Origin: Lachnospiraceae bacterium
GTDB lineage: Bacteria > Bacillota > Clostridia > Lachnospirales > Lachnospiraceae
Direction: 5' to 3'
NCBI GenBank assembly: GCA_017482485.1
Contig: JAFUMV010000081.1
Location: 4,981-68,980 of the forward strand
DNA length: 64,000 nucleotides
In this document: positions 1 through 64,000 of the stretch, one piece after another
Layout of the letters: each line of letters starts with the position of its first letter
How positions within the stretch are numbered: position 1 is the stretch's first letter
Position numbers and translations under genes: made by a program
Notes under the pieces: generated by a model
What the model saw: the letters and a program-made list of their open reading frames with translations, nothing else
Told to the model about the DNA's origin: nothing
Databases searched by the model: none

Positions 1-339
1 CTGGCGGGAGCTGATTTTGCAAAGAATTGCCGGGTGGTGGCGCTGAAGCTGGGGGCAAAGGGCTCGGTCGCATTTTATGACGGCAGGATTTATCGAAAAG
101 ACCGTTACCAGGTTACGGCGGTGGACACCACAGGAGCGGGGGATTCGTTTAATGCCGGTTTCATCTACGGCTATCTTTCCGGAAAAAGCATGGAAGAGTG
201 CCTTTCCTGCGGCAATGCCTGCGGTGCGCTTTCTGTGACGAAGCTTGGCGGAAATACGGGATTTCCCAATCGGAAAGAGCTGCAGGTTTTTATCAGCAGC
301 CGGGAAGCGTCTTTGGATGAGTTCGGAATGCAGGAGTGA
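1..339 (+). CDS. PfkB-family carbohydrate kinase, 5'-truncated by the window edge
   Basis: The frame is open from base 1. It carries the C-terminal PfkB signature DTTGAGDSFNAGF and ends ...NACGALSVTKLGG. Confidence 0.9.
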   Translation: MAGADFAKNCRVVALKLGAKGSVAFYDGRIYRKDRYQVTAVDTTGAGDSFNAGFIYGYLSGKSMEECLSCGNACGALSVTKLGGNTGFPNRKELQVFISSREASLDEFGMQE

Positions 340-360
340 AAATAAGGAGGAATTTCGAGT

Positions 361-1725
361 ATGAAAATTGCAGTTATCGGCGGAGCGGGCGTCAGAACCG
401 TTATTTTTATCAACGGCCTGTTGAAGCGGTATCAGAAGTTAAACATTGATGAGGTGACTTTATATGATATTGATGCAGAGAAGCTGGCGGTGATCGGCAG
501 ACTCTGTCAGCATGTGGTGGACAGAAAGCAGGAAATGTTAAAGGTGCGTACAGCGGCCAATGCGGTGGATGCTGTCACCGGTGCTGATTATGTGGTGACC
601 ACTCTCAGGGTGGGAGGGGACCACTCCCGGGTGGTGGATGAATCCATTGCATTGCGCTGTGGTGTGATCGGTCAGGAAACCACCGGTGTGGGTGGGTTTT
701 CCATGGCGGTGCGTACCATTCCCGTGTTGATGGAATATTGTGAGCTGATCAGAAAACACGCGCCGCAGGCATGGATTTTTAATTTTACCAATCCCTCCGG
801 GCTTGTGACGCAGGCTCTCAGAAGCGCAGGCTATGACCGTATCATCGGCATATGCGATGCGCCCAGCAGCACGAAATTCCGCATGGCCAGGAATTTGGGC
901 GTGACCGAAGAAGAGCTGTATGTGGAATTTTTCGGACTCAACCATCTGTCCTGGATTCGCAGCGTGAAAGAGGGAGAAGAAGAACTTCTGCCTAGGCTGC
1001 TTGCGGATGATAATTTTTTGTCAGAAATTCAGGAATTTTCCATGTTTGAGCCCGGGCTTTTGCGTTCCATCGGATTTTTGCCCAATGAATATCTCTACTA
1101 CTATTATCACAGAGAAAAAGCGCTGGAAAATATCTTAAAGGCAGAGGGGAATACCCGCGGCAGGACGATTGAAGAAGTGAACCAAAAGATGATGCAGGAG
1201 CTTAAGGCAATGGATATCGAAGCAGATCCGGAAGGTGCGCTGCAGATTTTCCTTTATTATATGCAGATTCGGGAAAATTCCTACATGAGCGTGGAATCCG
1301 GTCTGGCAAAACGCCCTCTTCTGGAAAAGGGACTGCTGGAAGTGCCGGACGGCATGGGATATGCAGGCGTGATGCTGGACTGTATTGAGGGCATGCAGAG
1401 CGAAAAAGGCAGATATCTGGTTCTTTCTGTGGAAAATCATGGTAGCATTCCCGGACTTTTGGAGGACGATGTGGTGGAAATCACCTGTCTGGTGAATCAG
1501 GACGGTATTCATCCTGTGAAGGTGGAAGAGTTGCCGGAGCACTGTTATCTTCTGATGCGTCTGATCAAGATGTATGAGAGAAAGACGGTGGAGGCGATCC
1601 GGACCGGAAGCCGGGAGACAGCAGTGCAGGCGCTGATGCTGCATCCGTTGATCAATTCCTGGTCGCTTGCCCAAAAGCTGGTGGATGAATATGACAAGGC
1701 CTACGGCGGTATTTTTAAAAGCTGA
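361..1725 (+). CDS. Family 4 glycoside hydrolase (NAD+/Mn2+-dependent, 6-phospho-beta-glucosidase-like)
   Basis: N-terminal Rossmann segment KIAVIGGAG, plus [22 protein letters not shown] and GLNH motifs. RBS AAGGAGG upstream. Confidence 0.88.
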
Positions 1726-1737
1726 GCAAAGCGGAGG

Positions 1738-3099
1738 ATGATCATGGAAATCTTATATTCGACGGAGTCTGTTCCGGAAATGAGAACAATATGTTTTGGT
1801 GACCTAGCGCTGACAGATCCCCTGAAGCTGAGGCAGTTTTTTCGAAGAGAAGGAAAAACGGGACAGGAGGATGTGCAGATTCTTCTGGACATGCCGGAAT
1901 GTGCAGGGAAAAAGGCGGAAAAACTGGCAGATCTGATTGTGATTTCGCTCTATGAGGGCGCTTACCGATTTCAGAAGGAATGCTTAAAGGAATGGGATGC
2001 AGAGCGTATTTTTACAGATCGCGATAAAATGGCAGATTATGGCGGGCGAACCATTACTCTGGTATCGGAAACGGATTTGCGTGGCAGCATTTTGAAGGCA
2101 CAGCAGGCTGCATATTGTATGGGATATGCCAGAACACTGGGAAATCTGCCGCACAATTACCTGCAGATTCCGGATATGGTGCGGTATGCACAGGACATGG
2201 CGGCATCCTGCGGCCTGACCTGTACGGTGTATGGCGACAGAGCATTGCGGGAGCTGGGCTGCGGCGGCATTCTGGCAGTGAATCAGGGCAGCGACAATGA
2301 AGCGGCACTGGTGATGCTGGAATGGGGCAGCCAAAAGACGGAAGATAAGATCGCCCTGGTGGGAAAGGGTCTGATGTTTGACGCAGGCGGCTATCACTTA
2401 AAATCGCTGGACGGCATGAACGGGATGAAGTTTGACATGTGCGGCGCAGCCAATATGCTGGAATCCATGGAAATCGCCGCAAAAAGCGATTATCCGGGGC
2501 CGCTTCTCTGTGTGCTTGGTCTGGCGGAAAACCTGATCAGTCCCAAAGCGGTGAAGATGGGAGATGTGGTCAGTATGCTGTCCGGCAGTACTGTGGAGGT
2601 TTACAATACCGATGCGGAAGGAAGGCTGGTGTTGGGAGATGCGCTCACTTTTGCCCAGAGGCTGGGCGCTGTGAAGGTGATTGATCTGGCAACGTTGACC
2701 GGCGGCACTCACAGCGCGCTGGGGGATGAGACGGTGGGGATTTTTTCCAATCATGAGGACATTTACGGTATGTTTGAGAAGTCTATGAAGGCGGTGGGCG
2801 AGCGGTGCTGGCGTCTGCCGCTGGGAGAGATTTACCGTCAGGCGCTTTGCTGGTCCGATACGGCGGATTTGGCAAATTATGCGCCGGGCTTTGGGGCAGC
2901 CGGCAGCACGGGCGCCGCATTTTTGGAATTTTTCATAGAGCCGGGAACGCAGTGGGTACATCTGGATGTAGTGGGACCTGCATCGGCACGCAGCGAATCC
3001 GAGGAACGGACCAAAGGCGCCACCGATGTCTGCATGTCAGCAATCCGAAAATGGCTGGAAATACAGCTGAGTGGAGGACAGGATGAATTTTACATTTGA
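1738..3099 (+). CDS. M17 leucyl aminopeptidase family protein
   Basis: Metal-binding motifs VGKGLMFDAGG, MKFDMCGAA and NTDAEGRLVL; also DLATLTG and WVHLDV. Confidence 0.9.
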   Translation: MIMEILYSTESVPEMRTICFGDLALTDPLKLRQFFRREGKTGQEDVQILLDMPECAGKKAEKLADLIVISLYEGAYRFQKECLKEWDAERIFTDRDKMADYGGRTITLVSETDLRGSILKAQQAAYCMGYARTLGNLPHNYLQIPDMVRYAQDMAASCGLTCTVYGDRALRELGCGGILAVNQGSDNEAALVMLEWGSQKTEDKIALVGKGLMFDAGGYHLKSLDGMNGMKFDMCGAANMLESMEIAAKSDYPGPLLCVLGLAENLISPKAVKMGDVVSMLSGSTVEVYNTDAEGRLVLGDALTFAQRLGAVKVIDLATLTGGTHSALGDETVGIFSNHEDIYGMFEKSMKAVGERCWRLPLGEIYRQALCWSDTADLANYAPGFGAAGSTGAAFLEFFIEPGTQWVHLDVVGPASARSESEERTKGATDVCMSAIRKWLEIQLSGGQDEFYI

Positions 3100-4711
3100 T
3101 TATAAAATTGAAAAAGAGGTACTGGAAAATTATCTTTCCAGAGCGGTGACGGCGGCAAATCTGTTTGCCACAGCTACGCTGGAGGATGACCTGCGGGTGA
3201 TTCAAAAACTGGGAATCAAGTTTCTCGGAAGAGCTTCCGGCATCTGGTACATGGTGCAGGATGATGATGAGCATTTTGCTCAGTCAAAATATCTGGCGGA
3301 CCGGGTGCACGAGCAGGACCCGGAAATTATTCTGCAGGCCTGCATTTTTGAAATGATCACTCAGAATATTGAAACTGTCAGAATTCCCGATCAGGTGCAG
3401 GCGGCATTCGGCTTTGAGCCAACAGACAGATGTTTTCGGTTGGAGGATACGCTGTTTGGAGAGGAACCGGCGGATTTTTCCAATCTGAGAGAAGAAAAAA
3501 GCAAACGGGGCGGGATTCCGGATTTGAGCCGGACGGAAACGCAGATGTGGTTTTACTATCGGGCTACACGCTATATTGACTGTGGCTTTGAAGCGCTGCA
3601 TATGGGGCAGCTGCACCTGTATACTGCCAATGACCGGGGCATGAAAAAAACGGCAGAGCTTTTTGCGAAAATCCGTGCCTATGCTGCAATGCATGCGAGG
3701 CGTCATCTGGTGCTGATGGATGCCCACAGCCATGGTGTGGTGATCGGCGGAAAATCTCTTCTGGATTACAATGCGATGCCATTTACCAGCAAGCCTATCA
3801 TGGAGGCGGAAGGCAAAAAGCTTGCCTTGGTGCGGGAAGGTTACAGCGAGGGCGGCGAAAATCCCAGCGGCTGGTGTGCAGAAACCATGCCGTATCTCAT
3901 GGAATATGACAACTGGGGCGGAAAAATGGTGGATGATATCAACGCCTGCCCCAGAGAAAAGCTGGCAAGAATCGACTGGTGGGGGTATGATCAGATTGGC
4001 TGGTTTGCCAACCAGTCCAAAGCGGACAGAGAGCATTTCCTGGAATATACCTATAACTGGGTGGAAATCAATAATCCCAATGCCTATTTTGAAGTGCCTT
4101 TCCGAAGGATGCTGAGCGATGCGGCGGTGCCCGTGAAGCGTGCGGATAATCAGAAGGAAGATTTGCAGCGGGATTATCAGCTCAATAATCCCTCGGCAGA
4201 CTGCCCTATGGGGTTTGGTGAGGAAGATATGGTTGCGGCGCTCTGGAAAAGAGGGCATAAGTTAAGAAAGCTTGCAGCAAATCCGCAGCATCTGATACGC
4301 TATGGCGCATGTCAGGAAGTGGAGCCGGAAACGGGAATGAAGCTGCCGGAGCTGATTGTGGCTTACGGAGGTTTTCAGCCTTACGTTGGTGCAGCATATA
4401 ATGATTCCAATTCTTCCATAACTCGTTTATACTATATTGGAGATCAGACATATTCGCTGTCCGTTGTGATTCCTTTTGCGGGAACCTATGATTTTTCCAT
4501 TTCCACTTACGGAACCCTTTCAGCAGTGTATAACAGAGACCGGTTTGCGCGCAGCGGTTCGGGGCCGAAGGCTCGTTTTACGACGGAAAAGGATAACAGC
4601 GTGGTTCGTTTTTCCTATCGTTTTTTGGATAATCTGGTGAAGGTTGAAGTGATCAGATGGGAAGACGATGTACAGGACTATGTGATCCGGGAGCAAAAGC
4701 TGAAAGACTGA
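3071..4711 (+). CDS. Hypothetical protein (546 aa), possible glycoside-hydrolase-like barrel with a C-terminal beta-rich domain
   Basis: Long ORF with RBS GGAGG, overlapping the upstream gene by 29 nt. Rich in Trp/Tyr/Asp/Glu. No family recognised with certainty. Confidence 0.8.
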   Translation: MEDRMNFTFDYKIEKEVLENYLSRAVTAANLFATATLEDDLRVIQKLGIKFLGRASGIWYMVQDDDEHFAQSKYLADRVHEQDPEIILQACIFEMITQNIETVRIPDQVQAAFGFEPTDRCFRLEDTLFGEEPADFSNLREEKSKRGGIPDLSRTETQMWFYYRATRYIDCGFEALHMGQLHLYTANDRGMKKTAELFAKIRAYAAMHARRHLVLMDAHSHGVVIGGKSLLDYNAMPFTSKPIMEAEGKKLALVREGYSEGGENPSGWCAETMPYLMEYDNWGGKMVDDINACPREKLARIDWWGYDQIGWFANQSKADREHFLEYTYNWVEINNPNAYFEVPFRRMLSDAAVPVKRADNQKEDLQRDYQLNNPSADCPMGFGEEDMVAALWKRGHKLRKLAANPQHLIRYGACQEVEPETGMKLPELIVAYGGFQPYVGAAYNDSNSSITRLYYIGDQTYSLSVVIPFAGTYDFSISTYGTLSAVYNRDRFARSGSGPKARFTTEKDNSVVRFSYRFLDNLVKVEVIRWEDDVQDYVIREQKLKD

Positions 4712-4730
4712 AACAATTCCGGGAGATGAC

Positions 4731-6485
4731 ATGCATATGAAATTTAAAAGACTGTATTCACAGACTATTTTCAGGCAGCTGGTGACCTTTACGTTGCTGA
4801 TCGGCATTGTGCCGCTGATTATTATCAGCATTACCCAGTTTACGAGAATGAAAAACATGGCTGAGAGAGAAATGGTCAACTCCCATCAGCAGGTCATCTC
4901 CCAGTACATCAAAAATATAGAAGAAAAACTTTCAGAATATTACTATAAGACAGACCTCATTTCCGGCAGCACGGTGGTGCAGGAAACTCTGCTCAGTACC
5001 GTTGATAATTCCTACAGCAAAGGAGCGCGCATCAGTGAAGAGGTGACAAAATATCTGATGCTGGAGAAAAGTTCGGAAATCAGCAACTGCATGATTTATT
5101 CCATGGTGAAAGAAAACCCTGTTTACGGAAAGAGGGTGAGCACGATTTCCAATGCGGAGAGGGAGGGCTGGTATGGCCTGACCAGGGCGCTGGATGACGG
5201 CTGGTACACTTATTATTCCAGAGGCATGGGCGAGGAACTGATGACCATTGTGAAAAAGATCATCAATTATAATTATACGGATCTAAGAACGCAACAGCTG
5301 GGTATTGTGAAGCTGGATATCCGGCTCAATGAACTGTTTGAGCCTGCAAAATACAGGGACAAAAGCAGCTTTTTTGTGCTTTTGTATGATGATTCGGACA
5401 GTCTGCTCTACTGTTCTGAGGGGCTGGAGGAGGATATTTTTGTGCGTTTTCTGGAAGAGCGGAAAACGGATGAGAACATGGCAGAAGAGCCGGTCATGAT
5501 GAATCCGTACATTTTTTATCAGGGAAATCTGGAGGAGTATGGAATACACTTTCTGTTTTTCTTTGAAAACAGTGAACTAAACAGAGTGAGCGGCGAAGTG
5601 ATGGAATGGATGTTTCCGATCATTTTTGTGCTTGTGATTCTGATTGTTGTGATGGCATCCTTCTATACGAAAAATTTTTCACGCCGGATTCAGTTTCTTC
5701 TGGGCAAGATACGCAGTGTGGAAAGCGGAGATCTGCGGCTTCAGGGCTCCATTGACGGAAATGATGAAATAGCCATGCTGGATAAGGAATTTGACCGTAT
5801 GCTATGTGAGCTGAACCGGCTGATTGAAAGAAACTACATTCAGCAGTTGGAAAACAAGGAAACACAGCTCCGCAATCTGCAGCTGCAGATCAATCCTCAT
5901 TTTCTGTACAACACGCTGGAGACCATCAGTTCCATGGCGGCAGTAAATCAGTCCTTCGTGATCTGCGATCTCTGTGAAAAGCTGGGGGAAATTTTTCGTT
6001 ACAGCCTTGGAAAAGATTACGGGGAATTCGTGACGGTGGAACAGGAACTGCACCATACGCAGAACTATATATTTATTCAGCTGATCCGTTTTTCAGACCG
6101 GTTTGACGTGGTTTATCATCTGGATAAAACGCTTTCCCAAAAAAGAATTCCGCGCTTTATTCTGCAGCCGATTGTGGAAAATGCGATACTGCATGGTCTG
6201 GTGCATATGGCGGAAAGAGGAACGCTGGAAATTTCAACAAGAGAAGAAGAAAGCTGTCTTGTGATCGGCATTGAAGATAACGGCGAAGGAATGAACCTGC
6301 AGAAGCTGGAAAGCCTGCGGGAATATATGGATAATCCTCAGGTTTCAGAGGAAAACAAAGGAAGTGTCGGTGTGAGAAACGTGAATCAGAGAATTAAGAT
6401 GTCCTGTGGGGAGCAGTATGGAATACAGATTTCAAGCGCACCTTTTCAGGGAAGCTGTTTTGAATTGTGGCTGCCGCTTTTGTAA
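4731..6485 (+). CDS. Sensor histidine kinase, YesM-like (two TM, HAMP, His_kinase, HATPase)
   Basis: QINPHFLYNTL H-box, ILQPIVENAILHG N-box, IEDNGEGM and VGVRNV motifs. Confidence 0.93.
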   Translation: MHMKFKRLYSQTIFRQLVTFTLLIGIVPLIIISITQFTRMKNMAEREMVNSHQQVISQYIKNIEEKLSEYYYKTDLISGSTVVQETLLSTVDNSYSKGARISEEVTKYLMLEKSSEISNCMIYSMVKENPVYGKRVSTISNAEREGWYGLTRALDDGWYTYYSRGMGEELMTIVKKIINYNYTDLRTQQLGIVKLDIRLNELFEPAKYRDKSSFFVLLYDDSDSLLYCSEGLEEDIFVRFLEERKTDENMAEEPVMMNPYIFYQGNLEEYGIHFLFFFENSELNRVSGEVMEWMFPIIFVLVILIVVMASFYTKNFSRRIQFLLGKIRSVESGDLRLQGSIDGNDEIAMLDKEFDRMLCELNRLIERNYIQQLENKETQLRNLQLQINPHFLYNTLETISSMAAVNQSFVICDLCEKLGEIFRYSLGKDYGEFVTVEQELHHTQNYIFIQLIRFSDRFDVVYHLDKTLSQKRIPRFILQPIVENAILHGLVHMAERGTLEISTREEESCLVIGIEDNGEGMNLQKLESLREYMDNPQVSEENKGSVGVRNVNQRIKMSCGEQYGIQISSAPFQGSCFELWLPLL

Positions 6486-6505
6486 ACGGGGGAATAGGAA
6501 GTGAC

Positions 6506-8122
6506 ATGGGATACCGATTGTTAGTGATAGATGATGAAGAGATGATTCGGAAAGGCATTCTGGCGAGAATTTCTTACCTGCAGATTGAATTTCTGCAGAT
6601 CAGAGAGGCTGCCTGCGGGCAGGAAGCACTTGCGCTTTTGGAAAAAGAGCCGGCGGATATCGTGCTTACGGATATCCGTATGCCGGATATGGACGGACTG
6701 TCGTTTATAGAGGAAGCCAAAAAGAAGTGGCCGCTCATGAAATTTGTGGTTCTGAGCGGTTATGCGGAATTTGAATATGCGGAACGTTCCCTGGAGCTGG
6801 GCGTGAGTGCGTATCTGTTAAAACCTCTGTCAAATGAGGCGCTCAGGGAAATTATGGAAAAGCTGTTTGTTTCAATCCGTAAAGAGGCAAATGTCAGAGC
6901 GGCGCTTAAGGAACAGGAGCAGCTGGAATACCAGAAACAGGAGTATTTGCTGGAAAAGGAAGTCAACAGTCTGCTGGGAGAAACGGAGGAACGCAGCATC
7001 AGCAGGGAAATGTATCCCGTTTTATACAGGCTCTGTCCTCAGATGATGAGCGACGGGCAGGGAAAATTTCTTGTTGTTATCATTAAAATTGATGCACAAA
7101 GCTATGAACAAAACTGGTTTGGAAGGGAAGATGCAGAGCTTTTGCGCTTCTCTGTTAAAAATGTATTTGATGAGCTTTCCAGCAGCTGTGAAAAGGTGAT
7201 TGTGAACAATCTGAGCAAAAAAGACCAGCTCTATGGCCTGTTTTATGGAAACAGCACGAAGCTGCTTAAAAGAGAAGCGGAGCACATTTTTCTGGAAATG
7301 AAGAATCTTCTGGAAAACAAAATGGCACTGTATCTGACCTTTGGATGCAGCAGCGTTACGGAATGGGTCGGTGAAAAAAACGCCAGAGAGGCCAGAGCTG
7401 CGCTGCAGCAGAGAATCGTATATGGCCACTCCAATCTGTATTTTTATGATGATATGCTCGTGATTCAGGATATGAAGCTTCCTATGACGGAAATGAATCT
7501 GCTGCAGCAGTATTTGCAGCGGAGAGATATAGGCAATATTCAGGTCATGATCCGGGAAATTTTTTCTGAGGAGAAAGTTTTAAAATATCATGCGCCTTAT
7601 ATTCGTATGATGTGGATGCGCGTGCTGAATCTTTTGATTCGCAATCTGGGAAGCAGTACAAACCGCATGGAGGTTGTGGACAGGATGCTGCACAGCTTTT
7701 CCCTGTCTGAGGAGATTGAGCGGATTGATGAGCTCCAGGAGGAATATGTGCGTTTGGTGACGGAATGCCTTGGAGAAGAGGGCGGAATGGACACGAATGC
7801 ACGCAATAAAATCAGGATGGCTGTCCGCTATATCGAACAGCATTATAATGAAGATATTTCAGTGAATGAACTGGCGGAACGTTACGACATGAGCCCCAAC
7901 TATTTTTCTTCTCTGTTTAAAAAAGAGATGAAGCAGTCGACGGTTAATTATATCACTGATTTGCGGATTTCCAAAGCGATGGAATATTTGTGCAAGTCGG
8001 ATAAAAGTGTGGTGGAGATCGCCAAAAATGTGGGATATGAAGACTGCAATTACTTTTTCAGAGTTTTTAAAAAGGCGGTTGGCGTCACGCCTCAGCAATA
8101 TCGGGCGGGAAAGCGAAAATAA
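6506..8122 (+). CDS. Response regulator with C-terminal AraC HTH (YesN-like)
   Basis: Receiver motifs LVIDDE, DIVLTDIRMP and YLLKP; C-terminal YFSSLFKK...YFFRVFKK. Start moved to ATG 6506, behind AGGAAG. Confidence 0.93.
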   Translation: MGYRLLVIDDEEMIRKGILARISYLQIEFLQIREAACGQEALALLEKEPADIVLTDIRMPDMDGLSFIEEAKKKWPLMKFVVLSGYAEFEYAERSLELGVSAYLLKPLSNEALREIMEKLFVSIRKEANVRAALKEQEQLEYQKQEYLLEKEVNSLLGETEERSISREMYPVLYRLCPQMMSDGQGKFLVVIIKIDAQSYEQNWFGREDAELLRFSVKNVFDELSSSCEKVIVNNLSKKDQLYGLFYGNSTKLLKREAEHIFLEMKNLLENKMALYLTFGCSSVTEWVGEKNAREARAALQQRIVYGHSNLYFYDDMLVIQDMKLPMTEMNLLQQYLQRRDIGNIQVMIREIFSEEKVLKYHAPYIRMMWMRVLNLLIRNLGSSTNRMEVVDRMLHSFSLSEEIERIDELQEEYVRLVTECLGEEGGMDTNARNKIRMAVRYIEQHYNEDISVNELAERYDMSPNYFSSLFKKEMKQSTVNYITDLRISKAMEYLCKSDKSVVEIAKNVGYEDCNYFFRVFKKAVGVTPQQYRAGKRK

Positions 8123-8127
8123 AAGAG

Positions 8128-8173
8128 AAAACTGCCCTGTGTGGAGAGAATATCTTTGCCGGGGCGGTTTTTT
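8128..8173 (+). terminator. Intrinsic terminator after the response regulator
   Basis: AAAACTGCCC...GGGGCGGTTTTTT stem followed by a T-tract. Confidence 0.6.
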
Positions 8174-8196
8174 ATGCATTTATACTATGAGTTAAC

Positions 8197-8225
8197 TTGA
8201 TCAAATCGAACGTATGTATTACAAT
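8197..8225 (+). promoter_or_regulatory. Sigma70/SigA promoter for the ABC exporter genes
   Basis: TTGATC-17bp-TACAAT. Confidence 0.6.
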
Positions 8226-8266
8226 GAAAAGGCAACAGTGATTACGACAACGGGGAGGGACCTGAC

Positions 8267-10111
8267 TTGCAATTAAAAGAATTGAAGAACAACAAGCCGG
8301 AAAAGTACACCGGAATATCTTTGGTGTGGCATTTTCTGGAAGGAAGCAAAGCCTATTTCCTGATCAGCATCGTTGCCGCGCTGGCAGTGAATGGGCTGGA
8401 CATGATCACACCTCAGATCATCCGAACCACGGTGGATAATGTGCTCGGAGATGAGCCGCTTAAGCTGCCGGGATTTTTAATGGAAATGGTACAGGCGGCA
8501 GGAGGTGTGGAATATTTAAAAAGACACCTTTGGATCATGGGGCTTTTGATCATTCTGGTGGCCATATGCAGTGCGCTTTTTCGGTATTGGAATACCATGT
8601 TTAACGGCAAGGGCGCGGAGCGGCTGGTAAAGACCATGCGCAACCGTCTGTTTTCCCACATTCAGCGGCTGCCGTTTTCCTGGCACATGGAAAATCAGAC
8701 CGGCGATATCATTCAGCGATGTACCTCTGATGTGGATATGATCAAAAACTTTGTATCGGAGCAGCTGACATCAGTGTTTCGAATCGTGATGATGATTATT
8801 TTGTCATTGTCCTTCATGTTTCCCATGAATGCCAAGCTGACAATGGTAGCGGTGTTTTTTGCGCCTGTCATTTTCGGCTACTCCGCTTATTTTCACTCCA
8901 AAATCAGAGATCGATTTACGGAGTGTGATGAAAATGAGGGCGTGCTTTCCACCATCGCTCAGGAGAATCTGACCGGAATTCGTGTCGTGCGCGCTTTTGG
9001 ACGGGAAAAATACGAAAAAGACCGTTTTGAGAAGCAGAACAACATTTACACCAATGAGTGGATGAAGCTGTGCCGGATCTTGTCCTTATTCTGGGGAACC
9101 GGCGATCTGATTTCCGGTCTTCAGATCATGCTGATCGTGGTGCTGGGTTCCGTTTTCTGTGTACAGGGCGAGATGACCGCGGGTGAATTTATCGCCTTTG
9201 TTTCCTATAACACGATGCTGATCTGGCCGGTGCGTCAGCTGGGCAGAACGATCTCCGAGATGAGTAAGGCGGGCGTTTCTGTGGAACGTATCCGATATAT
9301 TATGAATTCTGAGGCGGAACAGGATAAGCCCGATGCTGTGACGCCGGATTTAAAAGGAGATATTGAATTTGAACATGTTTCTTTCGGCTATGGAGATGCG
9401 AAGGTTCTGTCTGATGTGAGCTTTAAGATTCCCAGAGGAACGACTTTCGGCATTTTGGGAAGCACCGGTTCCGGGAAATCTACGCTGATGTATCTGTTAA
9501 ACCGGCTTTATGACCTGCCGAAAGAAAACGGCAGGATTACTATCGGCGGTGTGGATATTGCGGACATGAAGGGAGAATGGGTGCGCCGGAATATCGGAAT
9601 GGTGCTGCAGGAGCCGTTTTTGTTTTCCAGAACTATTGGGGAGAATATCGGGATCACGCAGGAAAGTGTTTCGCTGACACAGATCCGGGAGGCGGCTGCC
9701 ATTGCCTGTGTGGATGGGGCAGTTACTGAATTCGCCAAAGGGTATGACACGTTGGTGGGAGAAAGAGGCGTAACTTTGTCCGGCGGACAGAAACAGAGAA
9801 CCGCCATCGCGCGTATGCTGATGCAGAAGACACCGATCATGGTATTTGATGACTCTCTTTCTGCGGTGGATGCCCAGACTGACGCGCAGATTCGCCAGGC
9901 TTTAAAGAGTAAGCTCAAGGAGGCAACGGTGATTCTGATCGCGCACCGTGTGACCACGCTGATGCAGGCGGATTGTATCATGGTGATGGATAAGGGAAGA
10001 ATCGCAGAGATGGGTTCTCATACGGAACTGATGGAGAAGAACGGAATTTACCGCAGGATTTATGATATGCAGATGACGCTGGAAGAGGAGGTGACCGCAG
10101 ATGAATCATGA
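8267..10111 (+). CDS. Heterodimeric ABC exporter subunit 1 (TMD+NBD)
   Basis: Walker A GSTGSGKST, signature LSGGQKQR, degenerate Walker B (VFDDS), H-loop IAHR. TTG start after GGAGG. Confidence 0.93.
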   Translation: MQLKELKNNKPEKYTGISLVWHFLEGSKAYFLISIVAALAVNGLDMITPQIIRTTVDNVLGDEPLKLPGFLMEMVQAAGGVEYLKRHLWIMGLLIILVAICSALFRYWNTMFNGKGAERLVKTMRNRLFSHIQRLPFSWHMENQTGDIIQRCTSDVDMIKNFVSEQLTSVFRIVMMIILSLSFMFPMNAKLTMVAVFFAPVIFGYSAYFHSKIRDRFTECDENEGVLSTIAQENLTGIRVVRAFGREKYEKDRFEKQNNIYTNEWMKLCRILSLFWGTGDLISGLQIMLIVVLGSVFCVQGEMTAGEFIAFVSYNTMLIWPVRQLGRTISEMSKAGVSVERIRYIMNSEAEQDKPDAVTPDLKGDIEFEHVSFGYGDAKVLSDVSFKIPRGTTFGILGSTGSGKSTLMYLLNRLYDLPKENGRITIGGVDIADMKGEWVRRNIGMVLQEPFLFSRTIGENIGITQESVSLTQIREAAAIACVDGAVTEFAKGYDTLVGERGVTLSGGQKQRTAIARMLMQKTPIMVFDDSLSAVDAQTDAQIRQALKSKLKEATVILIAHRVTTLMQADCIMVMDKGRIAEMGSHTELMEKNGIYRRIYDMQMTLEEEVTADES

Positions 10112-11939
10112 AAAAGAAAAAGAGTTTAAGACGCTTCCTTATTTTGGAATCAATAAGCTGCTTCCCTATCTGAAGCCATATCGTTTCATTATAATCAGTA
10201 TGGTTGTGCTCGGATTTCTGGGTGGTCTGGTCGACATCATTCTGCCGCTTTTTCAGGAATATGCGATCAACACTTTTATCAGCCGAAGGACCACGGAAAC
10301 CCTGGGAAGCTTCATCATTGCTTATCTGCTGGTGCTGTCTTTCCAGGTGCTGGCAAACGGAATTTCCGCCTACCAGGCCTGCCAGATCGAGATGTATGTG
10401 GGCCGTGATATGAAGCGGGAAAGTTTTAATCATTTGCAGACGCTGGCTTTTTCCTATTTCAATCAGAACAGCGTGGGCTATATTCACGCCAGAGTCATGA
10501 GCGACACGAACCGCATTGGTTCACTGGTTTCCTGGAGCCTGATGGATGGCGTGTGGAATGTTTCCTATCTTGTCGGTGCGATTGTTGTGATGCTGTCGAT
10601 CAATGCAAAACTGGCATGCTGGATTTTGGTGATTGTACCGATTATTGCCGTGGCAGCAGCGCTGTTCCAGAAAAAGCTTGTATTCTTAAACCGCAAAATC
10701 CGGGAAATCAATTCACACATTACCGGCAATTTCAACGAAGGAATTACCGGAGCCAAGACCACCAAGACCCTGGTGATTGAACAGAAGATGGAAGACAATT
10801 TCAACCGGACTTCGCAAGAGATGGAAAAGGTTTCGAACCATGCAACTCATTTTCGGGCGCTGTTTTCTTCCATGATTTCTTTCGCATCCTCTACCGCTCT
10901 GGCGCTGGTGCTGTGGCGGGGCGGCATGATCACCATGGAAGGCGTCATGAAGATCGGAACCCTGTCCGTATTCATGTCTTATGCACTGGGAATGATGGAT
11001 CCGATTCAGTGGATTGTAAGAGCGATTTCCAATCTGATTACGGTACAGGTAAACGTGGAGCGTTTTACCACGCTGATGGAGACCGAGTCGGATGTCAGAG
11101 ACACGAAGGAAGTGGAAGAGAAATACGGAGACTCCTTTGAACCGAAAAAGGAGAACTGGGAACCTCTGCGCGGAGATATTACCTTTGAGGATGTTTCCTT
11201 TAAATATCCGGACGGAGAAGAATATGTGCTGGAGCATTTCAATCTCCATGTGCCTCAGGGCAGCAACGTGGCAATTGTGGGAGAAACCGGCGCCGGAAAG
11301 TCAACACTGGTGAACCTGGTATGCCGTTTCTTTGAACCCACCTCCGGAAGGATATTAATCGATGGTGTAGATGCCAGAGAGCGTTCCCAGCTGTGGCTGC
11401 ACAGCAATATCGGCTATGTGCTGCAGACGCCGCATCTGTTTTCCGGAAGCGTGCTGGAAAACTTAAAATACGGCAATCCCGATGCTGCCATGGAGCAGAT
11501 CGAAGCAGCGGTGCACAGTGTATCTGCAGATGAAGTGATCGCCCGCATGGATAAGGGCTATGAAAGTGACGTGGGAGAGGGCGGTGATCTGCTCTCTACC
11601 GGTGAAAAACAGCTTCTTTCCTTCGCCAGAGCGATTCTGGCCGATCCCCGTATTTTCGTGCTGGATGAGGCCACTTCTTCCATCGACACGGTAACGGAAA
11701 AGAAGATACAGGATGCCATTGAGCATTTGATGAAAGGCAGAACCTCCTTCATGATTGCCCATCGTCTTTCTACCATCCGCCAGGCGGATGTGATTCTGGT
11801 GATCAAGGACGGCAAAATTGTGGAACAGGGAAGTCATAAAGAATTGATCGCCAAAAAAGGAGCATATTACGACCTGTATACGAAACAGTATCAGGAGGAA
11901 GCCCTGGACAACGCGATGAAGATGGTATTTGAGGCGTAG
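10101..11939 (+). CDS. Heterodimeric ABC exporter subunit 2 (TMD+NBD)
   Basis: Walker A GETGAGKST, degenerate signature LSTGEKQ, canonical Walker B VLDEA. Overlaps subunit 1 by 11 nt. Confidence 0.93.
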   Translation: MNHEKEKEFKTLPYFGINKLLPYLKPYRFIIISMVVLGFLGGLVDIILPLFQEYAINTFISRRTTETLGSFIIAYLLVLSFQVLANGISAYQACQIEMYVGRDMKRESFNHLQTLAFSYFNQNSVGYIHARVMSDTNRIGSLVSWSLMDGVWNVSYLVGAIVVMLSINAKLACWILVIVPIIAVAAALFQKKLVFLNRKIREINSHITGNFNEGITGAKTTKTLVIEQKMEDNFNRTSQEMEKVSNHATHFRALFSSMISFASSTALALVLWRGGMITMEGVMKIGTLSVFMSYALGMMDPIQWIVRAISNLITVQVNVERFTTLMETESDVRDTKEVEEKYGDSFEPKKENWEPLRGDITFEDVSFKYPDGEEYVLEHFNLHVPQGSNVAIVGETGAGKSTLVNLVCRFFEPTSGRILIDGVDARERSQLWLHSNIGYVLQTPHLFSGSVLENLKYGNPDAAMEQIEAAVHSVSADEVIARMDKGYESDVGEGGDLLSTGEKQLLSFARAILADPRIFVLDEATSSIDTVTEKKIQDAIEHLMKGRTSFMIAHRLSTIRQADVILVIKDGKIVEQGSHKELIAKKGAYYDLYTKQYQEEALDNAMKMVFEA

Positions 11940-11998
11940 GCCCAGAGGATGATCTGTGCATAAATGATATTGAATTCATTAAACTGTTGCGACCGATG

Positions 11999-12048
11999 AA
12001 AGGGAGCGGGAAACGGATTTGTCATGGCAATCAGTTTCCCGCTCCTTT
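11999..12048 (+). terminator. Long GC-rich hairpin, probable terminator
   Basis: AAAGGGAGCGGGAAAC...GTTTCCCGCTCCTTT with a 12-bp perfect core, just downstream of the exporter. Confidence 0.55.
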
Positions 12049-12069
12049 GGCGCGCCCAAGGCAGTAAAT

Positions 12070-12121
12070 AGTTGTAAAAAGTTGCAAATATGTTGAAAAA
12101 GTTGTATTTGTGTGGTAAATT
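12070..12121 (+). promoter_or_regulatory. SigA promoter overlapped by ~10-bp periodic direct repeats (candidate DeoR operator)
   Basis: TTGAAA(12093)-17bp-TAAATT. Repeats AGTTGTAAAA / AGTTGCAAAT / ATGTTGAAAA / AGTTGTATTT. Confidence 0.45.
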
Positions 12122-12150
12122 GATGTAAATAAAAATAAGGAGGCGTGTTC

Positions 12151-12912
12151 ATGAAATTTGTGACGTTTAATATCAGATATGACTGTAATTTGGATGGGGA
12201 GAACAATTTTTGTTTCAGAAAGCCGCTGATTTTGAAAAAAATCAAACAGGAAAAGCCGGATATCATCTGTTTTCAGGAGGTGCTTGCCCATGTGGCAGTA
12301 TGGATGAAGGAAAATCTGACAGATTATTATGTGGTTGGCTGCGGACGCAATAAGGAACTGGGCAACGAACAGGAGCCTGTGGCTTTTTTGAAAGATCGTT
12401 ATAATCTGATCCGTATGGAAACCTACTGGCTGTCTGAGACGCCTGATGTGCCTGGTTCCCGCTATCCTGAGCAAAGTGTCTGTCCCAGAGTCTGTACGGA
12501 AGTAGTGCTGCAGGATCTGGAGTCGGGAAAGGTGTTTCGGCTGATCAATACGCATCTGGATCATACCGGTTCTCTGGCGAGAAAGTTAGGAATAGGACAG
12601 ATTTTAAAGAAGCTGGAAACGGAAAAATTTTTCCCGCAGGCGCCCGTGATTTTAGCCGGTGATTTCAATGCGAGACCCGATAGTGAAGAAATCCAATTGC
12701 TGGAGCAGTATCCGGGAGTTGTGAATGTGACAAAAGGAATCGGCACGACCTTTCATGATTTTGGAAGAAGGGAGACCTGTATTGATTACATTTTTGGAAA
12801 GGACGGAATTGTCGGCAGCAATGTAGAAAAGTGGACAGATGTGGAAAACGGTGTTTATTTGTCTGACCATTATCCGCTTTGTGCACACCTGGAATTCAAT
12901 GAACAGGCTTGA
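12151..12912 (+). CDS. Endonuclease/exonuclease/phosphatase (EEP) family protein, likely a sugar-phosphate phosphatase
   Basis: TFNIRYD, DIICFQEV, NTHLDH, LAGDFNA, IDYIF and SDHYP motifs. RBS AAGGAGG favours ATG 12151. Confidence 0.9.
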   Translation: MKFVTFNIRYDCNLDGENNFCFRKPLILKKIKQEKPDIICFQEVLAHVAVWMKENLTDYYVVGCGRNKELGNEQEPVAFLKDRYNLIRMETYWLSETPDVPGSRYPEQSVCPRVCTEVVLQDLESGKVFRLINTHLDHTGSLARKLGIGQILKKLETEKFFPQAPVILAGDFNARPDSEEIQLLEQYPGVVNVTKGIGTTFHDFGRRETCIDYIFGKDGIVGSNVEKWTDVENGVYLSDHYPLCAHLEFNEQA

Positions 12913-12979
12913 AAAAAGAATGTAAGCGGACAGGATTGTATGGAAAAAAACGATAAAAATCAGTAAAGGGGGTTACCGA

Positions 12980-13759
12980 ATGTTAGCAAAGGAGAGGCAT
13001 GACAGCATTTGTGAACTGTTAAAGCAAAACGGTGCCGTAACCACAGCAGAGCTGGTAGATCGTTTTGGTGTTTCTGTGGAAACGATTCGCCGGGATCTGC
13101 TTGTGCTGGAGCAGAATCAGAAGCTTCAGCGGGTACATGGGGGAGCAGTGGCACTGGAAGAAATGAAGCCTTTCATGGAATTGTCCTATCGTTTTAATGA
13201 AAATGATGAGCAAAAGAAAGAGTTGGCGCGGACAGCTGCTTCTTTTGTGAGGGATGGAGATGTTATCGGAATGGATTCCGGCAGTACGGCCGTATTTTTG
13301 GCGGAGGCGTTCAAAGAGAGATTATCGAGATTGACGGTGGTCACACATAGTCTGGATGTTTTTGAAATTTTAAACTCCTATAAAGAATTTGAAGTGATTT
13401 TATGTGGGGGTCACTTTTTAAGGCAGGAGAACGCTTTTTACGGACCTGTGGTGATAAATACACTCCAGCAGCTTCATGTGCAGAAGGTGTTTATTTTTCC
13501 TTCTGCGGTATCCCTCCAGTTTGGAATTTGTGACAGACAGACACAGCTTTTTATGGTACAGCAGCAGTTGCTGCACTGTGGTGACAGTGTATATATTCTG
13601 GCGGACAGTTCGAAATTTGAGCGGAAAGAACTGTTGAAACTGTCGGAGATGCAGACAAATTTTACTTATATAACGGACAGCAATATCAAGCCGGGACTTC
13701 TGAAAGCCTATGCTGAGCAGAACCTGAAAATTATAACAGAGAGGACAAAAGAAAAATGA
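12980..13759 (+). CDS. DeoR/GlpR family transcriptional regulator
   Basis: N-terminal HTH VSVETIRRDL..L..RVHGGA; sensor domain with DSGST and LADSSKF. Confidence 0.93.
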   Translation: MLAKERHDSICELLKQNGAVTTAELVDRFGVSVETIRRDLLVLEQNQKLQRVHGGAVALEEMKPFMELSYRFNENDEQKKELARTAASFVRDGDVIGMDSGSTAVFLAEAFKERLSRLTVVTHSLDVFEILNSYKEFEVILCGGHFLRQENAFYGPVVINTLQQLHVQKVFIFPSAVSLQFGICDRQTQLFMVQQQLLHCGDSVYILADSSKFERKELLKLSEMQTNFTYITDSNIKPGLLKAYAEQNLKIITERTKEK

Positions 13760-13809
13760 AAGTTAGATTAATCTTAGTGGATGGTATGCGTCCGGATGTG
13801 CTGTTATGA
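13756..13809 (+). pseudogene. 17-codon remnant of an alkaline-phosphatase-superfamily (phosphodiesterase/nucleotide pyrophosphatase) gene
   Basis: Reads MKVRLILVDGMRPDVLL*, matching the typical N-terminal xLIxxDGxRPD metal-ligand motif. ATGA overlaps with both neighbouring genes. Too short for the ORF track. Confidence 0.65.
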
Positions 13810-15008
13810 ATCAGCTGACGGATAAAACAAAGATCAAAAGAATGCGATTTTTGTTCATGGTTACCTATATGATCAGTTATCTGACCCGCATCAATTATGG
13901 AGCGGTTATTCTTGAAATGGGACATGATACGGGAATTTCCTCCTCCCTGCTGTCACTGGCGGTGACCGGCAGTTTTATCACATATGGTGCAGGGCAGCTT
14001 TTCAGCGGCTGGTTCGGGGATCGGATTCAGCCCAAAAAGCTGGTTTTTACCGGATTGGCGGTAACAACGGTCATGAACCTGCTGATTCCTGTCTGCCACA
14101 ATTTCTGGCAGATGACAGCGGTCTGGTGCGTGAACGGACTGGCGCAGGCCTTTATGTGGCCTCCCATTGTGAAGCTGATGGTTGCGCTGTTTTCCGAAGA
14201 AGAATACAAGAAGGCTTCTGTAGTGGTATCCTGGGGGAGTTCTTTCGGAACGATTTTTGTGTATTTGATGTCTCCTTTCTGGATTGCCGTTGCCGGATGG
14301 CGCTGTGTTTTTATTGTGTCGGCAATTCTGGGGGCGGTCATGGTACTGATCTGGGGGCATTTTTGCCCGGATATTGCAGAAGAGGCAAAAAGCGAAAAAA
14401 AGCAGACAGGGGGTCTGCAGCTTTTAAAAAGCCCGCTGATATTAAGCATCATGTTCGCAATTGTACTGCAGGGATCCCTGCGGGATGGCGTCACCACATG
14501 GATGCCTTCTTATGTGGCGGAAACATTTCATTTGGGAAATAACGTATCCATATTAACCGGGGTTCTGCTTCCCGTATTCAGCATTCTGTGCTTTCAGGCG
14601 GCTTCGGTCATCTATCGCAAAAGACCGAATGACCCGCTTTTGTGTGCCGGCGGAATTTTTCTGGCAGGCGCTTTCTTTGCGTTTGTTCTGCTGCTGTTTT
14701 CCGGCCGCAATGCGGCATTGTGTGTATTATTTATGGCACTATTGACAGGATGCATGCATGGAGTTAATCTGATATTGATTTGCATGATTCCTGCATTTTT
14801 TAAGGAAAGCGGCAATGTTTCCACGGTATCAGGTATTCTGAATTCCTGTACCTATGTGGGCAGCGCCATATCCACATACGGAATTGCGAAAATATCCGAA
14901 AGCGCCGGATGGAATGTGACAATTTCTGTATGGATTTTGATTGCGGCAGCGGGGACGGTTGTGTGTTTTGGGTGCATTCCCGCCTGGAGACATCGCTTTG
15001 GAAAGTAA
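13806..15008 (+). CDS. MFS transporter, organophosphate:Pi antiporter-like (GlpT/UhpT-type)
   Basis: About 12 hydrophobic segments; SYLTRINY in TM1; GWFGDRIQPK loop motif. Confidence 0.85.
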   Translation: MNQLTDKTKIKRMRFLFMVTYMISYLTRINYGAVILEMGHDTGISSSLLSLAVTGSFITYGAGQLFSGWFGDRIQPKKLVFTGLAVTTVMNLLIPVCHNFWQMTAVWCVNGLAQAFMWPPIVKLMVALFSEEEYKKASVVVSWGSSFGTIFVYLMSPFWIAVAGWRCVFIVSAILGAVMVLIWGHFCPDIAEEAKSEKKQTGGLQLLKSPLILSIMFAIVLQGSLRDGVTTWMPSYVAETFHLGNNVSILTGVLLPVFSILCFQAASVIYRKRPNDPLLCAGGIFLAGAFFAFVLLLFSGRNAALCVLFMALLTGCMHGVNLILICMIPAFFKESGNVSTVSGILNSCTYVGSAISTYGIAKISESAGWNVTISVWILIAAAGTVVCFGCIPAWRHRFGK

Positions 15009-15041
15009 GGTATGTGATAGAAAACAGGAGGTAGCGGCAGG

Positions 15042-18000
15042 ATGGATATGTTTTTTACAAAAAGAAAGCTGGAAAACCGAAAAGAAGAGCTAAAGCTGTA
15101 TCGATATCGTGATGCTGCAGGTTTGACAGGATTTGTGATAAAGGAAGATTTACAGGGAGTCGTTAATCCAAAGGTTCCTGTATCTTATGAAGGTTGGGAT
15201 AACATGCAGGTGGGAGACACCTGGCGTGGCAGGGATCGTTTCTGGTGGCTGCATGTGGATGTGGAGATTCCCGCAGCCTGGGCCGGGAAGCGCGCTGTGG
15301 CGGTTTTCGATTTCGGAATGACTGGCGGAGGAAATAATTCCGGTTTTGAATCTCTTCTTTACATAAACGGAGAGCCTTATCAGGGCGTGGATGCCAACCA
15401 CAGGGAAGTTTTTTTTAAAGAAGATCTTTATGGAAAAAAAGTGAGTCTGACTTTTCGGCTTTGGTCCGGCCTTGAGGGAGGCGGCGTGCCCAGAGAAATG
15501 GTGCATGAGTTTAAGACGGCGCAGCTGGGCTGGCTGGATGAGGCGGCGGATGATCTGATTTATATGTCCGAAATGATTTTGAAAGCCATCGATCAGCTTG
15601 CGGAAAGCGAGCCTGTGCGGCATCAGCTGCAGGCGAATCTGGATAAGGCCATGAGTCTGATCGACTGGTCCTATCCGGGCAGCGAAGCTTTTTATGCATC
15701 TGTAAAAGCGGCGGACGACTGTATCAATGGACTCATTGACGAGATGGGAAAAAAATCTGATGTCAATGTTTATGCAGTGGGACATACCCATATCGATACC
15801 GCATGGCTGTGGCGTTTGAAGAATACAAGAGAAAAGTGTTCCCGTTCCTTCTCCACGGTAATGCGCCTGATGGAAATGTTTCCGGAGTATTACTTTTTGC
15901 AGACCCAGCCTCAGCTGTATGAGTATATCAAAGAGGATTTTCCGGAGATTTATAAACAGATCAAAGCAAGGGTGGCAGAAGGACGCTGGGAAGCGGACGG
16001 CGCCATGTGGGTGGAAGCGGACTGTAACCTGACCAGCGGTGAATCCCTGACCCGTCAGATTCTGATTGGCTCCAAATTCATTCAGGATGAGTTTGGCAAG
16101 GACGTGCATTATCTGTGGCTGCCTGACGTATTCGGCTATTCCTGGGCCCTGCCCCAGGTGCTGAAAAAATCCGGCATCGACATGTTCATGACCACCAAGA
16201 TCAGCTGGAATCAGTATAACAGAATGCCTCATGACACATTTAAATGGAAGGGCATTGACGGCAGTGAAGTGCTGACGCATTTCATCACAACACCGGAGCC
16301 CTGGAATCCGGCAGACAGCTGGTTTTATACCTATAATGGCCTGTTGGAGCCCAGAACCGTAAAGGGTGTCTGGGACGCCTACAGTGAAAAGGAAATGAAT
16401 CAGGATCTGCTGATATCCTATGGTTATGGTGACGGCGGCGGCGGTGTCAACCGTGACATGCTGGAGCATAGACGCAGACTGGACCGCATTCCCGGTTTAC
16501 CCAATATAAAAACATCCACGGCCGGTGCCTATTTTGAAAAACTCAAAGAAAATGTGAAAAATACGGACAGCTATGTGAACACCTGGGATGGAGAGCTGTA
16601 TCTGGAATATCATCGGGGAACCTATACCAGCCATGCCCACAACAAGCGCATGAACCGGAAGATGGAGCTGTTATACCGGGAAGCGGAATGGCTGACCGTG
16701 ATGGATGCGCTTCTTGCCGGCGGCAATCTGGCACTTGCCCAGCAGGAAAAGCTGACGACGGGCTGGAAGCATATTTTAACCAATCAGTTCCATGATATCA
16801 TTCCCGGCTCTTCCATTTTTGAAGTTTATGAAGACTGTAAGAAGGATTATGAATGGATTGAATCCATCGGCCGCCAGGTGGAAGAGGATTTCTTTGCGCA
16901 TGCGCGTCAGAATGTAGCGACTTTGGAGAATGCCGGACAGGTATCCAGGGGAGATGCGGTTTATACGGTCATCAATCCCAACGGTTTTGCGGCGGATGGT
17001 GTTGTGCTGCTTGAGGATGTCTGCGCAGACAGTGTGGTGCTGGCAGACGGCACAAAGCCTGCGGCACAGAAGACGGACAGAGGCCTGTTGGTGGCGTTAA
17101 AGCAGGTGCCTTCCATGGGATTTGTAAAGCTGACTGTTTTGGAGAAAGCTGCTGCAAAGAAAGATACGGACTGTGTGGGTTTGGCAGATGCAGCGGAATG
17201 TGGCTGTGCAGATGAGCGTGACAGCGCATTCGCATATTCAAAGAACGGCCGAAGGCTGGAAACGCCTTTCTATCAGATTGTCCTCAATGAGAGCGGCCAG
17301 ATTGCCCGCCTGTATGATAAGGAGTTTGAACGGGAAGTATTGCCTGAAGGTGCGTGTGCAAATGTGCTGCAGATGTTTGAAGACAAGCCGATGGGCAACG
17401 ATGCCTGGGATATTGATATTTTTTATCAGCAGAAGATGCGGGAAATCACGAATCTGACTTCCTTTGAAATTGCAGAGTGCGGTCCCGTCAGAATGGTGAT
17501 CCGCATGCGGTATGCGTATATGAATTCCACCATATGGCAGGATCTGATTCTGTATGCACACAGCCGCAGAATTGACTTCGTGACAAAAGTGGATTATCAC
17601 GAACAGCATCAGCTCTTAAAAGCGGCATTTCCTGTGGATATCCGTACCACCTACGGAACCTTTGATGTGCAGTACGGCAATGTGCGCCGTCCGAATCACT
17701 GGAACACATCCTGGGATCAGGCGAAGTTTGAAACAGTGGCACATCGGTTTGCGGATCTTTCCGAGTATGGCTATGGTGTCAGCCTGTTGAATGACTGCAA
17801 GTATGGACATGATGTGAAAGATAATGTGCTGCGCATCACGCTGATTAAGGCGGCAACTTATCCTGATCACAGTCAGGATATTGGGGAGCATGTATTTACT
17901 TATGCACTGCTGCCTCATGGCGGTGACTTCGTGGAAGGCCGTGTGGTGCAGGAAGCAAGCATGATGAATCAACCACTGCATGTGGTGCAGGGAAATTTGC

Positions 18001-18356
18001 AGATATCGGCAGGGCAGAAAAACACCGGCAGTCTGCAGAACCTCGGAAATCTGCCGCTTGGCACTGACAGCTTCCTTTTCTTTGATAAGGACTGTGTGGA
18101 GCTGGACGCGATCAAGAAAACGGAAGACGGAAAATATATTGCAGTCCGCTTCCACGACTTTACCGGCGGCACAAATAAGGTGCGCGTAAATACCGGATTT
18201 GCATGGAAGAAGTATTGTGTCAGCGACCTGCGGGAGCGTCCGCTGACACAGTGGAAAGAGAGCAAAGCAGTCGGCGCGCAAGAGGGGCAGGGCTGCGATT
18301 TTGTCAGACTGACGGTGAAGCCTTATGAGATTGTGACGCTGTTGTTTGAGGTGTAG
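15042..18356 (+). CDS. GH38 alpha-mannosidase
   Basis: GHTHIDTAWLW, WLPDVFGYS, GYGDGGGG, GELYLEYHRGTYTS, NQFHDIIPGSSI and LLNDCKYG motifs. Confidence 0.95.
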   Translation: MDMFFTKRKLENRKEELKLYRYRDAAGLTGFVIKEDLQGVVNPKVPVSYEGWDNMQVGDTWRGRDRFWWLHVDVEIPAAWAGKRAVAVFDFGMTGGGNNSGFESLLYINGEPYQGVDANHREVFFKEDLYGKKVSLTFRLWSGLEGGGVPREMVHEFKTAQLGWLDEAADDLIYMSEMILKAIDQLAESEPVRHQLQANLDKAMSLIDWSYPGSEAFYASVKAADDCINGLIDEMGKKSDVNVYAVGHTHIDTAWLWRLKNTREKCSRSFSTVMRLMEMFPEYYFLQTQPQLYEYIKEDFPEIYKQIKARVAEGRWEADGAMWVEADCNLTSGESLTRQILIGSKFIQDEFGKDVHYLWLPDVFGYSWALPQVLKKSGIDMFMTTKISWNQYNRMPHDTFKWKGIDGSEVLTHFITTPEPWNPADSWFYTYNGLLEPRTVKGVWDAYSEKEMNQDLLISYGYGDGGGGVNRDMLEHRRRLDRIPGLPNIKTSTAGAYFEKLKENVKNTDSYVNTWDGELYLEYHRGTYTSHAHNKRMNRKMELLYREAEWLTVMDALLAGGNLALAQQEKLTTGWKHILTNQFHDIIPGSSIFEVYEDCKKDYEWIESIGRQVEEDFFAHARQNVATLENAGQVSRGDAVYTVINPNGFAADGVVLLEDVCADSVVLADGTKPAAQKTDRGLLVALKQVPSMGFVKLTVLEKAAAKKDTDCVGLADAAECGCADERDSAFAYSKNGRRLETPFYQIVLNESGQIARLYDKEFEREVLPEGACANVLQMFEDKPMGNDAWDIDIFYQQKMREITNLTSFEIAECGPVRMVIRMRYAYMNSTIWQDLILYAHSRRIDFVTKVDYHEQHQLLKAAFPVDIRTTYGTFDVQYGNVRRPNHWNTSWDQAKFETVAHRFADLSEYGYGVSLLNDCKYGHDVKDNVLRITLIKAATYPDHSQDIGEHVFTYALLPHGGDFVEGRVVQEASMMNQPLHVVQGNLQISAGQKNTGSLQNLGNLPLGTDSFLFFDKDCVELDAIKKTEDGKYIAVRFHDFTGGTNKVRVNTGFAWKKYCVSDLRERPLTQWKESKAVGAQEGQGCDFVRLTVKPYEIVTLLFEV

Positions 18357-18386
18357 TGAGCTGAAATCGTCCCCAAAACGGATATA

Positions 18387-18415
18387 TTGCCTTCTGTCAA
18401 AAAATGTGATAAGTT
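18387..18415 (+). promoter_or_regulatory. Candidate SigA promoter for the intergenic RNA
   Basis: TTGCCT-17bp-TAAGTT with an extended TG motif. Confidence 0.4.
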
Positions 18416-18565
18416 GTAAATATCTGAAACGACAGTTTTCGACTGTCATCTTATGATCTGAACCGAACGCCAGACAAATGGGTCAGTAGGTCATTTCGAG
18501 TGATTCCGTACAGGAACGGTATCACGCCCGATTCGGGCCGGATTTTTACACTTATCACTTTTTTG
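18398..18565 (+). ncRNA. Candidate structured non-coding RNA (closing stem plus four hairpins); family unassigned
   Basis: A ~27-bp imperfect inverted repeat (18398-18426 / 18539-18565) encloses hairpins GACAG/CTGTC, TGATCT/AGGTCA, GTGAT.CCGT/ACGG.ATCAC and GCCCGA/TCGGGC. It lies between convergent genes. Strand is inferred from the promoter only. Confidence 0.55.
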
Positions 18566-18680
18566 TTTGATGGAGATTTTTTATGAGTGTAGTGTTGACT
18601 GAAGCTGTGCCCGGTGTTGGGGCAACGGCAGATTTCTCAGCGCTGCAACAGCCCCGGTTTTGTATAAAGAGTTTGGCTTC

Positions 18681-20678
18681 TCAGATCTCTCCAATCAGAT
18701 ACCCCTGCCTGCCATATCTTAAAAAGATCGGCAGCGTATCAAGGGGCGCTTCCACTTCGTAAGCCTTTCCGCCTTCATAAACTTTTCCGGTTCCCGCATG
18801 GGTCCAGGAGGCGCCTGCAGGCAGATAGACCTGACGGCTTCTTGCCTTTTCGTGACAGACCGGAGCGACCAGGATATCGGAACCGTACAGATAGGAATCC
18901 GTGATGTCCCAGCATGCCTTGTCCTGAGGAAATTCATAGAACAGGGCACGCATGACGGGAGTGCCTTTTTCATGGGCCTGTTTCATCAGGCTTCTGGTGT
19001 AGTCGCGCATCAGCTCGCGGATACGGATGAATTTTGCCATAATCTGATAATTTTCCTCACCGAAGCTCCAGATCTCGTTGTCGTTGCCGCTGCCGTTTCT
19101 CTTTTTGCCGGATTTGTCAAAAATTTCAATGGAAGGCTCTCTGTTTCCATGGAGGCGCATAACGGGACAGAAGGCGCCGAACTGAAACCAGCGGACCAAA
19201 AGCTCGCGGAAGCCTTCATCCTCCACGTAACCGCCGCCGAAACCGCCGATGTCCGTGGTCCACCAGGGAATGCCGGAAAGCCCCATGTGAATACCGGCGC
19301 AGATCTGTTTGCGGAAGTCTTCATAGGTGGAGTGAATGTCTCCGGACCAGACAAGAGCACCGTAGCGCTGACTGCCTGCCCAGGCGCAGCGGATCAGGTT
19401 GACGATATCTTCCTGGCCGTTTTCTTTTTGCCCCTCATAGAAAAGGCGGGCGTATTCTCTGGGGTAAATGTTGCCGGCTTCCGCAACGGAGCCTGCATGG
19501 TAACGATAGGTTTCAAAATCATATCCGCCAAATTCCGGTTCCGCCTCATCCAGCCAGAAGGTTTTAACGCCCAGATCGGCATAGTTTTTCTTACATTTTT
19601 CCCAGACATATTTTCTGGTGCGGGGATTGGTGGCATCCATGAATACATTATTGCCTTCAAAAAGCATCTGTACATCGATGCCGGAATTGATTTTTACCAG
19701 AAGTCCCTGCTGTTTCATTTCCTGATAATTTTCGCTTTCCCAGGATACCTGAGGCCAGATGGATACCATGGTTTCAATTCCCATATCCTTAAGCTCCCGG
19801 ATCATGGCTGCAGGGTCAGGGAAAAATTCTTCGTCAAAGCGCCAGTCACCGCACTTGGGCCAGTGGAAGAAATCGATGACAAAAACATCCAGCGGAATGC
19901 CGCGCTTTTTGTATTCCCGGGCAACAGAAAGTACCTGCTCCTGGTTATAATAACGCAGCTTGCACTGCCAGAAACCGAGACCGTATTCGGGCATCATGGG
20001 TGCCGTGCCGGTGGCTTGGGCATAAGCTTCTTCGATTTCGGCGGGTGTGTCTCCTGCTGTGATCCAGTAATCCAGCTGTTTTGTGGATTCGGCCACCCAC
20101 TGCGTGGTGTTGGAACCGAAATGGACTTCGCCGATGGCCGCATTGTTCCATAAAAATCCATAGCCAAGACTGGAAATGTAGAATGGTACGCTGGCCTGAG
20201 AGTTTCGGTGCGCCAGTTCCAGATTACAGCCTTTTAAATCCATGATTTCCTGCTGATACTGTCCCATACCGTAGATTTTTTCGCCGGGCTGAGGAACAAA
20301 GCTTGCCTTTAACCGGAAATTTCCGCCTGCCAGAGGCTTGAAATGGCGGGCTTTTACCTGCAGGGCGCCGCCGTTTGGAATTTCCTGAAGCAGCACCTTG
20401 CCGTCCTGATTTTTGAAGGTGATCTGCAGGGCATTCCCCCAGAGATTGACGGAAAGCTCTGCCCGAAGCCTGCCGTTTTCGATGGAAGCACTCAGGTCAT
20501 CCAGAGTGATTTTTGCTTCTGTTGGAGCCGGGGGCAGCAGTGCAGCATTTTCCTCTCCGATATCATCCAGAATGCGGGAGCGGATGCGCAGGCTGTTTTC
20601 TCCCCAGGGAGTGAGCATGACGGTTTCGCCGTTTTCACGGAAAATCAGACTGCCGTCTTTTTCTTCAAAAAAATTCAT
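18681..20678 (-). CDS. GH31 glycoside hydrolase (alpha-xylosidase-like)
   Basis: GFWQCKLRY, WLDEAEPE (nucleophile region), WSGD, WTTDIGGF and MRLHG motifs. Start set at ATG 20678, behind AGGAGG. Confidence 0.92.
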   Translation of the reverse strand: MNFFEEKDGSLIFRENGETVMLTPWGENSLRIRSRILDDIGEENAALLPPAPTEAKITLDDLSASIENGRLRAELSVNLWGNALQITFKNQDGKVLLQEIPNGGALQVKARHFKPLAGGNFRLKASFVPQPGEKIYGMGQYQQEIMDLKGCNLELAHRNSQASVPFYISSLGYGFLWNNAAIGEVHFGSNTTQWVAESTKQLDYWITAGDTPAEIEEAYAQATGTAPMMPEYGLGFWQCKLRYYNQEQVLSVAREYKKRGIPLDVFVIDFFHWPKCGDWRFDEEFFPDPAAMIRELKDMGIETMVSIWPQVSWESENYQEMKQQGLLVKINSGIDVQMLFEGNNVFMDATNPRTRKYVWEKCKKNYADLGVKTFWLDEAEPEFGGYDFETYRYHAGSVAEAGNIYPREYARLFYEGQKENGQEDIVNLIRCAWAGSQRYGALVWSGDIHSTYEDFRKQICAGIHMGLSGIPWWTTDIGGFGGGYVEDEGFRELLVRWFQFGAFCPVMRLHGNREPSIEIFDKSGKKRNGSGNDNEIWSFGEENYQIMAKFIRIRELMRDYTRSLMKQAHEKGTPVMRALFYEFPQDKACWDITDSYLYGSDILVAPVCHEKARSRQVYLPAGASWTHAGTGKVYEGGKAYEVEAPLDTLPIFLRYGRQGYLIGEI

Positions 20679-20904
20679 GAGCAGTACCTCCTGTGTATTG
20701 TTGTGTGCGGCCATGAAAAAGGTGTATTGTCACTGAAACGCCGCAGCAGTTGATACTTGTAGAATATCGCAAAAAGGAATGGATTTCTTTCATAATTTTG
20801 CAGAAAAGTAATACGATCTTGATTATTGCGGTGCAAGGCTTTATAGTGTTAACTGGAAGGAAAAGGGATGCTCTCACAGTGACGCAGCGGGTGGAGAAAG
20901 ACGG

Positions 20905-21804
20905 ATGGAATCAAAGAATAAAGCATGTTTTCGGGAAGAAATTGCCCATATGACCAAAACGGAACCATACTCGATCTATCACATAACATTTTCCGGGGAT
21001 AATGAGACAGCGCTGTATCTGCACTGGCACCCGGAAGTGGAATTGTACTATCTGCGGGAGGGGGAACTGGATTTTTACATTGAGGATGTTTGCTGGCATC
21101 TGACAGCGGGAGATGCTGTATTTGTTCCGCCTAATCTGCTTCATACGGCGAAAGCGGCCGGGGGAAGCGCAGGTTCCTTCTGGGCACTTGTATTTTCGGC
21201 AGAGCTGGTGGTGTCTCCAACAGATACCGCCCGGTTTCAGAAATATGTGCAGCCCATTTTGCATGACAACAGCCGTTTTGGTCTGTATTTAAGCCCGCAG
21301 ATTGAGTGGCAGAAAGCGGTGTTACAGGATCTGAAACGTATTTTTATACAGACCCAAAGCGGCAGTTGTGGGCGGGAAATGGACACAGATCTTTTGGTGG
21401 AAGGGCTGATCCGGGTGATATGGCAGTCATTGTATCGGTTTCATCTGGCAAAATTGTCAGAACACAGTCCCAGGGGAAAAATGGAGGAACAGATGCAAAC
21501 GATTCTCCGGTATATCCATCATCACTTTCAGGAGGATATCTCACTCCAGATGCTTTCGAAAATCGTGCATGTGAGCGAAGGACAGCTGTGTCGGTCTTTT
21601 AAACAGCTGACGGGCAGTACCCCCTTTACTTATTTAAAAAGATACCGTATCATGAAAAGTTGTGAGTGGCTGAAAAATTCGGAGAAAAAAATCAGCGAAA
21701 TCTGCACTCTTTGCGGATTTAACAATGTCAGCTATTTTAACCGGGAGTTTTTGCGGGTGATGAAGGTAACTCCTTCGGTATACAGAAAAGAGTCAAAGAA
21801 GTAG
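20905..21804 (+). CDS. AraC family regulator with cupin domain
   Basis: HWHPEVEL cupin motif; C-terminal CGFNNVSYFNREF. Divergent from the GH31 gene. Confidence 0.92.
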   Translation: MESKNKACFREEIAHMTKTEPYSIYHITFSGDNETALYLHWHPEVELYYLREGELDFYIEDVCWHLTAGDAVFVPPNLLHTAKAAGGSAGSFWALVFSAELVVSPTDTARFQKYVQPILHDNSRFGLYLSPQIEWQKAVLQDLKRIFIQTQSGSCGREMDTDLLVEGLIRVIWQSLYRFHLAKLSEHSPRGKMEEQMQTILRYIHHHFQEDISLQMLSKIVHVSEGQLCRSFKQLTGSTPFTYLKRYRIMKSCEWLKNSEKKISEICTLCGFNNVSYFNREFLRVMKVTPSVYRKESKK

Positions 21805-21835
21805 AAGCTTCGCAAAAAAGAAAGGAAGCAGAGAA

Positions 21836-24733
21836 TTGAAAGCGACAAAAAAGCTTGTTGTGGGCATTTTGGCCCACGTGGATGCCGGCAAAACAACGCT
21901 GGCAGAGAGCCTTTTATATAAAACGGGAAGCATCCGGAAAATGGGAAGAGTGGATCATCAGGATGCTTTTCTGGATACCGATGCAATGGAAAAAGCACGG
22001 GGCATCACCATTTTTTCCAAGCAGGCCCGCTTTGACCTGGGAGAGTATGAGATTACGCTTTTGGATACGCCGGGACATGTGGATTTTTCGGCGGAAATGG
22101 AAAGAACCCTGCAGGTGCTGGACTATGCGGTTCTGGTGATCAGCGGCGCCGACGGCGTGCAGGGACATGTGGAGACATTGTGGCGTCTTCTTGCCCGCTA
22201 TCGGATTCCGGTTTTTCTTTTTGTGAACAAAATGGACCAGCCCGGTACTGATGCGGATCGGCTGATGCAGGAACTGCAGGATAAGCTGGATAAAAAATGT
22301 GTGGCCTTTTCAACGGTGACAGAAGATGGGGCGGAAAAACAAAATGCAGCAGGCAGTACAGCGAAAAATCAGAGCGTCAAAGCAGATAAAGAGGGCTGGC
22401 AAACCTGTCAGATTTTGCCGCCGGCCGATTTTATGGAAAATGTTGCGGTTTGCGATGATCAGCTGCTGGAGCGCTATCTGGAGGGCGAAGAACCACAGGA
22501 TGAGGACATCGCAGTCCTGATTGTCCAGCGTAAGATTTTTCCATGCTTTTTTGGCTCGGCGCTGAAGGTGTTCGGCGTGGAAGAGCTTTTGAAGGGGTTG
22601 TATACCTGGCTGTGTCCGAAACAGTATCCGGAACAGTTTGGGGCAAGAGTGTTCAAAATATCCAGAGACGAGCAGGGAAAGCGCCTGACTCATATGAAAA
22701 TTACAGGCGGAAGTCTGAAAGCGAAGATGCTGCTTACGAACCGGCAGGAAGGGATGGAGAGCGAGCAGATCTGGGAGGAAAAGGCGGATCAGCTGCGGCT
22801 TTATTCGGGCGCCTCTTTTGTGCCGGCAGCGGAAGCTTCTGCGGGCATGATCTGTGCGGTGACCGGTCTGACGCAGACTTTTGCCGGTCAGGGATTTGGA
22901 ATTGATCGGGAAGTAGTGCTTCCCGTGCTGGAGCCGGTCCTGACCTATCGGATAGAGCTTCCTGAGGATGATGTGAAAAGTGATCCCCACAGCATGTATA
23001 TGAAGTTAAAACAGCTGGAGGAAGAAGAGCCGGAGCTTTCCGTGATCTGGCAGGAGGAGTCCAGGGAAATCCATGCGCAGGTCATGGGCGATGTACAGAT
23101 GGAAATTCTGAAAAACCAGATCAAAGACCGGTTTGGTGTGACCGCAGAATTCGGAGAAGGCAGCATTGTATACAAGGAGACCATTGCCGACAAGGTGGAA
23201 GGCGTGGGACATTTTGAACCGCTGCGCCATTATGCGGAGGTGCATTTGATTCTGGAACCGCTTGAGCGGGGAGCAGGCCTGCAGTTTGCTGCAGATGTAA
23301 GCGAAGATGTGCTGGACCGCAACTGGCAGAGACTGGTGCTGACCCATCTGGAAGAGAAAAAGCACAAAGGTGTGCTGGTTGGCGGTGAAATCACCGATAT
23401 GAAAATCACCCTGGCGGATGGCCGTGCCCATTTGAAACATACGGAGGGCGGCGATTTTCGGCAGGCCACTTACCGCGCGGTTCGACACGGGCTGATGAAT
23501 GCAGAAAGCGTGCTGCTGGAGCCGGTGTATGCGTTTACGCTGGAAGTGCCTTCGGAGAACATCGGCAGAGCCATGACAGACATACAGAAAATGCAGGGGA
23601 GCTTTGGACAGCCTTCGCTGGAAGGAGAATTTTCCGTGCTGAAGGGCAAAGCACCGGTGGCTGCCATGAGCGGTTATCAGCGGGAAGTTACCGCCTATAC
23701 GAAGGGACGCGGGAAATTAAACTGTGTGCCGGGCGGTTACGAGGTGTGCCACAACGCAGAGGAGGTGATTGAAAAATCCTCCTATGATCCTGAAGCGGAT
23801 CTGAAAAATCCGACAGGTTCCGTATTCTGTGCCCATGGCGCAGGCTTTGTGGTGCCCTGGTATGAGGTGGAAGAGTACATGCATCTGGAAAGCTGCCTGG
23901 CACCGAAGCTGACAGAGGAAGAAAAGCTGGCGCTGGCGGCCAGGCAGGCCGAAGAAGCGGCACAGAGCAAAGGGCGCCGGGAAGTTTCATTGCCGGAAGG
24001 CGTCAGCAACGAAGAGCTGGAAGAGATTTTTGCCCGGACCTATCATGCCAATAAGAAAGAGCGCTACAGTTATAAAAAGAAAAAAGAGCCGCCAACGAAT
24101 GTGACCAGACGCTGGTCAGGCCTGCAGAATGCTGCGGAAACCCAGCGGATGCCGGGGCAGAAGTCGGTTTCCTATTACAGCAACAAAAAGAATGTGCAGG
24201 ATACGACGGAATATCTGCTGGTGGACGGCTATAACATCATTTTTGCGTGGGAAGATCTGCGGGAACTGGCAGCGGTCAACATTGAAAGTGCCCGGAATAA
24301 GCTGATGGACATTCTGTCCAACTATCAGGGCTTTCATAAATGTGTGCTGATTCTGGTCTTTGATGCTTACCGCGTAGAAGGCGGTGTGGGCAGCGTTATG
24401 AAGTATCACAACATTGATGTGGTTTTTACAAAGGAAGCGGAAACTGCGGATCAGTATATTGAAAAAACGGCACATAAGCTGGGCCGGGAAAATCCGGTGA
24501 CGGTAGCAACCTCTGATGCGCTGGAGCAGGTGATCATTTACGGACAGGGTGCCCGCAGACTCTCCGCCAGAGAGCTTCTGGAAGAGGTTGAATTCACGAA
24601 ACAGCAGATTCGGGAAGTATGGCGCAAAAAGCACAGCGATGCCAAAAACTACCTGTTTGACCATCTGCCGGAGGACATGGTGGATATGGTGGAAGATGTG
24701 AGGCTGGGGCTGAGAGAGTTCGGTGAAGAGTAG
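21836..24733 (+). CDS. TetM/EF-G-like translational GTPase fused to a C-terminal NYN (YacP/Rae1-like) nuclease domain
   Basis: G motifs HVDAGKTT, RGITI, DTPGHVDF and NKMD; EF-G-like domains III-V; C-terminal LLVDGYNII...LVFDAY...ETADQYIE...VATSD. Confidence 0.9.
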   Translation: MKATKKLVVGILAHVDAGKTTLAESLLYKTGSIRKMGRVDHQDAFLDTDAMEKARGITIFSKQARFDLGEYEITLLDTPGHVDFSAEMERTLQVLDYAVLVISGADGVQGHVETLWRLLARYRIPVFLFVNKMDQPGTDADRLMQELQDKLDKKCVAFSTVTEDGAEKQNAAGSTAKNQSVKADKEGWQTCQILPPADFMENVAVCDDQLLERYLEGEEPQDEDIAVLIVQRKIFPCFFGSALKVFGVEELLKGLYTWLCPKQYPEQFGARVFKISRDEQGKRLTHMKITGGSLKAKMLLTNRQEGMESEQIWEEKADQLRLYSGASFVPAAEASAGMICAVTGLTQTFAGQGFGIDREVVLPVLEPVLTYRIELPEDDVKSDPHSMYMKLKQLEEEEPELSVIWQEESREIHAQVMGDVQMEILKNQIKDRFGVTAEFGEGSIVYKETIADKVEGVGHFEPLRHYAEVHLILEPLERGAGLQFAADVSEDVLDRNWQRLVLTHLEEKKHKGVLVGGEITDMKITLADGRAHLKHTEGGDFRQATYRAVRHGLMNAESVLLEPVYAFTLEVPSENIGRAMTDIQKMQGSFGQPSLEGEFSVLKGKAPVAAMSGYQREVTAYTKGRGKLNCVPGGYEVCHNAEEVIEKSSYDPEADLKNPTGSVFCAHGAGFVVPWYEVEEYMHLESCLAPKLTEEEKLALAARQAEEAAQSKGRREVSLPEGVSNEELEEIFARTYHANKKERYSYKKKKEPPTNVTRRWSGLQNAAETQRMPGQKSVSYYSNKKNVQDTTEYLLVDGYNIIFAWEDLRELAAVNIESARNKLMDILSNYQGFHKCVLILVFDAYRVEGGVGSVMKYHNIDVVFTKEAETADQYIEKTAHKLGRENPVTVATSDALEQVIIYGQGARRLSARELLEEVEFTKQQIREVWRKKHSDAKNYLFDHLPEDMVDMVEDVRLGLREFGEE

Positions 24734-24745
24734 GGAAATTGTGCA

Positions 24746-24774
24746 GTGTTGCCGGGGACGGAGTGAACCGTAAA
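24746..24774 (+). repeat. Dispersed ~29-bp palindromic intergenic repeat, family A (degenerate copy)
   Basis: GTGTTGCCGGGGACGGAGTGAACCGTAAA, similar to the copies at 31694 and 47858. Confidence 0.55.
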
Positions 24775-24801
24775 AGCTTTGTAAAGGACGAGCCATAGAG
24801 G

Positions 24802-24831
24802 TTGACGTGGGGCCGCAGAATGCTCTATAAT
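24802..24831 (+). promoter_or_regulatory. SigA promoter
   Basis: TTGACG-18bp-TATAAT. Confidence 0.6.
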
Positions 24832-24852
24832 AACAAAAGGAATGACAATGAG

Positions 24853-24887
24853 GCTGGGGATTACGATTTGTAGTTCCCGGCTTTTTT
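24853..24887 (+). terminator. Intrinsic terminator, possibly an attenuator
   Basis: 12-bp stem GCTGGGGATTAC/GTAGTTCCCGGC (with G-U pairs), 5-nt loop, then TTTTTT. Confidence 0.7.
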
Positions 24888-24923
24888 ACTCTACAGGAAT
24901 TTTCTTCGAAAATTCCTTAGAGC

Positions 24924-25084
24924 AAAAATGCGCTTCGCGCAACGATGCGTACTCGCAGCGCCCAGGCAATCTACGATTGCCGGAAATCATCGCTTCGCGA
25001 CCGCGCTCGATGCGGAGTGTGCGCTAATGCGCACACCTTTTTATGCGGCAGGAAGGTCCGACGGATGTTTGTTGCATAAAAAGC
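24924..25084. repeat. Cluster of short GC-rich palindromes (REP-like, family B)
   Basis: TGCGC-TTC-GCGCA, GGCAATC-TAC-GATTGCC, GTGTGCGC-TAAT-GCGCACAC and TTTTATGCGGCA/TGTTGCATAAAA. A 23-bp core is shared with 54694-54716. Confidence 0.5.
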
Positions 25085-25124
25085 TGCCTGGCGGGAGCAT
25101 TTTGCGCTGTTGGAGTAATTTGAA

Positions 25125-26036
25125 ATGTTTATGGAAAAAGATGAATTTTTAAAAAAGTACGCCCTGACCCAGGAACAGTTTGAAGAAGCCGGATTGCCCT
25201 GGGAAGAGCTTGCGGCCATTGCCGAGGACTATTCAAATCGCCTGGAAGAATTTTACAGGATCCGGGATTTATTTCTCCGGGAATTTATTGAGAATAAGGA
25301 AGAACAGGCCGGTTTGCATTCTTATCGAACCCGCGTCAAGACGCCGGAACATCTGGTGGAGAAGATCATCCGCAGAAGAATCGAAAATTATCGTAAGTAC
25401 AAGGATTTAAACAGACATAACTACCTGAAGTTTGTGACGGATCTCATCGGCTTTCGGGGACTATTACTGTACCGGGAGGACTGGGTGATTTTTCACAAAT
25501 ATCTGCTTTCTCATTTTGAAAACAAGCCTGCCTGGTATGTCTATGACTGCCTGAAGGATTATGAACAGGACAGAGATATGTATATGGTGGAGCCGCCTAA
25601 GGTTCACATGCGGCAGGGAGATTTCAGCGATATTTATGCGGACTGGATTTCCAGCGACAATATTTATGATCAGAAATATTATCGTTCTGTGCACTACATT
25701 CTCAAATACCGCGGCGTCTATCTGGAAATTCAGGTAAGGACGCTGTTTGAGGAAGGCTGGGGAGAAATTGACCATCATATTTTATATCCTTACAAAAAGA
25801 AAGATCCCATGCTGACGGAATTTTCCGAACTTCTAAATCGACTGGCGGGCATGGGAGATGAAATGGCTTCTTTTTACCGGAGACTTCAGAATGTGCCGGG
25901 AGATGCTTTCAGGGACAAAAAGAGCATGGTGGACACAAGGACAGAATTTGAGGCTCATAAGCAGCAGACGAAAAAATTTGAGCTGGACGAGATCGTTACT
26001 GTGGAAGATGCCATTTTTTCCGTGATTTCCAAATAG
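25125..26036 (+). CDS. RelA/SpoT synthetase-domain protein (small alarmone synthetase-like)
   Basis: RVKT...EK, TDLIGFR, YRSVHY and EIQVRT...WGEIDH motifs. No hydrolase, TGS or ACT domain. Confidence 0.88.
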   Translation: MFMEKDEFLKKYALTQEQFEEAGLPWEELAAIAEDYSNRLEEFYRIRDLFLREFIENKEEQAGLHSYRTRVKTPEHLVEKIIRRRIENYRKYKDLNRHNYLKFVTDLIGFRGLLLYREDWVIFHKYLLSHFENKPAWYVYDCLKDYEQDRDMYMVEPPKVHMRQGDFSDIYADWISSDNIYDQKYYRSVHYILKYRGVYLEIQVRTLFEEGWGEIDHHILYPYKKKDPMLTEFSELLNRLAGMGDEMASFYRRLQNVPGDAFRDKKSMVDTRTEFEAHKQQTKKFELDEIVTVEDAIFSVISK

Positions 26037-26048
26037 GAGGACAGGTGA

Positions 26049-26279
26049 ATGAATCAGAATTTTCCAGGGATACCAAGAAGCGCCATTGAAAGCGCCGACC
26101 GGATGACAGCGCTGGTGAAAAACGGAGCTATCCGTCAGCATCTGCTGGGAGATACCTCTCAGACCCGCTACGGGACGGTGGAAGATAAAGGGATGAACGA
26201 TTACTGCAACTTTTTGCAGACAAAGCTGTGCTACGAGATTTTGCAGCTGGAAGGAAATTTGTGCGATGAAAAATATTGA
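26049..26279 (+). CDS. Hypothetical protein (76 aa)
   Basis: Strong RBS AGGAGG, 12 nt after the upstream stop; overlaps the next gene by 14 nt. Confidence 0.6.
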   Translation: MNQNFPGIPRSAIESADRMTALVKNGAIRQHLLGDTSQTRYGTVEDKGMNDYCNFLQTKLCYEILQLEGNLCDEKY

Positions 26280-26808
26280 AAGCGTATATTTGAATTATGA
26301 AGGACTGTTGGATGAATTCGGAGAGGAAATTATCCACAGCCGATTTGCTTTTTTATATAAAGAGTGCATGGAATTTTTAAAAAGTGTGCATCTGCAGGAC
26401 AGTGTGCGGGTGGATGAGGTGATTCTGATGCATATGGTGCTGGACTATTTTACAGATGTATCCCGGCTCAAAAGATTTCATCATATTCATCACATCAATG
26501 AAATCAAGGTGATTTCCTACGAGAGCTTCTGGCTGCTGCGCAGAAAGCCTCTGCAGGTGGTAAAGCAGGGACAGCAGGACGATGTACTTGCTTTTGTGAA
26601 TGAGAAGTTTGTATTCTCCAGAATTGCAGCATTTCTGGTAAAGAACAAAAAGAATCTGGTCTTAAAGGACGGAGACAAAAAATCATTTTTGAATTATCTG
26701 GACACGCTGTACTACTTTTTAAAATACAGGCAATATGATCCACAGGTGCTGGAATTAATGATTCTGGGCTTCAAGGCCGGAGAACTTTGGGGCAGGCAGG
26801 AAGAATAG
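26266..26808 (+). CDS. Hypothetical protein (180 aa), helical, unassigned family
   Basis: Clean ORF coupled to both neighbours, with conserved-looking blocks DYFTDVSRLKRFH and FWLLRRKPLQ. Confidence 0.8.
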   Translation: MKNIESVYLNYEGLLDEFGEEIIHSRFAFLYKECMEFLKSVHLQDSVRVDEVILMHMVLDYFTDVSRLKRFHHIHHINEIKVISYESFWLLRRKPLQVVKQGQQDDVLAFVNEKFVFSRIAAFLVKNKKNLVLKDGDKKSFLNYLDTLYYFLKYRQYDPQVLELMILGFKAGELWGRQEE

Positions 26809-26820
26809 TTTAAGGAGGGG

Positions 26821-28149
26821 ATGATTTTGAAACTGAATTACAGAAGAACGCTGTTAATTGGTCTTGCTTTTTTATCGATCTGCGCATTCTGGCAGATGTA
26901 TGACAGCATTGTACCGCTGATTCTGCAGCAGACCTTTCATATGAATGAAACCGTGACCGGCGCGATTATGGCAGTGGACAATGTGTTGGCAGTATTTTTG
27001 CTGCCTGTTCTTGGTTCTTTATCCGATAGGGTGGATACGAAATTTGGAAAAAGAACACCTTTTATTGTGGTTGGGACAATTCTGGCGGTGATTTTTATGT
27101 CTGTTCTGCCGCTTGCGGACAAAAAGGAGAATCTGGTGCTGTTTGTTGCTGCACTGTTCTTTTTGCTGATTTCCATGGGATTGTACCGCTCACCGGCGGT
27201 GGCGCTGATGCCCGATCTGACGCCCAAACCGCTGCGCAGCCAGGCAAATGCCATGATCAATCTGATGGGGACAGTTGGAAGTGTGTATACGCTGATTTTG
27301 ATCAGCCTTCTGGTTTCCGATGATGCCAGACCGGATTATACGCCGGTATTTGTGGGCGTCGCGCTGATTATGGTGGCGGCGGTTGCATTGCTGGTGATCA
27401 CAATCCGTGAAAAGAAACTGGCCGCTGAGATTTCCGAAATGGAGATGGAAGAAGCAAAGAGGGCTGCAAAAGCGGGCGGCGCTGATGAAAAAGCGGCACA
27501 AAAAGCGGCCCTGGATGCGGCGAAAACAAAAGAACTTGCGCCGGAAGTAAAACGCAGTCTGATCTTCATTCTTTTGACAATTTTTTTATGGTTTATGGGT
27601 TATAATGCAGTTACCACCGCATTTTCCCGTTATGCCCGCACTGTCTGGGGCGTGACCGGCGGTGGTTTTGCCAACTGTCTTATGGTGGCGACCGTGTCTG
27701 CCATCATCGGCTATGTGCCCATTGGTCAGATTTCGGCAAAAATCGGACGCAGAAAATGTATTCTGGGCGGACTTGCCCTGGTGCTGGTAAGTTTTACTGC
27801 GGCCGCTTTCTTTACCCAATATCATCCGATCATTAATGCTGGATTTGTGCTGATTGGCCTGGGCAGTGCTGCGGTGACGGTAAATACGCTGCCCATGGTT
27901 GTGGAAATGTGCAGAAGTGGGGATGTGGGCAAGTATACCGGATTGTATTATACGTTTTCCATGTCTGCGCAGATCGCAACACCCATTTTATCGGGCGCAG
28001 TCATGCAGTATATCTCCTACAGAGCGCTGTTTCCCTACTGCGCACTGTTTGTTGTACTTGCAATGTTGACGGTTGGCCTGGTGAAGCATGGGGACAACAA
28101 ACCGGAAGCAAAGAAGACACTGCTGGAAAATTTTGATGTGGAAGATTGA
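26821..28149 (+). CDS. MFS transporter (SLC45/maltose-sucrose transporter-like)
   Basis: GSLSDRVDTKFGKRTPF, ALMPDLTP and GKYTGLYY motifs; about 12 TM segments. Confidence 0.88.
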   Translation: MILKLNYRRTLLIGLAFLSICAFWQMYDSIVPLILQQTFHMNETVTGAIMAVDNVLAVFLLPVLGSLSDRVDTKFGKRTPFIVVGTILAVIFMSVLPLADKKENLVLFVAALFFLLISMGLYRSPAVALMPDLTPKPLRSQANAMINLMGTVGSVYTLILISLLVSDDARPDYTPVFVGVALIMVAAVALLVITIREKKLAAEISEMEMEEAKRAAKAGGADEKAAQKAALDAAKTKELAPEVKRSLIFILLTIFLWFMGYNAVTTAFSRYARTVWGVTGGGFANCLMVATVSAIIGYVPIGQISAKIGRRKCILGGLALVLVSFTAAAFFTQYHPIINAGFVLIGLGSAAVTVNTLPMVVEMCRSGDVGKYTGLYYTFSMSAQIATPILSGAVMQYISYRALFPYCALFVVLAMLTVGLVKHGDNKPEAKKTLLENFDVED

Positions 28150-28190
28150 GATTTGACGGCTGGCATCAGTCAGATATAAAGGAGTAGGAA

Positions 28191-29006
28191 ATGAAGAATC
28201 AGAAAAAACTGTTGGCGGCAATCGGTGCGGTAGGTACATATTTATTTGCAGTTGCGCCGAGGCTGTATGACAGACCGGAGCGGATGCCGAAGGTCTATTA
28301 TGCCCACAGAGGCCTGCATGACAACATTTCGGATGCACCGGAAAATAGCATGGCCGCGTTTCGCAAGGCTGTGGATGCAGGTTATGGAATTGAGCTGGAT
28401 GTTCAGCTGACGAAGGATGGAAAAGTTGTTGTAGTCCATGATTTTGGGTTAAAAAGACTCTGCCATGTGGACGGTCAGGTGGACAGCTTTACCTATGAAG
28501 AGCTGCAGCGGTTTAACATCTATGACAGCCAGGAGCATATTCCGCTGTTTACGGAAGTTCTGAAGCTGGTGGATGGCAGGGTGCCTCTGATTGTGGAACT
28601 GAAGTATAAAAACGGCAGCAATATCTGCGAAAAGGCGCAGGAGATTTTAAATGGGTATCAGGGCATTTACTGCATTGAATCTTTCCATCCGCAGGTGCTT
28701 ATGTGGTATAAGTCAAATTATCCCTACATCTGCAGGGGACAATTATCCATGAACTATCAGCGTGACGGGGAAAGAGGCAAAGCAGTGTATCATGTGATGC
28801 GCCATCTTTTGACCAACTTTTTGACAAAGCCGGATTTTATCGCATATGACTGTCGTGCGATGCATGCGGTATCAAAGAACATCTGCCGCAACCTGTTTGG
28901 CTGTCCCTCCGTTGCCTGGACTGTAAAATGTCAGGCGCAGCTGGATGCCTGCCGGAAGTATTATGATTATTTTATTTTTGAGGGATTTGAGCCTGACAAA
29001 CTATAG
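28191..29006 (+). CDS. Glycerophosphodiester phosphodiesterase (GDPD family)
   Basis: AHRGLH, PENSMAAF, GIELDVQLTKDG..VVVHD and IVELK motifs. Confidence 0.92.
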   Translation: MKNQKKLLAAIGAVGTYLFAVAPRLYDRPERMPKVYYAHRGLHDNISDAPENSMAAFRKAVDAGYGIELDVQLTKDGKVVVVHDFGLKRLCHVDGQVDSFTYEELQRFNIYDSQEHIPLFTEVLKLVDGRVPLIVELKYKNGSNICEKAQEILNGYQGIYCIESFHPQVLMWYKSNYPYICRGQLSMNYQRDGERGKAVYHVMRHLLTNFLTKPDFIAYDCRAMHAVSKNICRNLFGCPSVAWTVKCQAQLDACRKYYDYFIFEGFEPDKL

Positions 29007-29073
29007 CAGGAATAGAGTTTAAAAGCTTCTGCCTGCTGCAAAAGGCAAATGAAAATCCCAAAAGGAGTATGAC

Positions 29074-29574
29074 GTGCATAATCAGTTAACAGAAAGTGAT
29101 ATCAAAAAAATGCAGGAAGAGATCGAGTACCGCAAGCTGGTGGTGCGCAGGGAGGCGCTGGAGGATGTGAAGGCTGCCAGAGCCCAGGGCGATCTTTCGG
29201 AAAATTTTGAGTATTACGCAGCAAAAAAATTTAAAAACAAAAATGAAGGACGTATCCGGTTCCTGGAGCGCATGATTCGGACTGCAGAAGTAATTTCTGA
29301 TGAGTCGGCCGAGGATGAAGTGGGTGTAAATAATAAGGTTGACGTTTTCTTTGAAGAGGATGATGAGACAGAAACCTATAAAATTGTGACCACTATGCGG
29401 CAGAATTCTTTAGAAAATCTGATTTCCACAGAATCGCCGCTTGGGAAGGCCCTGATGGGACATAAAGTCGGTGACCGGGTTTATGTGGAAATCGGAAATG
29501 GAAACGGTTATTATGTGACGATTAAAGCGATTGATAAATCAGAAGGCGATGAGGAAGCGCTCAGGAGCTTTTGA
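29074..29574 (+). CDS. greA: Transcription elongation factor GreA
   Basis: ARAQGDLSENFEYYAAK and ISTESPLGKALMG motifs. GTG start after AAGGAG. Confidence 0.92.
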   Translation: MHNQLTESDIKKMQEEIEYRKLVVRREALEDVKAARAQGDLSENFEYYAAKKFKNKNEGRIRFLERMIRTAEVISDESAEDEVGVNNKVDVFFEEDDETETYKIVTTMRQNSLENLISTESPLGKALMGHKVGDRVYVEIGNGNGYYVTIKAIDKSEGDEEALRSF

Positions 29575-29662
29575 ATACGGATTTTAAAAATCAGACGTTG
29601 GGGCAAAAGGTCTGGCCGGCTGTGCCGATATGACTTTATGCACAAATAATGAAAATGTAAAA

Positions 29663-29683
29663 GGCCTGGAGTTCCTCCAGGCC
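29663..29683. terminator. Hairpin between convergent greA and recQ
   Basis: GGCCTGGAG-TTC-CTCCAGGCC. Confidence 0.5.
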
Positions 29684-29702
29684 CGATTTGTTTTGTTCGT
29701 CT

Positions 29703-31613
29703 TTATATTTCCGGATCGCCGGCCAGTTCCTGACAGAGCTTCAAAAACTGTTCCCCATATTTTTGATATTTCAGTTCGCCCACGCCGTGAACGGTGAGCA
29801 TTTCCTCTTTGGTCTGGGGCAGAAGCACGCACATGGATTCCAGTGTTTTGTCGGAGAACACAAGATAAGGAGGAATATGCTGTGCGCGGGCGATTTCGGT
29901 TCGAAGCTTGCGGAGCGATTCGAAGGGAGCAGAGCCGGTCCGGGGGGCAGAAGCATGCTTTTTGCTGCCGGAAGATGCTGAGGTTTCGCCGGAGAATGTT
30001 CCGTAAGCGGAGGCCTTGTCGCCTTTGGATGGTGTCTGTGTCGTTTTTCTGGCAGCCTTCATGGTCAGAACCGGGCGGAAGTCACCGGCCTCCGAAAAGA
30101 AGGACAAGCCCTTTTCTTTTACTTTGACAATGGGATACTGATCATCGGTAACCACCAGATATTCCGTCAGAACCAGATAATTGAGAACCTGACGCAAAAA
30201 AACGATGGTTTCATTGGCCTGGGAGCCATAGTAGTGGTTTTCATTGAGCTGAAAACGAAGCACCTTTTCGCTTTTGCTTCCACGCAGTGCATCCAGAATC
30301 ACATTGACGCCATAGCGCATGCCGCTGGTGAGAACACAGCCGATCATGTCGTTGGCGATTTGGGTAATATCAACAGTTTCAAAAGTGTGGAGGCAATTGG
30401 AACAGTTGCCGCAATAACCCGCTCCGTACTCCCCAAAATAGCGCAGCATGTAGTCTCTTAAACAGTCCGGAGTGTGACAGTAAAAAGTCATTTTTTTCAG
30501 ACGCTCGCGATCTCTTTGCCGCACCAGTTCCAGCGCTTCACCGGTGAGTTCCTCATTGTCTCTGTTTTGCTCAATAAAAAACTGGTTGGTGATCACATCC
30601 TGACCGCTGTAAAAAAGAATGCAGTCAGCAGCGGCGCCGTCTCTGCCGGCACGACCGGCCTCCTGATAATAGCTTTCCATGTTTTTTGGCATGTTGTAGT
30701 GCAGCACAAAGCGGACGTTGGATTTGTCAATGCCCATGCCGAAAGCATTGGTTGCCACCATGATGGGAGTTTCATCGTAGGTAAAGGCTTCCTGGTTGGA
30801 ACGGCGTTCTGCATCGGAAAGCCCTGCGTGATATCTGGTGGCAGCAAAACCGTCGGAAATGAGGCGGTCACAGACTTCTTCCACATTCTTGCGGGTTGCG
30901 CAGTAAATAATTCCGGAAGAATCCGGATGGGCATTTAAGTATTGCAGAATCCCTCCGTATTTATCCTTATCGTGACGGACTTCAAAGTAGAGGTTTTTCC
31001 GGTCGAATCCTGTCACGGTCATGTGAGGATCGGAAAGATTCAGCATGCGGATGATGTCCTCTTTTACTTCGCGGGTTGCCGTTGCGGTGAACGCGCCGAT
31101 GACGGGCCTGGTGGGAAGCTGCTGGACAAAATCGGGAATTTTTAAATAGCTGGGACGAAAATCCTGGCCCCACTGAGAAACGCAGTGCGCTTCATCAACG
31201 GCCAGCATGGAAATCGGGGCATGAACCGCGAAGTCAAGAAAATCCTCTGTCAAAAGCCGTTCCGGTGCCACATAGATAATTTTGTAACGGCACTCCTTCG
31301 CCAGTGCCAGCGCTTTAAGATATTGATGATAGGTGAGGGAGCTGTTCAAATAAGCAGCGTGAACTCCCATCTGATTCAGCGCCCGAACCTGGTCCTTCAT
31401 CAGCGAAATCAGCGGAGAAATGACCAGGGTGATGCCGGGCAGAATCAGAGCAGGCACCTGGTAGCAGACAGATTTTCCGGCACCGGTAGGCATGATGCCG
31501 CACACATCCCGGTTGGAAAGCAGGCAGTCAATCAACTCTTCCTGACCGTCCCGGAAGCTGTCATATCCATAATATGTTTTTAAAATTTCGTATTTCTCTT
31601 TTGGTGTATTCAT
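29703..31613 (-). CDS. recQ: ATP-dependent DNA helicase RecQ
   Basis: MPTGAGKS, VDEAHCVSQWGQDFRPSY, YYQEAGRAGRDG, a Cys cluster and a C-terminal HRDC domain. Start set at ATG 31613, behind GAGG. Confidence 0.95.
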   Translation of the reverse strand: MNTPKEKYEILKTYYGYDSFRDGQEELIDCLLSNRDVCGIMPTGAGKSVCYQVPALILPGITLVISPLISLMKDQVRALNQMGVHAAYLNSSLTYHQYLKALALAKECRYKIIYVAPERLLTEDFLDFAVHAPISMLAVDEAHCVSQWGQDFRPSYLKIPDFVQQLPTRPVIGAFTATATREVKEDIIRMLNLSDPHMTVTGFDRKNLYFEVRHDKDKYGGILQYLNAHPDSSGIIYCATRKNVEEVCDRLISDGFAATRYHAGLSDAERRSNQEAFTYDETPIMVATNAFGMGIDKSNVRFVLHYNMPKNMESYYQEAGRAGRDGAAADCILFYSGQDVITNQFFIEQNRDNEELTGEALELVRQRDRERLKKMTFYCHTPDCLRDYMLRYFGEYGAGYCGNCSNCLHTFETVDITQIANDMIGCVLTSGMRYGVNVILDALRGSKSEKVLRFQLNENHYYGSQANETIVFLRQVLNYLVLTEYLVVTDDQYPIVKVKEKGLSFFSEAGDFRPVLTMKAARKTTQTPSKGDKASAYGTFSGETSASSGSKKHASAPRTGSAPFESLRKLRTEIARAQHIPPYLVFSDKTLESMCVLLPQTKEEMLTVHGVGELKYQKYGEQFLKLCQELAGDPEI

Positions 31614-31663
31614 GTCCTCGATTCTAACATGAATTGTATTTGGGAGCAAGCCGGAATATTGGG

Positions 31664-31722
31664 TGTTGGGGGCAAAGACTTTTTGCCCCCAACGTTACGG
31701 TTCACTCCGTTTTCAGTAACAC
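31664..31722 (-). repeat. Family A repeat (31694-31722) with an adjacent perfect hairpin
   Basis: The minus strand reads GTGTTACTGAAAACGGAGTGAACCGTAAC, next to the hairpin GTTGGGGGCAAA/TTTGCCCCCAAC. Confidence 0.6.
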
Positions 31723-31759
31723 CCGGCATCAATATTGAACTGTCTTAGCACATTCCCTC

Positions 31760-31789
31760 TTGTACAGATCGGCCATCTTGAGGTATAAT
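31760..31789 (+). promoter_or_regulatory. SigA promoter for the AGE-family gene
   Basis: TTGTAC-18bp-TATAAT. Confidence 0.5.
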
Positions 31790-31934
31790 TCAGTTACAAT
31801 AAAATTTAGGGGAAGTTTCGCTGATGGGGTCTAACGAAACAACGGCATCTGCAGCCGGATGTCTGTTGTCAAAAAGGCCACGACACAACGAAAACACAAC
31901 AAAGCGAAAATAGAATGAGGAGAGGTAAACACCA

Positions 31935-33182
31935 ATGAGCGAAATCAGCAAAAAGTATCTGATCGGTACAAAAGAGAACGAAAAGTTCCAGGAAGAAATC
32001 CGTGAAGGACTGTTCAATTTCGGACACAAATTCCCTTCACCCGGCGGCGGTTCCTATTATCTTGGCGATGACGGAACACCCTGGACGGACAGAAATCGTG
32101 AGACATGGATCACCAGCCGTATGGTGCATGTATACAGCATCGCAAGTTTTTTAGGCCATGAAGGAGCCAAAGAACTGGCAGCAGCCGGCTTAAAGGGGCT
32201 GCAGGGCGAACTGCATGACAAGGTAAACGGCGGCTGGTATGCGGGCCTGACCTCCGAAGGAAAAATTGTTCCCACCAAACAGTGCTATGCACATGCTTTT
32301 GTGATTTTAGCGACTTCTTCCGCGACTCTGGCGGGAGTGGAAGGCGCAAAGGAACTTCTGGATGAAGCGCTGGCACTCTACGACCTTCGCTTCTGGAATG
32401 AAGAAGAAGGACTTTCCTGCGATACATGGAATACAGAATTCACCGTTCTGGACGACTACCGCGGACTGAATGCGAACATGCATACCGTGGAAGCTTTCCT
32501 GGCAGCTGCCGATGTGACCGGCGATGAGAAATATCGTGTGAGAGCAGGCCGCATCATTGACCATGTCGTTGGATGGGCAGAAGAGAATAACTGGAGAATT
32601 CCTGAGCATTTCTCCAAAGACTGGGTTGCTGATCTGGAATGCAACAAGGATAAACCCGATGATCAGTTCAAGCCTTACGGGGCAACGCCCGGACACGGCA
32701 TCGAATGGGCCAGACTGATCGCTCAGTGGGCGCTGTCCACCTATGAAAAAGGTACGGAAGGCGCTGAGAAATACATCGCAATTTCCGAGAGCCTTTACAA
32801 CAGAGCGATTGCGGATGCATGGAACGCTGACGGCGCGCCCGGCATCGCATACACTACCGATTGGGAAGGCAAGCCCGTGGTACATGACAGAATGCACTGG
32901 ACGCTGGCAGAAGCGATCAACACTTCCGCAGTTTTATATCAGGTGACCGGAAAAGACAAGTATGCTGCTGATTATGCTGAATTCATGCAGTATCTGGATG
33001 AGAAGGTTCTGGACCATGTGAACGGTTCCTGGTATCACCAGCTGGATTGCAATAACAACGTGATCGGCACGGTATGGCCCGGCAAATCCGACCTTTACCA
33101 TGCGGTACAGGCAACCCTGATTCCGTTCTATGCGGCAAACATTTCCATCGCTCCCGCGGTAAAGAATGAAAAGAAGATCTGA
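31935..33182 (+). CDS. AGE-family epimerase/isomerase, D-mannose isomerase-like
   Basis: YAHAFV, NANMHTVEAFL, PGHGIEWARL, HWTLAEA and KSDLYHA motifs of (alpha/alpha)6 AGE-family isomerases. Confidence 0.88.
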   Translation: MSEISKKYLIGTKENEKFQEEIREGLFNFGHKFPSPGGGSYYLGDDGTPWTDRNRETWITSRMVHVYSIASFLGHEGAKELAAAGLKGLQGELHDKVNGGWYAGLTSEGKIVPTKQCYAHAFVILATSSATLAGVEGAKELLDEALALYDLRFWNEEEGLSCDTWNTEFTVLDDYRGLNANMHTVEAFLAAADVTGDEKYRVRAGRIIDHVVGWAEENNWRIPEHFSKDWVADLECNKDKPDDQFKPYGATPGHGIEWARLIAQWALSTYEKGTEGAEKYIAISESLYNRAIADAWNADGAPGIAYTTDWEGKPVVHDRMHWTLAEAINTSAVLYQVTGKDKYAADYAEFMQYLDEKVLDHVNGSWYHQLDCNNNVIGTVWPGKSDLYHAVQATLIPFYAANISIAPAVKNEKKI

Positions 33183-33201
33183 TTTTTAACACAGTAAAAA
33201 G

Positions 33202-33238
33202 AAACGGCTCAAAACACAATCGGTTTTGAGCCGTTTTT
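33202..33238. terminator. Bidirectional intrinsic terminator
   Basis: AAACGGCTCAAAAC/GTTTTGAGCCGTTT between convergent genes. Confidence 0.75.
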
Positions 33239-33265
33239 ACGGTGGATGCGCCTGGCGGTGCATGT

Positions 33266-35047
33266 TTATCGGAAGTCAAAGGAAAAGATGGTCGTGGTAT
33301 CGCTGCCGCCCCAGTTGGAAAGGGGAGTCAGCCGCAGCCGGCTGATTTTTTGGTCGATGGGGATGCAGTAAGCGCGGTTTAAGTTTTTTTCTGTCCTGTA
33401 TAGAATAACCGGGCCATTCTCTGTCATTGCTTCCAGAATAAATCCCTTGCACAGGGTTTGGGGAACATAAAACTGCGGACTGTCAAGCAGCGTGTTGCAG
33501 CGCATGCTGTGCTGCTGTTCACATTGTGTGCCGGGCAGCGTTTTTCTGTTCAAATCGCTGTCAAAGGTTATGTGAACAGTGGAAACGGCTTCCAATTTAC
33601 TGAATTCGTATGTGAGCGGACTGCCGTTTTTGATTTTTACACCACAGCGGGCGTTTCCGTATATTCTGTGGGGACGGTCTTCGCCGTTTTTGAGCGAGTC
33701 GTCTCCGTTTATTAAATCAGTTTCTTTACACAGCGGGCTGATTTGTCGTTTCCGGTTCGGAATAAAGCAGTCGCTGTCCAGAAGTCTGTTTTGCAGAAGG
33801 GCGAGCTTCTGCAGGTATACCTCATGCGGAGTAAGATTATATTCTGCTGCTATTGCTGCGGCTGTGCCGATTGCCTGCCCCATAACTGCGCAGGTCATCA
33901 TAACCCGTATGCTGCTCATTGCCATATGTGTCATACTGATGTTTCGGCCGGCAAAAAACAGATTGGACACATTTTTGGAATACATGGAGCGATAGGGGAT
34001 GCAGTATGGTGCGGGGGTGAAAAAATTGGTGTTGGGCTTTCCTTTGTGATAAAATCCGTCCGGAAAGTGATCATCAAGCGGCCAGCCGCCGTATGCAACC
34101 GTATCTTCAAACTGCCGGTTTTCGGATATGTCCCTTTCCGTAATGATGTATTCGCCGACCATTCTGCGCGATTCGCGCTTGCCGGGCAGAAAACCGAGAA
34201 AATCAAGCTCCCAGTTATCGGCCTGAAAATTGCCGGAATTTTTAATATAGTCCCAGGTGCCTATGGCCAGCGGAATGAGCTTTCCGGCAATTTCTTCCGT
34301 ATCGGTGATGGTGTCGCGGTTTCCGCCAAGTTCGAGATACCAGTAATTTTCAGATGTATTATAGATATCGGGATTTCTGTCCTGAAAGCTGTCGGCCGTA
34401 AGAGGGGTGCTCCAGTCCGGCGGAGTGAATTTGACGGGGCGCTGTGTTTCGCGCCCCTGAATCAGACAGCTCATTCCCATGGTCAGATCGTCAGGTTCTT
34501 TCACATGCGTATTTTCACCGAATTCATCAGCGCTTTCACGGCCCATGCGAAACTGTGCGCCGGTGAGAGGGGCAAGAATGCTGTCTCCGGAACAGTCCGC
34601 ATAATTCGTACAGCGAACTTCATAAAACATCTGTGTTGTCATCTGATAGCCCGTCACAGAAGTTATTTTTATGTCGCGGCCGCAGCCGAAATCCCCTTTT
34701 TGTATTTGGGCATCCATGCAGGTACAATTCAAAAGGAGCGTAATGTTTTTTTCACGTATTACGAAATCGTACAGCACGGTATCCCATATGTAATAGTTCT
34801 TCGTGGGATTGCGATAATAATTTTCGAGGGCGATTTCTTCTGCGATTCCTGTCTCGCGGTTATTTTCGCCTCTGGAACCGCATATCCACATTCTGATTTC
34901 CGAAGAAGCGTTCCCGCCAAGCACGGGGCGTTCGTGCATCAGAACCACCTTCGCACCGTTTCTTGCGGCAGCAATTGCCGCGCACATTCCGGCCAGTCCG
35001 CCGCCGACCACACATAAATCGGCACTGATAATTTCTCTGTTCAGCAT
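33266..35047 (-). CDS. FAD-dependent oxidoreductase (FAD_oxidored/PF12831-like)
   Basis: VVGGGLAG, LGGNASSEIR, DCSGD, RESRRMVGEY, YCIPYRSM and AGRNIS motifs. Confidence 0.9.
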   Translation of the reverse strand: MLNREIISADLCVVGGGLAGMCAAIAAARNGAKVVLMHERPVLGGNASSEIRMWICGSRGENNRETGIAEEIALENYYRNPTKNYYIWDTVLYDFVIREKNITLLLNCTCMDAQIQKGDFGCGRDIKITSVTGYQMTTQMFYEVRCTNYADCSGDSILAPLTGAQFRMGRESADEFGENTHVKEPDDLTMGMSCLIQGRETQRPVKFTPPDWSTPLTADSFQDRNPDIYNTSENYWYLELGGNRDTITDTEEIAGKLIPLAIGTWDYIKNSGNFQADNWELDFLGFLPGKRESRRMVGEYIITERDISENRQFEDTVAYGGWPLDDHFPDGFYHKGKPNTNFFTPAPYCIPYRSMYSKNVSNLFFAGRNISMTHMAMSSIRVMMTCAVMGQAIGTAAAIAAEYNLTPHEVYLQKLALLQNRLLDSDCFIPNRKRQISPLCKETDLINGDDSLKNGEDRPHRIYGNARCGVKIKNGSPLTYEFSKLEAVSTVHITFDSDLNRKTLPGTQCEQQHSMRCNTLLDSPQFYVPQTLCKGFILEAMTENGPVILYRTEKNLNRAYCIPIDQKISRLRLTPLSNWGGSDTTTIFSFDFR

Positions 35048-35242
35048 ACCCTTTGATGTAACAGCTCAGTCAGCGCAAAAACGCAAAAGGCTGTACCTGC
35101 TCTGTTACTTCTCCTTCCTTTTTTCTATTGTTTGAGCTTGACATTTTTTGCTCTGCATGATAATACAATAACAAAAATTTTTGTGGAATTCTTGCAGTTT
35201 TCAGCATGAAAATATCAAAAAAGTGCATGGAAAGCGGGACGA

Positions 35243-36094
35243 ATGCATGCAGAGAAAATGAACGGTAACTTTATGCTTAAGGAAAAAACGGAAGAGAAGA
35301 TTGCAGCATATATTGAATATTTGAAAAAGGAACATGATCTGTCCGTTTCGATACATCCGGCGGGCAAATATGCATATGTTTTTTTTCGCGCCAAAAAGCT
35401 GCGTGACTATAATATACATACCAATCCATACTGTTTCCGAGTGAAAAATGATCGCGCAAATCACCGGAAATGTATCAGATGTCAGGAAATGGTCCTGCTC
35501 AGATGCAAATCGGATGAAAGCTATACGGGCGTGTGTTATGCCGGAGTTGCAGAATATGTGCACAGAATTTCGGTGGATGATACGGTGGCAGGATTTATCA
35601 GCATAAGCGGATACAGAGATAAGAAGATTTTACCCGGAAAAGATAAATACTACGATGAAAACATGAAAAAAGAAGAAATTCCGGTGCAGCTTCTGGACAC
35701 ATTGATTTCGCCGCTCAGCATAATGATTGAAAAACTCATAGCTGAAATAAAGTGTGACGATGACGAGGATGATGTGTATTCACAAATCCTCAGATATCTG
35801 GAAGAATATCATATGGATGTTTCTGTTCATGAGCTTGCCGAAAGGTTTTGCTTCAGCAGATCATATATAAGTCACATGTTTAAAAAAAGAAGCGGATATG
35901 GGTTGAAGCAATATTGTAATTTGCTGAAAATAAAGGACGCAAAGGCACTGCTTGAGGGCACGGAAATGAGCGTATCAGAGGTTGCTTTTTCCGTGGGATT
36001 TAACAATTTCAGCTATTTCATCAATACCTTCAAAAAAGTGACCGGAAAAACGCCGCTGGAGTGGCGGTTTGACCGTAAAAAAATCCATATATAA
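35243..36094 (+). CDS. AraC family regulator with PocR-like N-terminal sensor
   Basis: Cys-containing N-terminus (NPYC..VK...CIRC..CYAG); C-terminal VGFNNFSYFINTFKK. The true start may be a few codons downstream. Confidence 0.88.
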   Translation: MHAEKMNGNFMLKEKTEEKIAAYIEYLKKEHDLSVSIHPAGKYAYVFFRAKKLRDYNIHTNPYCFRVKNDRANHRKCIRCQEMVLLRCKSDESYTGVCYAGVAEYVHRISVDDTVAGFISISGYRDKKILPGKDKYYDENMKKEEIPVQLLDTLISPLSIMIEKLIAEIKCDDDEDDVYSQILRYLEEYHMDVSVHELAERFCFSRSYISHMFKKRSGYGLKQYCNLLKIKDAKALLEGTEMSVSEVAFSVGFNNFSYFINTFKKVTGKTPLEWRFDRKKIHI

Positions 36095-36219
36095 TCTGAG
36101 ATTTTTTCGGCTTGACAGTTTGAAAAAAACAAAGCAGTATATAAGTATCAATGGTGAACCGTCGTATGGGGACTGTCGGGGGAACAGCGCAAAGACGGTA
36201 CACACAAGGAGGAGATCGT

Positions 36220-37509
36220 ATGAAAGAAAATTTACCTGAATCATTAAAAAAATTGATCGGCGTGGTGGAAGAAAAGTTTGCCGATGACCCGGAAATGGTG
36301 CAGCTGTTTATCACCTGTTTTACCAATACTCTGGACACCACCGTGAAAAAGATGCCTGACGGAACCACCCACGTGATTACCGGCGACATTCCGGCGATGT
36401 GGCTGCGCGATTCCGTGGCACAGCTTCGTCCTTATCTGATCGCAGCAGCGCAGGACAGTGAAATTGCGGATCTTTTAGTCGGCCTGTCTAAAAGACAGTT
36501 TTTCTTCATCAATCACGACCCATATGCCAACGCTTTTAATCAGGAGGCAAACGGCAATCACTGGGCGCCGGAAGACATCGGCATGTCCGACTGGATCTGG
36601 GAGAGAAAATATGAAATTGACTCCCTGTGCTATCCTGTTCAGTTCGCCTATCTGATCTGGAAGAATACAGGCAGAACCGATCATTTCGATGAGAATTTCG
36701 TAAACGGCATCCGCACTATTTTAAACGTGTGGAAAACAGAGCAGTACCACGAAGAAAAGTCGGAATACCGTTTTGAAAGAAAGGGCGGCTATTTCCTGGA
36801 CACCCTGTCCAGAGAGGGAAAAGGCGCTCTGGTAAAATCCGGCGTGGGTCTGATCTGGTCCGCGTTCCGTCCCAGCGATGATGCCTGCGTATACGGTTAT
36901 CTGATTCCTTCCAACATGTTTGCCACCGTTGTTCTGGGCTATGTGGAAACCATTGCAAAGGAAATCCTCAAGGACGAGGAACTTGCCAAAGAAGCGGCTC
37001 AGATGAAAAAGGAAATCCACGATGCGATCGAAACCATCGGCATTGTTTCCAGCTGGTATTACGGTAAGATTTATGCCTACGAGACAGATGGATACGGACA
37101 GTACCTGCTGATGGACGATGCCAATGTTCCCAGCCTTCTGGCAATGGATTATCTGGGATACGAAGCGACCGACCGTGAGGTGGTGGAAAGCACCAGAAAG
37201 TTCATCTTAAGCAACGGCAATCCCTATTACTTTGAGGGCGAGAAAGCAAAAGGCATCGGCAGCCCGCACACCTATGTGAACTACATCTGGCACATCGCTC
37301 TGGCAATTCAGGGCCTGACCAGCAAAACCCGGGAAGAAAAACTGGAAATTTTAAAGACCATGAAGGCTACCGACGGCGGCAAGGGCATGATGCACGAGGG
37401 CTTCGATGTGAATGACCCCACGAAATATACCCGTGAGTGGTTCTCCTGGCCCAACGCGCTGTTCTGTGAACTGATGCTGGATTACTGCGGCATCCGTGTG
37501 AAAAAATAA
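36220..37509 (+). CDS. GH125 exo-alpha-1,6-mannosidase
   Basis: TGDIPAMWLRDS, WERKYEIDSL, FRPSDD, MDDANVPSLL, GIGSPHT and REWFSWPN motifs. ATG 36220 follows AGGAGG. Confidence 0.95.
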   Translation: MKENLPESLKKLIGVVEEKFADDPEMVQLFITCFTNTLDTTVKKMPDGTTHVITGDIPAMWLRDSVAQLRPYLIAAAQDSEIADLLVGLSKRQFFFINHDPYANAFNQEANGNHWAPEDIGMSDWIWERKYEIDSLCYPVQFAYLIWKNTGRTDHFDENFVNGIRTILNVWKTEQYHEEKSEYRFERKGGYFLDTLSREGKGALVKSGVGLIWSAFRPSDDACVYGYLIPSNMFATVVLGYVETIAKEILKDEELAKEAAQMKKEIHDAIETIGIVSSWYYGKIYAYETDGYGQYLLMDDANVPSLLAMDYLGYEATDREVVESTRKFILSNGNPYYFEGEKAKGIGSPHTYVNYIWHIALAIQGLTSKTREEKLEILKTMKATDGGKGMMHEGFDVNDPTKYTREWFSWPNALFCELMLDYCGIRVKK

Positions 37510-37520
37510 TATAAAAAATT

Positions 37521-37554
37521 GCAGGTCCCCGGCGCAGTGCTCCGGGGACTGTTT
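37521..37554 (+). terminator. Hairpin/terminator after GH125
   Basis: GTCCCCGG...CCGGGGAC followed by TGTTT. Confidence 0.55.
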
Positions 37555-37593
37555 CGAGTGAAATCACAATCGGTTTTTATTTGCGTTAATGCC

Positions 37594-37622
37594 TTGCAGT
37601 ATCCCTAACAAATAGTTATAAT
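37594..37622 (+). promoter_or_regulatory. SigA promoter for the GH3-GH20(-GH2) genes
   Basis: TTGCAG-17bp-TATAAT. Confidence 0.55.
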
Positions 37623-37867
37623 ATAGTTATCATAAGTTAACGTAACTGTTTAAAGTCATGCACAGAAGAGGCGAAATACGGCAGCAGAGCAGCAGCGAAG
37701 CCGCAAAAAAACTTCGCAGGGCAGATACACAAGAAATTGGCCGAAAATACCCTGATTTATGCCACCTGCAAACCGTTACGTAAATTAACAAAAATTAACA
37801 CGGATGGTATACAAAATCAGGGAGGACACCATTCGCGAAAAAATGAAAAGCAGGGGGAGGTTGATGA

Positions 37868-40144
37868 ATGAAGCGATATCAGGATATCACACTGAGTGCA
37901 AAAGAGCGTGCCAAAGCGCTCCTTGCGGAAATGACTCTGAATGAGAAAGTGGGACAGTTAAATCAGCGTCTCTACGGATTTGCAATTTATGAAAGAAAAC
38001 AGACTCCCGATGGTGAAGTTGTGGAGTTATCCGATGACTTCAAGGAGGAAGTGGAAAAGTACAGCGGTCTGGGCTGTCTGTACGGACTGTACCGGGCAGA
38101 TCCCTGGGCAGCCAAGGATTACAGCACCGGTCTGACCGGTGTGACAGCGAAGAAGGTTTACAACCAGGTACAGCGTTATGTCATCGAGCATTCCAGGCTG
38201 GGAATCCCGATGATGATGAGTTCCGAATGTCCTCACGGGCATCAGGCGCTGGACGGCTATCTGCTGCCGGTGAATCTGTGTATCGGGGCGACCTTTGATC
38301 CGGAACTGTTAAAGGAAGCTTACAAAGTCTGCGGAAAGCAGCTGCAGGAGATGGGCGTGGATTTGGCGCTGGTTTCCATGCTGGATGTGCTGCGGGATCC
38401 CCGTTGGGGCCGCAGTGAGGAGTGCTTCTCGGAAGATCCGCTGCTTTGCGCGAAAATGGCAGAAGCTGCGGTGGAAGCGATTCAGCAGACCGGTCCCTAT
38501 GTGGTGGCGAAGCATTTTGCGGCCCAGGGCGAAGGTACCGGCGGCGTCAATGCCAGCGCGGCCAGAATCGGGGAAAGAGAGTTAAGAGAGATTCACCTGC
38601 CCCCCATGGCGGCCTGTGCCAAGGCGGGCGCAAAGGGCGTCATGGCAGCTTATAATGAGATTGACGGCATATACTGCCATGCCAACAGATGGCTTCTGAC
38701 CGATGTGCTGCGGGGAGAAATGGGCTTTGACGGCATTGTCATGTCTGACGGCGTTGCATTAAATCAGCTGGATTTCATGACCGGTGACAATGTGAAATCC
38801 GGCGCTGCAGGGCTGACCGCAGGCGTGGACATGGGGCTTTGGGACACCGCATTCGGTCATCTGGAAGAAGCGGTAGCCCGCGGCTATGTGACGGAAGAAC
38901 AGGTGGACGCAGCGGCGCTTCGCATTCTGACCATGAAATTTGAAAGAGGTCTGTTTGACCATCCTTATCTGCCGGAAGAAGAGGGAGAGTCCTTTGACGG
39001 AAAGACTTACCCCCAGTCGCTGCAGATCGCCAGAGAGAGTGCCGTGCTGCTTCATAATAACAGTGGGGTATTGCCTTTTGACAAAAAAGAAAAGAAAAAG
39101 ATTCTGGTGACCGGTCCCAACGCGGATGCGCTGTATCACCAGTTGGGCGACTATACACCGCCCATGAGAGAGGGCGAGGGCAGCACTGTTCTTGCCGGAA
39201 TGAAGCAGGTGTTCGGCGCTGAAAATATATCTTTTGCGCAGGGCGCGCTGCTGCGTGAAGAAAATGAAGCTCTGTTAAATCAGGCCAAAACCCAGATGGA
39301 AAACTGCGATGCGGTTGTCTGCGTGCTTGGCACGTCTTCCAGCCGGTTTTCCGGTGCTGTTTTTGATTCAAACGGTGCGGCGATCACCGGTGCGGCAGCC
39401 ATGGACTGCGGCGAAGGCATGGACTGCGCTGTGCTGGAACTGCCCAGGTCTCAGCTGCTTTTACTGGAAGCGGCGAAGGCATCCGGCAAGCCTGTTGTGA
39501 CGGTTGTGATCGCAGGAAGACCACCGGTGCTCACCGATGTCTGTGCGTTGTCCGATGGAGTGCTTTTGGCTTTTTATCCCGGCCCCTACGGCGGTCAGGC
39601 CATTGCGGAAATTCTGGCGGGCGATGTGAATCCTTCCGGAAGATTGCCGGTATCATTGCCCAGAACCACAGGACAGGTGCCGGTTTACTATAATTTCAAA
39701 TCATCCTATAGGGCGATGCACTATATGGATCAGGAGGAAGGTCCGCTCTACAGCTTCGGACATGGGCTTGATTATTCCGAATACGAATGGAGTGAGATCG
39801 GCTTAAGCCACGAAAAGATCACGATGGAACAGCTGGAATATAACGGCGTTTATCTGAAAGCCCTTGTAAAAAATACAGGAAAATTTGACGGAACGGTGGT
39901 GCCGCAGCTGTATGTGACCGATGTGTCAGCGGATGTGGTGCGCAGAACAAAAGAATTAAAGGACTTTGCGCGCGTGGAAGTGGAGGCCGGTGAAGAGGCA
40001 GCTGTCCTTTTGTACCTGACAAAGAAAGATTTATCTTACTGGAAACAGAATATGACATTTGATACGGATCCGGGCATTTTCATCATCGAGCTTGCAGATC
40101 AGGGCAAATGCATCTGGAAAGGAGAACTTGAATTATGTATTTAA
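37868..40144 (+). CDS. GH3 beta-glucosidase/beta-xylosidase family protein
   Basis: SRLGIP, RDPRWGRSEE, KHFAA, MAAYN and GIVMSDG (nucleophile) motifs; C-terminal Fn3-like QLYVTD..ELKDF. Confidence 0.93.
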   Translation: MKRYQDITLSAKERAKALLAEMTLNEKVGQLNQRLYGFAIYERKQTPDGEVVELSDDFKEEVEKYSGLGCLYGLYRADPWAAKDYSTGLTGVTAKKVYNQVQRYVIEHSRLGIPMMMSSECPHGHQALDGYLLPVNLCIGATFDPELLKEAYKVCGKQLQEMGVDLALVSMLDVLRDPRWGRSEECFSEDPLLCAKMAEAAVEAIQQTGPYVVAKHFAAQGEGTGGVNASAARIGERELREIHLPPMAACAKAGAKGVMAAYNEIDGIYCHANRWLLTDVLRGEMGFDGIVMSDGVALNQLDFMTGDNVKSGAAGLTAGVDMGLWDTAFGHLEEAVARGYVTEEQVDAAALRILTMKFERGLFDHPYLPEEEGESFDGKTYPQSLQIARESAVLLHNNSGVLPFDKKEKKKILVTGPNADALYHQLGDYTPPMREGEGSTVLAGMKQVFGAENISFAQGALLREENEALLNQAKTQMENCDAVVCVLGTSSSRFSGAVFDSNGAAITGAAAMDCGEGMDCAVLELPRSQLLLLEAAKASGKPVVTVVIAGRPPVLTDVCALSDGVLLAFYPGPYGGQAIAEILAGDVNPSGRLPVSLPRTTGQVPVYYNFKSSYRAMHYMDQEEGPLYSFGHGLDYSEYEWSEIGLSHEKITMEQLEYNGVYLKALVKNTGKFDGTVVPQLYVTDVSADVVRRTKELKDFARVEVEAGEEAAVLLYLTKKDLSYWKQNMTFDTDPGIFIIELADQGKCIWKGELELCI

Positions 40145-41997
40145 TTCCCGCACCCGCGAAATTGGAAGAGCTTTCGGGAAGCTTTGTATTTTCTTATGAA
40201 ACCTATATGACAGTGGAGGAAAATTGTTCCTTCCGCGTATCCAAACAGGCCGGATTTTTTAACGACTCCGTCAGAAAGATTCTGGGATACGGCGCGATTT
40301 TAGTCAGAGGCTGCGCCGGAAAAAATGACCTGGTGGTCCGGCAGGACAACACCATGGCAAAGGAAAGCTATGAACTTACCATCAGCGAAGACGGCATTCT
40401 TTTAAAAGGAGAAGAGAGCGGTCTGTGGCACGGCCTGCAGACCCTGCTTCAGATCATGGAACAGGAAGGCGCAGTGCTTCCCGCACTTCATATTGAAGAT
40501 GCGCCTGAAATGCCTAACCGCGGTTACTATTTTGACTGCACCAGAGGCCGCATTCCCAAGCTGGAGTGGTTAAAGGCTCTGGCTGACAGAATGGCTTATT
40601 ATAAGATGAACGAGCTGCAGCTCTACATCGAACACACCTATTTATTCCGCGGCATGACAGAGCTGTGGAGAGATGATACTCCGCTGACTGCGGAAGAAAT
40701 CATGGAACTGGATCATTATTGTGTGGACAGAGGCATTGATCTGGTGCCCTCTCTGTCCAGCTTCGGACATTTACATAAGCTGCTTTCTTCCAAAGAATAT
40801 GAGCATCTGTGTGAACTGGAGGATTCCAATGCCCAGCCTTTCTCTGTTCGCGCGAGAATGCATCATCACACCATCACCCCTGCAAAGCCTGAAAGTCTGG
40901 AACTGATCAAGGGGATGATTGCAGAATATATGGCGCTGTTTTCCTCCAAAAAGTTCAACCTCTGCGCAGATGAAACCTTCGATCTGGGACAGGGCAAGAG
41001 CAAAGAAATGGTGGAAAAGCTGGGCAAAGACAAGGTTTATATCGGCTTTGTGAAGGAGCTGGCGGAGTTCATTCTTTCCAAAGGAAAAATTCCCATGTTC
41101 TGGGGCGATATCATTGTCGGTTTTCCGGAGATGATCAAAGAGCTGCCCAAAGAAATTATCTGTTTAAACTGGGGGTATGCATGGAATCAGTCTGAGGACA
41201 GCACCAGACTGATGGCCCAGGCGGGGGCGACTCAGTACTGCTGCCCGGGCTGCTGTTCCTGGAATGAATTTGTGGCTTTGAACTGGTGCTCCTACAACAA
41301 TGTGAAGCGCATGTGTACCTATGCGAAGAAATATGGCGCAATCGGTGTCTTAAATACTGACTGGGGCGACTTTTTACATATGAATCACCCGGATTTTTCC
41401 AGAACCGGCATGATTTACGGTGCTGCTTTTTCATGGAACAGCAATATTCCTGAACTGGACGATATCAACAGACAGATTTCAAGACTGGAATTCCATGATT
41501 CTTCTGAGAACTTCCTGGAAATCGTGGGCAGAATTCCGGAGAATGAATGTTACGGATGGTTCCCTGCATGTCTGTATATGGAAATGAAAAAGGGCATCAG
41601 TGAATTTATGGAATCATATGTAAGAGATTTAAACAACGAGCTGCCTAAGCTCAAAGAGGTGGATGAAAAGAACAGAAAGCTCATCGCTCTGAAAAAAGAA
41701 CTTCTGGATCAGGTTAAATATCTGGACAGCGATAAGCGCGATCTGGTTTGGCCTTATGTGGCTGCTGCAGAAGGCATCCGGATTTTCAATGAGATCGGCA
41801 AGGTGGCGGCAGCCGCTGATTTCGGTTATGAGTTTGATACCATGCCGGATACCTGGCAGCTGGCGAAAGAACTGGAAATCTGGCTGTATCATTATAAGGA
41901 AATGTACCGCAGTGTGAGCAAGCAGGGTGAGCTTCACAGAATCGAAAAAATGGTCTGCTGGTATGGGGACTATCTGCGTGACTGCACAAAAAATTGA
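40135..41997 (+). CDS. GH20 beta-N-acetylhexosaminidase
   Basis: RGYYFDCTRGRIP, KMNELQLYIEH and FNLCADET (catalytic D-E) motifs; TDWGD. Confidence 0.9.
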   Translation: MYLIPAPAKLEELSGSFVFSYETYMTVEENCSFRVSKQAGFFNDSVRKILGYGAILVRGCAGKNDLVVRQDNTMAKESYELTISEDGILLKGEESGLWHGLQTLLQIMEQEGAVLPALHIEDAPEMPNRGYYFDCTRGRIPKLEWLKALADRMAYYKMNELQLYIEHTYLFRGMTELWRDDTPLTAEEIMELDHYCVDRGIDLVPSLSSFGHLHKLLSSKEYEHLCELEDSNAQPFSVRARMHHHTITPAKPESLELIKGMIAEYMALFSSKKFNLCADETFDLGQGKSKEMVEKLGKDKVYIGFVKELAEFILSKGKIPMFWGDIIVGFPEMIKELPKEIICLNWGYAWNQSEDSTRLMAQAGATQYCCPGCCSWNEFVALNWCSYNNVKRMCTYAKKYGAIGVLNTDWGDFLHMNHPDFSRTGMIYGAAFSWNSNIPELDDINRQISRLEFHDSSENFLEIVGRIPENECYGWFPACLYMEMKKGISEFMESYVRDLNNELPKLKEVDEKNRKLIALKKELLDQVKYLDSDKRDLVWPYVAAAEGIRIFNEIGKVAAAADFGYEFDTMPDTWQLAKELEIWLYHYKEMYRSVSKQGELHRIEKMVCWYGDYLRDCTKN

Positions 41998-42000
41998 GGC

Positions 42001-42122
42001 GAAACATGCTTTTGGGGTTTCGCACTGTGATTGGGGGATTATCCCGGCAATCACTGCGTGAGTGCGTAAGCGCTCACTCGTCTTAGAACTCGCGTAAATA
42101 AAATGGGTACCGCTTCGGCGGC
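42001..42122. repeat. Palindrome cluster (REP-like, family B-related)
   Basis: GTGATTG...CAATCAC, GTGAGTGCG-TAAG-CGCTCAC and CCGC-TTCG-GCGG; contains CCGGCAATCA. Confidence 0.4.
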
Positions 42123-42142
42123 AGAAAGGGGATTTTTAACTT

Positions 42143-44677
42143 ATGAAAAAGCAGTTTTTGCATGAAAACTGGGAAATGCGTCAGATCGGAAAGAATGCAT
42201 TTCTGAAAGCCACAGTGCCCGGCACTGTCTACGGCGATCTTCTGACAAACGGGGAGATGGAAGATCCGTTCTGGAAGGACAATGAAAATCAGGCCTGCGA
42301 GCTGATGGAAGAGGATTACGAGTATATCGGAACCTTTGACTGTCAGGAGGGCATTCTGGACAGCGAAAGGGTAGTGCTTCATTTTGACGGTCTGGACACT
42401 GTTGCAGAGGTTTCCTTAAACGGAAAGCATCTGGGCGATCCTTTGAGCATGCACAGAATCTGGGAATATGACGTGAAGGAAATCCTGCAGGAAAAGAATA
42501 ATAAATTGCAGGTGATTTTCCGCTCACCCAACAAGTGGATCCGTGAGGCTTTCAAAAAATACGGCAACATCGGCAACGAGGATACCTTTGAAGGCTTTAT
42601 GCATTTAAGAAAAGCTCACTATATGTTCGGCTGGGACTGGGGCGCACATCTGCCTGATGCGGGAATTTTCCGCCCGGTATCTCTGCTTGGCATCGATCAG
42701 GGAAGACTGGATTCTGTTTACATTCAGCAGGAGCATGAGTATACCGGTGAAACGGAAGAAAATTCCCTTCGTCCCATCGTGAAGGCTGTGAATCTTAGCT
42801 TTAATGTAAAGGAAGAAATCTGCGGCGTTGAAGACTGTGAGCCCATGATTGTGGATGTGACCGGCGGCAAAACCTGTAAAAGATGCGGCCGCACCATGAG
42901 CTACACTGTGGAGATTACAGCGCCCGACGGCACCGTGACCAAATATGAAGATTCTCCTGCACAGATCCGCGTGGAAAACCCCATGCTCTGGTGGCCCAAC
43001 GGCTACGGCGATCAGAATCTGTACGGCGTAAAAGTAGTTTTGTATTCCGACGGTGCTGCCATTGACAGCTGGGAAAAGAGAATCGGTCTGCGTACCATGA
43101 CCATGAGCCATGAGCCCGACCAGTGGGACGGCAAGCAGTTTTGTCATGTGGTGAACGGCCTGAAAGTGTTCGCAATGGGCGCTGACTACATTCCGGAAGA
43201 CAACCTGCTTGGCAGAGTGACTCCCGAAACCACCAGAAAGCTTCTGGAAAAGGCGAAATTCGCAAACTTTAACTCCATCCGCGTATGGGGCGGCGGTTAC
43301 TATCCTTCCGACTGGTTTTATGATATCTGTGATGAGCTGGGTCTGGTTGTATGGCAGGACTTCATGTTCGCATGCTCTGTATATGAACTGACACCTGAAT
43401 TTGAGGCGAATATCACACAGGAATTTATTGAAAATGTAAAACGGATCCGTCATCATGCATCCTTAGGTTTGTGGTGCGGCAATAACGAAATGGAAATGTT
43501 CGTGAATTCCAGAACCTGGGTTACCAAACATACAGAAGTTCGTGACTACATCCTGATGTATGAGCGTATCATTCCTTCCGTGTTAAAAGAGTATGATCCC
43601 CAGACCTTCTACTGGCCTGCAAGCCCCTCTTCAGGCGGCAGCTTTGACTTCCCCAACGATCCCGATCGCGGCGATCAGCATTACTGGGAAGTATGGCACG
43701 GCAACAAGCCTTTTGCAGAATACAGAAAATATTATTTCCGTTACCTGTCAGAGTTCGGATTCCAGGCATTTCCTGCGGTAAAGACCATTGAAACCTTTAC
43801 CGATGATCCGGCAGACATGAATCCGTTCTCCTATATAATGGAAAAACATGAAAGACAGTACGGTGCCTGCGGCAAACTTATGGGATACATGCAGCAGACC
43901 TACAAATATCCCAACAGCTTCCCGGTTTTCGTATACGCGTCCCAGCTTCTGCAGGCTGACGGCATCCGCTACGGCGTGGAACATTTCCGCCGCAACAGAG
44001 GACGCTGCATGGGGTCCGTTTACTGGCAGTTCAATGACTGCTGGCCGGTTATCTCCTGGGCATCCGTGGACTACGCGGGCAGAATGAAAGCCCTGCATTA
44101 CTATGCAAGACGTTTCTTTGCACCCCTGCTTTTGTCCTGTGAAGAACATGGCATGATGGATGTGGAAGCAAACATGAACCGTGAACACTTTGTCTTTGAA
44201 AAGTCCATTCAGTTAAACGTAAACAACGAAACCATGTCCGATGAGACTGTAACCGTTCGCTGGGCGCTGCGCAATCCGAAAGCTGAAATTTTGGAAAGCG
44301 GTGAAGAAGTGGTGAATGTTCCCGCGCTGACAGCTGTATGGCTGGAAAAGAAGGATTTTGCACATGCGGACCTGTTCTCCAACTACATCAGCTACGAGAT
44401 GGAAAAAGACGGCAAAATTATTTCCGGCGGCACCGTGAACTTCTCCTATCCGAAGTACTTTAAGTATGAGGATCCCGAGCTTACATACCGTCTGGAAGGT
44501 GACGAGATTGTTGTAACCGCCCAGGCATATGCAAAGAGCGTTGAAATTCAGAACGAGAACGAAGATCTGGTTCTGGAAGACAACTACTTTGATATGAACG
44601 GCGGCGAAAGACGCGTGAAGATTCTTTCCGGCTGCACGGATAACCTGCGGCTGAGAAGCGTTTACGATATCCGGTAA
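42143..44677 (+). CDS. GH2 beta-mannosidase
   Basis: RKAHYMFGWDWG, WWPNGYG, RVWGGGYY, WQDFMFAC, WCGNNE, SEFGFQ and YWQFNDCWP motifs. Confidence 0.95.
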   Translation: MKKQFLHENWEMRQIGKNAFLKATVPGTVYGDLLTNGEMEDPFWKDNENQACELMEEDYEYIGTFDCQEGILDSERVVLHFDGLDTVAEVSLNGKHLGDPLSMHRIWEYDVKEILQEKNNKLQVIFRSPNKWIREAFKKYGNIGNEDTFEGFMHLRKAHYMFGWDWGAHLPDAGIFRPVSLLGIDQGRLDSVYIQQEHEYTGETEENSLRPIVKAVNLSFNVKEEICGVEDCEPMIVDVTGGKTCKRCGRTMSYTVEITAPDGTVTKYEDSPAQIRVENPMLWWPNGYGDQNLYGVKVVLYSDGAAIDSWEKRIGLRTMTMSHEPDQWDGKQFCHVVNGLKVFAMGADYIPEDNLLGRVTPETTRKLLEKAKFANFNSIRVWGGGYYPSDWFYDICDELGLVVWQDFMFACSVYELTPEFEANITQEFIENVKRIRHHASLGLWCGNNEMEMFVNSRTWVTKHTEVRDYILMYERIIPSVLKEYDPQTFYWPASPSSGGSFDFPNDPDRGDQHYWEVWHGNKPFAEYRKYYFRYLSEFGFQAFPAVKTIETFTDDPADMNPFSYIMEKHERQYGACGKLMGYMQQTYKYPNSFPVFVYASQLLQADGIRYGVEHFRRNRGRCMGSVYWQFNDCWPVISWASVDYAGRMKALHYYARRFFAPLLLSCEEHGMMDVEANMNREHFVFEKSIQLNVNNETMSDETVTVRWALRNPKAEILESGEEVVNVPALTAVWLEKKDFAHADLFSNYISYEMEKDGKIISGGTVNFSYPKYFKYEDPELTYRLEGDEIVVTAQAYAKSVEIQNENEDLVLEDNYFDMNGGERRVKILSGCTDNLRLRSVYDIR

Positions 44678-44732
44678 TGTCTGGCGGCTGTGACCTGCCG
44701 ACGGGGCATATGGCAAAAACCTTGTGAAAAAC

Positions 44733-44859
44733 ACCCCATTTTCACTTGAAAGCAGATGCTTTTCAGGCGGAAATGGGTATATGGCTGAAAAAGTTCCTAT
44801 GGTGCCCTGAAAAACATTTATATGTGGGGTAATACAGGAACTTTTTCTGCTATATACCC
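44733..44859. repeat. Two overlapping long inverted repeats
   Basis: CCCATTT..TGAAAGC/GCTTTTCA..AAATGGG, and a 24-bp arm pair GGGTATATGGCTGAAAAAGTTCCT / AGGAACTTTTTCTGCTATATACCC. Confidence 0.55.
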
Positions 44860-44920
44860 CGAAACAGCCGTTATAGGCCTGAGATTTTTAGAAAAAAGGG
44901 TATCAGAAGCAATTTTTTTT

Positions 44921-45106
44921 CTATATGCCCTGTACCGGCTTATGCATGTGGTCACAGAGAAGGGCTGGAGCATTCCGGCGGGATTCATTCATATTCCCTT
45001 TGATGAACAGCAGGCTTCTTCGGGAAATGCGGCAAGGCCCTTTATGCCGCTTTCTATGATGGCAAAAGGAATAGAAATTTGCCTGAGGGTAATTTTAGAA
45101 AAATAG
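44921..45106 (+). pseudogene. pcp: C-terminal remnant of pyroglutamyl-peptidase I
   Basis: LYRLMH...AGFIHIPF..QQA...PFMPL...KGIE matches the C-terminal third of Pcp. The catalytic Glu/Cys region is absent. Confidence 0.7.
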
Positions 45107-45113
45107 AGCGTAT

Positions 45114-45158
45114 AAAAGGACAGAAACATGTACCGTTATCAGGGGTTTCTGTCCTTTT
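45114..45158. terminator. Bidirectional terminator
   Basis: AAAAGGACAGAAAC/GTTTCTGTCCTTTT. Confidence 0.7.
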
Positions 45159-45166
45159 TCTTTAGA

Positions 45167-47809
45167 CTAATGTATAATCAGATTATCCGCCATGGTAAAA
45201 ATCCCGGGGCTTCCCTTATAGCAGCACCACTGGGGCATGAATGCATAGCGGCGCGCCACAAAGCGCACACACTTTGCGCGGATATTGGGATAAAATCCGA
45301 AGTCCTGTTTGGCGATTTCCGCTTCAGCCGGACCTTCGGGCAGACGCAGTGTATCAAAAAGCGTCAGATGATCAAAATCATCGCCCAGGTAAAGCTCCAG
45401 CGCTTCCGGATAGATGATGCCGGCCCGGTGGCTGGTTAAAAAGCCGACCAGGACCGTGGAAATCAGTCTTTCTTCGGGCAGGATGCAGGTAAAATCCAGA
45501 TTTTCAAGCGTAGCCACCCAGCGGCCGTCCTGCCAGTCCAGCGTACCCCGATTTTCTTTTAAAAGTCCCGTGATGCCCCGTCCGTCGAAAAATGGACGTT
45601 TGTCAAATTCGGTGCCGCTTTTTAAAATAACATCCTTCCAGCCAAAATGATAATCGGCAAAAGCGGTTTCACTGGTCCGCCCATCCGGAAGGAAAGAAAC
45701 GGCATACAGTCGGGTATCTTTAAAAAGAGTAAGCGGCTCTTCATAAAGCGCTGCTTCTGTCGGCAGGACGTCTGCAGTGTCTGCATAGCGCAAAACGGCA
45801 TCCTTTTCCGGAACGGAAAGCTGAATTTTTGCCGGACCTGCGGCCAGATCAAACACCCGGTCCGACGGAGCGAAGGTGACTTCAAAGGGCGGCGTCTGGC
45901 CGGCAGGCGTGGGATGTTTGACCCAGTTGGGCTGCCAATTGTCAAGGAAGGCAGGATTTTCCAGATACGCCGGAGTAAAAAGTGTTTCTCTGTCTGTCAA
46001 AGAAGCGCCGCATGCGGATTTCTCCGTAAAGGAAGCGGCAGCCGGGGATAAAGCTTCCTGTGTCAGATACAGGCAGATTTTATTGCCGCAGGACTGAATT
46101 TCCAGTCCGCTTTTTTCTGCACGGACAATCTTTCCGGTTTCCACTCTGAATCCATAGGAGAAGGCTTCATGGGTCAAAATGATCCGGTTTTCCTTCTGAC
46201 AGTCGAAAACAGGCAGGCAGTCAAAATGCAGAGTAAAGCAGCCTTCTGTAAAGTTGTATTTGGGAAGGCCGCAGCCCCTTTCAGCCGGCATATTTTGCGT
46301 CTGCATATTGGGGGACCGCATATTTTTGCCTTCCATATTGGGGGCCTCCATGCAGTCAGTCTTTGCCGATAAAACGGCAGTGCGCTCCAGCAAAATCCGA
46401 TCTTCGCCCATGGTAAAACGGTAGAGCCAGCTGTCTGTCCGGATTTCGGCGCATGACGTAAATTCATCCGGGGCATAGAAGCGGCAGTCTCCCTGGACTT
46501 CACGTATCTGAGAAGAATTTTCCATCAGTCTGACCAGGGGGCGATTTTGGGCATTTCCCCATTCCTGGGCAAAAAGCAGGGGCAGCGCATCAAAAGTGCT
46601 CTTTTTCGTGGTCATGGGCTGCTTTAAGTAACGGCCGGGATATTTTTCATCAAATAAAAACCAGTCGCGGATGCGCAGATGCCCCTTTTCTGCCAGAAAA
46701 GAGATGCGGTAAAAGCGGCTTGCATACCAAAGGGCATCCAGCCTGCAGTCAGCAGCCGGGGTGACAGAAAGCGGTTTTTCATTTTCGGCGTCTTTTGAGT
46801 CCTGTACAGCTGCATCCGTGCGCAGTTCGGGCAGAAGGGGAGCGGATGCCTGCCAGGAAAGGGGCGGTGTTACCGCATATTTTTGGGAAAACCAGTCTGC
46901 GGATTCGGCCATGGTTTCCAGACGAACCTGGCCTTCCTCACATAATTTTTTCAGATGCCTGATCTGGGGCTCGAAGCCGGGTTTGATATTTTCCCAGAGA
47001 AAATTGTTTTCCTGGCCGACCTGTGCATAGGTGATGCCGGCGCAGTTTTCATCGGTCAGAGTGGAAAAATACCAGGAAATCCGTTCCGGGATTCTGCCGT
47101 TTGGACAGCAGGGTTCCAGCGTATACACGCCGGCAAGGCCGTCTCTTACATCCTGTTCAAAGGAATAAACCGGATCCGGAGCAAGCAGGCGGAACGTGGC
47201 CACGCCCAGCGTTTCGGACATGGTCTGAGAAGGCAGATACATATTTTGACGGCTGGGGAAGTACACACCGTTTGGCCAGCCGCCCCAGAGGGTAAAGCCA
47301 TCGGTGCCGATCTGATCCCGGCAGATGGCGGCACCGATCACACCATAGCGGTCGTGGGCGTGAGAAAGCGTCACTTCGTCCAGAATCCAGGAGCCGATGG
47401 TTTTGGGATAATAGCCGAAAACCGAATGAAAATCTTTCATGTAAGCATCCACGAGACGGCGCCGTTCATCGGGCGCATAACCCGCAGAGTAGGCAGAATC
47501 CACCCGTTCGTCGAAAACCTCACTGGTTTTTCCGCGGAAAGTTACGCCGGCCCTCTGGCAGAGCGGCTCGGAAATTTCCCACCAGGCGGCGATCTCATCA
47601 TTTTCATCGGTAGAGGAAAGGAGGAGCTTCTGATAGTGGGGATCCATCAGCGCATCATATTTCAGCGCATAGGTAGAGGGCAGTCCGTATTGCTTCAGGA
47701 TACGGATCTGGCGGGCGATGGTGTCAAAGTCCGCCTGAATGAACTGACTGGGCTCCTGATGGGACATGCGGATAAAATTATAAATGTTTACAAGTGCTAT
47801 TTTTTTCAT
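45167..47809 (-). CDS. Hypothetical 880-aa protein: putative deacetylase/GH-like barrel plus C-terminal chitobiase-type Fn3 and CBM-like domains
   Basis: N-terminal ...YDAL...FGYYPKTIGSW...DQIGTDGFTLWGG. C-terminal LRY..D...P.....LYEEPLTL..DTRLYAVSF, then GTLDWQDGRW..FLTSHRAGIIYP. Domain calls are by resemblance. Confidence 0.75.
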   Translation of the reverse strand: MKKIALVNIYNFIRMSHQEPSQFIQADFDTIARQIRILKQYGLPSTYALKYDALMDPHYQKLLLSSTDENDEIAAWWEISEPLCQRAGVTFRGKTSEVFDERVDSAYSAGYAPDERRRLVDAYMKDFHSVFGYYPKTIGSWILDEVTLSHAHDRYGVIGAAICRDQIGTDGFTLWGGWPNGVYFPSRQNMYLPSQTMSETLGVATFRLLAPDPVYSFEQDVRDGLAGVYTLEPCCPNGRIPERISWYFSTLTDENCAGITYAQVGQENNFLWENIKPGFEPQIRHLKKLCEEGQVRLETMAESADWFSQKYAVTPPLSWQASAPLLPELRTDAAVQDSKDAENEKPLSVTPAADCRLDALWYASRFYRISFLAEKGHLRIRDWFLFDEKYPGRYLKQPMTTKKSTFDALPLLFAQEWGNAQNRPLVRLMENSSQIREVQGDCRFYAPDEFTSCAEIRTDSWLYRFTMGEDRILLERTAVLSAKTDCMEAPNMEGKNMRSPNMQTQNMPAERGCGLPKYNFTEGCFTLHFDCLPVFDCQKENRIILTHEAFSYGFRVETGKIVRAEKSGLEIQSCGNKICLYLTQEALSPAAASFTEKSACGASLTDRETLFTPAYLENPAFLDNWQPNWVKHPTPAGQTPPFEVTFAPSDRVFDLAAGPAKIQLSVPEKDAVLRYADTADVLPTEAALYEEPLTLFKDTRLYAVSFLPDGRTSETAFADYHFGWKDVILKSGTEFDKRPFFDGRGITGLLKENRGTLDWQDGRWVATLENLDFTCILPEERLISTVLVGFLTSHRAGIIYPEALELYLGDDFDHLTLFDTLRLPEGPAEAEIAKQDFGFYPNIRAKCVRFVARRYAFMPQWCCYKGSPGIFTMADNLIIH
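46289..46351. repeat. In-frame 4 x 15-bp imperfect tandem repeat
   Basis: CATATTTTGCGTCTG CATATTGGGGGACCG CATATTTTTGCCTTC CATATTGGGGGCCTC CAT, encoding MEAPN-MEGKN-MRSPN-MQTQN-M on the minus strand. Confidence 0.8.
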
Positions 47810-47857
47810 AAAGATACCTTTCCGGAGATATTGGCATCTGCAAATGGGAGCAGATGT

Positions 47858-47886
47858 GTGTTACTGAGAACGGAGTGAACAGTAAC
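47858..47886 (+). repeat. Family A repeat
   Basis: GTGTTACTGAGAACGGAGTGAACAGTAAC; 27/29 identical to the 31694 copy; internal GTTACTG/CAGTAAC palindrome. Confidence 0.65.
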
Positions 47887-47924
47887 AGATGGGTTACGGT
47901 TCGGTTACAGGATATCAAAAGATG

Positions 47925-47953
47925 TTGATTCGTTCAAGAGATTGCCCTATAAT
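47925..47953 (+). promoter_or_regulatory. SigA promoter for proC
   Basis: TTGATT-17bp-TATAAT. Confidence 0.6.
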
Positions 47954-48056
47954 AAGCAAAGAAAGTTATGCGGCAATTGCTGCCAACAGCATGAGCAGTA
48001 ACAGGCGTGAATTGGATTGTAAAAATCGATTGAAAACTGTAGAATGGAGAAAAATT

Positions 48057-48857
48057 ATGGAGAAAAAAATAGGATTTATCGGCGGCGGCAATATGGGAAG
48101 TGCCATGATGTCCGGCCTGGTGAAAACAAGGGTCTGCAGCCCGGAAGATGTAATCGCATATGATGTATCTGCTTCTGCCCTTGAAAAATTGCAGAGAGAA
48201 CTGGGAATTTGTACGACAGATTGTGTGGAAACGCTGATTGAGAAAGCAGACGTGATTGTGCTGGCAGTAAAGCCCCAGGTGCTTCCATCCGTGCTGAAAC
48301 AGCATGGTGTAAAAATCACAAAGGACAAGCTGGTGATTTCCATCGCGGCAGGCATCACGCTGACCCGTCTGACAGAACTTTTGTCAGAAGAACACAAGCT
48401 TGTGAGAGTTATGCCCAATACTCCGGCGATGGTGGGAGAAGGCATGGCCGGAATCTGTACCAATTCAAACGTGACGGAAGAAGAAAAGCAGCAGGTGCTT
48501 GCCATGTTCAACTGTTTTGGAAAGGCAGAGCTGATTCCGGAAAAGCTGATTGATGCGGTGGTTGGGGTCAGCGGCTCCAGCCCGGCCTATGTGTACATGT
48601 TCATCGAGGCTTTGGCAGATGGCGCGGTGATGGAGGGCATGCCCAGGAGTCAGGCTTACACCTTTGCGGCCCAGGCGGTGCTTGGCTCTGCGAAGATGGT
48701 TTTAGAGAGCGGAAAGCATCCCGGCGAATTAAAAGATATGGTTTGTTCTCCTGCAGGCACCACGATTGATGCGGTGAGATCCCTGGAAGCAGACGGCTTG
48801 CGGGCAGCAGTGATCAATGCGGTGCATGTGGCGGCGGAGAAAAACCGGAATATGTGA
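48057..48857 (+). CDS. proC: Pyrroline-5-carboxylate reductase
   Basis: GFIGGGNMG, LAVKPQ, RVMPNTP, SGSSPAY and VCSPAGTTI motifs. Start set at ATG 48057. Confidence 0.95.
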   Translation: MEKKIGFIGGGNMGSAMMSGLVKTRVCSPEDVIAYDVSASALEKLQRELGICTTDCVETLIEKADVIVLAVKPQVLPSVLKQHGVKITKDKLVISIAAGITLTRLTELLSEEHKLVRVMPNTPAMVGEGMAGICTNSNVTEEEKQQVLAMFNCFGKAELIPEKLIDAVVGVSGSSPAYVYMFIEALADGAVMEGMPRSQAYTFAAQAVLGSAKMVLESGKHPGELKDMVCSPAGTTIDAVRSLEADGLRAAVINAVHVAAEKNRNM

Positions 48858-48879
48858 TAATTTGTGGCAGAGGTTTGTA

Positions 48880-50313
48880 ATGGAAAAAGAAAAACAAAAT
48901 CAGGGGACGGGTCTGAACATCAGCGTGAAATCCTTTCTGACGGCGCTGATCATGCTGTTTGTGCTGATGGTGGTCACCTATCTTCTGACCTTTATTGTGC
49001 CGGGAGGCGAATATGAACGGGTACTGACGGACGGCAAGGAACAGGTGGTGCCGGGCACTTTCACCTGGACTGAAGGGAGCATTCCTTTCTGGAAATGGCT
49101 GCTTTCTCCCATTCTCATGCTGGGCGCGGACGGCGGTGGGACGGTAATTGCGATCGTCATCTTTTTGCTTGTGATCGGCGGCATTTTTCACTGTATGGAT
49201 CAGAGCGGACTCATGCACTATATGCTGCTTTCCATCGGACACTGTTATGCGGATCATAAGTATCGGATGCTGATGCTGATTTCCCTGTTTTTTATGTGTA
49301 TGGGGTCCTTTGTAGGATCTTTTGAAGAAAGCGTGCCTCTGGTGCCCATTGCGGTGGCACTGGCGGTGTCCATGGGCTGGGATGCCATGGTGGGACTGGG
49401 AATGAGCCTGCTTGCCATCGGCTGCGGGTTCGCTACCGGAATCTGCAATCCCTTCACCGTAGGGGTGGCACAGCAGCTGGCGGATCTTCCGATGTTTTCG
49501 GGCGCAGGACTTCGGATTGTGAGTTTTCTGGTGATCTATGCCTGTCTGATGGGATTTTTAATCGGATATGCAAAAAAAATAGAAAAAAATCCGGAAAAGT
49601 CAGTGCTCTATGGGAAAAAAGACCGGACCCAGCAGGCAAATCTTCTGGAAGAGAGTTTTGAACCGGATCCTGATAAGGCGAAAGGACTGAAGCGTTTTGC
49701 TGTGATTCTGGGCTGTGGAATTGTGCTTATCTTTTTATCCGCTTTCGTTGCTTTTTTACAGGATATCACGATGCCCATGATCGCGGTGCTGTTTCTGGCG
49801 GCCGGTCTGGCGGCGGTGCGGGCCTGCCGGATGGAATGGAAAGCGATCGGAAAGCATTTTGCGGACGGGGCAGTGAGTCTGCTGCCGGCAATTCTGCTGA
49901 TTCTGATGGCAGGAAGCGTGAAATATACCTTAATGGAAGGCAAAATTCTGGATACCATTCTGTATCAGATGTCCGGATTGATTGAAAAGTTGCCCGGCGG
50001 TGCGGCAGTCCTGATGCTGTATGCATTTGTGCTTCTGATGAATTTTTTCATCTCTTCGGGCTCGGCAAAGGCGTTTCTGATGATGCCGCTGATTGCGCCG
50101 ATTGTTGACTTCTGCGGCATATCCAGACAGCTGGGCGTTTTGGCTTTTGCCTTTGGGGACGGTTTTTCCAACGTGTTTTATTTTACCAATCCGGTGCTTT
50201 TGATCAGTCTGGGATTGGCTGGAGTGGGATACGGAACCTGGGCGAAATGGAGCATTAAGTTTCAGGTGATCGTCCTGGTGGTGACTAGTGTGATTTTGCT
50301 GATCGCAGCATAA
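48880..50313 (+). CDS. YfcC/DcuC-like membrane transporter
   Basis: VPGGEYER, NPFTVGVAQQLADLPMFSG, ISSGSAKA and FAFGDGFSN motifs typical of the YfcC family. Confidence 0.85.
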   Translation: MEKEKQNQGTGLNISVKSFLTALIMLFVLMVVTYLLTFIVPGGEYERVLTDGKEQVVPGTFTWTEGSIPFWKWLLSPILMLGADGGGTVIAIVIFLLVIGGIFHCMDQSGLMHYMLLSIGHCYADHKYRMLMLISLFFMCMGSFVGSFEESVPLVPIAVALAVSMGWDAMVGLGMSLLAIGCGFATGICNPFTVGVAQQLADLPMFSGAGLRIVSFLVIYACLMGFLIGYAKKIEKNPEKSVLYGKKDRTQQANLLEESFEPDPDKAKGLKRFAVILGCGIVLIFLSAFVAFLQDITMPMIAVLFLAAGLAAVRACRMEWKAIGKHFADGAVSLLPAILLILMAGSVKYTLMEGKILDTILYQMSGLIEKLPGGAAVLMLYAFVLLMNFFISSGSAKAFLMMPLIAPIVDFCGISRQLGVLAFAFGDGFSNVFYFTNPVLLISLGLAGVGYGTWAKWSIKFQVIVLVVTSVILLIAA

Positions 50314-50339
50314 AATATTTTTTTACAAAGGAGATTACA

Positions 50340-50744
50340 ATGGACAAAGACAACAAAATCAGAATTGCCTGCATGCTGGGGGGAGCGGCACTATTTTTCT
50401 TCATCTGCCCTGCAATTTTCAAACAGTTACCGGAGGAAACCGGAGCGATCTGGCAGATGCTCTCCCTGATGATTATCAACCAGATCTTTATCGGCGTAGT
50501 GGGATGGCAGGCGAATTATCTGCCGAAATTCAATATTTACATTCCGGGTGTTATGATTGTGATTTATATCATTTCGGAGCTGGTTTTTTATGGCACAATC
50601 AGCTGGAGCATGGAACTGGAGTATTTACAGACCGGTTATATCTGCTATTTCCTGAAGAAATTCATCAGTATCAGACAAAAGCAGGAGGAAAAGAAGAAAA
50701 AGGACAATTTTCCGTCTTTTGTCAAAAATAATAAGAAAAAATAA
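50340..50744 (+). CDS. Hypothetical membrane protein with a Lys-rich tail
   Basis: RBS AAGGAG; about four hydrophobic segments. Confidence 0.75.
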   Translation: MDKDNKIRIACMLGGAALFFFICPAIFKQLPEETGAIWQMLSLMIINQIFIGVVGWQANYLPKFNIYIPGVMIVIYIISELVFYGTISWSMELEYLQTGYICYFLKKFISIRQKQEEKKKKDNFPSFVKNNKKK

Positions 50745-50791
50745 AAAGATATCGGCAGCTGCACAGTTTGCAAAGCTGCCGATATCTTTTT
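50743..50791. terminator. Bidirectional terminator
   Basis: AAAAAGATATCGGCAGCT/AGCTGCCGATATCTTTTT. Confidence 0.8.
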
Positions 50792-50794
50792 ATT

Positions 50795-51517
50795 TTAAAG
50801 GAAACCGCCATCAATGGTGATGATTTGCCCTGTCATATAGGCCGGCGCCTCTGCAAGCTGCAGCGCCAGTGCTGCGACTTCTTCCGGACGACCCAGACGG
50901 TCCGCCGGAATTTCCTCTATGAGCATCTGCATTTCCTCTTCGGAAAAACAGTGGTTCATGTCCGTGTCGATCACACCGCAGGCAATGGCGTTGACCAAAA
51001 TATTGCTGGGTGCCAGCTCCTTCGCCAGCGCCCTCGTCAGACTGTTGACTGCGCCCTTGGAGGCGGAGTAGGCTGTTTCCATGGAAGCGCCCACATTGCC
51101 CCAGACAGAGGAAATATTGATGATGCGCCCGCTTTTTTCATGAACCATCCGTGGAATTGCAAGCTTGCTGGTATAAAAACATGCATCCAGATTCGTGGAC
51201 ATGAGTCTGTGCCATTCCTCAGGAGTCATATCGGAAAGCAGGCCGATATGGGAGATTCCGGCATTGTTGATGAGAACATCCAGGCGGCCGATTTGGGAAA
51301 AAAGAGTTTTTACCGTTTCAAAATCGCCCATATCTCCCACAAACGGAGTGGCTGTAATCTTATGCCTGTCTGAAAGTGCCCGGCAGAGGGCATAAAGCTG
51401 CTCATGAGAATGAATACAGGTCAGATAAAGGTCGTATCCGGCGGCCGCGTAGGCGCAGGCAATGGCGCGGCCGATGCCGCGGGAGGCACCGGTAATTAGT
51501 GCTGTTTTATGCTGCAT
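50795..51517 (-). CDS. SDR oxidoreductase, FabG/YmfI-like
   Basis: TGASRGIG, NNAG, YSASK and VNAIACG motifs. Confidence 0.92.
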   Translation of the reverse strand: MQHKTALITGASRGIGRAIACAYAAAGYDLYLTCIHSHEQLYALCRALSDRHKITATPFVGDMGDFETVKTLFSQIGRLDVLINNAGISHIGLLSDMTPEEWHRLMSTNLDACFYTSKLAIPRMVHEKSGRIINISSVWGNVGASMETAYSASKGAVNSLTRALAKELAPSNILVNAIACGVIDTDMNHCFSEEEMQMLIEEIPADRLGRPEEVAALALQLAEAPAYMTGQIITIDGGFL

Positions 51518-51781
51518 GTTTGAATCCTTTCGGTATACTTTGTAAAAGTTTTGACTTTCTGTGCTGCATGAGCCAAAGAATTGTCCTGCGGTTCAGTGGA
51601 TTTTCACTATCAGGGTATATACGATCGAAACGCAGGAAAATCCCCCGATTGCATGCCCCAAATAGTGAAGGAACCGGAAAATCAGCTGTGAGTTGTTGTC
51701 ATTTGAAAGACAATATGGTTATAATGATGTATTATAGCACTTAAAAAATGAAAAGTCATTATCTGTAAGGAGGTAATAAAT

Positions 51782-52690
51782 ATGTATGATCTGATCATTA
51801 TCGGTTCCGGTCCCGCAGGACTGAGCGCAGCGGTTTACGGAAAGCGTGCGGGCTTCAATACGCTGGTTTTGGAAAAAAGTCCCATGAGCGGCGGGCAGGT
51901 GCTCAACACTTATGAGGTTGACAATTATCTCGGAATGCCTGGAATTAACGGTTTCGATATGGGAATGCAGTTTCGGGAACATGCGGACAGGCTTGGAGCA
52001 GAGTTTCTGGAGGCCGATGTGACGGGGATATCCGTTGAAGGAGAGAAAAAACTGGTATACACCAGAAAAGAAACACTGGAAGCGAAAGCTGTGATTGTGG
52101 CCTGCGGCGCAGTGCATAAAAAGCTGGAAGTTTTGGGAGAAGAACGTCTGGCCGGCAGAGGAATTTCCTATTGTGCAACCTGTGACGGCGCTTTTTACAG
52201 GGGGAAAACCGCAGCGGTGGTCGGCGGCGGTGATGTAGCGGTAGAGGATGCCATATTCCTTGCCAGAAGCTGCAAAAAGGTATATGTGATTCACAGAAGG
52301 GATGAACTGCGGGCTGCAAAGAGCCTTCAGGACAGGCTGTTTGCCCTGCCTAATGTGGAGATGATCTGGAACAGCACCGTTTCCGAAATCCTGGGAGAAG
52401 AAATGGTGACAGGACTTCTGCTTCATAATAGAAAGGAAGAAAAAGAGCAGAAGCTGGAGGTGGACGGTGTATTCATTGCTGTGGGCATCACACCGGATTC
52501 CGGCATCTGCAAAGATCTTGTTCAAATGGACGAAAACGGTTATCTGATCGCAGGCGAGGACTGTGCCACCAGCGTGCCGGGGATTTTCGCTGCCGGGGAT
52601 GTGCGGACGAAAAAACTGCGTCAGATTGTGACGGCAGTTGCGGACGGAGCCAATGCGGTGGCCTCTGCGCAGGAGTACTTTTTGAGATGA
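51782..52690 (+). CDS. trxB: Thioredoxin-disulfide reductase
   Basis: IIGSGPAG, CATCDG redox motif, VGGGD, HRRD and FAAGD. Confidence 0.95.
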   Translation: MYDLIIIGSGPAGLSAAVYGKRAGFNTLVLEKSPMSGGQVLNTYEVDNYLGMPGINGFDMGMQFREHADRLGAEFLEADVTGISVEGEKKLVYTRKETLEAKAVIVACGAVHKKLEVLGEERLAGRGISYCATCDGAFYRGKTAAVVGGGDVAVEDAIFLARSCKKVYVIHRRDELRAAKSLQDRLFALPNVEMIWNSTVSEILGEEMVTGLLLHNRKEEKEQKLEVDGVFIAVGITPDSGICKDLVQMDENGYLIAGEDCATSVPGIFAAGDVRTKKLRQIVTAVADGANAVASAQEYFLR

Positions 52691-52832
52691 GGCAGTGCAG
52701 CGTGGGATGCGCTGTCAAATTTGTCGTAACAGACATGCAGTTACAACACTTGGGCCTATGGCTTGGAAAAGTCTTTCTGTCCCCGGTTTCACCCGGTTTA
52801 TCCTGCGAAAACACCTCGCGTACACGTGCCCG

Positions 52833-52844
52833 GTGAACAGTAAC
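52833..52844 (+). repeat. Partial family A repeat
   Basis: GTGAACAGTAAC, identical to the 3' 12 nt of the 47858 copy. Confidence 0.35.
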
Positions 52845-52882
52845 ACTGGTATAATTTGTCAGTATAAGTCGCATACTGTCGA

Positions 52883-52911
52883 TTGACAAACCCCTGTCAG
52901 AATGATATAGT
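52883..52911 (+). promoter_or_regulatory. SigA promoter for the NlpC/P60 gene
   Basis: TTGACA-17bp-TATAGT. Confidence 0.65.
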
Positions 52912-53012
52912 ATATCCTAGATGTAATAATTTCGTAATAAATGTAACAAATGCAGAAGAAAATTGTAACTGTTCTGAGGGGGATTGTTACAATTGCTGAT
53001 TCGGGGGAATCT

Positions 53013-54539
53013 ATGAATCGTAAGTATACAAAAGCGATGATTTGTGCGGTTGCAACTGCACTTTTTATATCAGGAAGCAATTTTCAGACCGATGCGGCAG
53101 TCAAGGTGAGCGCGATGCTGCCGGCAGCGGGTATCGGTTTGATGCTGGGGGAAGGAACATCTGTTGCAGAGGTTCGGAAAGAAGTGCAGAAGAAGGCTGA
53201 AACGAAAGCGGCAGAGCAGAGCACGCAGGCAGCGGGAGAGACTGTGGAAAGCGCACAGAGTGCGGCATCTGCAGAAGGCCCTGCCGAAACGGAAACCGTG
53301 TGGGCTACAGAGGCTGTGGAGCCTGTGGAAGTGAAAGCGACCGAAATACAGACTGAGGTTCAGAATACAGAGAGCACACGGGAAACAGAAATTGCTTCAA
53401 ACGATGCGCAGGAAGGTACGAAGCAGGAAACGGAAGTAGCTGAGACTGAGATCGTGGAGGCCATAGAGCCTCAGCTCCAGGAGACAGAAGAAGAGACAGC
53501 CGGGGAACCTGAGCAGCAGGAAGAGATTCTGATCATTGCGCAGGTGAATGATTATGTGAATATTCGCAGTATTCCAAGTACCGATGGTGAGATTGTGGGT
53601 AAGCTGTACGACAATTCCGTGGGAACCCTGATTTCCGAAGAGGATGGCTGGTATCTCATGAAGTCCGGCAGTGTGGAAGGCTATGTAAAGGCGGAATATT
53701 TCAAAACCGGCGATGAAGCGAAGAGAATTGCTGATGAAGTCGGCAACAAGATCGCAACCGTTACCACAGAAACGTTAAGAGTCAGAAGCGAAGCGAGTCT
53801 GGAAGCTTCCGTGCTGGGCCTTGTTCCCGGCGGTGAAGTTCTGACCGTTCTCGCCCAGGAGAACGGCTTCGTCAAGGTCAGCATTGAAGAAGGTGACGGG
53901 TGGGTTTCCACAGATTATGTGGACGTTGAAGTGGAATATGTGACCGCAGAATCCGTTGCGGAAGAGCGTGCCCGCCTTGAAAAGGAAGAAAAGGCTAAGG
54001 AAGAGGCGAGAAAGGCGGCGGAAGCAGCAGAGGCCAAGCTGAAAGCGGAAGCGAAGAAGCGTGAAGAGGAAGCTGCTAAGAAGGCTGCAGAAGCAGCACA
54101 GCAGGCTGAAACTGCGCAGGCAGAAGCAGCACAGGCAGCGTCTGAAGCGCAGAACGCAGCACAGGAAACCGTTGCAGCTCCGGCACCGGCATCCAGCCTC
54201 GGACAGGCGGTTGCAAACTATGCGGTACAGTTCGTGGGGAATCCCTATGTGTATGGCGGAATCAGCCTGACAAACGGCGCGGACTGCTCCGGATTTGTTA
54301 TGAGTGTTTATAAGAATTTCGGTGTATCCCTGCCTCATTCTTCCTCCGCGGACAGAAATGTGGGCTATGCGGTGGATGGTCTGGCAAATGCACAGCCCGG
54401 TGACATTGTCTGCTACTCCGGTCATGTGGGTATCTACATCGGCAACGGTCAGATCGTGCACGCGAGCACGGAAAAGACCGGAATCAAGATTTCCAACGCA
54501 TCTTACAGAAAGGTGCTGGCGGTCAGAAGAATATTCTGA
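53013..54539 (+). CDS. Secreted NlpC/P60 peptidoglycan endopeptidase with two SH3b domains
   Basis: Signal-like N-terminus, E/T/A-rich linker, two SH3b repeats (VNIRS.PS, LRVRSEAS), and NPYVYGG..DCSGF..GHVGIY. Start set at ATG 53013. Confidence 0.93.
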   Translation: MNRKYTKAMICAVATALFISGSNFQTDAAVKVSAMLPAAGIGLMLGEGTSVAEVRKEVQKKAETKAAEQSTQAAGETVESAQSAASAEGPAETETVWATEAVEPVEVKATEIQTEVQNTESTRETEIASNDAQEGTKQETEVAETEIVEAIEPQLQETEEETAGEPEQQEEILIIAQVNDYVNIRSIPSTDGEIVGKLYDNSVGTLISEEDGWYLMKSGSVEGYVKAEYFKTGDEAKRIADEVGNKIATVTTETLRVRSEASLEASVLGLVPGGEVLTVLAQENGFVKVSIEEGDGWVSTDYVDVEVEYVTAESVAEERARLEKEEKAKEEARKAAEAAEAKLKAEAKKREEEAAKKAAEAAQQAETAQAEAAQAASEAQNAAQETVAAPAPASSLGQAVANYAVQFVGNPYVYGGISLTNGADCSGFVMSVYKNFGVSLPHSSSADRNVGYAVDGLANAQPGDIVCYSGHVGIYIGNGQIVHASTEKTGIKISNASYRKVLAVRRIF

Positions 54540-54560
54540 TGAAAATAAAATATAAAACGT

Positions 54561-54597
54561 AAAAACCGTTCGCTTCGACTGAGGCGGACGGTTTTTT
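54561..54597. terminator. Bidirectional terminator
   Basis: AAAAACCGTTCGC/GCGGACGGTTTTTT. Confidence 0.75.
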
Positions 54598-54667
54598 ATA
54601 GGAAAGTTCCGGATTTTCCATAGCATAAAAAGGCCCCTTGGGGGGATCGCCCTGCGGTAGAATGGAA

Positions 54668-54716
54668 GATGTCCGCTTTGCGGACCCGCCGCGCAGGCAA
54701 TTTATGATTGCCGGAA
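54668..54716. repeat. Family B palindrome cluster
   Basis: CAGGCAATTTATGATTGCCGGAA (21/23 identical to 24963-24985), plus TCCGC-TTT-GCGGA. Confidence 0.5.
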
Positions 54717-54736
54717 GAATTTCTCAGGGCACCTGT

Positions 54737-56257
54737 TCAGGGCGTCCTGTTCTGCTGCCGATACTCGTTCGGCGTAAATCCGGTGAGCTTTTTAAAGACC
54801 TTATAAAAATATCTGGGGTCTTCATATCCCACCATGGAAGCGATTCTGGAAGCCGGCAGTTCCGTCGCCAGCAGCAGTTTCTTCGCCTCTTCGATGCGCA
54901 CCTGTGTCAGATAATTGATGGGGGTGATCGCTTCGTGCTTTTTGAATATGTACGAAAAATATTTCGGATTCAAATGATATTTATCAGCCAGAAAACTGAG
55001 CGTGATGTCTTCGGCATAATGGATATGGATAAAATCCTTTACCTGTTCATATAAAGATGAATTGGAGGACAAGGACTGGGCGCAGGTGCGTTTCAGTTCT
55101 TCATAGACCGGCGCCAGAATCTCTTCTTTGCTTTCGCAAATGGTCCAGTATTTGTTTTCAATATAATTCATCCAGAATTTCCGGTCGGGGTGAAAGTTCT
55201 GGCGGATCAGAAGTTCGTAAAGATACTGGAACAGAAAATCCAGATTATACACGTGAGGATACAGTTGCTCCACCAGTTTTATAAATTCTAAAGCGGCTTC
55301 GTCTCCGGTTTTGCTTTTGATGCGAAGCTCAAAATCTTTCATATCAAAAATCTGGGAGATGTCTTTGGATTCTCTTGCCTCATGGTCGGAAAAAACGGTG
55401 CCGATCCCCTTTTCAAAGCGCTGGTGAAGCGCCTGCTCGGCGGAAGAGAAAAGCTCTGCATCTGCCAAAATACCGGTACGGCTTAAACCTATGGTCATGA
55501 CAGCGCCCAGCGTCTTTTGCCTTTGAATCACGGATTTTAATATTTCTGTGATATTTCCGCGTTTTTTTGTCAAATTTCTGTCATAAAACAGGATCAGCCG
55601 ATTTTGCATTTCCTCAGTGGGCAGCAATTTAAAAGAAACGGGAATTTTTCTGGTCAGCGCTTCTGCAAAGGCTCTATACACATCTTCCTGATCATGGTAA
55701 CGATCCTGTCTGTAAACGCTCACATGGACGTTGGCAATCATGAATTCGCAGCTTTCATCCCCATCGAGAAGCTTCAGAAGCTGTTCATACTCCTCGGATG
55801 ATATGTTTTTTTGCCTGCATTTTTTGATGAGACTGTTGATGAGAAAGAGCGTGTTTTCCTGCAATGTGCTGGAAAGGAGCTTTCTTTCCTTACACTGATG
55901 GATGGCCCTGTCTATCGCTTCGAATAATTTCTTGTTGGTGATTGGTTTAAGCAGATATCCGCAGGATTCGTGTTCTATTGCCGTCTGAGCATACTCAAAT
56001 TCCGCATAGCCGCTTATGATGATAAAAGGGGTCTGTATATTTTCCTGGCGGCATTTTTTTATCAGATCCAGTCCATCCATATGCTCCATCCGAATGTCGG
56101 TGATGACAATGTCCGGATGATGCTCTTTAATCAATGCAAAAGCTTCCGCGCCGTTTTCCGCATAGTATAAATTTTGAAACTGGCAGTAATGCTTTAAAAT
56201 CCGTGCGGCAAGCGCTTCGCGTATCAAAAATTCATCGTCAGCAATCAGTATCTTCAT
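54737..56257 (-). CDS. Response regulator with AraC HTH (YesN-like)
   Basis: IADDE, DIVITDIRM and YLLKP; C-terminal YFYKVFKK. Confidence 0.93.
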   Translation of the reverse strand: MKILIADDEFLIREALAARILKHYCQFQNLYYAENGAEAFALIKEHHPDIVITDIRMEHMDGLDLIKKCRQENIQTPFIIISGYAEFEYAQTAIEHESCGYLLKPITNKKLFEAIDRAIHQCKERKLLSSTLQENTLFLINSLIKKCRQKNISSEEYEQLLKLLDGDESCEFMIANVHVSVYRQDRYHDQEDVYRAFAEALTRKIPVSFKLLPTEEMQNRLILFYDRNLTKKRGNITEILKSVIQRQKTLGAVMTIGLSRTGILADAELFSSAEQALHQRFEKGIGTVFSDHEARESKDISQIFDMKDFELRIKSKTGDEAALEFIKLVEQLYPHVYNLDFLFQYLYELLIRQNFHPDRKFWMNYIENKYWTICESKEEILAPVYEELKRTCAQSLSSNSSLYEQVKDFIHIHYAEDITLSFLADKYHLNPKYFSYIFKKHEAITPINYLTQVRIEEAKKLLLATELPASRIASMVGYEDPRYFYKVFKKLTGFTPNEYRQQNRTP

Positions 56258-58076
56258 AATCTTTTTCCTGTTGTTTTAAAAATTGGATGCCGGAGTCAAA
56301 GGTGTCATCTTCGTACAAAAAAGGAAGGGTCAGTGTGGTTTTCATGCCCCGGTCAGGCGCAGTGTGAATTTCCATTTTATATCCGCTGCCGTATTTGAGT
56401 TTTAAACGGCGGTGGATATTGATGACGCCGATATTCTGGTTCTGTTTCTGGAAATTGGTTTCAAAACCGGTGTTCAGTTTTTCCATCAAACGATGATATT
56501 CCCCATCGTTCATGCCGTTTCCGTCATCTGAGATCTCAATGATGAGGATGTTTTCCTCTTTTGCAATCGAAAAATATATATTCCCGGAGGAACGTTCCTT
56601 AAAGCCGTGCTGAATGCTGTTTTCAATCAGCGGCTGCAGAATCAGCTTGAGCATCGGGAGGCCCAGACAATTTTCATCGATCTGCTCATGATACTGGTAT
56701 TTGTCGTGAAAGCGAAGATTCTGGATATAAAGATAGTCTTTCATATATTCGATCTCATTTTGCACCGTTACCGTTTCGGAGGAATTGTAATTGATGCTGT
56801 ACCGAAGCAGCTGCGAAAGGCGCGAATTGGCTTCGCAGGCGGTGTCGTACTGGCCGATCTCTATCAGGGAATTGATGATCTCCAGTGAATTGAAAAGAAA
56901 GTGCGGCTGAATCTGTGCCTGAAGCGCCATGAGCTGCGCGTCTTTCTTTTGCATTTCGCTGATATAGTTGGTCTCAATCATGCGCTGCAGCTGCTTCACC
57001 ATGTCGGTGAAGTTTTGGTCAAAAGTACCGATCTCATCGGTGGCGGGCGGTGCATCACTGATGTTTAAATTCCCATTGCTGACGCAGGCAATCTTGGCGA
57101 GAACCCTGGAAAAACGATGATCCAGATGAAATGAGAGCGCCAGACCGAGGGCCAGCGTGATGGTTGCCAGAAGTAGGATGCTGATGGTCAGCGTGCGGTT
57201 TAAGGCATTCAGCTTTGCGGAGGATGCCTGTAAGGAGATATAGCAGACGGCACGCAATCCGTTAGCGGAATATAAACTGGTGATATAGATGCCTGAATCC
57301 CCGGAAAAATCATCAATTGGATATCCGCTGTACCATTTTCCGGTGTGGTGGCTTATGTATTCCAGATAATCACCGGTGTCTGAAAAACTGGAACCGTAAA
57401 TCCAGTCTCCCTCGGAGTTGATGAGAAACAGATTTTCCGGAGATTCTCCCTCTGTGTTTCGGATCGTCTTGAACACTTTCTGCGGAAACAGGGTTAAGTG
57501 AATGATGCACACAACTCTGCTGTTGTCTTTGGAGTAGATGGGATATAAAACGGAAAGTCTTTCCAGCTGAAATGTTCCTGCCGGGTGAAGAAAATATCTG
57601 TTGTAGTATTCCTGCTCCAAATACTCTTTGCAGATTTCGGGCATTTCATCCGGCTCTTTCATGAATTTGCTGCAGGAAGCGTCATATTCTCCGGCAGGAT
57701 AAAATGTGAGATCATAAAATCCGTAAGGGAACTGGTTTCTCAGAATCTGGCTGATTTCCCGGTTGACTGCAGTGTAATCCGTCTCTGCCAGCTCCGGGTG
57801 GGAAAAGCGGCTGCGCAGAACTTCGCTGTCGGCAAATGCGGTGAGCAGTGAATTGTATTTGGAAAACCGGAAATTGATATTGTCGATGTAGGCTTCCAGA
57901 AACTGCCTGGAGGTTTCGTGAAATTCCTGTGTCAGATAGTCGGTTGTATTTGTGCGGATGTAGGAATTGACCACAAAAATTTCTACAAACAAAAGCAGAA
58001 TCAAAAGGCAAATGTATTTGGTGATCAGTTTTGTGTGATAGAGAAAGTACTGGGGCAGCTTTCGTAAAAATTTCAT
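56238..58076 (-). CDS. Sensor histidine kinase (YesM-like)
   Basis: QIQPHFLFNSL, ILQPLIENSIQHG and DDGNGM motifs. Start set at ATG 58076, behind GAGGT. Confidence 0.92.
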   Translation of the reverse strand: MKFLRKLPQYFLYHTKLITKYICLLILLLFVEIFVVNSYIRTNTTDYLTQEFHETSRQFLEAYIDNINFRFSKYNSLLTAFADSEVLRSRFSHPELAETDYTAVNREISQILRNQFPYGFYDLTFYPAGEYDASCSKFMKEPDEMPEICKEYLEQEYYNRYFLHPAGTFQLERLSVLYPIYSKDNSRVVCIIHLTLFPQKVFKTIRNTEGESPENLFLINSEGDWIYGSSFSDTGDYLEYISHHTGKWYSGYPIDDFSGDSGIYITSLYSANGLRAVCYISLQASSAKLNALNRTLTISILLLATITLALGLALSFHLDHRFSRVLAKIACVSNGNLNISDAPPATDEIGTFDQNFTDMVKQLQRMIETNYISEMQKKDAQLMALQAQIQPHFLFNSLEIINSLIEIGQYDTACEANSRLSQLLRYSINYNSSETVTVQNEIEYMKDYLYIQNLRFHDKYQYHEQIDENCLGLPMLKLILQPLIENSIQHGFKERSSGNIYFSIAKEENILIIEISDDGNGMNDGEYHRLMEKLNTGFETNFQKQNQNIGVINIHRRLKLKYGSGYKMEIHTAPDRGMKTTLTLPFLYEDDTFDSGIQFLKQQEKDYEDTDC

Positions 58077-58319
58077 CCCAACCTCTTTTCTGAGCATTCA
58101 GCGCGCATTCATTCGCCAATCCGCTCGGCTCTGAACTGATATATAAATGATAGCAGTCTGTACATTTTACTGTCAAGGACGACAAAAGTACGATGGGCGG
58201 CCAGAATCTGCCAATTTTCCACAATGTGCCTGTCGATTTTCCATTTTCCGATGCAGAATCGTCGGCTATACTGAGTACAGTTCCATTACGGGACAACACA
58301 TGGTAAGGAGGATTTAGTT

Positions 58320-59738
58320 ATGAAGAAAAAGTTACTCGCACTGCTGCTTTCCGGCACGATGCTGGCAGGCATGCTGACCGGTTGCAGTTCTGCTGAGGAT
58401 TCAGCGGAAGGTGCCTCTGTGAAGGAAACAACGCAGGCAGCAGAAGAAAAGGCGCAGGCTGCAGAAGAAACAGCCGAAGCAGCAGAAGAATCCGGAGAAA
58501 AAGTGGTCATTACAATGGTTACCACCCTCGGCAACGAAACCAGAGATCAGCTGATGAAGGATCTGGTTGAGGCTTCCTGCGATAATATTGAACTGGAGAT
58601 CATTACGCCGCCCAGCGATCAGGCGGGAGAAAAGATCGTTGCCATGCTGCAGGCTCATGAGGATATTGATATCGTGGAGGACGGCCTGGATCGTCATTAT
58701 ATCGAGAACGGCTGGATCGCAGATCTGACAGATTATGTGGCGGAGTGGGATGAGTATGAAACCATTCTTCCAAGCCTCAAAGATCGTCAGGCTTCGTTTG
58801 ACGGTAAGGTTTACGGACTTTATTACGGCCGTTATGAGAGATGTCTGTTTTATCGCGCGGACTGGCTCAAAGAAGCCGGCATCGAAGTTCCCACCACATG
58901 GAATGAACTCTATGATGCTGCTGTCGCTTTGACGGATCCCTCTCAGAACAGATACGGCTATGCGATGCGCGGCAACGTCAACGGCGGCGACTACATGCAG
59001 ATGCTTCTGCAGGCATCTCTGTCCAGCGAACTGATGGACCTTGCAACGCCTTATATCACAAAAGAAGGAAAGAGCATTTACGAGTATCCGGAAGCCATCG
59101 AAGCATGTGAATTCTGGATTGACCTGTACAACAACGCATCCAATCCCGACTCTCTGGCATGGGGCTATCCGGAAAGCGTAGAAGCATTCTATTCCGGCAC
59201 AGCTGCATTTCTGATCAACGATGCGGAAGTAATTGCCACCTGCGAACAGTATATGGAAGATGGTACCTGGGGCACCGCACCCCTTCCTGTTCATGATGAG
59301 ACCGGTGAAAGCTGGTTCCCTCAGGGTGGAGCTCATTTTTGCATAACCGGTTTCTCAGAGCATAAGGATGAGGCGTTTGAAGTGCTGAAAGTCATCTGCG
59401 GACAGGAAGGCAACATGGAATTGAGCAAAATCAACGGAACGCTGCCGGTTCATACCACCGCAGCTCAGGATCCGTTCTTCGGTGAGGGCTATTATGCCGC
59501 TTATGCCACCATGGGCGCTGATCCGAATTATAAGGGATTCTCCGAGGCTGCAGAATATGCATTTGCCACAGAGGAAGAACTGAGCATTATCGATGGCTTC
59601 TGGAAGGAAAAGGATGCCCTGTTCCAGGAACTTTTGCTGGGCGAGCTTTCTCCGGAAGATTATTGCGCGGACAGAGCCAGCTACTACGCGTGGGCTCATG
59701 ATTCGGAATGGGTAGCGGAAAGATTTGGGCTTGACTGA
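58320..59738 (+). CDS. Sugar ABC transporter solute-binding lipoprotein
   Basis: Lipobox LTGC; LFYRADWLKEAGIEVPTTWNEL motif. Confidence 0.92.
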   Translation: MKKKLLALLLSGTMLAGMLTGCSSAEDSAEGASVKETTQAAEEKAQAAEETAEAAEESGEKVVITMVTTLGNETRDQLMKDLVEASCDNIELEIITPPSDQAGEKIVAMLQAHEDIDIVEDGLDRHYIENGWIADLTDYVAEWDEYETILPSLKDRQASFDGKVYGLYYGRYERCLFYRADWLKEAGIEVPTTWNELYDAAVALTDPSQNRYGYAMRGNVNGGDYMQMLLQASLSSELMDLATPYITKEGKSIYEYPEAIEACEFWIDLYNNASNPDSLAWGYPESVEAFYSGTAAFLINDAEVIATCEQYMEDGTWGTAPLPVHDETGESWFPQGGAHFCITGFSEHKDEAFEVLKVICGQEGNMELSKINGTLPVHTTAAQDPFFGEGYYAAYATMGADPNYKGFSEAAEYAFATEEELSIIDGFWKEKDALFQELLLGELSPEDYCADRASYYAWAHDSEWVAERFGLD

Positions 59739-59819
59739 TTTTATGAAAAAAGAAAACTGCCGGATGCGTCTGCGCATTTACTGCGCAGGCTCAGGCGACG
59801 CGATATAAGTCAACATGGC

Positions 59820-59846
59820 TGCCGGAATCGTTTGACGGTTCCGGCA
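59820..59846 (+). terminator. Intercistronic stem-loop after the SBP gene (mRNA stabiliser or partial terminator)
   Basis: TGCCGGAA...TTCCGGCA, preceded by further palindromes at 59764-59801. Confidence 0.45.
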
Positions 59847-59871
59847 ATCATTTTCATAAAGGAGGTATGAC

Positions 59872-60783
59872 ATGAAGTCCCGTAAAAAATTATTTTCCAA
59901 AAAGGCAGGAAAAACTGCTTTCATCATCGCTTTTTTGCTTCCGTCCATCCTTTTGATGCTGGTATTTCTCTATTATCCGGCGATCAATGGCGTCATCATG
60001 TCCTTTCGAGATGTGACGCTTCTGGATCTGGACAATAAAGATTTTGTGGGTCTTGAAAATTATAAGGCCTTTTTGGATCTCTCCTTTGGTCCCTCCATAT
60101 GGAAGAACACATTTTTATGGCTGGTTCTGTGTGTGGGGCTGGAGTTTGTCTGCGGTTTTGGCCTTTCGCTTCTGCTTCAGACGAAGTTTCCGGGAAAGAA
60201 AATTTATGAAAGCATTGTATTTGTCCCCTGGGCTATTTCCGGTTTTGCGGTCGGCGTCATCTGGAAGTGGATGTTCAACGGCAACAGCGGTGTGATTAAT
60301 GATATTCTGGTAAGGCTGGGGATTCTTGAAACGCCGTTCGGTTTCCTTTCCAATGTGAACACCGCGTTTTACTGTGTGGTTGTGGCCAAGGTGTGGACAG
60401 GTATGGCGTTTTTTGCCATCGTTACGCTGGCTGCTTTGAAAACGGTTTCGAAGGACATGTATGAGGCGGCCGAAATCGATGGAGCAAACGGCATTCAGAA
60501 ATTTTTTTACATCACCCTGCCTTCCATCAGAGCATTGCTTCTTTTGACCATTCTGGTGAGAATGATTTCGATGATGAACGCGCCGGATCTGATTTTTGGT
60601 ATGACCGGAGGCGGTCCCGCCGGACGAAGCCACACCATTTCCAGCTATATCCTGACGCAGGTGATTTCCTCATCGGACTACGGTGAAATTTCTGCAGCCG
60701 GTGTTATTCTGTGGCTGATCACCCTGGCGCTCAGCGTTATATATGTCATTGCGACAAAAGCGACGAAAGGAAGTGATGAATAG
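59872..60783 (+). CDS. Carbohydrate ABC transporter permease
   Basis: VGLENY and EAA loop MYEAAEIDGA..FFYITLP. Confidence 0.93.
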   Translation: MKSRKKLFSKKAGKTAFIIAFLLPSILLMLVFLYYPAINGVIMSFRDVTLLDLDNKDFVGLENYKAFLDLSFGPSIWKNTFLWLVLCVGLEFVCGFGLSLLLQTKFPGKKIYESIVFVPWAISGFAVGVIWKWMFNGNSGVINDILVRLGILETPFGFLSNVNTAFYCVVVAKVWTGMAFFAIVTLAALKTVSKDMYEAAEIDGANGIQKFFYITLPSIRALLLLTILVRMISMMNAPDLIFGMTGGGPAGRSHTISSYILTQVISSSDYGEISAAGVILWLITLALSVIYVIATKATKGSDE

Positions 60784-61625
60784 TGAGAAAGAAAAAAACA
60801 GCAAAGTATTTTATCGGCAGATTTTTCCGATATACGGGTCTGGCATTGTTTTTAATCTATACCGTATTTCCTCTGGTCTGGCTTTTTCTGTCGTCCATAA
60901 AGTCCAAAAAGGAAATGTACAATTTCCCCGTAGAATACTGGCCGGATAACCCGACTCTGATCAACTATGAGGAAGTGATACGAAAAGGGAGTTTTCTGAG
61001 ATATACCTGGAACAGTCTGTTTCTGGCGCTGATCGTAGGGGGAGCTGTCGCGCTGCTCACCTGCATGTCCGCCTATGTGCTTTCGCGAATGAATTTTAAG
61101 GGAAAACAGGGGGTATTCATTTTTTTCATGATGACCCAGATGCTCCCCACCTCGGCGGGCTTTGCTTCGATGTACCTTCTGATGTCCAGACTTCATATGA
61201 CAGATAAGCTGTCAACGGTCGCGCTGATTCTGATTGCGGGGCAGATTCCGTTTGGCACGATTATGCAGATCGGTTTTTTAAAAGGCATTCCGACGGCGCT
61301 GGAGGAGGCCGCGCTGATTGACGGCTGCGGAAGGTTTAAAATGTTCTTAAGAATTGTGCTTCCTTTGGCAAAGCCGGGACTGTTCACCGTATTTATTTTT
61401 ACATTCCTCGCAGGATGGAACGATACCTACACCTCTGTCATGTATATTAACAGTGAAAAGTACAAAACCCTGGCGGTGGCGATTTACTCCCTGATCGGTG
61501 TCTATGATATCAACTGGGGTAATGTGGCGGCGGGAACCATGATCGCAATCGTTCCTGCGATGATTCTGTTCGCGTGTATGAAGGAAGTATTTGTCGAGAA
61601 TATCGGCGGCGCAGTAAAAGAATAA
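60783..61625 (+). CDS. Carbohydrate ABC transporter permease
   Basis: EAA loop LEEAALIDGC..FLRIVLPLAKPG. GTG start overlaps the upstream stop. Confidence 0.93.
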   Translation: MRKKKTAKYFIGRFFRYTGLALFLIYTVFPLVWLFLSSIKSKKEMYNFPVEYWPDNPTLINYEEVIRKGSFLRYTWNSLFLALIVGGAVALLTCMSAYVLSRMNFKGKQGVFIFFMMTQMLPTSAGFASMYLLMSRLHMTDKLSTVALILIAGQIPFGTIMQIGFLKGIPTALEEAALIDGCGRFKMFLRIVLPLAKPGLFTVFIFTFLAGWNDTYTSVMYINSEKYKTLAVAIYSLIGVYDINWGNVAAGTMIAIVPAMILFACMKEVFVENIGGAVKE

Positions 61626-61668
61626 ATGGGCCCTGAAAGGGCGTACGGTTTATTACAGGAGGCAATTT

Positions 61669-62769
61669 ATGAATTACTTAGAGACACTGAAATATCACTA
61701 TAAACCGAAAAAAGGCTGGCTCAACGACCCGAACGGGCTGGTTTATTTTGCCGGATATTATCATGTATTTTATCAGCATTGTCCGGACTATGAGACATTC
61801 GGGCATCAGCCGATGTACTGGGGGCATGCCAGAACCAGGGACTTTCTGCATTGGGAAGAGCTGCCGGTGGCATTGTGCCCTGATACACCTTATGACTGCG
61901 AAGGCTGTTGGTCCGGCACGGCCATCGTAAAGGATGACAAGCTCTATCTGTTTTACGCGTCCATCCATACTCCCGAAGGCGCTGACCGAAGGAACGAAGC
62001 TGTCAGTGTTGCCTGGTCTGAGGATGGCATCCATTTTGAAAAATATGCGGGAAATCCGGTGATCGCCCATTATCCGGCAGATGGCGGACCGGACTTTCGG
62101 GATCCGGCGATCGCCTGCATCGACGGGAAATACTATATCGTCATGGCCACCGGAAATCCGGAAACCGAAACTGCCCGTCTGCTGCTTTATGAAAGCGAAA
62201 ATCTCTTTGACTGGAAATACAACGGCATCATGAGGGCGTGGGAACATTCCATTTTCGCCGAGTGCCCGTCCTTTATGCCCGCAGGGGATAAGTTCCTGCT
62301 CACAGCGTCAGTCTGCAAACAGGATTCTCACTATTTTTCCGTGATGTACGGCGGCTTCGAGAACGGCAAATTCACGCTGGAAACGGAAGGCGATGTGGAT
62401 AAAGGGCCCGATCAGTATGCGGGACAGGTGTTTTTGGATCCTAAGGGAAGAACGATTCTCATCACCTGGATCCCGGGCTGGCCTTATGATGGCTATGCCC
62501 AAAAGGATGTGGGCTGTATGTCCGTTCCCCGGGAACTTCGCCTTAAGGACGGGAAAGTGTACGGTTATCCTGTGGAGGAAGTGCAGCATCTTTTAATGGA
62601 CAGCGATCCGGCGGTTCAAAGGACCGGGAACGGTTTCATCATCGAAAGAACAGGCCGTGATCCTTTGGTCTATACCGGAAAAGTCACCGATCTGAAGATT
62701 CTGCGCGATGCGTTCATTCTCGAAGTTTTTGTAAACGGCGGCGAGGAAATTTACTCTGTGCTGCTTTGA
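61669..62769 (+). CDS. GH32 glycoside hydrolase with a shortened C-terminal sandwich
   Basis: WLNDPNG, WSGTA, FRDP and AECP catalytic motifs; YAGQ. Confidence 0.92.
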   Translation: MNYLETLKYHYKPKKGWLNDPNGLVYFAGYYHVFYQHCPDYETFGHQPMYWGHARTRDFLHWEELPVALCPDTPYDCEGCWSGTAIVKDDKLYLFYASIHTPEGADRRNEAVSVAWSEDGIHFEKYAGNPVIAHYPADGGPDFRDPAIACIDGKYYIVMATGNPETETARLLLYESENLFDWKYNGIMRAWEHSIFAECPSFMPAGDKFLLTASVCKQDSHYFSVMYGGFENGKFTLETEGDVDKGPDQYAGQVFLDPKGRTILITWIPGWPYDGYAQKDVGCMSVPRELRLKDGKVYGYPVEEVQHLLMDSDPAVQRTGNGFIIERTGRDPLVYTGKVTDLKILRDAFILEVFVNGGEEIYSVLL

Positions 62770-62790
62770 GATGAAAAGAGGTGTTTTTTC

Positions 62791-63549
62791 ATGGAAAAAA
62801 TGATTACTTATGAGAGCCTGCGAAGTTTTGCATATGTGAACGATCAAATATGCAAACAGCCGGTTCGCGGCATTGTTGTTTCCTTTTTTGGGCTGGGCAC
62901 CCAGGACATGTTTGATGCGGATACAGCGGAAGGAAAGTTTTTTGCGGAAAAAGGAATTCTCTATGTTGTGCCTTACAACAATCCATGGGCCTGGATGAAC
63001 CGGCAGGCAGCAGCGTATACCGATGAAATTCTGGATGTTTTAGTTGACAGATACGGCCTGGAAGATGAGGTTCCCGTCGTTTCCACCGGTGGAAGTATGG
63101 GAGGGCAGTCTGCGCTGGTTTACATGTCTTATGCGAAGAGAACGCCGGTATCCTGCGTTGCGAACTGTCCGGTGTGTGATGCGGTGTTCCATTTCACAGA
63201 ACGGCCGGATCTTCCGCGCACCATGTACAGCGCGCTGTATTATGAGAATGGAACGCTGGATGAGGTGCTTCGTTCCATTTCGCCGCTGCATCTTATCGGA
63301 AAGCTGCCGCAGGTGAAATATCACATTTTCCACTGCAGTGAGGATCGGGCGGTGAATAAAGAAAGCCATTCGGATGTTTTTGTGGAGAAAATGCGCCAAA
63401 GCGGATATGACTTAACCTATGATATTGTTCCGGGAAGAGGGCATTGCGATCTGACAGAGGATATGAAGGTGAAATATCTGCAGTATGCCGTGGAGGATGT
63501 TGAGGGTGCGGCAGCATGTAAACAGGGGTTGACGGATGGAATGTTCTGA
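62791..63549 (+). CDS. Alpha/beta-hydrolase (esterase / prolyl-oligopeptidase-like)
   Basis: GGSMGG nucleophile elbow, HCSEDRAV (Asp) and GRGHC (His). Confidence 0.85.
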   Translation: MEKMITYESLRSFAYVNDQICKQPVRGIVVSFFGLGTQDMFDADTAEGKFFAEKGILYVVPYNNPWAWMNRQAAAYTDEILDVLVDRYGLEDEVPVVSTGGSMGGQSALVYMSYAKRTPVSCVANCPVCDAVFHFTERPDLPRTMYSALYYENGTLDEVLRSISPLHLIGKLPQVKYHIFHCSEDRAVNKESHSDVFVEKMRQSGYDLTYDIVPGRGHCDLTEDMKVKYLQYAVEDVEGAAACKQGLTDGMF

Positions 63550-63565
63550 GGAACAGAAATGTGAA

Positions 63566-63594
63566 AAATCTCGCAGAGAAATTCTGCGGGATTT
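63566..63594 (+). terminator. Hairpin after the esterase gene
   Basis: AAATCTCGCAGA-GAAAT-TCTGCGGGATTT. Confidence 0.55.
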
Positions 63595-64000
63595 GAGACC
63601 AATAAAAAAGGCACCATTAGTCCTGAGATCTACGGCCACTTTTCCGAACATCTCGGAAGATGCATCTATGAAGGCCTGTACGTGAAAGAGGATTCCGGCA
63701 TTCCCAACAAAAACGGCATGCGCACAGATGTTGTGGAGGCGTTAAAGAAAATGGGCATTTCGGTGCTGCGCTGCAAGACCTATGTGAACGGCAATGTGGG
63801 AAGCGGCACCGTGCAGGAAATGAGCGAGTGGGTGGAGTACATGACCTTTGACGGCATTTCTCCCATGGCGAATCTGCGTAAGGCAAACGGCCATGAAAGC
63901 CCTGGAAGGTGGATTATTTCGGTGTGGGCAATGAAAACTGGGGCTGCGGCGGCAACATGACTCCTGAGTACTACGGCAATCTGTACCGTAGATATCAGAC
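63595..64000 (+). pseudogene. abfA: GH51 alpha-L-arabinofuranosidase pseudogene, running off the window end
   Basis: Reads [20 protein letters not shown]...VLR|[12 protein letters not shown]...NG; after a frameshift near 63896 it continues [25 protein letters not shown]. No in-frame start, and the WPGG block is deleted. Confidence 0.85.

What the first reader, a model, noticed from the sequence alone, without database searches (positions are those of the whole stretch)
18387..18565. Stand-alone multi-hairpin RNA candidate between convergent glycosidase genes
Seen: a ~27-bp imperfect inverted repeat encloses four adjacent hairpins within ~110 nt, and there is a plausible extended -10 promoter. 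Both flanking genes point toward it, so it cannot be their 5' leader or riboswitch. The outer arm includes the predicted -10 box, so part of the symmetry is DNA-level. Inference: a trans-acting ncRNA, or a miniature inverted-repeat or invertible element. It may match a known orphan gut-Clostridia motif (e.g. Clostridiales-1); I cannot run that search.
Basis: partly seen in the sequence, partly recalled or inferred. Interest (0 to 1): 0.65.

Follow-up and report, generated by a model that had tools for sequence, protein, structure and literature searches.

The report
Conserved five-helix orphan RNA-like element
Between two sugar-cleaving enzyme genes that face each other, a rare gut Lachnospiraceae bacterium has a 168-base sequence that folds into a long closing stem around four hairpins; a diverged relative keeps this fold through matching changes on both sides of several stems, so it is a real, undescribed structured element, probably a small non-coding RNA that also ends both genes' transcripts, though its role is untested.

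Summary
Window 18398-18565 folds into a 26-bp imperfect closing helix (P1) around four hairpins (H1-H4). The fold z-score is -6.1 on the + strand and -7.1 on the - strand. It lies between convergent GH38 and GH31 genes.

It is not Clostridiales-1 or any other Rfam family. There is no hit at E<=10, and a model built from three true Clostridiales-1 RNAs gives only 4.3 bits.

It is not a multi-copy repeat. The source metagenome holds one copy, and there is none in phage, plasmid, viral or other held DNA. It is not a leader, because the downstream 59-codon ORF has no relatives. No sample shows it inverted.

The key new result is a diverged copy in one metagenome run (X9). The core aligns at about 85% identity; P1 and the top of H1 differ much more. 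Of this copy's 203 bases I could read 154. It folds the same way. Of 44 pairs, 32 are unchanged, 6 changed on both sides and still pair, 2 changed on one side and still pair, 2 are broken and 2 have gaps. Two blocks of 17-18 nt are invariant.

Best reading (about 0.45): an undescribed structured RNA of roughly 150-170 nt whose closing helix with A6/U6 tracts also serves as the shared terminator. Rivals are a terminator only, or a relic palindromic mobile element. Expression could not be tested because no RNA runs exist.

The parts
15042..18356 (+). GH38 alpha-mannosidase gene, last gene of a DeoR-MFS-GH38 block. Its stop codon lies 41 nt before the element.
   Evidence: Pfam Glyco_hydro_38N/mid/C/C2, E 1e-88; ORF list; called genes in the same contig.
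18361..18388 (+). Promoter-like site: -35 CTGAAA, 16-nt spacer, -10 TATATT. It would start an RNA at about 18395-18397, just before the closing helix.
   Evidence: Consensus scan, 9 of 12 matches; 2 sites found against 0.7 expected in shuffles. This is inference only; expression was not tested.
18398..18426 (.). P1 5' arm: C-A6, then UGUGAUAAGU, GUAAA and AUCUG segments.
   Evidence: Folds on both strands. The GUAAA segment reads AUGUA in the X9 homologue, with a matching change in the 3' arm.
18431..18447 (.). H1: GACAGU(U)-loop-(G)ACUGUC.
   Evidence: The homologue has GACAAC-AUGUA-GUUGUC, so two pairs changed on both sides.
18453..18494 (.). H2: irregular 42-nt hairpin with internal loops. 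Two G.U pairs are kept on the + strand. It contains most of the invariant block 18480-18497.
   Evidence: The homologue has 4 substitutions: one in an internal loop, one in the hairpin loop, one at the loop-closing pair and one in the stem (18459). The only substitution of strain X4 inside the element (18484 C>G) lies in an internal loop.
18500..18525 (.). H3: GUGAU-U-CCGU-loop-ACGG-U-AUCAC.
   Evidence: In the homologue C18507-G18518 becomes U-A. The outer part is rebuilt by +1/-1/-1 indels into a 9-bp stem in a shifted register.
18526..18538 (+). H4: GCCCG-AUU-CGGGC, followed by CGGA-U5. This is the only canonical terminator-like site the scan found. It is invariant in the homologue.
   Evidence: Terminator scan; identical block 18522-18538.
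18539..18565 (.). P1 3' arm: CGGAU, U, UUUAC, ACUUAUCAC, U6, G.
   Evidence: The homologue reads UAGAU-UACAU-UUUUAUUAUUACAUUUUU, which pairs with its own 5' arm.
18583..18762 (+). 59-codon ORF with a GGAG 8 nt upstream. Judged spurious.
   Evidence: No Pfam hit. Only low-complexity matches among 1.84 billion proteins. Not called as a gene in the public contig. It runs 82 nt antisense into GH31.
18681..20678 (-). GH31 glycosidase gene, 665 aa (real start at 20678, not 20714). Its stop lies 115 nt from the element, with no terminator-like hairpin of its own in between.
   Evidence: Pfam; homologues are 665-668 aa; terminator scan finds none on the - strand; right flank 18566-18680 is not significantly structured.

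Best explanation
The element is a nucleic-acid fold kept by selection: a long A/U-rich closing helix bordered by an A6 tract and a U6 tract, around four hairpins, two of which carry invariant sequence blocks.

**Most likely mechanism.** It is made as RNA of about 150-170 nt.
- The RNA would be transcribed from the + strand, from the promoter-like site that ends 10 nt before the closing helix. This is inferred.
- It would end either at H4 plus U5 or at the closing helix plus U6. This is also inferred.
- Its 5' and 3' ends pair with each other, and H2 and H4 are displayed as recognition surfaces for a partner. The partner is unknown.

**Second role.** The same structure gives both convergent glycosidase genes their only terminator-like signals. 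Read from either side it is an A-tract, a stem and a U-tract. It therefore probably also serves as their shared bidirectional terminator.

**Shown here:** the fold, its statistical strength, single-copy status, absence from Rfam, and conservation of the fold with compensatory changes in one diverged homologue.

**Inferred:** transcription, the strand, the RNA ends, and any trans-acting role.
For: **The fold is strong.**
- z is -6.1 on + and -7.1 on -. The core alone gives z -2.9 and -3.9.

**A diverged copy keeps the fold.** It sits on a 203-nt contig of run X9; 154 nt were read.
- It folds into the same P1 plus H1-H4.
- In a structure-guided alignment of 44 pairs, 32 are unchanged, 6 changed on both sides and still pair (3 in P1, 2 in H1, 1 in H3), 2 changed on one side and still pair, 2 are broken and 2 have gaps.
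- On the MAFFT core alignment 95% of cells are paired, against 30-42% when partners are slid. Three pairs carry double changes, against 0-1 in the slid controls, and 14 of 500 shuffles reach this.

**Divergence is uneven.** P1 and the top of H1 are about half changed yet still pair. Blocks 18480-18497 and 18522-18538 are identical.

**It does not encode a peptide.** A net -1 indel in H3 means no small reading frame across it can be conserved.

**Signals for an RNA on the + strand.**
- A promoter-like site lies just upstream, and H4+U5 is the only terminator-like site the scan found.
- The two one-sided changes in the top of P1 pass through G.U pairs on the + strand, and the two G.U pairs of H2 are kept on the + strand.

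**Terminator role.**
- Neither flanking gene has another terminator-like hairpin.
- Relatives have plain A-tract/hairpin/T-tract terminators at the same place after GH31.
Against: - There is no expression data. No RNA run holds the stretch.
- Only one diverged homologue exists. One base in it is unread (a substitution somewhere in 18444-18449). Its outer P1 segment and its genomic context are unknown.
- Both strands fold about equally well (-62.2 against -60.5 kcal/mol; 4 against 3 G.U pairs).
- One substitution (18459 T>C) fits the - strand better.
- Equal folding on both strands also fits a DNA-level palindrome.
- The promoter match is weak (9 of 12; such sites occur by chance at 0.7 per 700 nt).
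- In the homologue the U-run after H4 starts 11 nt after the stem, so H4 is not a conserved canonical terminator.
- Compensatory-looking changes in palindromes can also arise by DNA-level template switching.
Confidence: 0.45

Rival explanations
1. It is only an unusually elaborate bidirectional intrinsic terminator or 3'-UTR structure for the convergent GH38 and GH31 transcripts, with no separate RNA product or trans function. Selection keeps the hairpins and U-tracts, and the rest is tolerated decoration that stabilises the 3' ends.
For: - It sits exactly between two convergent stop codons.
- The A6 and T6 tracts form the base of P1, as in ordinary bidirectional terminators of this window such as 50738-50796.
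- H4+U5 is terminator-like.
- There are no other terminator-like hairpins for either gene.
- Relatives have simple bidirectional terminators at the same spot.
- Both strands fold equally well.
- Covariation in P1 and H1 is what a terminator stem would show.
Against: - 168 nt with five helices is far beyond usual terminators, which are simple hairpins with 15-23-nt arms in this window.
- The P1 base next to U6 is A/U-rich.
- H2 and H4 carry 17-18-nt invariant blocks while the stems around them diverge by half, which points to sequence-specific recognition.
- H4 is not followed directly by a U-run in the homologue.
Confidence: 0.25
2. It is a relic of a small palindromic mobile DNA element. This would be MITE-like, of the hairpin-rich kind common in gut Lachnospiraceae, some of which carry Clostridiales-1. 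It would have inserted into an older terminator, and the inverted ends would be former transposase sites.
For: - It has 26-bp terminal inverted repeats, is 168 bp long and non-coding.
- It lies exactly at a synteny break: homology with relatives stops at the GH31 stop codon, and the neighbours differ.
- The fold is equally good on both strands.
- Earlier notes of this scan report many Lachnospiraceae MITEs with multi-hairpin cargo (unverified here).
- Its terminal 9-10-nt words are identical to the extended P1 of three Clostridiales-1 RNAs.
Against: - There is a single copy in the source metagenome and in all runs at 80% likeness.
- There is no other copy in the window or in 580 kb of held loci.
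- No target-site duplication is visible at the ends of P1.
- Only the three orthologous Clostridiales-1 loci share the termini among 185,579 species genomes.
- The X9 homologue does not keep that word; it reads TTATTAC instead of TTATCAC.
- Internal hairpin H1 covaries, which transposase binding at the ends does not explain.
- There is no hit in phage, plasmid or viral collections.
Confidence: 0.2
3. It is an invertible DNA switch. A recombinase flips the 124-bp interior between the 26-bp inverted repeats and so turns a promoter towards one or the other gene's antisense strand.
For: Inverted repeats of suitable length flank a short segment with weak promoter-like matches.
Against: - All contigs from nine runs that cover it, one at 46x depth, show one orientation and no strand-changing joints.
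- No recombinase is among the called genes within about 5-7 kb on either side.
- The interior is itself made of palindromes, which an inversion switch does not need.
Confidence: 0.03
4. It is a divergent member of the Clostridiales-1 RNA family (RF01699), or a cis-acting leader of the 59-codon ORF at 18583.
For: - It shares the GUGAUAAGU...ACUUAUCAC termini with three Clostridiales-1 RNAs.
- A GGAG lies 8 nt before the ATG of the ORF.
Against: - No Rfam hit at E<=10.
- 4.3 bits with a Clostridiales-1 model.
- Interior alignment z<=2.5.
- The core motifs are absent.
- The ORF has no relatives, is not called as a gene, and overlaps GH31 antisense.
Confidence: 0.03

Closest known systems
Clostridiales-1 RNA motif (Rfam RF01699; Weinberg et al. 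2010, PMC2864571)
   Same: It is an orphan RNA-like element of about 160 nt from gut Clostridia/Lachnospiraceae, with a closing helix around several hairpins. It is not tied to a downstream gene and often sits just after a stop codon. Three true members (L016, L047, L050) share the outermost 9-10 nt of the closing helix with this element.
   Different: - It has four enclosed hairpins instead of three.
- None of the conserved core words (AUGAGCAUG, CGGAAUGCGAAU, GGGAG...CACG) are present.
- It does not reach any Rfam threshold and scores 4.3 bits with a subgroup model.
- The shared terminal word is not kept in the X9 homologue, so it is probably coincidence.
Bidirectional intrinsic terminators between convergent genes
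   Same: An A-tract, a stem and a T-tract read alike on both strands, placed between two stop codons. It is the only terminator-like signal for both genes.
   Different: It is three to five times longer. The 'loop' is a set of four conserved hairpins, and the stem next to the U-tract is A/U-rich.
Hairpin-rich MITE/REP-like repeats of Lachnospiraceae
   Same: Size, terminal inverted repeats, multi-hairpin interior, host family, and position at gene 3' ends.
   Different: It is single-copy, has no target duplication and has no parent element. The only other copy known is a diverged homologue in another organism.
Small RNAs whose 5' and 3' ends pair in a long terminal stem (6S RNA, bacterial Y RNA/YrlA)
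   Same: A long terminal helix joins both ends, with a structured interior that could be a protein-binding platform.
   Different: There is no match to those Rfam models, no central bubble, no tRNA-like module, and no rsr or other partner gene seen nearby.

Membership tests
Clostridiales-1 RNA (RF01699) | Score at or above the Rfam gathering threshold (48 bits) with the family covariance model | tested here: not met
   No Rfam match at gathering score in the window or at E<=10 in 18300-18750. True members score 99-104 bits. A model built from those three gives 4.3 bits, E 0.29 per kb, below unrelated hairpins.
Clostridiales-1 RNA (RF01699) | Conserved core words in P3/P4 and a P1 plus three-hairpin architecture | tested here: not met
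   Interior local alignment to three members is not better than shuffles (z -0.4 to 2.5). This element has four hairpins.
MITE / palindromic mobile repeat | Several copies in the genome or in relatives, in unrelated contexts | tested here: not met
   - Only the self copy was found at 80% likeness in the source run X1 and in 16 other runs, apart from one diverged copy in X9.
- None was found in the window or held loci.
MITE / palindromic mobile repeat | Terminal inverted repeats flanked by a target-site duplication | tested here: inconclusive
   Inverted repeats are present. No direct repeat is visible next to them: the flanks are ...TTCTGT and TTTGAT.... No empty site is available for comparison.
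Bidirectional intrinsic terminator | A stem directly followed by a U-tract on both strands, downstream of both genes | tested here: met
   P1 is bordered by A6 (18399-18404) and T6 (18559-18564). H4+U5 was flagged by the scan. Actual termination is not testable here.
Bidirectional intrinsic terminator | A simple hairpin of ordinary size (about 30-60 nt) | tested here: not met
   It is 168 nt with five helices. Other terminators in the window are single hairpins with 15-23-nt arms.
Stand-alone small RNA gene | Conserved structure with compensatory base changes among homologues | tested here: met
   One diverged homologue shows 6 double and 2 single compensating changes in 44 pairs, with 2 broken. 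Three double changes fall in the core, with 95% of cells paired against 30-42% when slid. The sample is only two lineages.
Stand-alone small RNA gene | Own promoter and terminator, and a detectable transcript | not testable with these tools
   A promoter-like and a terminator-like site exist, but no RNA sequencing run holds the stretch.
Invertible promoter (inverton) | Both orientations present in sequence data, and a recombinase nearby | tested here: not met
   A single orientation appears in all contigs of nine runs. The neighbouring genes are glycosidases, regulators, an MFS transporter, an EF-G/NYN protein and an alarmone synthetase. Contigs, unlike reads, can miss a minor form.
cis-regulatory leader / riboswitch | A real gene downstream on the same strand | tested here: not met
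   Both neighbours point inward. The 59-codon ORF has no family and no relatives, and is not called as a gene.

The most novel reading that the evidence does not exclude
This is a new family of structured non-coding RNA of about 170 nt: a closing helix, four hairpins and two invariant 17-18-nt blocks. It would be confined to a small lineage of gut Lachnospiraceae and transcribed from its own promoter between convergent glycan-degrading genes. It would act through a protein or RNA partner that recognises H2 and H4, and it would double as the bidirectional terminator of its neighbours.
Probability: 0.35. Interest if true: 0.5.

Novelty: new member of a known kind. Interest (0 to 1): 0.36.

Why it matters
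Gut Clostridia hold many orphan structured elements such as Clostridiales-1 and Gut-1. Whether these are RNA genes, terminators or mobile DNA is unsettled.

This one is a clean case. It is single-copy, absent from Rfam, and shows compensatory changes in a second lineage. That makes it a defined candidate for a new small RNA or a new kind of complex terminator next to glycan-utilisation genes.

Its known distribution is narrow: two lineages in a handful of metagenomes. No function can yet be assigned, so for now it matters as a catalogue entry and as a test case for telling RNA-level from DNA-level conservation.

Tried and rejected
The rest of the genome could not be searched or downloaded.

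**Database and collection searches that found nothing relevant**
- Rfam: the whole window at gathering score and the spacer at E<=10 gave nothing. ARAGORN found nothing.
- BLAST of the spacer within the window found no other copy.
- Phage and plasmid collections (distant blastn) gave only chance 29-43-nt hits. Clostridiales-1 itself is also absent there.
- Four viral-contig scans gave zero hits.
- No RNA runs hold the stretch.

**Synteny**
- GH31 relatives at about 79% nt identity share the AraC and EF-G/NYN side, but homology stops at the GH31 stop codon.
- GH38 relatives are at most 65% identical and are followed by plain terminators or by the next gene.
- P0002 turned out to be a distant GH31 with an internal duplication.

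**The two capped collection scans**
- The genome-contig scan for the terminal words returned 44 loci, about the number expected by chance. The window's own genome was not among them. Three loci were orthologous Clostridiales-1 RNAs and three were rpoC coding sequence.
- The metagenome scan for the doubled ATCTGAAMCGA word returned 26 chance or tandem-repeat hits. In hindsight this was a poor use of the single scan, because the conserved blocks became known only later.

**Ideas tested and dropped**
- Operator idea (GTGAT...ATCAC palindromes): not enriched in the window.
- Covariance models of the element (R2, R3) found only the element itself. The one other hit (L006) is an unrelated giant palindrome.
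- The 59-codon ORF has no relatives.
- A 34-nt, 88% match in another organism's contig (runs X1-X3) runs on into unlike sequence on both sides. I treated it as chance.

Full report
**Observation**

Folded as RNA, 18398-18426 pairs with 18539-18565. This closing helix (P1) has 26 bp: C-A6 against U6-G, GUGAUAAGU against ACUUAUCAC, GUAAA against UUUAC, and AUCUG against CGGAU. It carries two bulged U and one U.U mismatch.

P1 encloses four hairpins: H1 18431-18447, H2 18453-18494, H3 18500-18525 and H4 18526-18538.
- The MFE is -62.3 kcal/mol on the + strand (shuffles -39.0 +/- 3.8, z -6.1) and -61.6 on the - strand (z -7.1). None of 200 shuffles does as well.
- The four hairpins alone give z -2.9 and -3.9.
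- The fold survives in the context of the whole spacer.
- The right-hand spacer 18566-18680 is not significantly structured.

**Surroundings**

On the left is a GH38 alpha-mannosidase (15042-18356, +), the last gene of a DeoR-MFS-GH38 block. On the right is a GH31 enzyme (18681-20678, -; 665 aa like its relatives). Beyond it lie AraC and an EF-G/NYN fusion gene.

No gene is called in the 324-nt spacer of the public contig. The 59-codon ORF at 18583 has no Pfam family and no real relatives among 1.84 billion proteins.

The consensus scan finds one terminator-like site, H4 followed by CGGA-U5 on the + strand. It also finds a promoter-like site, CTGAAA-16-TATATT at 18361-18388, which ends 10 nt before P1. 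The extended -10 proposed inside the arm was not flagged. Neither gene has another terminator-like hairpin.

It appears in about ten metagenome runs, all DNA.

**Known families**

Rfam 15 gives nothing at gathering score for the window and nothing at E<=10 for the spacer.

A scan of 185,579 species genomes for the terminal words (TGTGATAAGT, 120-150 nt, ACTTATCAC) gave 44 loci, about the chance number. Three of them are true Clostridiales-1 RNAs (99-104 bits). Their P1 is extended to GUGAUAAGUCC...GGACUUAUCAC. They are orthologous, each starting a few bases after a DUF2207 gene, so they count as one event.

The resemblance stops at the termini.
- Interior alignment is no better than shuffles.
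- A covariance model of the three scores the element at 4.3 bits, less than unrelated hairpins nearby.
- The diverged homologue described below reads TTATTAC where this element has TTATCAC.

I therefore take the shared word as coincidence. The element is not a Clostridiales-1 member.

**Copy number and mobility**

- There is no second copy in the window.
- There is none in phage, plasmid or viral collections.
- There is none in 580 kb of held loci.
- In the contigs of the source run (depth about 10) and of 16 other runs, laid at 80% likeness, only the element itself appears. It is always in one orientation and without strand-changing joints.
- Strain X4 (about 98.7% identical) has one substitution inside the element. 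It lies in an internal loop of H2.
- Relatives with GH31 at about 79% nucleotide identity share the AraC/EF-G side. Their homology ends at the GH31 stop codon, and they carry ordinary bidirectional terminators there.
- The closest GH38 relatives are only 65% identical and are followed by ordinary terminators or by the next gene.

The element therefore lies at a synteny break and is single-copy. This argues against an active MITE and against an inverton, but not against a relic insertion.

**The homologue**

Run X9 holds the identical copy and also a 203-nt contig at twice the depth. That contig aligns to 18444-18538 with 11 substitutions and 3 indels. By choosing stretches on which the local alignment broke at different places, I read 154 of its bases from the loose ends. 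One substitution somewhere in 18444-18449 remains unread.

The sequence folds into the same architecture.

| Helix | This element | X9 homologue |
|---|---|---|
| P1 second segment | GUAAA/UUUAC | AUGUA/UACAU |
| P1 top | AUCUG/CGGAU | AUCUG/UAGAU |
| H1 | GACAGU...ACUGUC | GACAAC...GUUGUC |
| H3 | C18507-G18518 | U-A; outer part rebuilt by indels |
| H4 | GCCCGAUUCGGGC | identical |

In a structure-guided alignment of 44 pairs:
- 32 are unchanged;
- 6 changed on both sides and still pair;
- 2 changed on one side and still pair;
- 2 are broken;
- 2 fall on gaps.

The formal count on the MAFFT core alignment gives 95% of cells paired, against 30-42% for slid partners. Three pairs have double changes against 0-1 in the slid controls, and 14 of 500 shuffles do as well.

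Blocks 18480-18497 and 18522-18538 are identical, while P1 and the top of H1 are about half changed. The net -1 indel in H3 excludes conserved small ORFs across it.

**Interpretation**

The fold is maintained, and some parts are constrained in sequence. That pattern fits a functional structured RNA better than a plain terminator or a decaying insertion.

The strand remains uncertain.
- For the + strand: the promoter-like site, H4+U5, the one-sided changes in the top of P1 that pass through G.U, and two conserved G.U pairs in H2.
- For the - strand or for DNA: both strands fold equally well, H1 extends by three pairs on the - strand, and 18459 T>C keeps a pair only on the - strand.

I commit to the following reading, at about 0.45. 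It is an RNA of about 150-170 nt from the + strand whose ends pair in P1, and the same structure (A6, stem, U6) acts as the shared terminator of the two convergent genes.

The rivals are a terminator or 3'-UTR structure only (0.25), a relic palindromic mobile element (0.20), and an inverton, leader or Clostridiales-1 member (together about 0.06).

**Limits**

- No transcript data exist.
- The comparative evidence rests on a single partly read homologue of unknown context.

Noticed in passing
L006:2440-2790 (also L007): In a relative, the 488-nt gap between the AraC gene and the EF-G/NYN gene holds a near-perfect giant palindrome of about 350 nt. The central 161 nt fold at -114 kcal/mol (z -15.8). 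In this window that gap is only 31 nt. It is unrelated in sequence to the element studied here.
   Followed up: partly
L047:5357-5521, L016:998-1165, L050:7645-7811: Three orthologous Clostridiales-1 RNAs (99-104 bits) start 5 nt after the stop codon of a DUF2207 membrane-protein gene. Their P1 is extended to 11-12 bp (GUGAUAAGUCC...). In L047 the RNA is followed by further repeated hairpin units before an Hsp90 gene.
   Followed up: partly
window 18408-18441: A contig of another organism (different depth ratio in runs X1, X2 and X3) matches these 34 nt at 88% and runs on into unlike sequence on both sides. This may be chance or a fragment of a related arm. It is unresolved.
   Followed up: partly
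window 18619-18665: A + strand hairpin GGGGC...GCCCC followed by GGUUUUGU lies just before the GH31 stop. It is terminator-like by eye, but the scan did not flag it and the region's fold is not significant.
   Followed up: partly
window 20679-20714: The longest GH31 ORF (677 aa) starts 12 codons upstream of the start used by all 665-668-aa relatives. The real start is probably at 20678.
   Followed up: partly
window 21836-24733; L054:60-2876: An EF-G/TetM-like GTPase fused to a YacP/Rae1 NYN domain is conserved in relatives. In L054 it sits directly upstream of a GH38 gene, so the GH31/AraC pair looks like an insertion or rearrangement in this lineage.
   Followed up: no
L003:6155-7215 (also L004, L005): Downstream of GH31 in a relative, a GH42-like gene is split into two short ORFs of 140 and 213 aa. 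It is probably a pseudogene.
   Followed up: no
L076:1407-1648, L065:1826-1944, L061:5766-5859: The metagenome pattern scan hit arrays of units repeated about every 36 or 66 nt that contain ATCTGAAMCGA. These are tandem or CRISPR-like repeats in unrelated environmental contigs.
   Followed up: no
L085:417-2921: An 834-aa GH31 carries an internal duplication: two overlapping stretches (L085 806-1436 and 1434-2924) align to the same part of the window's gene.
   Followed up: no

What the first reader, a model, noticed from the sequence alone, without database searches (positions are those of the whole stretch)
25125..26808. Three-gene module: small RelA/SpoT synthetase plus two unknown coupled ORFs (candidate toxSAS-like, defence or stress system)
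Seen: a synthetase-only RSH protein followed 12 nt later by a 76-aa ORF, which overlaps a 180-aa ORF. Its motifs differ from typical RelP/RelQ: RVKTPEH instead of RxKxxxS, YYRSVH instead of GYRSxH, and EEGWGEIDH. The trio sits among unrelated metabolic genes. Known: divergent small alarmone synthetases form toxin-antitoxin and anti-phage systems (toxSAS, CapRel) that make (p)ppApp or pyrophosphorylate tRNA, neutralised by adjacent small proteins. Inference: this may be such a module with an undescribed three-component layout. It is the best lead for a new system in this window.
Basis: partly seen in the sequence, partly recalled or inferred. Interest (0 to 1): 0.75.

Follow-up and report, generated by a model that had tools for sequence, protein, structure and literature searches.

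The report
Alarmone synthetase with two unknown partners
A gut Lachnospiraceae bacterium carries a three-gene operon: a RelP/RelQ-like stress-signal (alarmone) synthetase, then two small proteins of a large, unnamed family with no recognisable fold. The three have been inherited together across many genera, so this looks like a new way of controlling alarmone synthesis, though its trigger and purpose remain untested.

Summary
The window holds SAS (25125-26036), orf76 (26049-26279) and orf180 (26266-26808). They are tightly coupled, all three are under purifying selection, and they keep this order in about 90 loci.

The toxSAS reading is only partly supported:
- In sequence and in predicted fold the enzyme is closest to the housekeeping RelP/RelQ, not to CapRel or the other toxSAS.
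- No PADLOC, Pfam or antitoxin family matches any of the three proteins.
- The trio is inherited vertically and its codon GC is normal.
- Two lineages lost both partners yet kept a catalytically intact SAS under strong purifying selection. That argues against an obligatory antitoxin.

New findings:
- A C-terminal helix motif occurs in SAS that carry the partners (46/53) and in no stand-alone SAS (0/30). It is probably the docking site.
- orf76 and orf180 occur as natural fusions.
- orf180 belongs to a family of more than 900 sequence clusters. Its confident all-alpha model has no structural match.
- The orf76/orf180 pair also occurs without any SAS in other bacteria: once inside a type I R-M operon and three times behind membrane proteins.

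Best reading (0.42): a partner-regulated alarmone synthetase. A toxSAS-like TA or defence system (0.28) is not excluded.

The parts
24802..24831 (+). Promoter-like site TTGACG-18-TATAAT, the probable start of the module's own transcript
   Evidence: It matches 11 of 12 consensus positions. The hexamers are kept upstream of the SAS in relatives L001 and L004. This is a consensus match only and is not shown to be functional.
24850..24884 (+). Conserved hairpin just downstream of the promoter-like site. In the window it is followed by a T-run, so it looks like a terminator.
   Evidence: Found. L001 has the same hairpin with base changes that keep the pairing.
25125..26036 (+). Small alarmone synthetase (SAS), 303 aa, a divergent RelP/RelQ-like subfamily
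   Evidence: Pfam RelA_SpoT, E 9e-12. 2049 homologues. AF2 pLDDT 82.6. Foldseek top hits are RelP/RelQ, E 2e-8. The catalytic residues R70, K72, D106, G109, R111, Y186, R187, H190, E201 and Q203 are invariant in 83 sequences.
25995..26033 (+). C-terminal amphipathic helix of the SAS (res 291-303, IVTVEDAIFSVISK region). It is the presumed docking element for Orf76/Orf180.
   Evidence: The motif T-x-x-D-[AC]-[IL]-x-S-[VI]-[LI]-x-E occurs in 46/53 partner-linked SAS and 0/30 stand-alone SAS. T292 is invariant. The model predicts a helix at 293-301.
26049..26279 (+). orf76, a small partner protein of 76 aa (core motif G-x-I-R/K-x-H-x-L-G-x-x-S ... Y-x-x-F)
   Evidence: Present in 48/50 module loci. 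dN/dS 0.02-0.36. Homologous to the ~70-aa gene that precedes orf180-like genes in loci without a SAS (alignment A8). No Pfam family.
26266..26808 (+). orf180, an all-alpha partner protein of 180 aa from a large unnamed family
   Evidence: AF2 pLDDT 84.8, pTM 0.81. No Foldseek match with E < 2 in PDB or BFVD. 916 representative clusters at E <= 1e-3. No Pfam family; PADLOC gave nothing for orf180 itself and only two single-member hits (DndD E 0.006, CARF6 E 0.016) among 27 relatives, with no recurrent family. Invariant across the family: D60, K81, W89, P95, N112, E113, Y150, E163.

Best explanation
This is a partner-regulated alarmone synthetase operon.

The first gene encodes an active RelP/RelQ-like pyrophosphokinase. 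It most likely makes a (p)ppGpp-type alarmone from ATP and a guanine nucleotide.

The next two genes are translationally coupled and encode Orf76 and Orf180, which act together as one complex. That complex docks on a short C-terminal helix found only in SAS that carry these partners. It gates the enzyme, most simply as a reversible brake or switch that answers an unknown cue. The result is a controlled burst of alarmone rather than constitutive synthesis.

The Orf76/Orf180 pair is an older, self-contained two-protein cassette that exists alone in other bacteria. Here it serves as the input module of the SAS.

Shown:
- The enzyme family and its intact catalytic core.
- Conservation, coupling and co-inheritance of the three genes.
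- The exclusive link between the C-terminal tail and the partners.
- Natural Orf76-Orf180 fusions.
- The SAS remains viable without the partners.

Inferred:
- Physical docking on the tail.
- The direction of regulation.
- The nucleotide product.
- The cue.
For: Enzyme:
- Pfam RelA_SpoT. The only PDB sequence relatives are RelP/RelQ.
- Foldseek ranks 1-36 are RelP/RelQ, E 2e-8 to 4e-5.
- All synthetase motif residues are invariant in 83 sequences.

Module:
- The order SAS-orf76-orf180 is the only association conserved across genera. The flanks are genus-specific.
- 89 of 130 loci that hold an orf180 homologue are SAS-linked.
- The gaps are 12 nt and -14 nt in the window, and -4/-8/-14 nt overlaps are common elsewhere.
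- All three genes are under purifying selection.

Co-evolution:
- The orf180 tree reproduces the SAS tree clade by clade.

Docking element:
- The C-terminal motif is in 46/53 partner-linked SAS and 0/30 stand-alone SAS.
- The deletion that removed orf76 and orf180 in L010/L012 also removed this tail.

Orf76 and Orf180 work together:
- In-frame natural fusions exist: P0135, P0137, P0184, and the distant P0330/P0358.
- Their start and stop codons overlap.

Not an obligatory antitoxin:
- The stand-alone clade (Enterocloster, Coprococcus comes, Faecalimonas and others) and L010/L012 keep the SAS at dN/dS 0.035-0.077 with every catalytic residue intact.

Not recently acquired:
- GC3 is like the neighbours.
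- The pair has no plasmid or phage hits.

Precedent, from my own knowledge plus a PDB title: protein partners that tune RSH enzymes exist, for example Rel-DarB (8acu is listed).
Against: - No interaction, activity or product was measured.
- The multimer prediction could not be run.
- Jimmy et al. 2020 found that conserved TA-like arrangements around SAS genes predict toxicity.
- Relatives of this SAS occur in phage-derived families (PHROG 2211, E 2e-35). One 395-aa relative sits next to an integrase in a Ralstonia record.
- The pair on its own behaves like a mobile cassette: its contexts vary, one copy lies inside a type I R-M operon, and three lie behind multi-TM proteins.
- Nothing identifies a cue.
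- Orf180's invariant polar residues could equally mark an enzyme or a ligand pocket.
Confidence: 0.42

Rival explanations
1. A toxSAS-like toxin-antitoxin or abortive-infection system. The SAS is a growth-arresting effector that overproduces alarmone, makes (pp)pApp, or pyrophosphorylates tRNA. Orf76 and Orf180 neutralise it and release it on phage infection or stress.
For: - A conserved, overlapping three-gene arrangement is the criterion that found the toxSAS (PMC7229694).
- The tail-plus-partner logic recalls CapRel's C-terminal antitoxin/sensor domain (PMC9712102 abstract).
- The SAS has phage-family relatives (PHROG 2211). A 35%-identical, 395-aa homologue with an extra C-terminal domain lies beside an integrase.
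- The partner pair is an autonomous cassette in varied contexts, once between hsdM and hsdS.
- In three loci a multi-TM protein sits where the SAS would be.
Against: - The SAS survives loss of both partners in two lineages, with catalytic residues intact and dN/dS 0.035-0.077.
- It is closest to the non-toxic RelP/RelQ in sequence and fold.
- PADLOC gives no supporting hit.
- The partners match no known antitoxin domain.
- Inheritance is vertical and congruent across genera, and GC3 is normal.
- The pair is absent from plasmid and phage records.
- Neighbours of the SAS-free pairs are mostly housekeeping genes.
Confidence: 0.28
2. The core system is the Orf76/Orf180 pair itself, for example a type II-like TA with Orf180 as the toxin or effector and Orf76 as its small antagonist. 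The SAS is a third, accessory component. Its alarmone, or its binding, switches the pair. Alternatively Orf180 is a dedicated receptor for the SAS product.
For: - The pair occurs without a SAS in about 20 loci. It has a small upstream gene and a larger downstream gene with overlapping stop and start, as in type II TA operons.
- Orf180 has a strictly conserved set of polar and aromatic residues, which suggests an active site or ligand pocket.
- SAS linkage appears on both sides of the SAS-free clade in the orf180 tree.
- The pair can be lost while the SAS stays.
Against: - Orf76 has no recognisable DNA-binding domain.
- Orf180 shows no similarity to any toxin fold.
- In Lachnospiraceae the pair is never seen without the SAS among the 80 genome loci.
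- Decayed copies (L017, L018) lose parts of orf76 while keeping an orf180 reading frame. That would be risky if Orf180 were a toxin.
Confidence: 0.17
3. The three genes are only neighbours kept together by synteny. The SAS is an ordinary housekeeping ppGpp synthetase, and the two ORFs are functionally unrelated to it.
For: - SAS homologues function alone in many genera.
- Nothing biochemical links the three genes.
Against: - The trio stays together while both flanks change between genera.
- The tail motif is found only with the partners.
- The trees are congruent.
- The intergenic distances are 12 nt and -14 nt.
Confidence: 0.04

Closest known systems
RelP (SAS2/YwaC) and RelQ (SAS1/YjbM) of Firmicutes
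   Same: - A single-domain RSH synthetase.
- The best and only PDB sequence relatives (E 5e-5 to 2e-3).
- The best structural matches (Foldseek E 2e-8, TM about 0.55-0.66 on the target).
- All synthetase motif residues are present.
   Different: - Only 15-21% identity.
- It scores 28 bits against the NCBIfam YjbM equivalog cut-off of 320.
- It is about 90 aa longer: a roughly 55-aa insertion between strands (res ~131-185) and a 50-aa C-terminal tail.
- S is replaced by H in RxKxxxS, and K by P in the H..YK region.
- It is encoded with two partner genes, whereas relP and relQ are, to my knowledge, monocistronic.
[quoted passage not shown] 2020, PMC7229694)
   Same: - A SAS in a conserved, overlapping two- or three-gene operon with small non-homologous partner genes.
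- FaRel is also the centre of a three-gene operon.
   Different: - No sequence match to solved toxSAS.
- The partners are not DUF4065/Panacea, SAH or any Pfam family.
- Both partners lie downstream.
- The SAS is evolutionarily viable without them.
- Toxicity is untested.
CapRel(SJ46), a fused toxSAS-antitoxin anti-phage sensor (PMC9712102; PDB 7ztb)
   Same: - The RSH fold (Foldseek E 8.8e-5).
- A C-terminal element beyond the catalytic core that could mediate control. The 395-aa Ralstonia relative has a fused C-terminal domain.
   Different: - It ranks below all RelP/RelQ chains.
- Here the C-terminal element is a 12-residue helix plus two separate proteins, not a fused pseudo-zinc-finger domain.
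- The locus is chromosomal, not in a prophage.
Protein partners that tune long RSH enzymes, e.g. DarB-Rel (PDB 8acu)
   Same: A separate small protein binds an alarmone synthetase and changes its output. This is the mechanism proposed here.
   Different: - The proteins are unrelated.
- The known cases involve long bifunctional Rel/SpoT and unlinked genes, not a SAS with operon-encoded partners.
- The resemblance is functional and comes from my own knowledge. It was not tested here.
cloRel, a Firmicutes-only SAS subgroup (Atkinson et al. 2011, PMC3153485)
   Same: It is a SAS subgroup listed as restricted to Firmicutes and present in Clostridia. That is the taxonomic range of this family.
   Different: The paper's text gives no sequences, HMMs or gene neighbourhood, so membership could not be tested. 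No partner genes are mentioned.

Membership tests
RSH superfamily, small alarmone synthetase class | RelA_SpoT synthetase domain above Pfam's threshold | tested here: met
   PF04607, 45.7 bits against a cut-off of 27, residues 69-225.
RSH superfamily, small alarmone synthetase class | Conserved synthetase motifs (RxK, DxxGxR, YRSxH, ExQxRT) | tested here: met
   R70, K72, D106, G109, R111, Y186, R187, H190, E201, Q203 and T206 are invariant in 83 family members.
RSH superfamily, small alarmone synthetase class | No hydrolase (HD) or TGS/ACT domains | tested here: met
   The protein is 303 aa with a single Pfam domain. The model shows one RSH fold plus a tail.
RelQ/RelP (housekeeping SAS of Firmicutes) | Scores as an equivalog of YjbM in NCBIfam | tested here: not met
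   NF053588 scores 28.2 bits against a cut-off of 320. It is the closest relative but not a member.
RelQ/RelP (housekeeping SAS of Firmicutes) | Homotetramer with an allosteric pppGpp cleft (RelQ) | not testable with these tools
   Only a monomer model was possible.
toxSAS (FaRel, FaRel2, PhRel, PhRel2, CapRel) | Sequence or structure membership in one of the validated toxic subfamilies | tested here: not met
   The profile search of PDB at E <= 1 returns only RelP/RelQ. Foldseek puts CapRel at rank 37, E 8.8e-5, behind 36 RelP/RelQ chains. The subfamily HMMs of Jimmy et al. were not available.
toxSAS (FaRel, FaRel2, PhRel, PhRel2, CapRel) | Conserved, often overlapping, adjacent small gene(s) | tested here: met
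   89 SAS-linked loci, with overlaps of 4-14 nt.
toxSAS (FaRel, FaRel2, PhRel, PhRel2, CapRel) | The SAS is toxic and is neutralised by the neighbouring gene product | not testable with these tools
   This needs expression assays. Indirect evidence against an obligatory antitoxin: the SAS is retained at dN/dS 0.035-0.077 after partner loss.
toxSAS (FaRel, FaRel2, PhRel, PhRel2, CapRel) | The partner belongs to a known antitoxin family (Panacea/DUF4065, SAH and others) | tested here: not met
   No Pfam family recurs for orf76, orf180 or 53 diverse relatives.
Catalogued anti-phage defence systems (PADLOC-DB v2) | Any component matches a defence-system model | tested here: not met
   No hit at E <= 1 for the three proteins. 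Only two single-member chance-level hits among 27 orf180 relatives.
HEPN toxins (considered for Orf180 because of an R-x4-H string, RLKRFH) | HEPN four-helix fold and an invariant Rx4-6H catalytic motif | tested here: not met
   No significant Foldseek hit; the best HEPN chain, 7ae9, has E 7.0 and TM 0.19. The H is replaced by Q or E in several members.
cloRel subgroup (Atkinson 2011) | Placement in the cloRel clade or HMM | not testable with these tools
   The paper's text gives only the name and 'Firmicutes'.

The most novel reading that the evidence does not exclude
Orf76/Orf180 is a widespread two-protein sensor-effector cassette with a new fold. It can be wired to different outputs: an alarmone synthetase here, membrane proteins elsewhere, or nothing. 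The SAS-linked form would then be an undescribed three-component toxSAS-like defence or growth-arrest system. In it, the partners hold the synthetase by its C-terminal helix and release it on infection or stress.
Probability: 0.28. Interest if true: 0.8.

Novelty: new variant of a known kind. Interest (0 to 1): 0.62.

Why it matters
Why bacteria carry several small alarmone synthetases, and how the small ones are controlled after translation, is still largely open. This locus makes the question directly testable:
- It is a SAS subfamily of abundant gut Lachnospiraceae.
- It has co-evolved with two dedicated partner proteins and carries a partner-specific docking helix.
- Natural controls already exist, in lineages that lost the partners and the helix together.

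It also gives a first functional handle on a large protein family that has no name, no Pfam model and no structural relative (more than 900 clusters at 50% identity). If the toxin or defence reading is right, it adds a three-component layout and a new neutraliser fold to the toxSAS systems.

Tried and rejected
- **Riboswitch or known RNA in the 391-nt upstream spacer:** no Rfam match at E <= 1.
- **HEPN-like Orf180 (R-x4-H):** rejected on fold and on conservation of the H.
- **Natural fusion P0135 as a stand-in for the Orf76-Orf180 complex:** MAFFT misplaced the short orf76 rows. I dropped this and used the last structure job on the SAS.
- **Plasmid and phage records for orf180:** no tblastn hit.
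- **IMG/VR contigs:** none confirmed for the SAS. For orf180 there were only two distant loci.
- **Transcript evidence:** only DNA gut-metagenome runs hold the locus, so co-transcription was not tested.
- **Defence-island signal around SAS-free pairs:** a Pfam census of 91 neighbouring proteins showed mostly housekeeping families and no enrichment.
- **Literature:** no paper links alarmone synthetases with Lachnospiraceae. The supplementary RSH tables of Jimmy et al. are not held.
- **Recent horizontal transfer:** GC3 of the trio (0.50-0.57) falls within that of its neighbours (0.47-0.59).
Full report
**1. The observation**

The window has three consecutive + strand ORFs exactly as described:
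- SAS, 25125-26036, 303 aa.
- orf76, 26049-26279. It starts 12 nt after the SAS stop and is preceded by AGGAGG.
- orf180, 26266-26808. It overlaps orf76 by 14 nt.

The SAS carries a RelA_SpoT synthetase domain (PF04607, E 9e-12, residues 69-225) and nothing else. NCBIfam gives only a far sub-threshold match to the RelQ (YjbM) equivalog, 28 bits against a cut-off of 320. Neither small ORF matches Pfam, NCBIfam or PADLOC.

The flanks are unrelated genes. Upstream is an EF-G-like GTPase fused to a YacP-type NYN domain. Downstream are an MFS transporter, a glycerophosphodiester phosphodiesterase and GreA.

**2. Is the trio real and conserved?**

A protein search found 2049 SAS homologues. Those that carry a source name are called GTP pyrophosphokinase of Lachnospiraceae or Eubacteriales.

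A scan of one genome per species returned 80 loci:
- orf180 follows the SAS in 50 of them, down to 42% SAS identity.
- Where tblastn missed orf76, the SAS-orf180 gap is 211-244 nt. It holds a 63-89 aa ORF with the same core motif, so orf76 is present in 48 of the 50.

A home-made flanking-gene analysis shows that SAS>orf76>orf180 is the only arrangement conserved between genera. The flanks are conserved only within genera.

All three genes are under purifying selection: dN/dS is 0.02-0.14 for SAS and orf180, and 0.02-0.36 for orf76. So orf76 is a real gene and the module is a unit.

**3. Two kinds of SAS, and a tail that tracks the partners**

A neighbour-joining tree of the 81 SAS sequences separates two groups:
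- Partner-linked clades: the window's Eisenbergiella-like group, Sellimonas, Robinsoniella, Fusicatenibacter, Acetatifactor and a second large clade.
- A stand-alone clade nested beside them: Enterocloster, Coprococcus comes, Faecalimonas, Murimonas and others. In these the next gene is unrelated.

Stand-alone SAS are 258-284 aa and partner-linked ones 301-322 aa.

The extra length ends in a motif, T-x-x-D-[AC]-[IL]-x-S-[VI]-[LI]-x-E. It occurs in 46 of 53 partner-linked SAS; most of the other seven are near-misses of the pattern, and L017 is a decayed copy. It occurs in none of the 30 stand-alone SAS. In the window this is residues 291-303, which the AlphaFold model predicts as a helix.

L010 and L012 lie inside the window's own clade but lack orf76 and orf180. 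Their SAS is cut at about residue 272, so one deletion removed the tail and both partners together.

The catalytic residues are invariant in both groups. The stand-alone genes evolve at dN/dS 0.035-0.077, and L010 against L012 gives 0.035 at dS 1.1. The enzyme is therefore useful and tolerated without the partners. The tail is the obvious candidate for the partners' docking site; that last step is inference.

**4. What the SAS resembles**

- A profile of the family finds only RelP and RelQ among PDB sequences, E 5e-5 to 2e-3. No CapRel, FaRel2, PhRel2 or Tas1 appears at E <= 1.
- The AlphaFold model (pLDDT 82.6) matches RelP/RelQ chains at Foldseek ranks 1-36, E 2e-8 to 4e-5. CapRel follows at 8.8e-5 and the long Rel N-terminal domains at about 1e-4.

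The enzyme is a divergent relative of the housekeeping SAS. It has an insertion at about residues 131-185 and the C-terminal tail.

The 'odd' motifs are not a signature of new chemistry. H76 is fixed in the Lachnospiraceae members. More distant SAS that still carry both partners have the canonical RxKxxxS, GYRSxH and H..YK.

Atkinson et al. 2011 list a Firmicutes-only SAS subgroup, cloRel. This family may be that subgroup, but it could not be tested.

**5. What the partners are**

*Orf180.*
- It gives a confident all-alpha model (pLDDT 84.8, pTM 0.81).
- It has no structural neighbour in the PDB or in BFVD; the best E is above 2.
- It has no PDB sequence relative.
- The word-index search found only 150 relatives. 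A full HMM search of 1.84 billion representatives found 916 clusters at E <= 1e-3. None of the 27 diverse members matches a recurrent Pfam or PADLOC family.
- The family keeps a strict set of polar and aromatic residues (D60, K81, W89, P95, N112, E113, Y150, E163). That suggests an active site or a ligand pocket.

*Orf76 and Orf180 act together.* Their genes overlap. In-frame fusions occur in close relatives (P0135, P0137, P0184) and in distant ones (P0330, P0358).

*The pair is older than its link to the SAS.* Among 130 loci with an orf180 homologue:
- 89 are SAS-linked.
- About 17 have no SAS.
- 3 follow a multi-TM protein.
- 20 contigs are too short to tell.

In the SAS-free loci a ~70-aa gene with the same G-K-x-x-K-x-x-L-P-N-x-S core precedes orf180 (alignment A8). 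Their contexts vary:
- One pair lies between hsdM and hsdS of a type I R-M operon (L088).
- Some lie beside PIN/RHH pairs (L092, L119).
- One follows a 7TM protein (L081).

A Pfam census of 91 neighbouring proteins is dominated by housekeeping families. orf180 has no match in plasmid or phage records.

The orf180 tree mirrors the SAS tree within Lachnospiraceae. A second, more divergent SAS-linked group falls on the other side of the SAS-free clade.

**6. Signals that keep the defence/TA reading alive**

- The SAS matches PHROG 2211 (unknown function, E 2e-35).
- A 395-aa homologue, 35% identical over 83% of the SAS and with an extra ~130-aa C-terminal region, lies next to an integrase in a record labelled Ralstonia phage YO102_1 and flagged UNVERIFIED_ORG.
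- Jimmy et al. 2020 state that conserved TA-like arrangements around SAS genes indicated toxicity in the five subfamilies they tested. They also suggest that SAS toxicity is a continuum.

**7. Signals against it**

- Partner loss is tolerated, as shown in section 3.
- Inheritance is vertical and congruent across genera.
- The third-position GC of the trio (0.50-0.57) is like its neighbours (0.47-0.59).
- No defence or antitoxin model matches.
- Decayed copies in Sellimonas and Drancourtella delete parts of orf76 while keeping the orf180 frame.

**8. Expression signals**

A promoter-like site (TTGACG-18-TATAAT, 24802-24831) and a hairpin just after it are conserved in relatives L001 and L004. 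In other relatives the EF-G/NYN gene ends 14-40 nt before the SAS.

The window has an extra ~220-nt, strongly structured stretch in the leader (z = -6.1), with no Rfam match.

No terminator-like site lies in the 12 nt between orf180 and the MFS gene, so the transcript may run on. Only DNA metagenome runs contain the locus, so transcription was not examined.

**9. Verdict**

I judge a partner-regulated RelP/RelQ-like alarmone synthetase the most likely explanation (0.42). The rivals are:
- a toxSAS-like TA or defence system (0.28);
- a pair-centred system with the SAS as an accessory (0.17);
- mere synteny (0.04).

The remainder (about 0.09) is left for readings not considered here.

The SAS is a new member of a known kind. 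The three-component layout with a partner-specific docking helix, and the Orf76/Orf180 family itself, are to my knowledge undescribed. I found no paper on them.

Noticed in passing
window 21836-24733 (+): A 965-aa fusion of an EF-G/TetM-like translational GTPase (GTP_EFTU, EFG_III, IV and C domains) with a C-terminal YacP-type NYN nuclease domain. It lies directly upstream of the SAS in 10 of 80 loci. That includes Coprococcus comes, where its end overlaps the start of a stand-alone SAS. It may be a ribosome-linked partner of the SAS, or just old synteny.
   Followed up: partly
window ~24885-25105 (+): The 391-nt spacer before the SAS holds an extra stretch of about 220 nt that relatives lack. 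It is GC-richer and very strongly structured (MFE -123.5 kcal/mol, z = -6.1), with a second terminator-like hairpin at 25017-25036. It has no Rfam match. It has a short inverted self-match and a weak match at 54679-54716. It could be a small inserted element or a regulatory leader.
   Followed up: partly
L164 3480-4667 (ON170174.1, 'Ralstonia phage YO102_1', UNVERIFIED_ORG): A 395-aa SAS of the same subfamily (EEGWSEIDH, NRIAGAADEM) with an additional C-terminal region of about 130 aa that has no Pfam match. It lies beside an integrase-like ORF on the opposite strand. PHROG 2211 (395-position profile) appears to be this architecture.
   Followed up: partly
L017 6004-7507 and L018 6924-7562: These are decaying or rearranged modules. 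In a Drancourtella MAG the SAS is fused in frame to the C-terminal half of orf76, and the RLKxFH segment of orf180 is replaced. In the complete genome of Sellimonas caecigallum the N-terminal half of orf76 is fused to orf180 as a 212-aa ORF.
   Followed up: partly
L134 3570-4811: Here the orf76-like and orf180-like genes are preceded only by a 122-aa protein that matches the N-terminal helices of the SAS (73 bits). This is either a truncated SAS or a stand-alone N-terminal fragment.
   Followed up: no
proteins P0249, P0251 (370 and 363 aa): These are tandem duplications of the orf180 domain within one protein (two matched stretches each). P0326 joins a glutamine amidotransferase N-terminus to an orf180 domain. 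That may be a gene-calling or assembly chimera.
   Followed up: no
L088 592-7872: A type I restriction-modification operon (HsdR, HsdM, HsdS confirmed by Pfam) has the SAS-free orf76-like/orf180-like pair and a further 296-aa gene inserted between hsdM and hsdS.
   Followed up: partly
window 26809-26820: Only 12 nt, holding an AGGAGG ribosome-binding site and no terminator-like site, separate orf180 from the MFS transporter gene. In several relatives the MFS gene is absent and GDPD follows directly. The window's transcript may therefore extend into metabolic genes.
   Followed up: no
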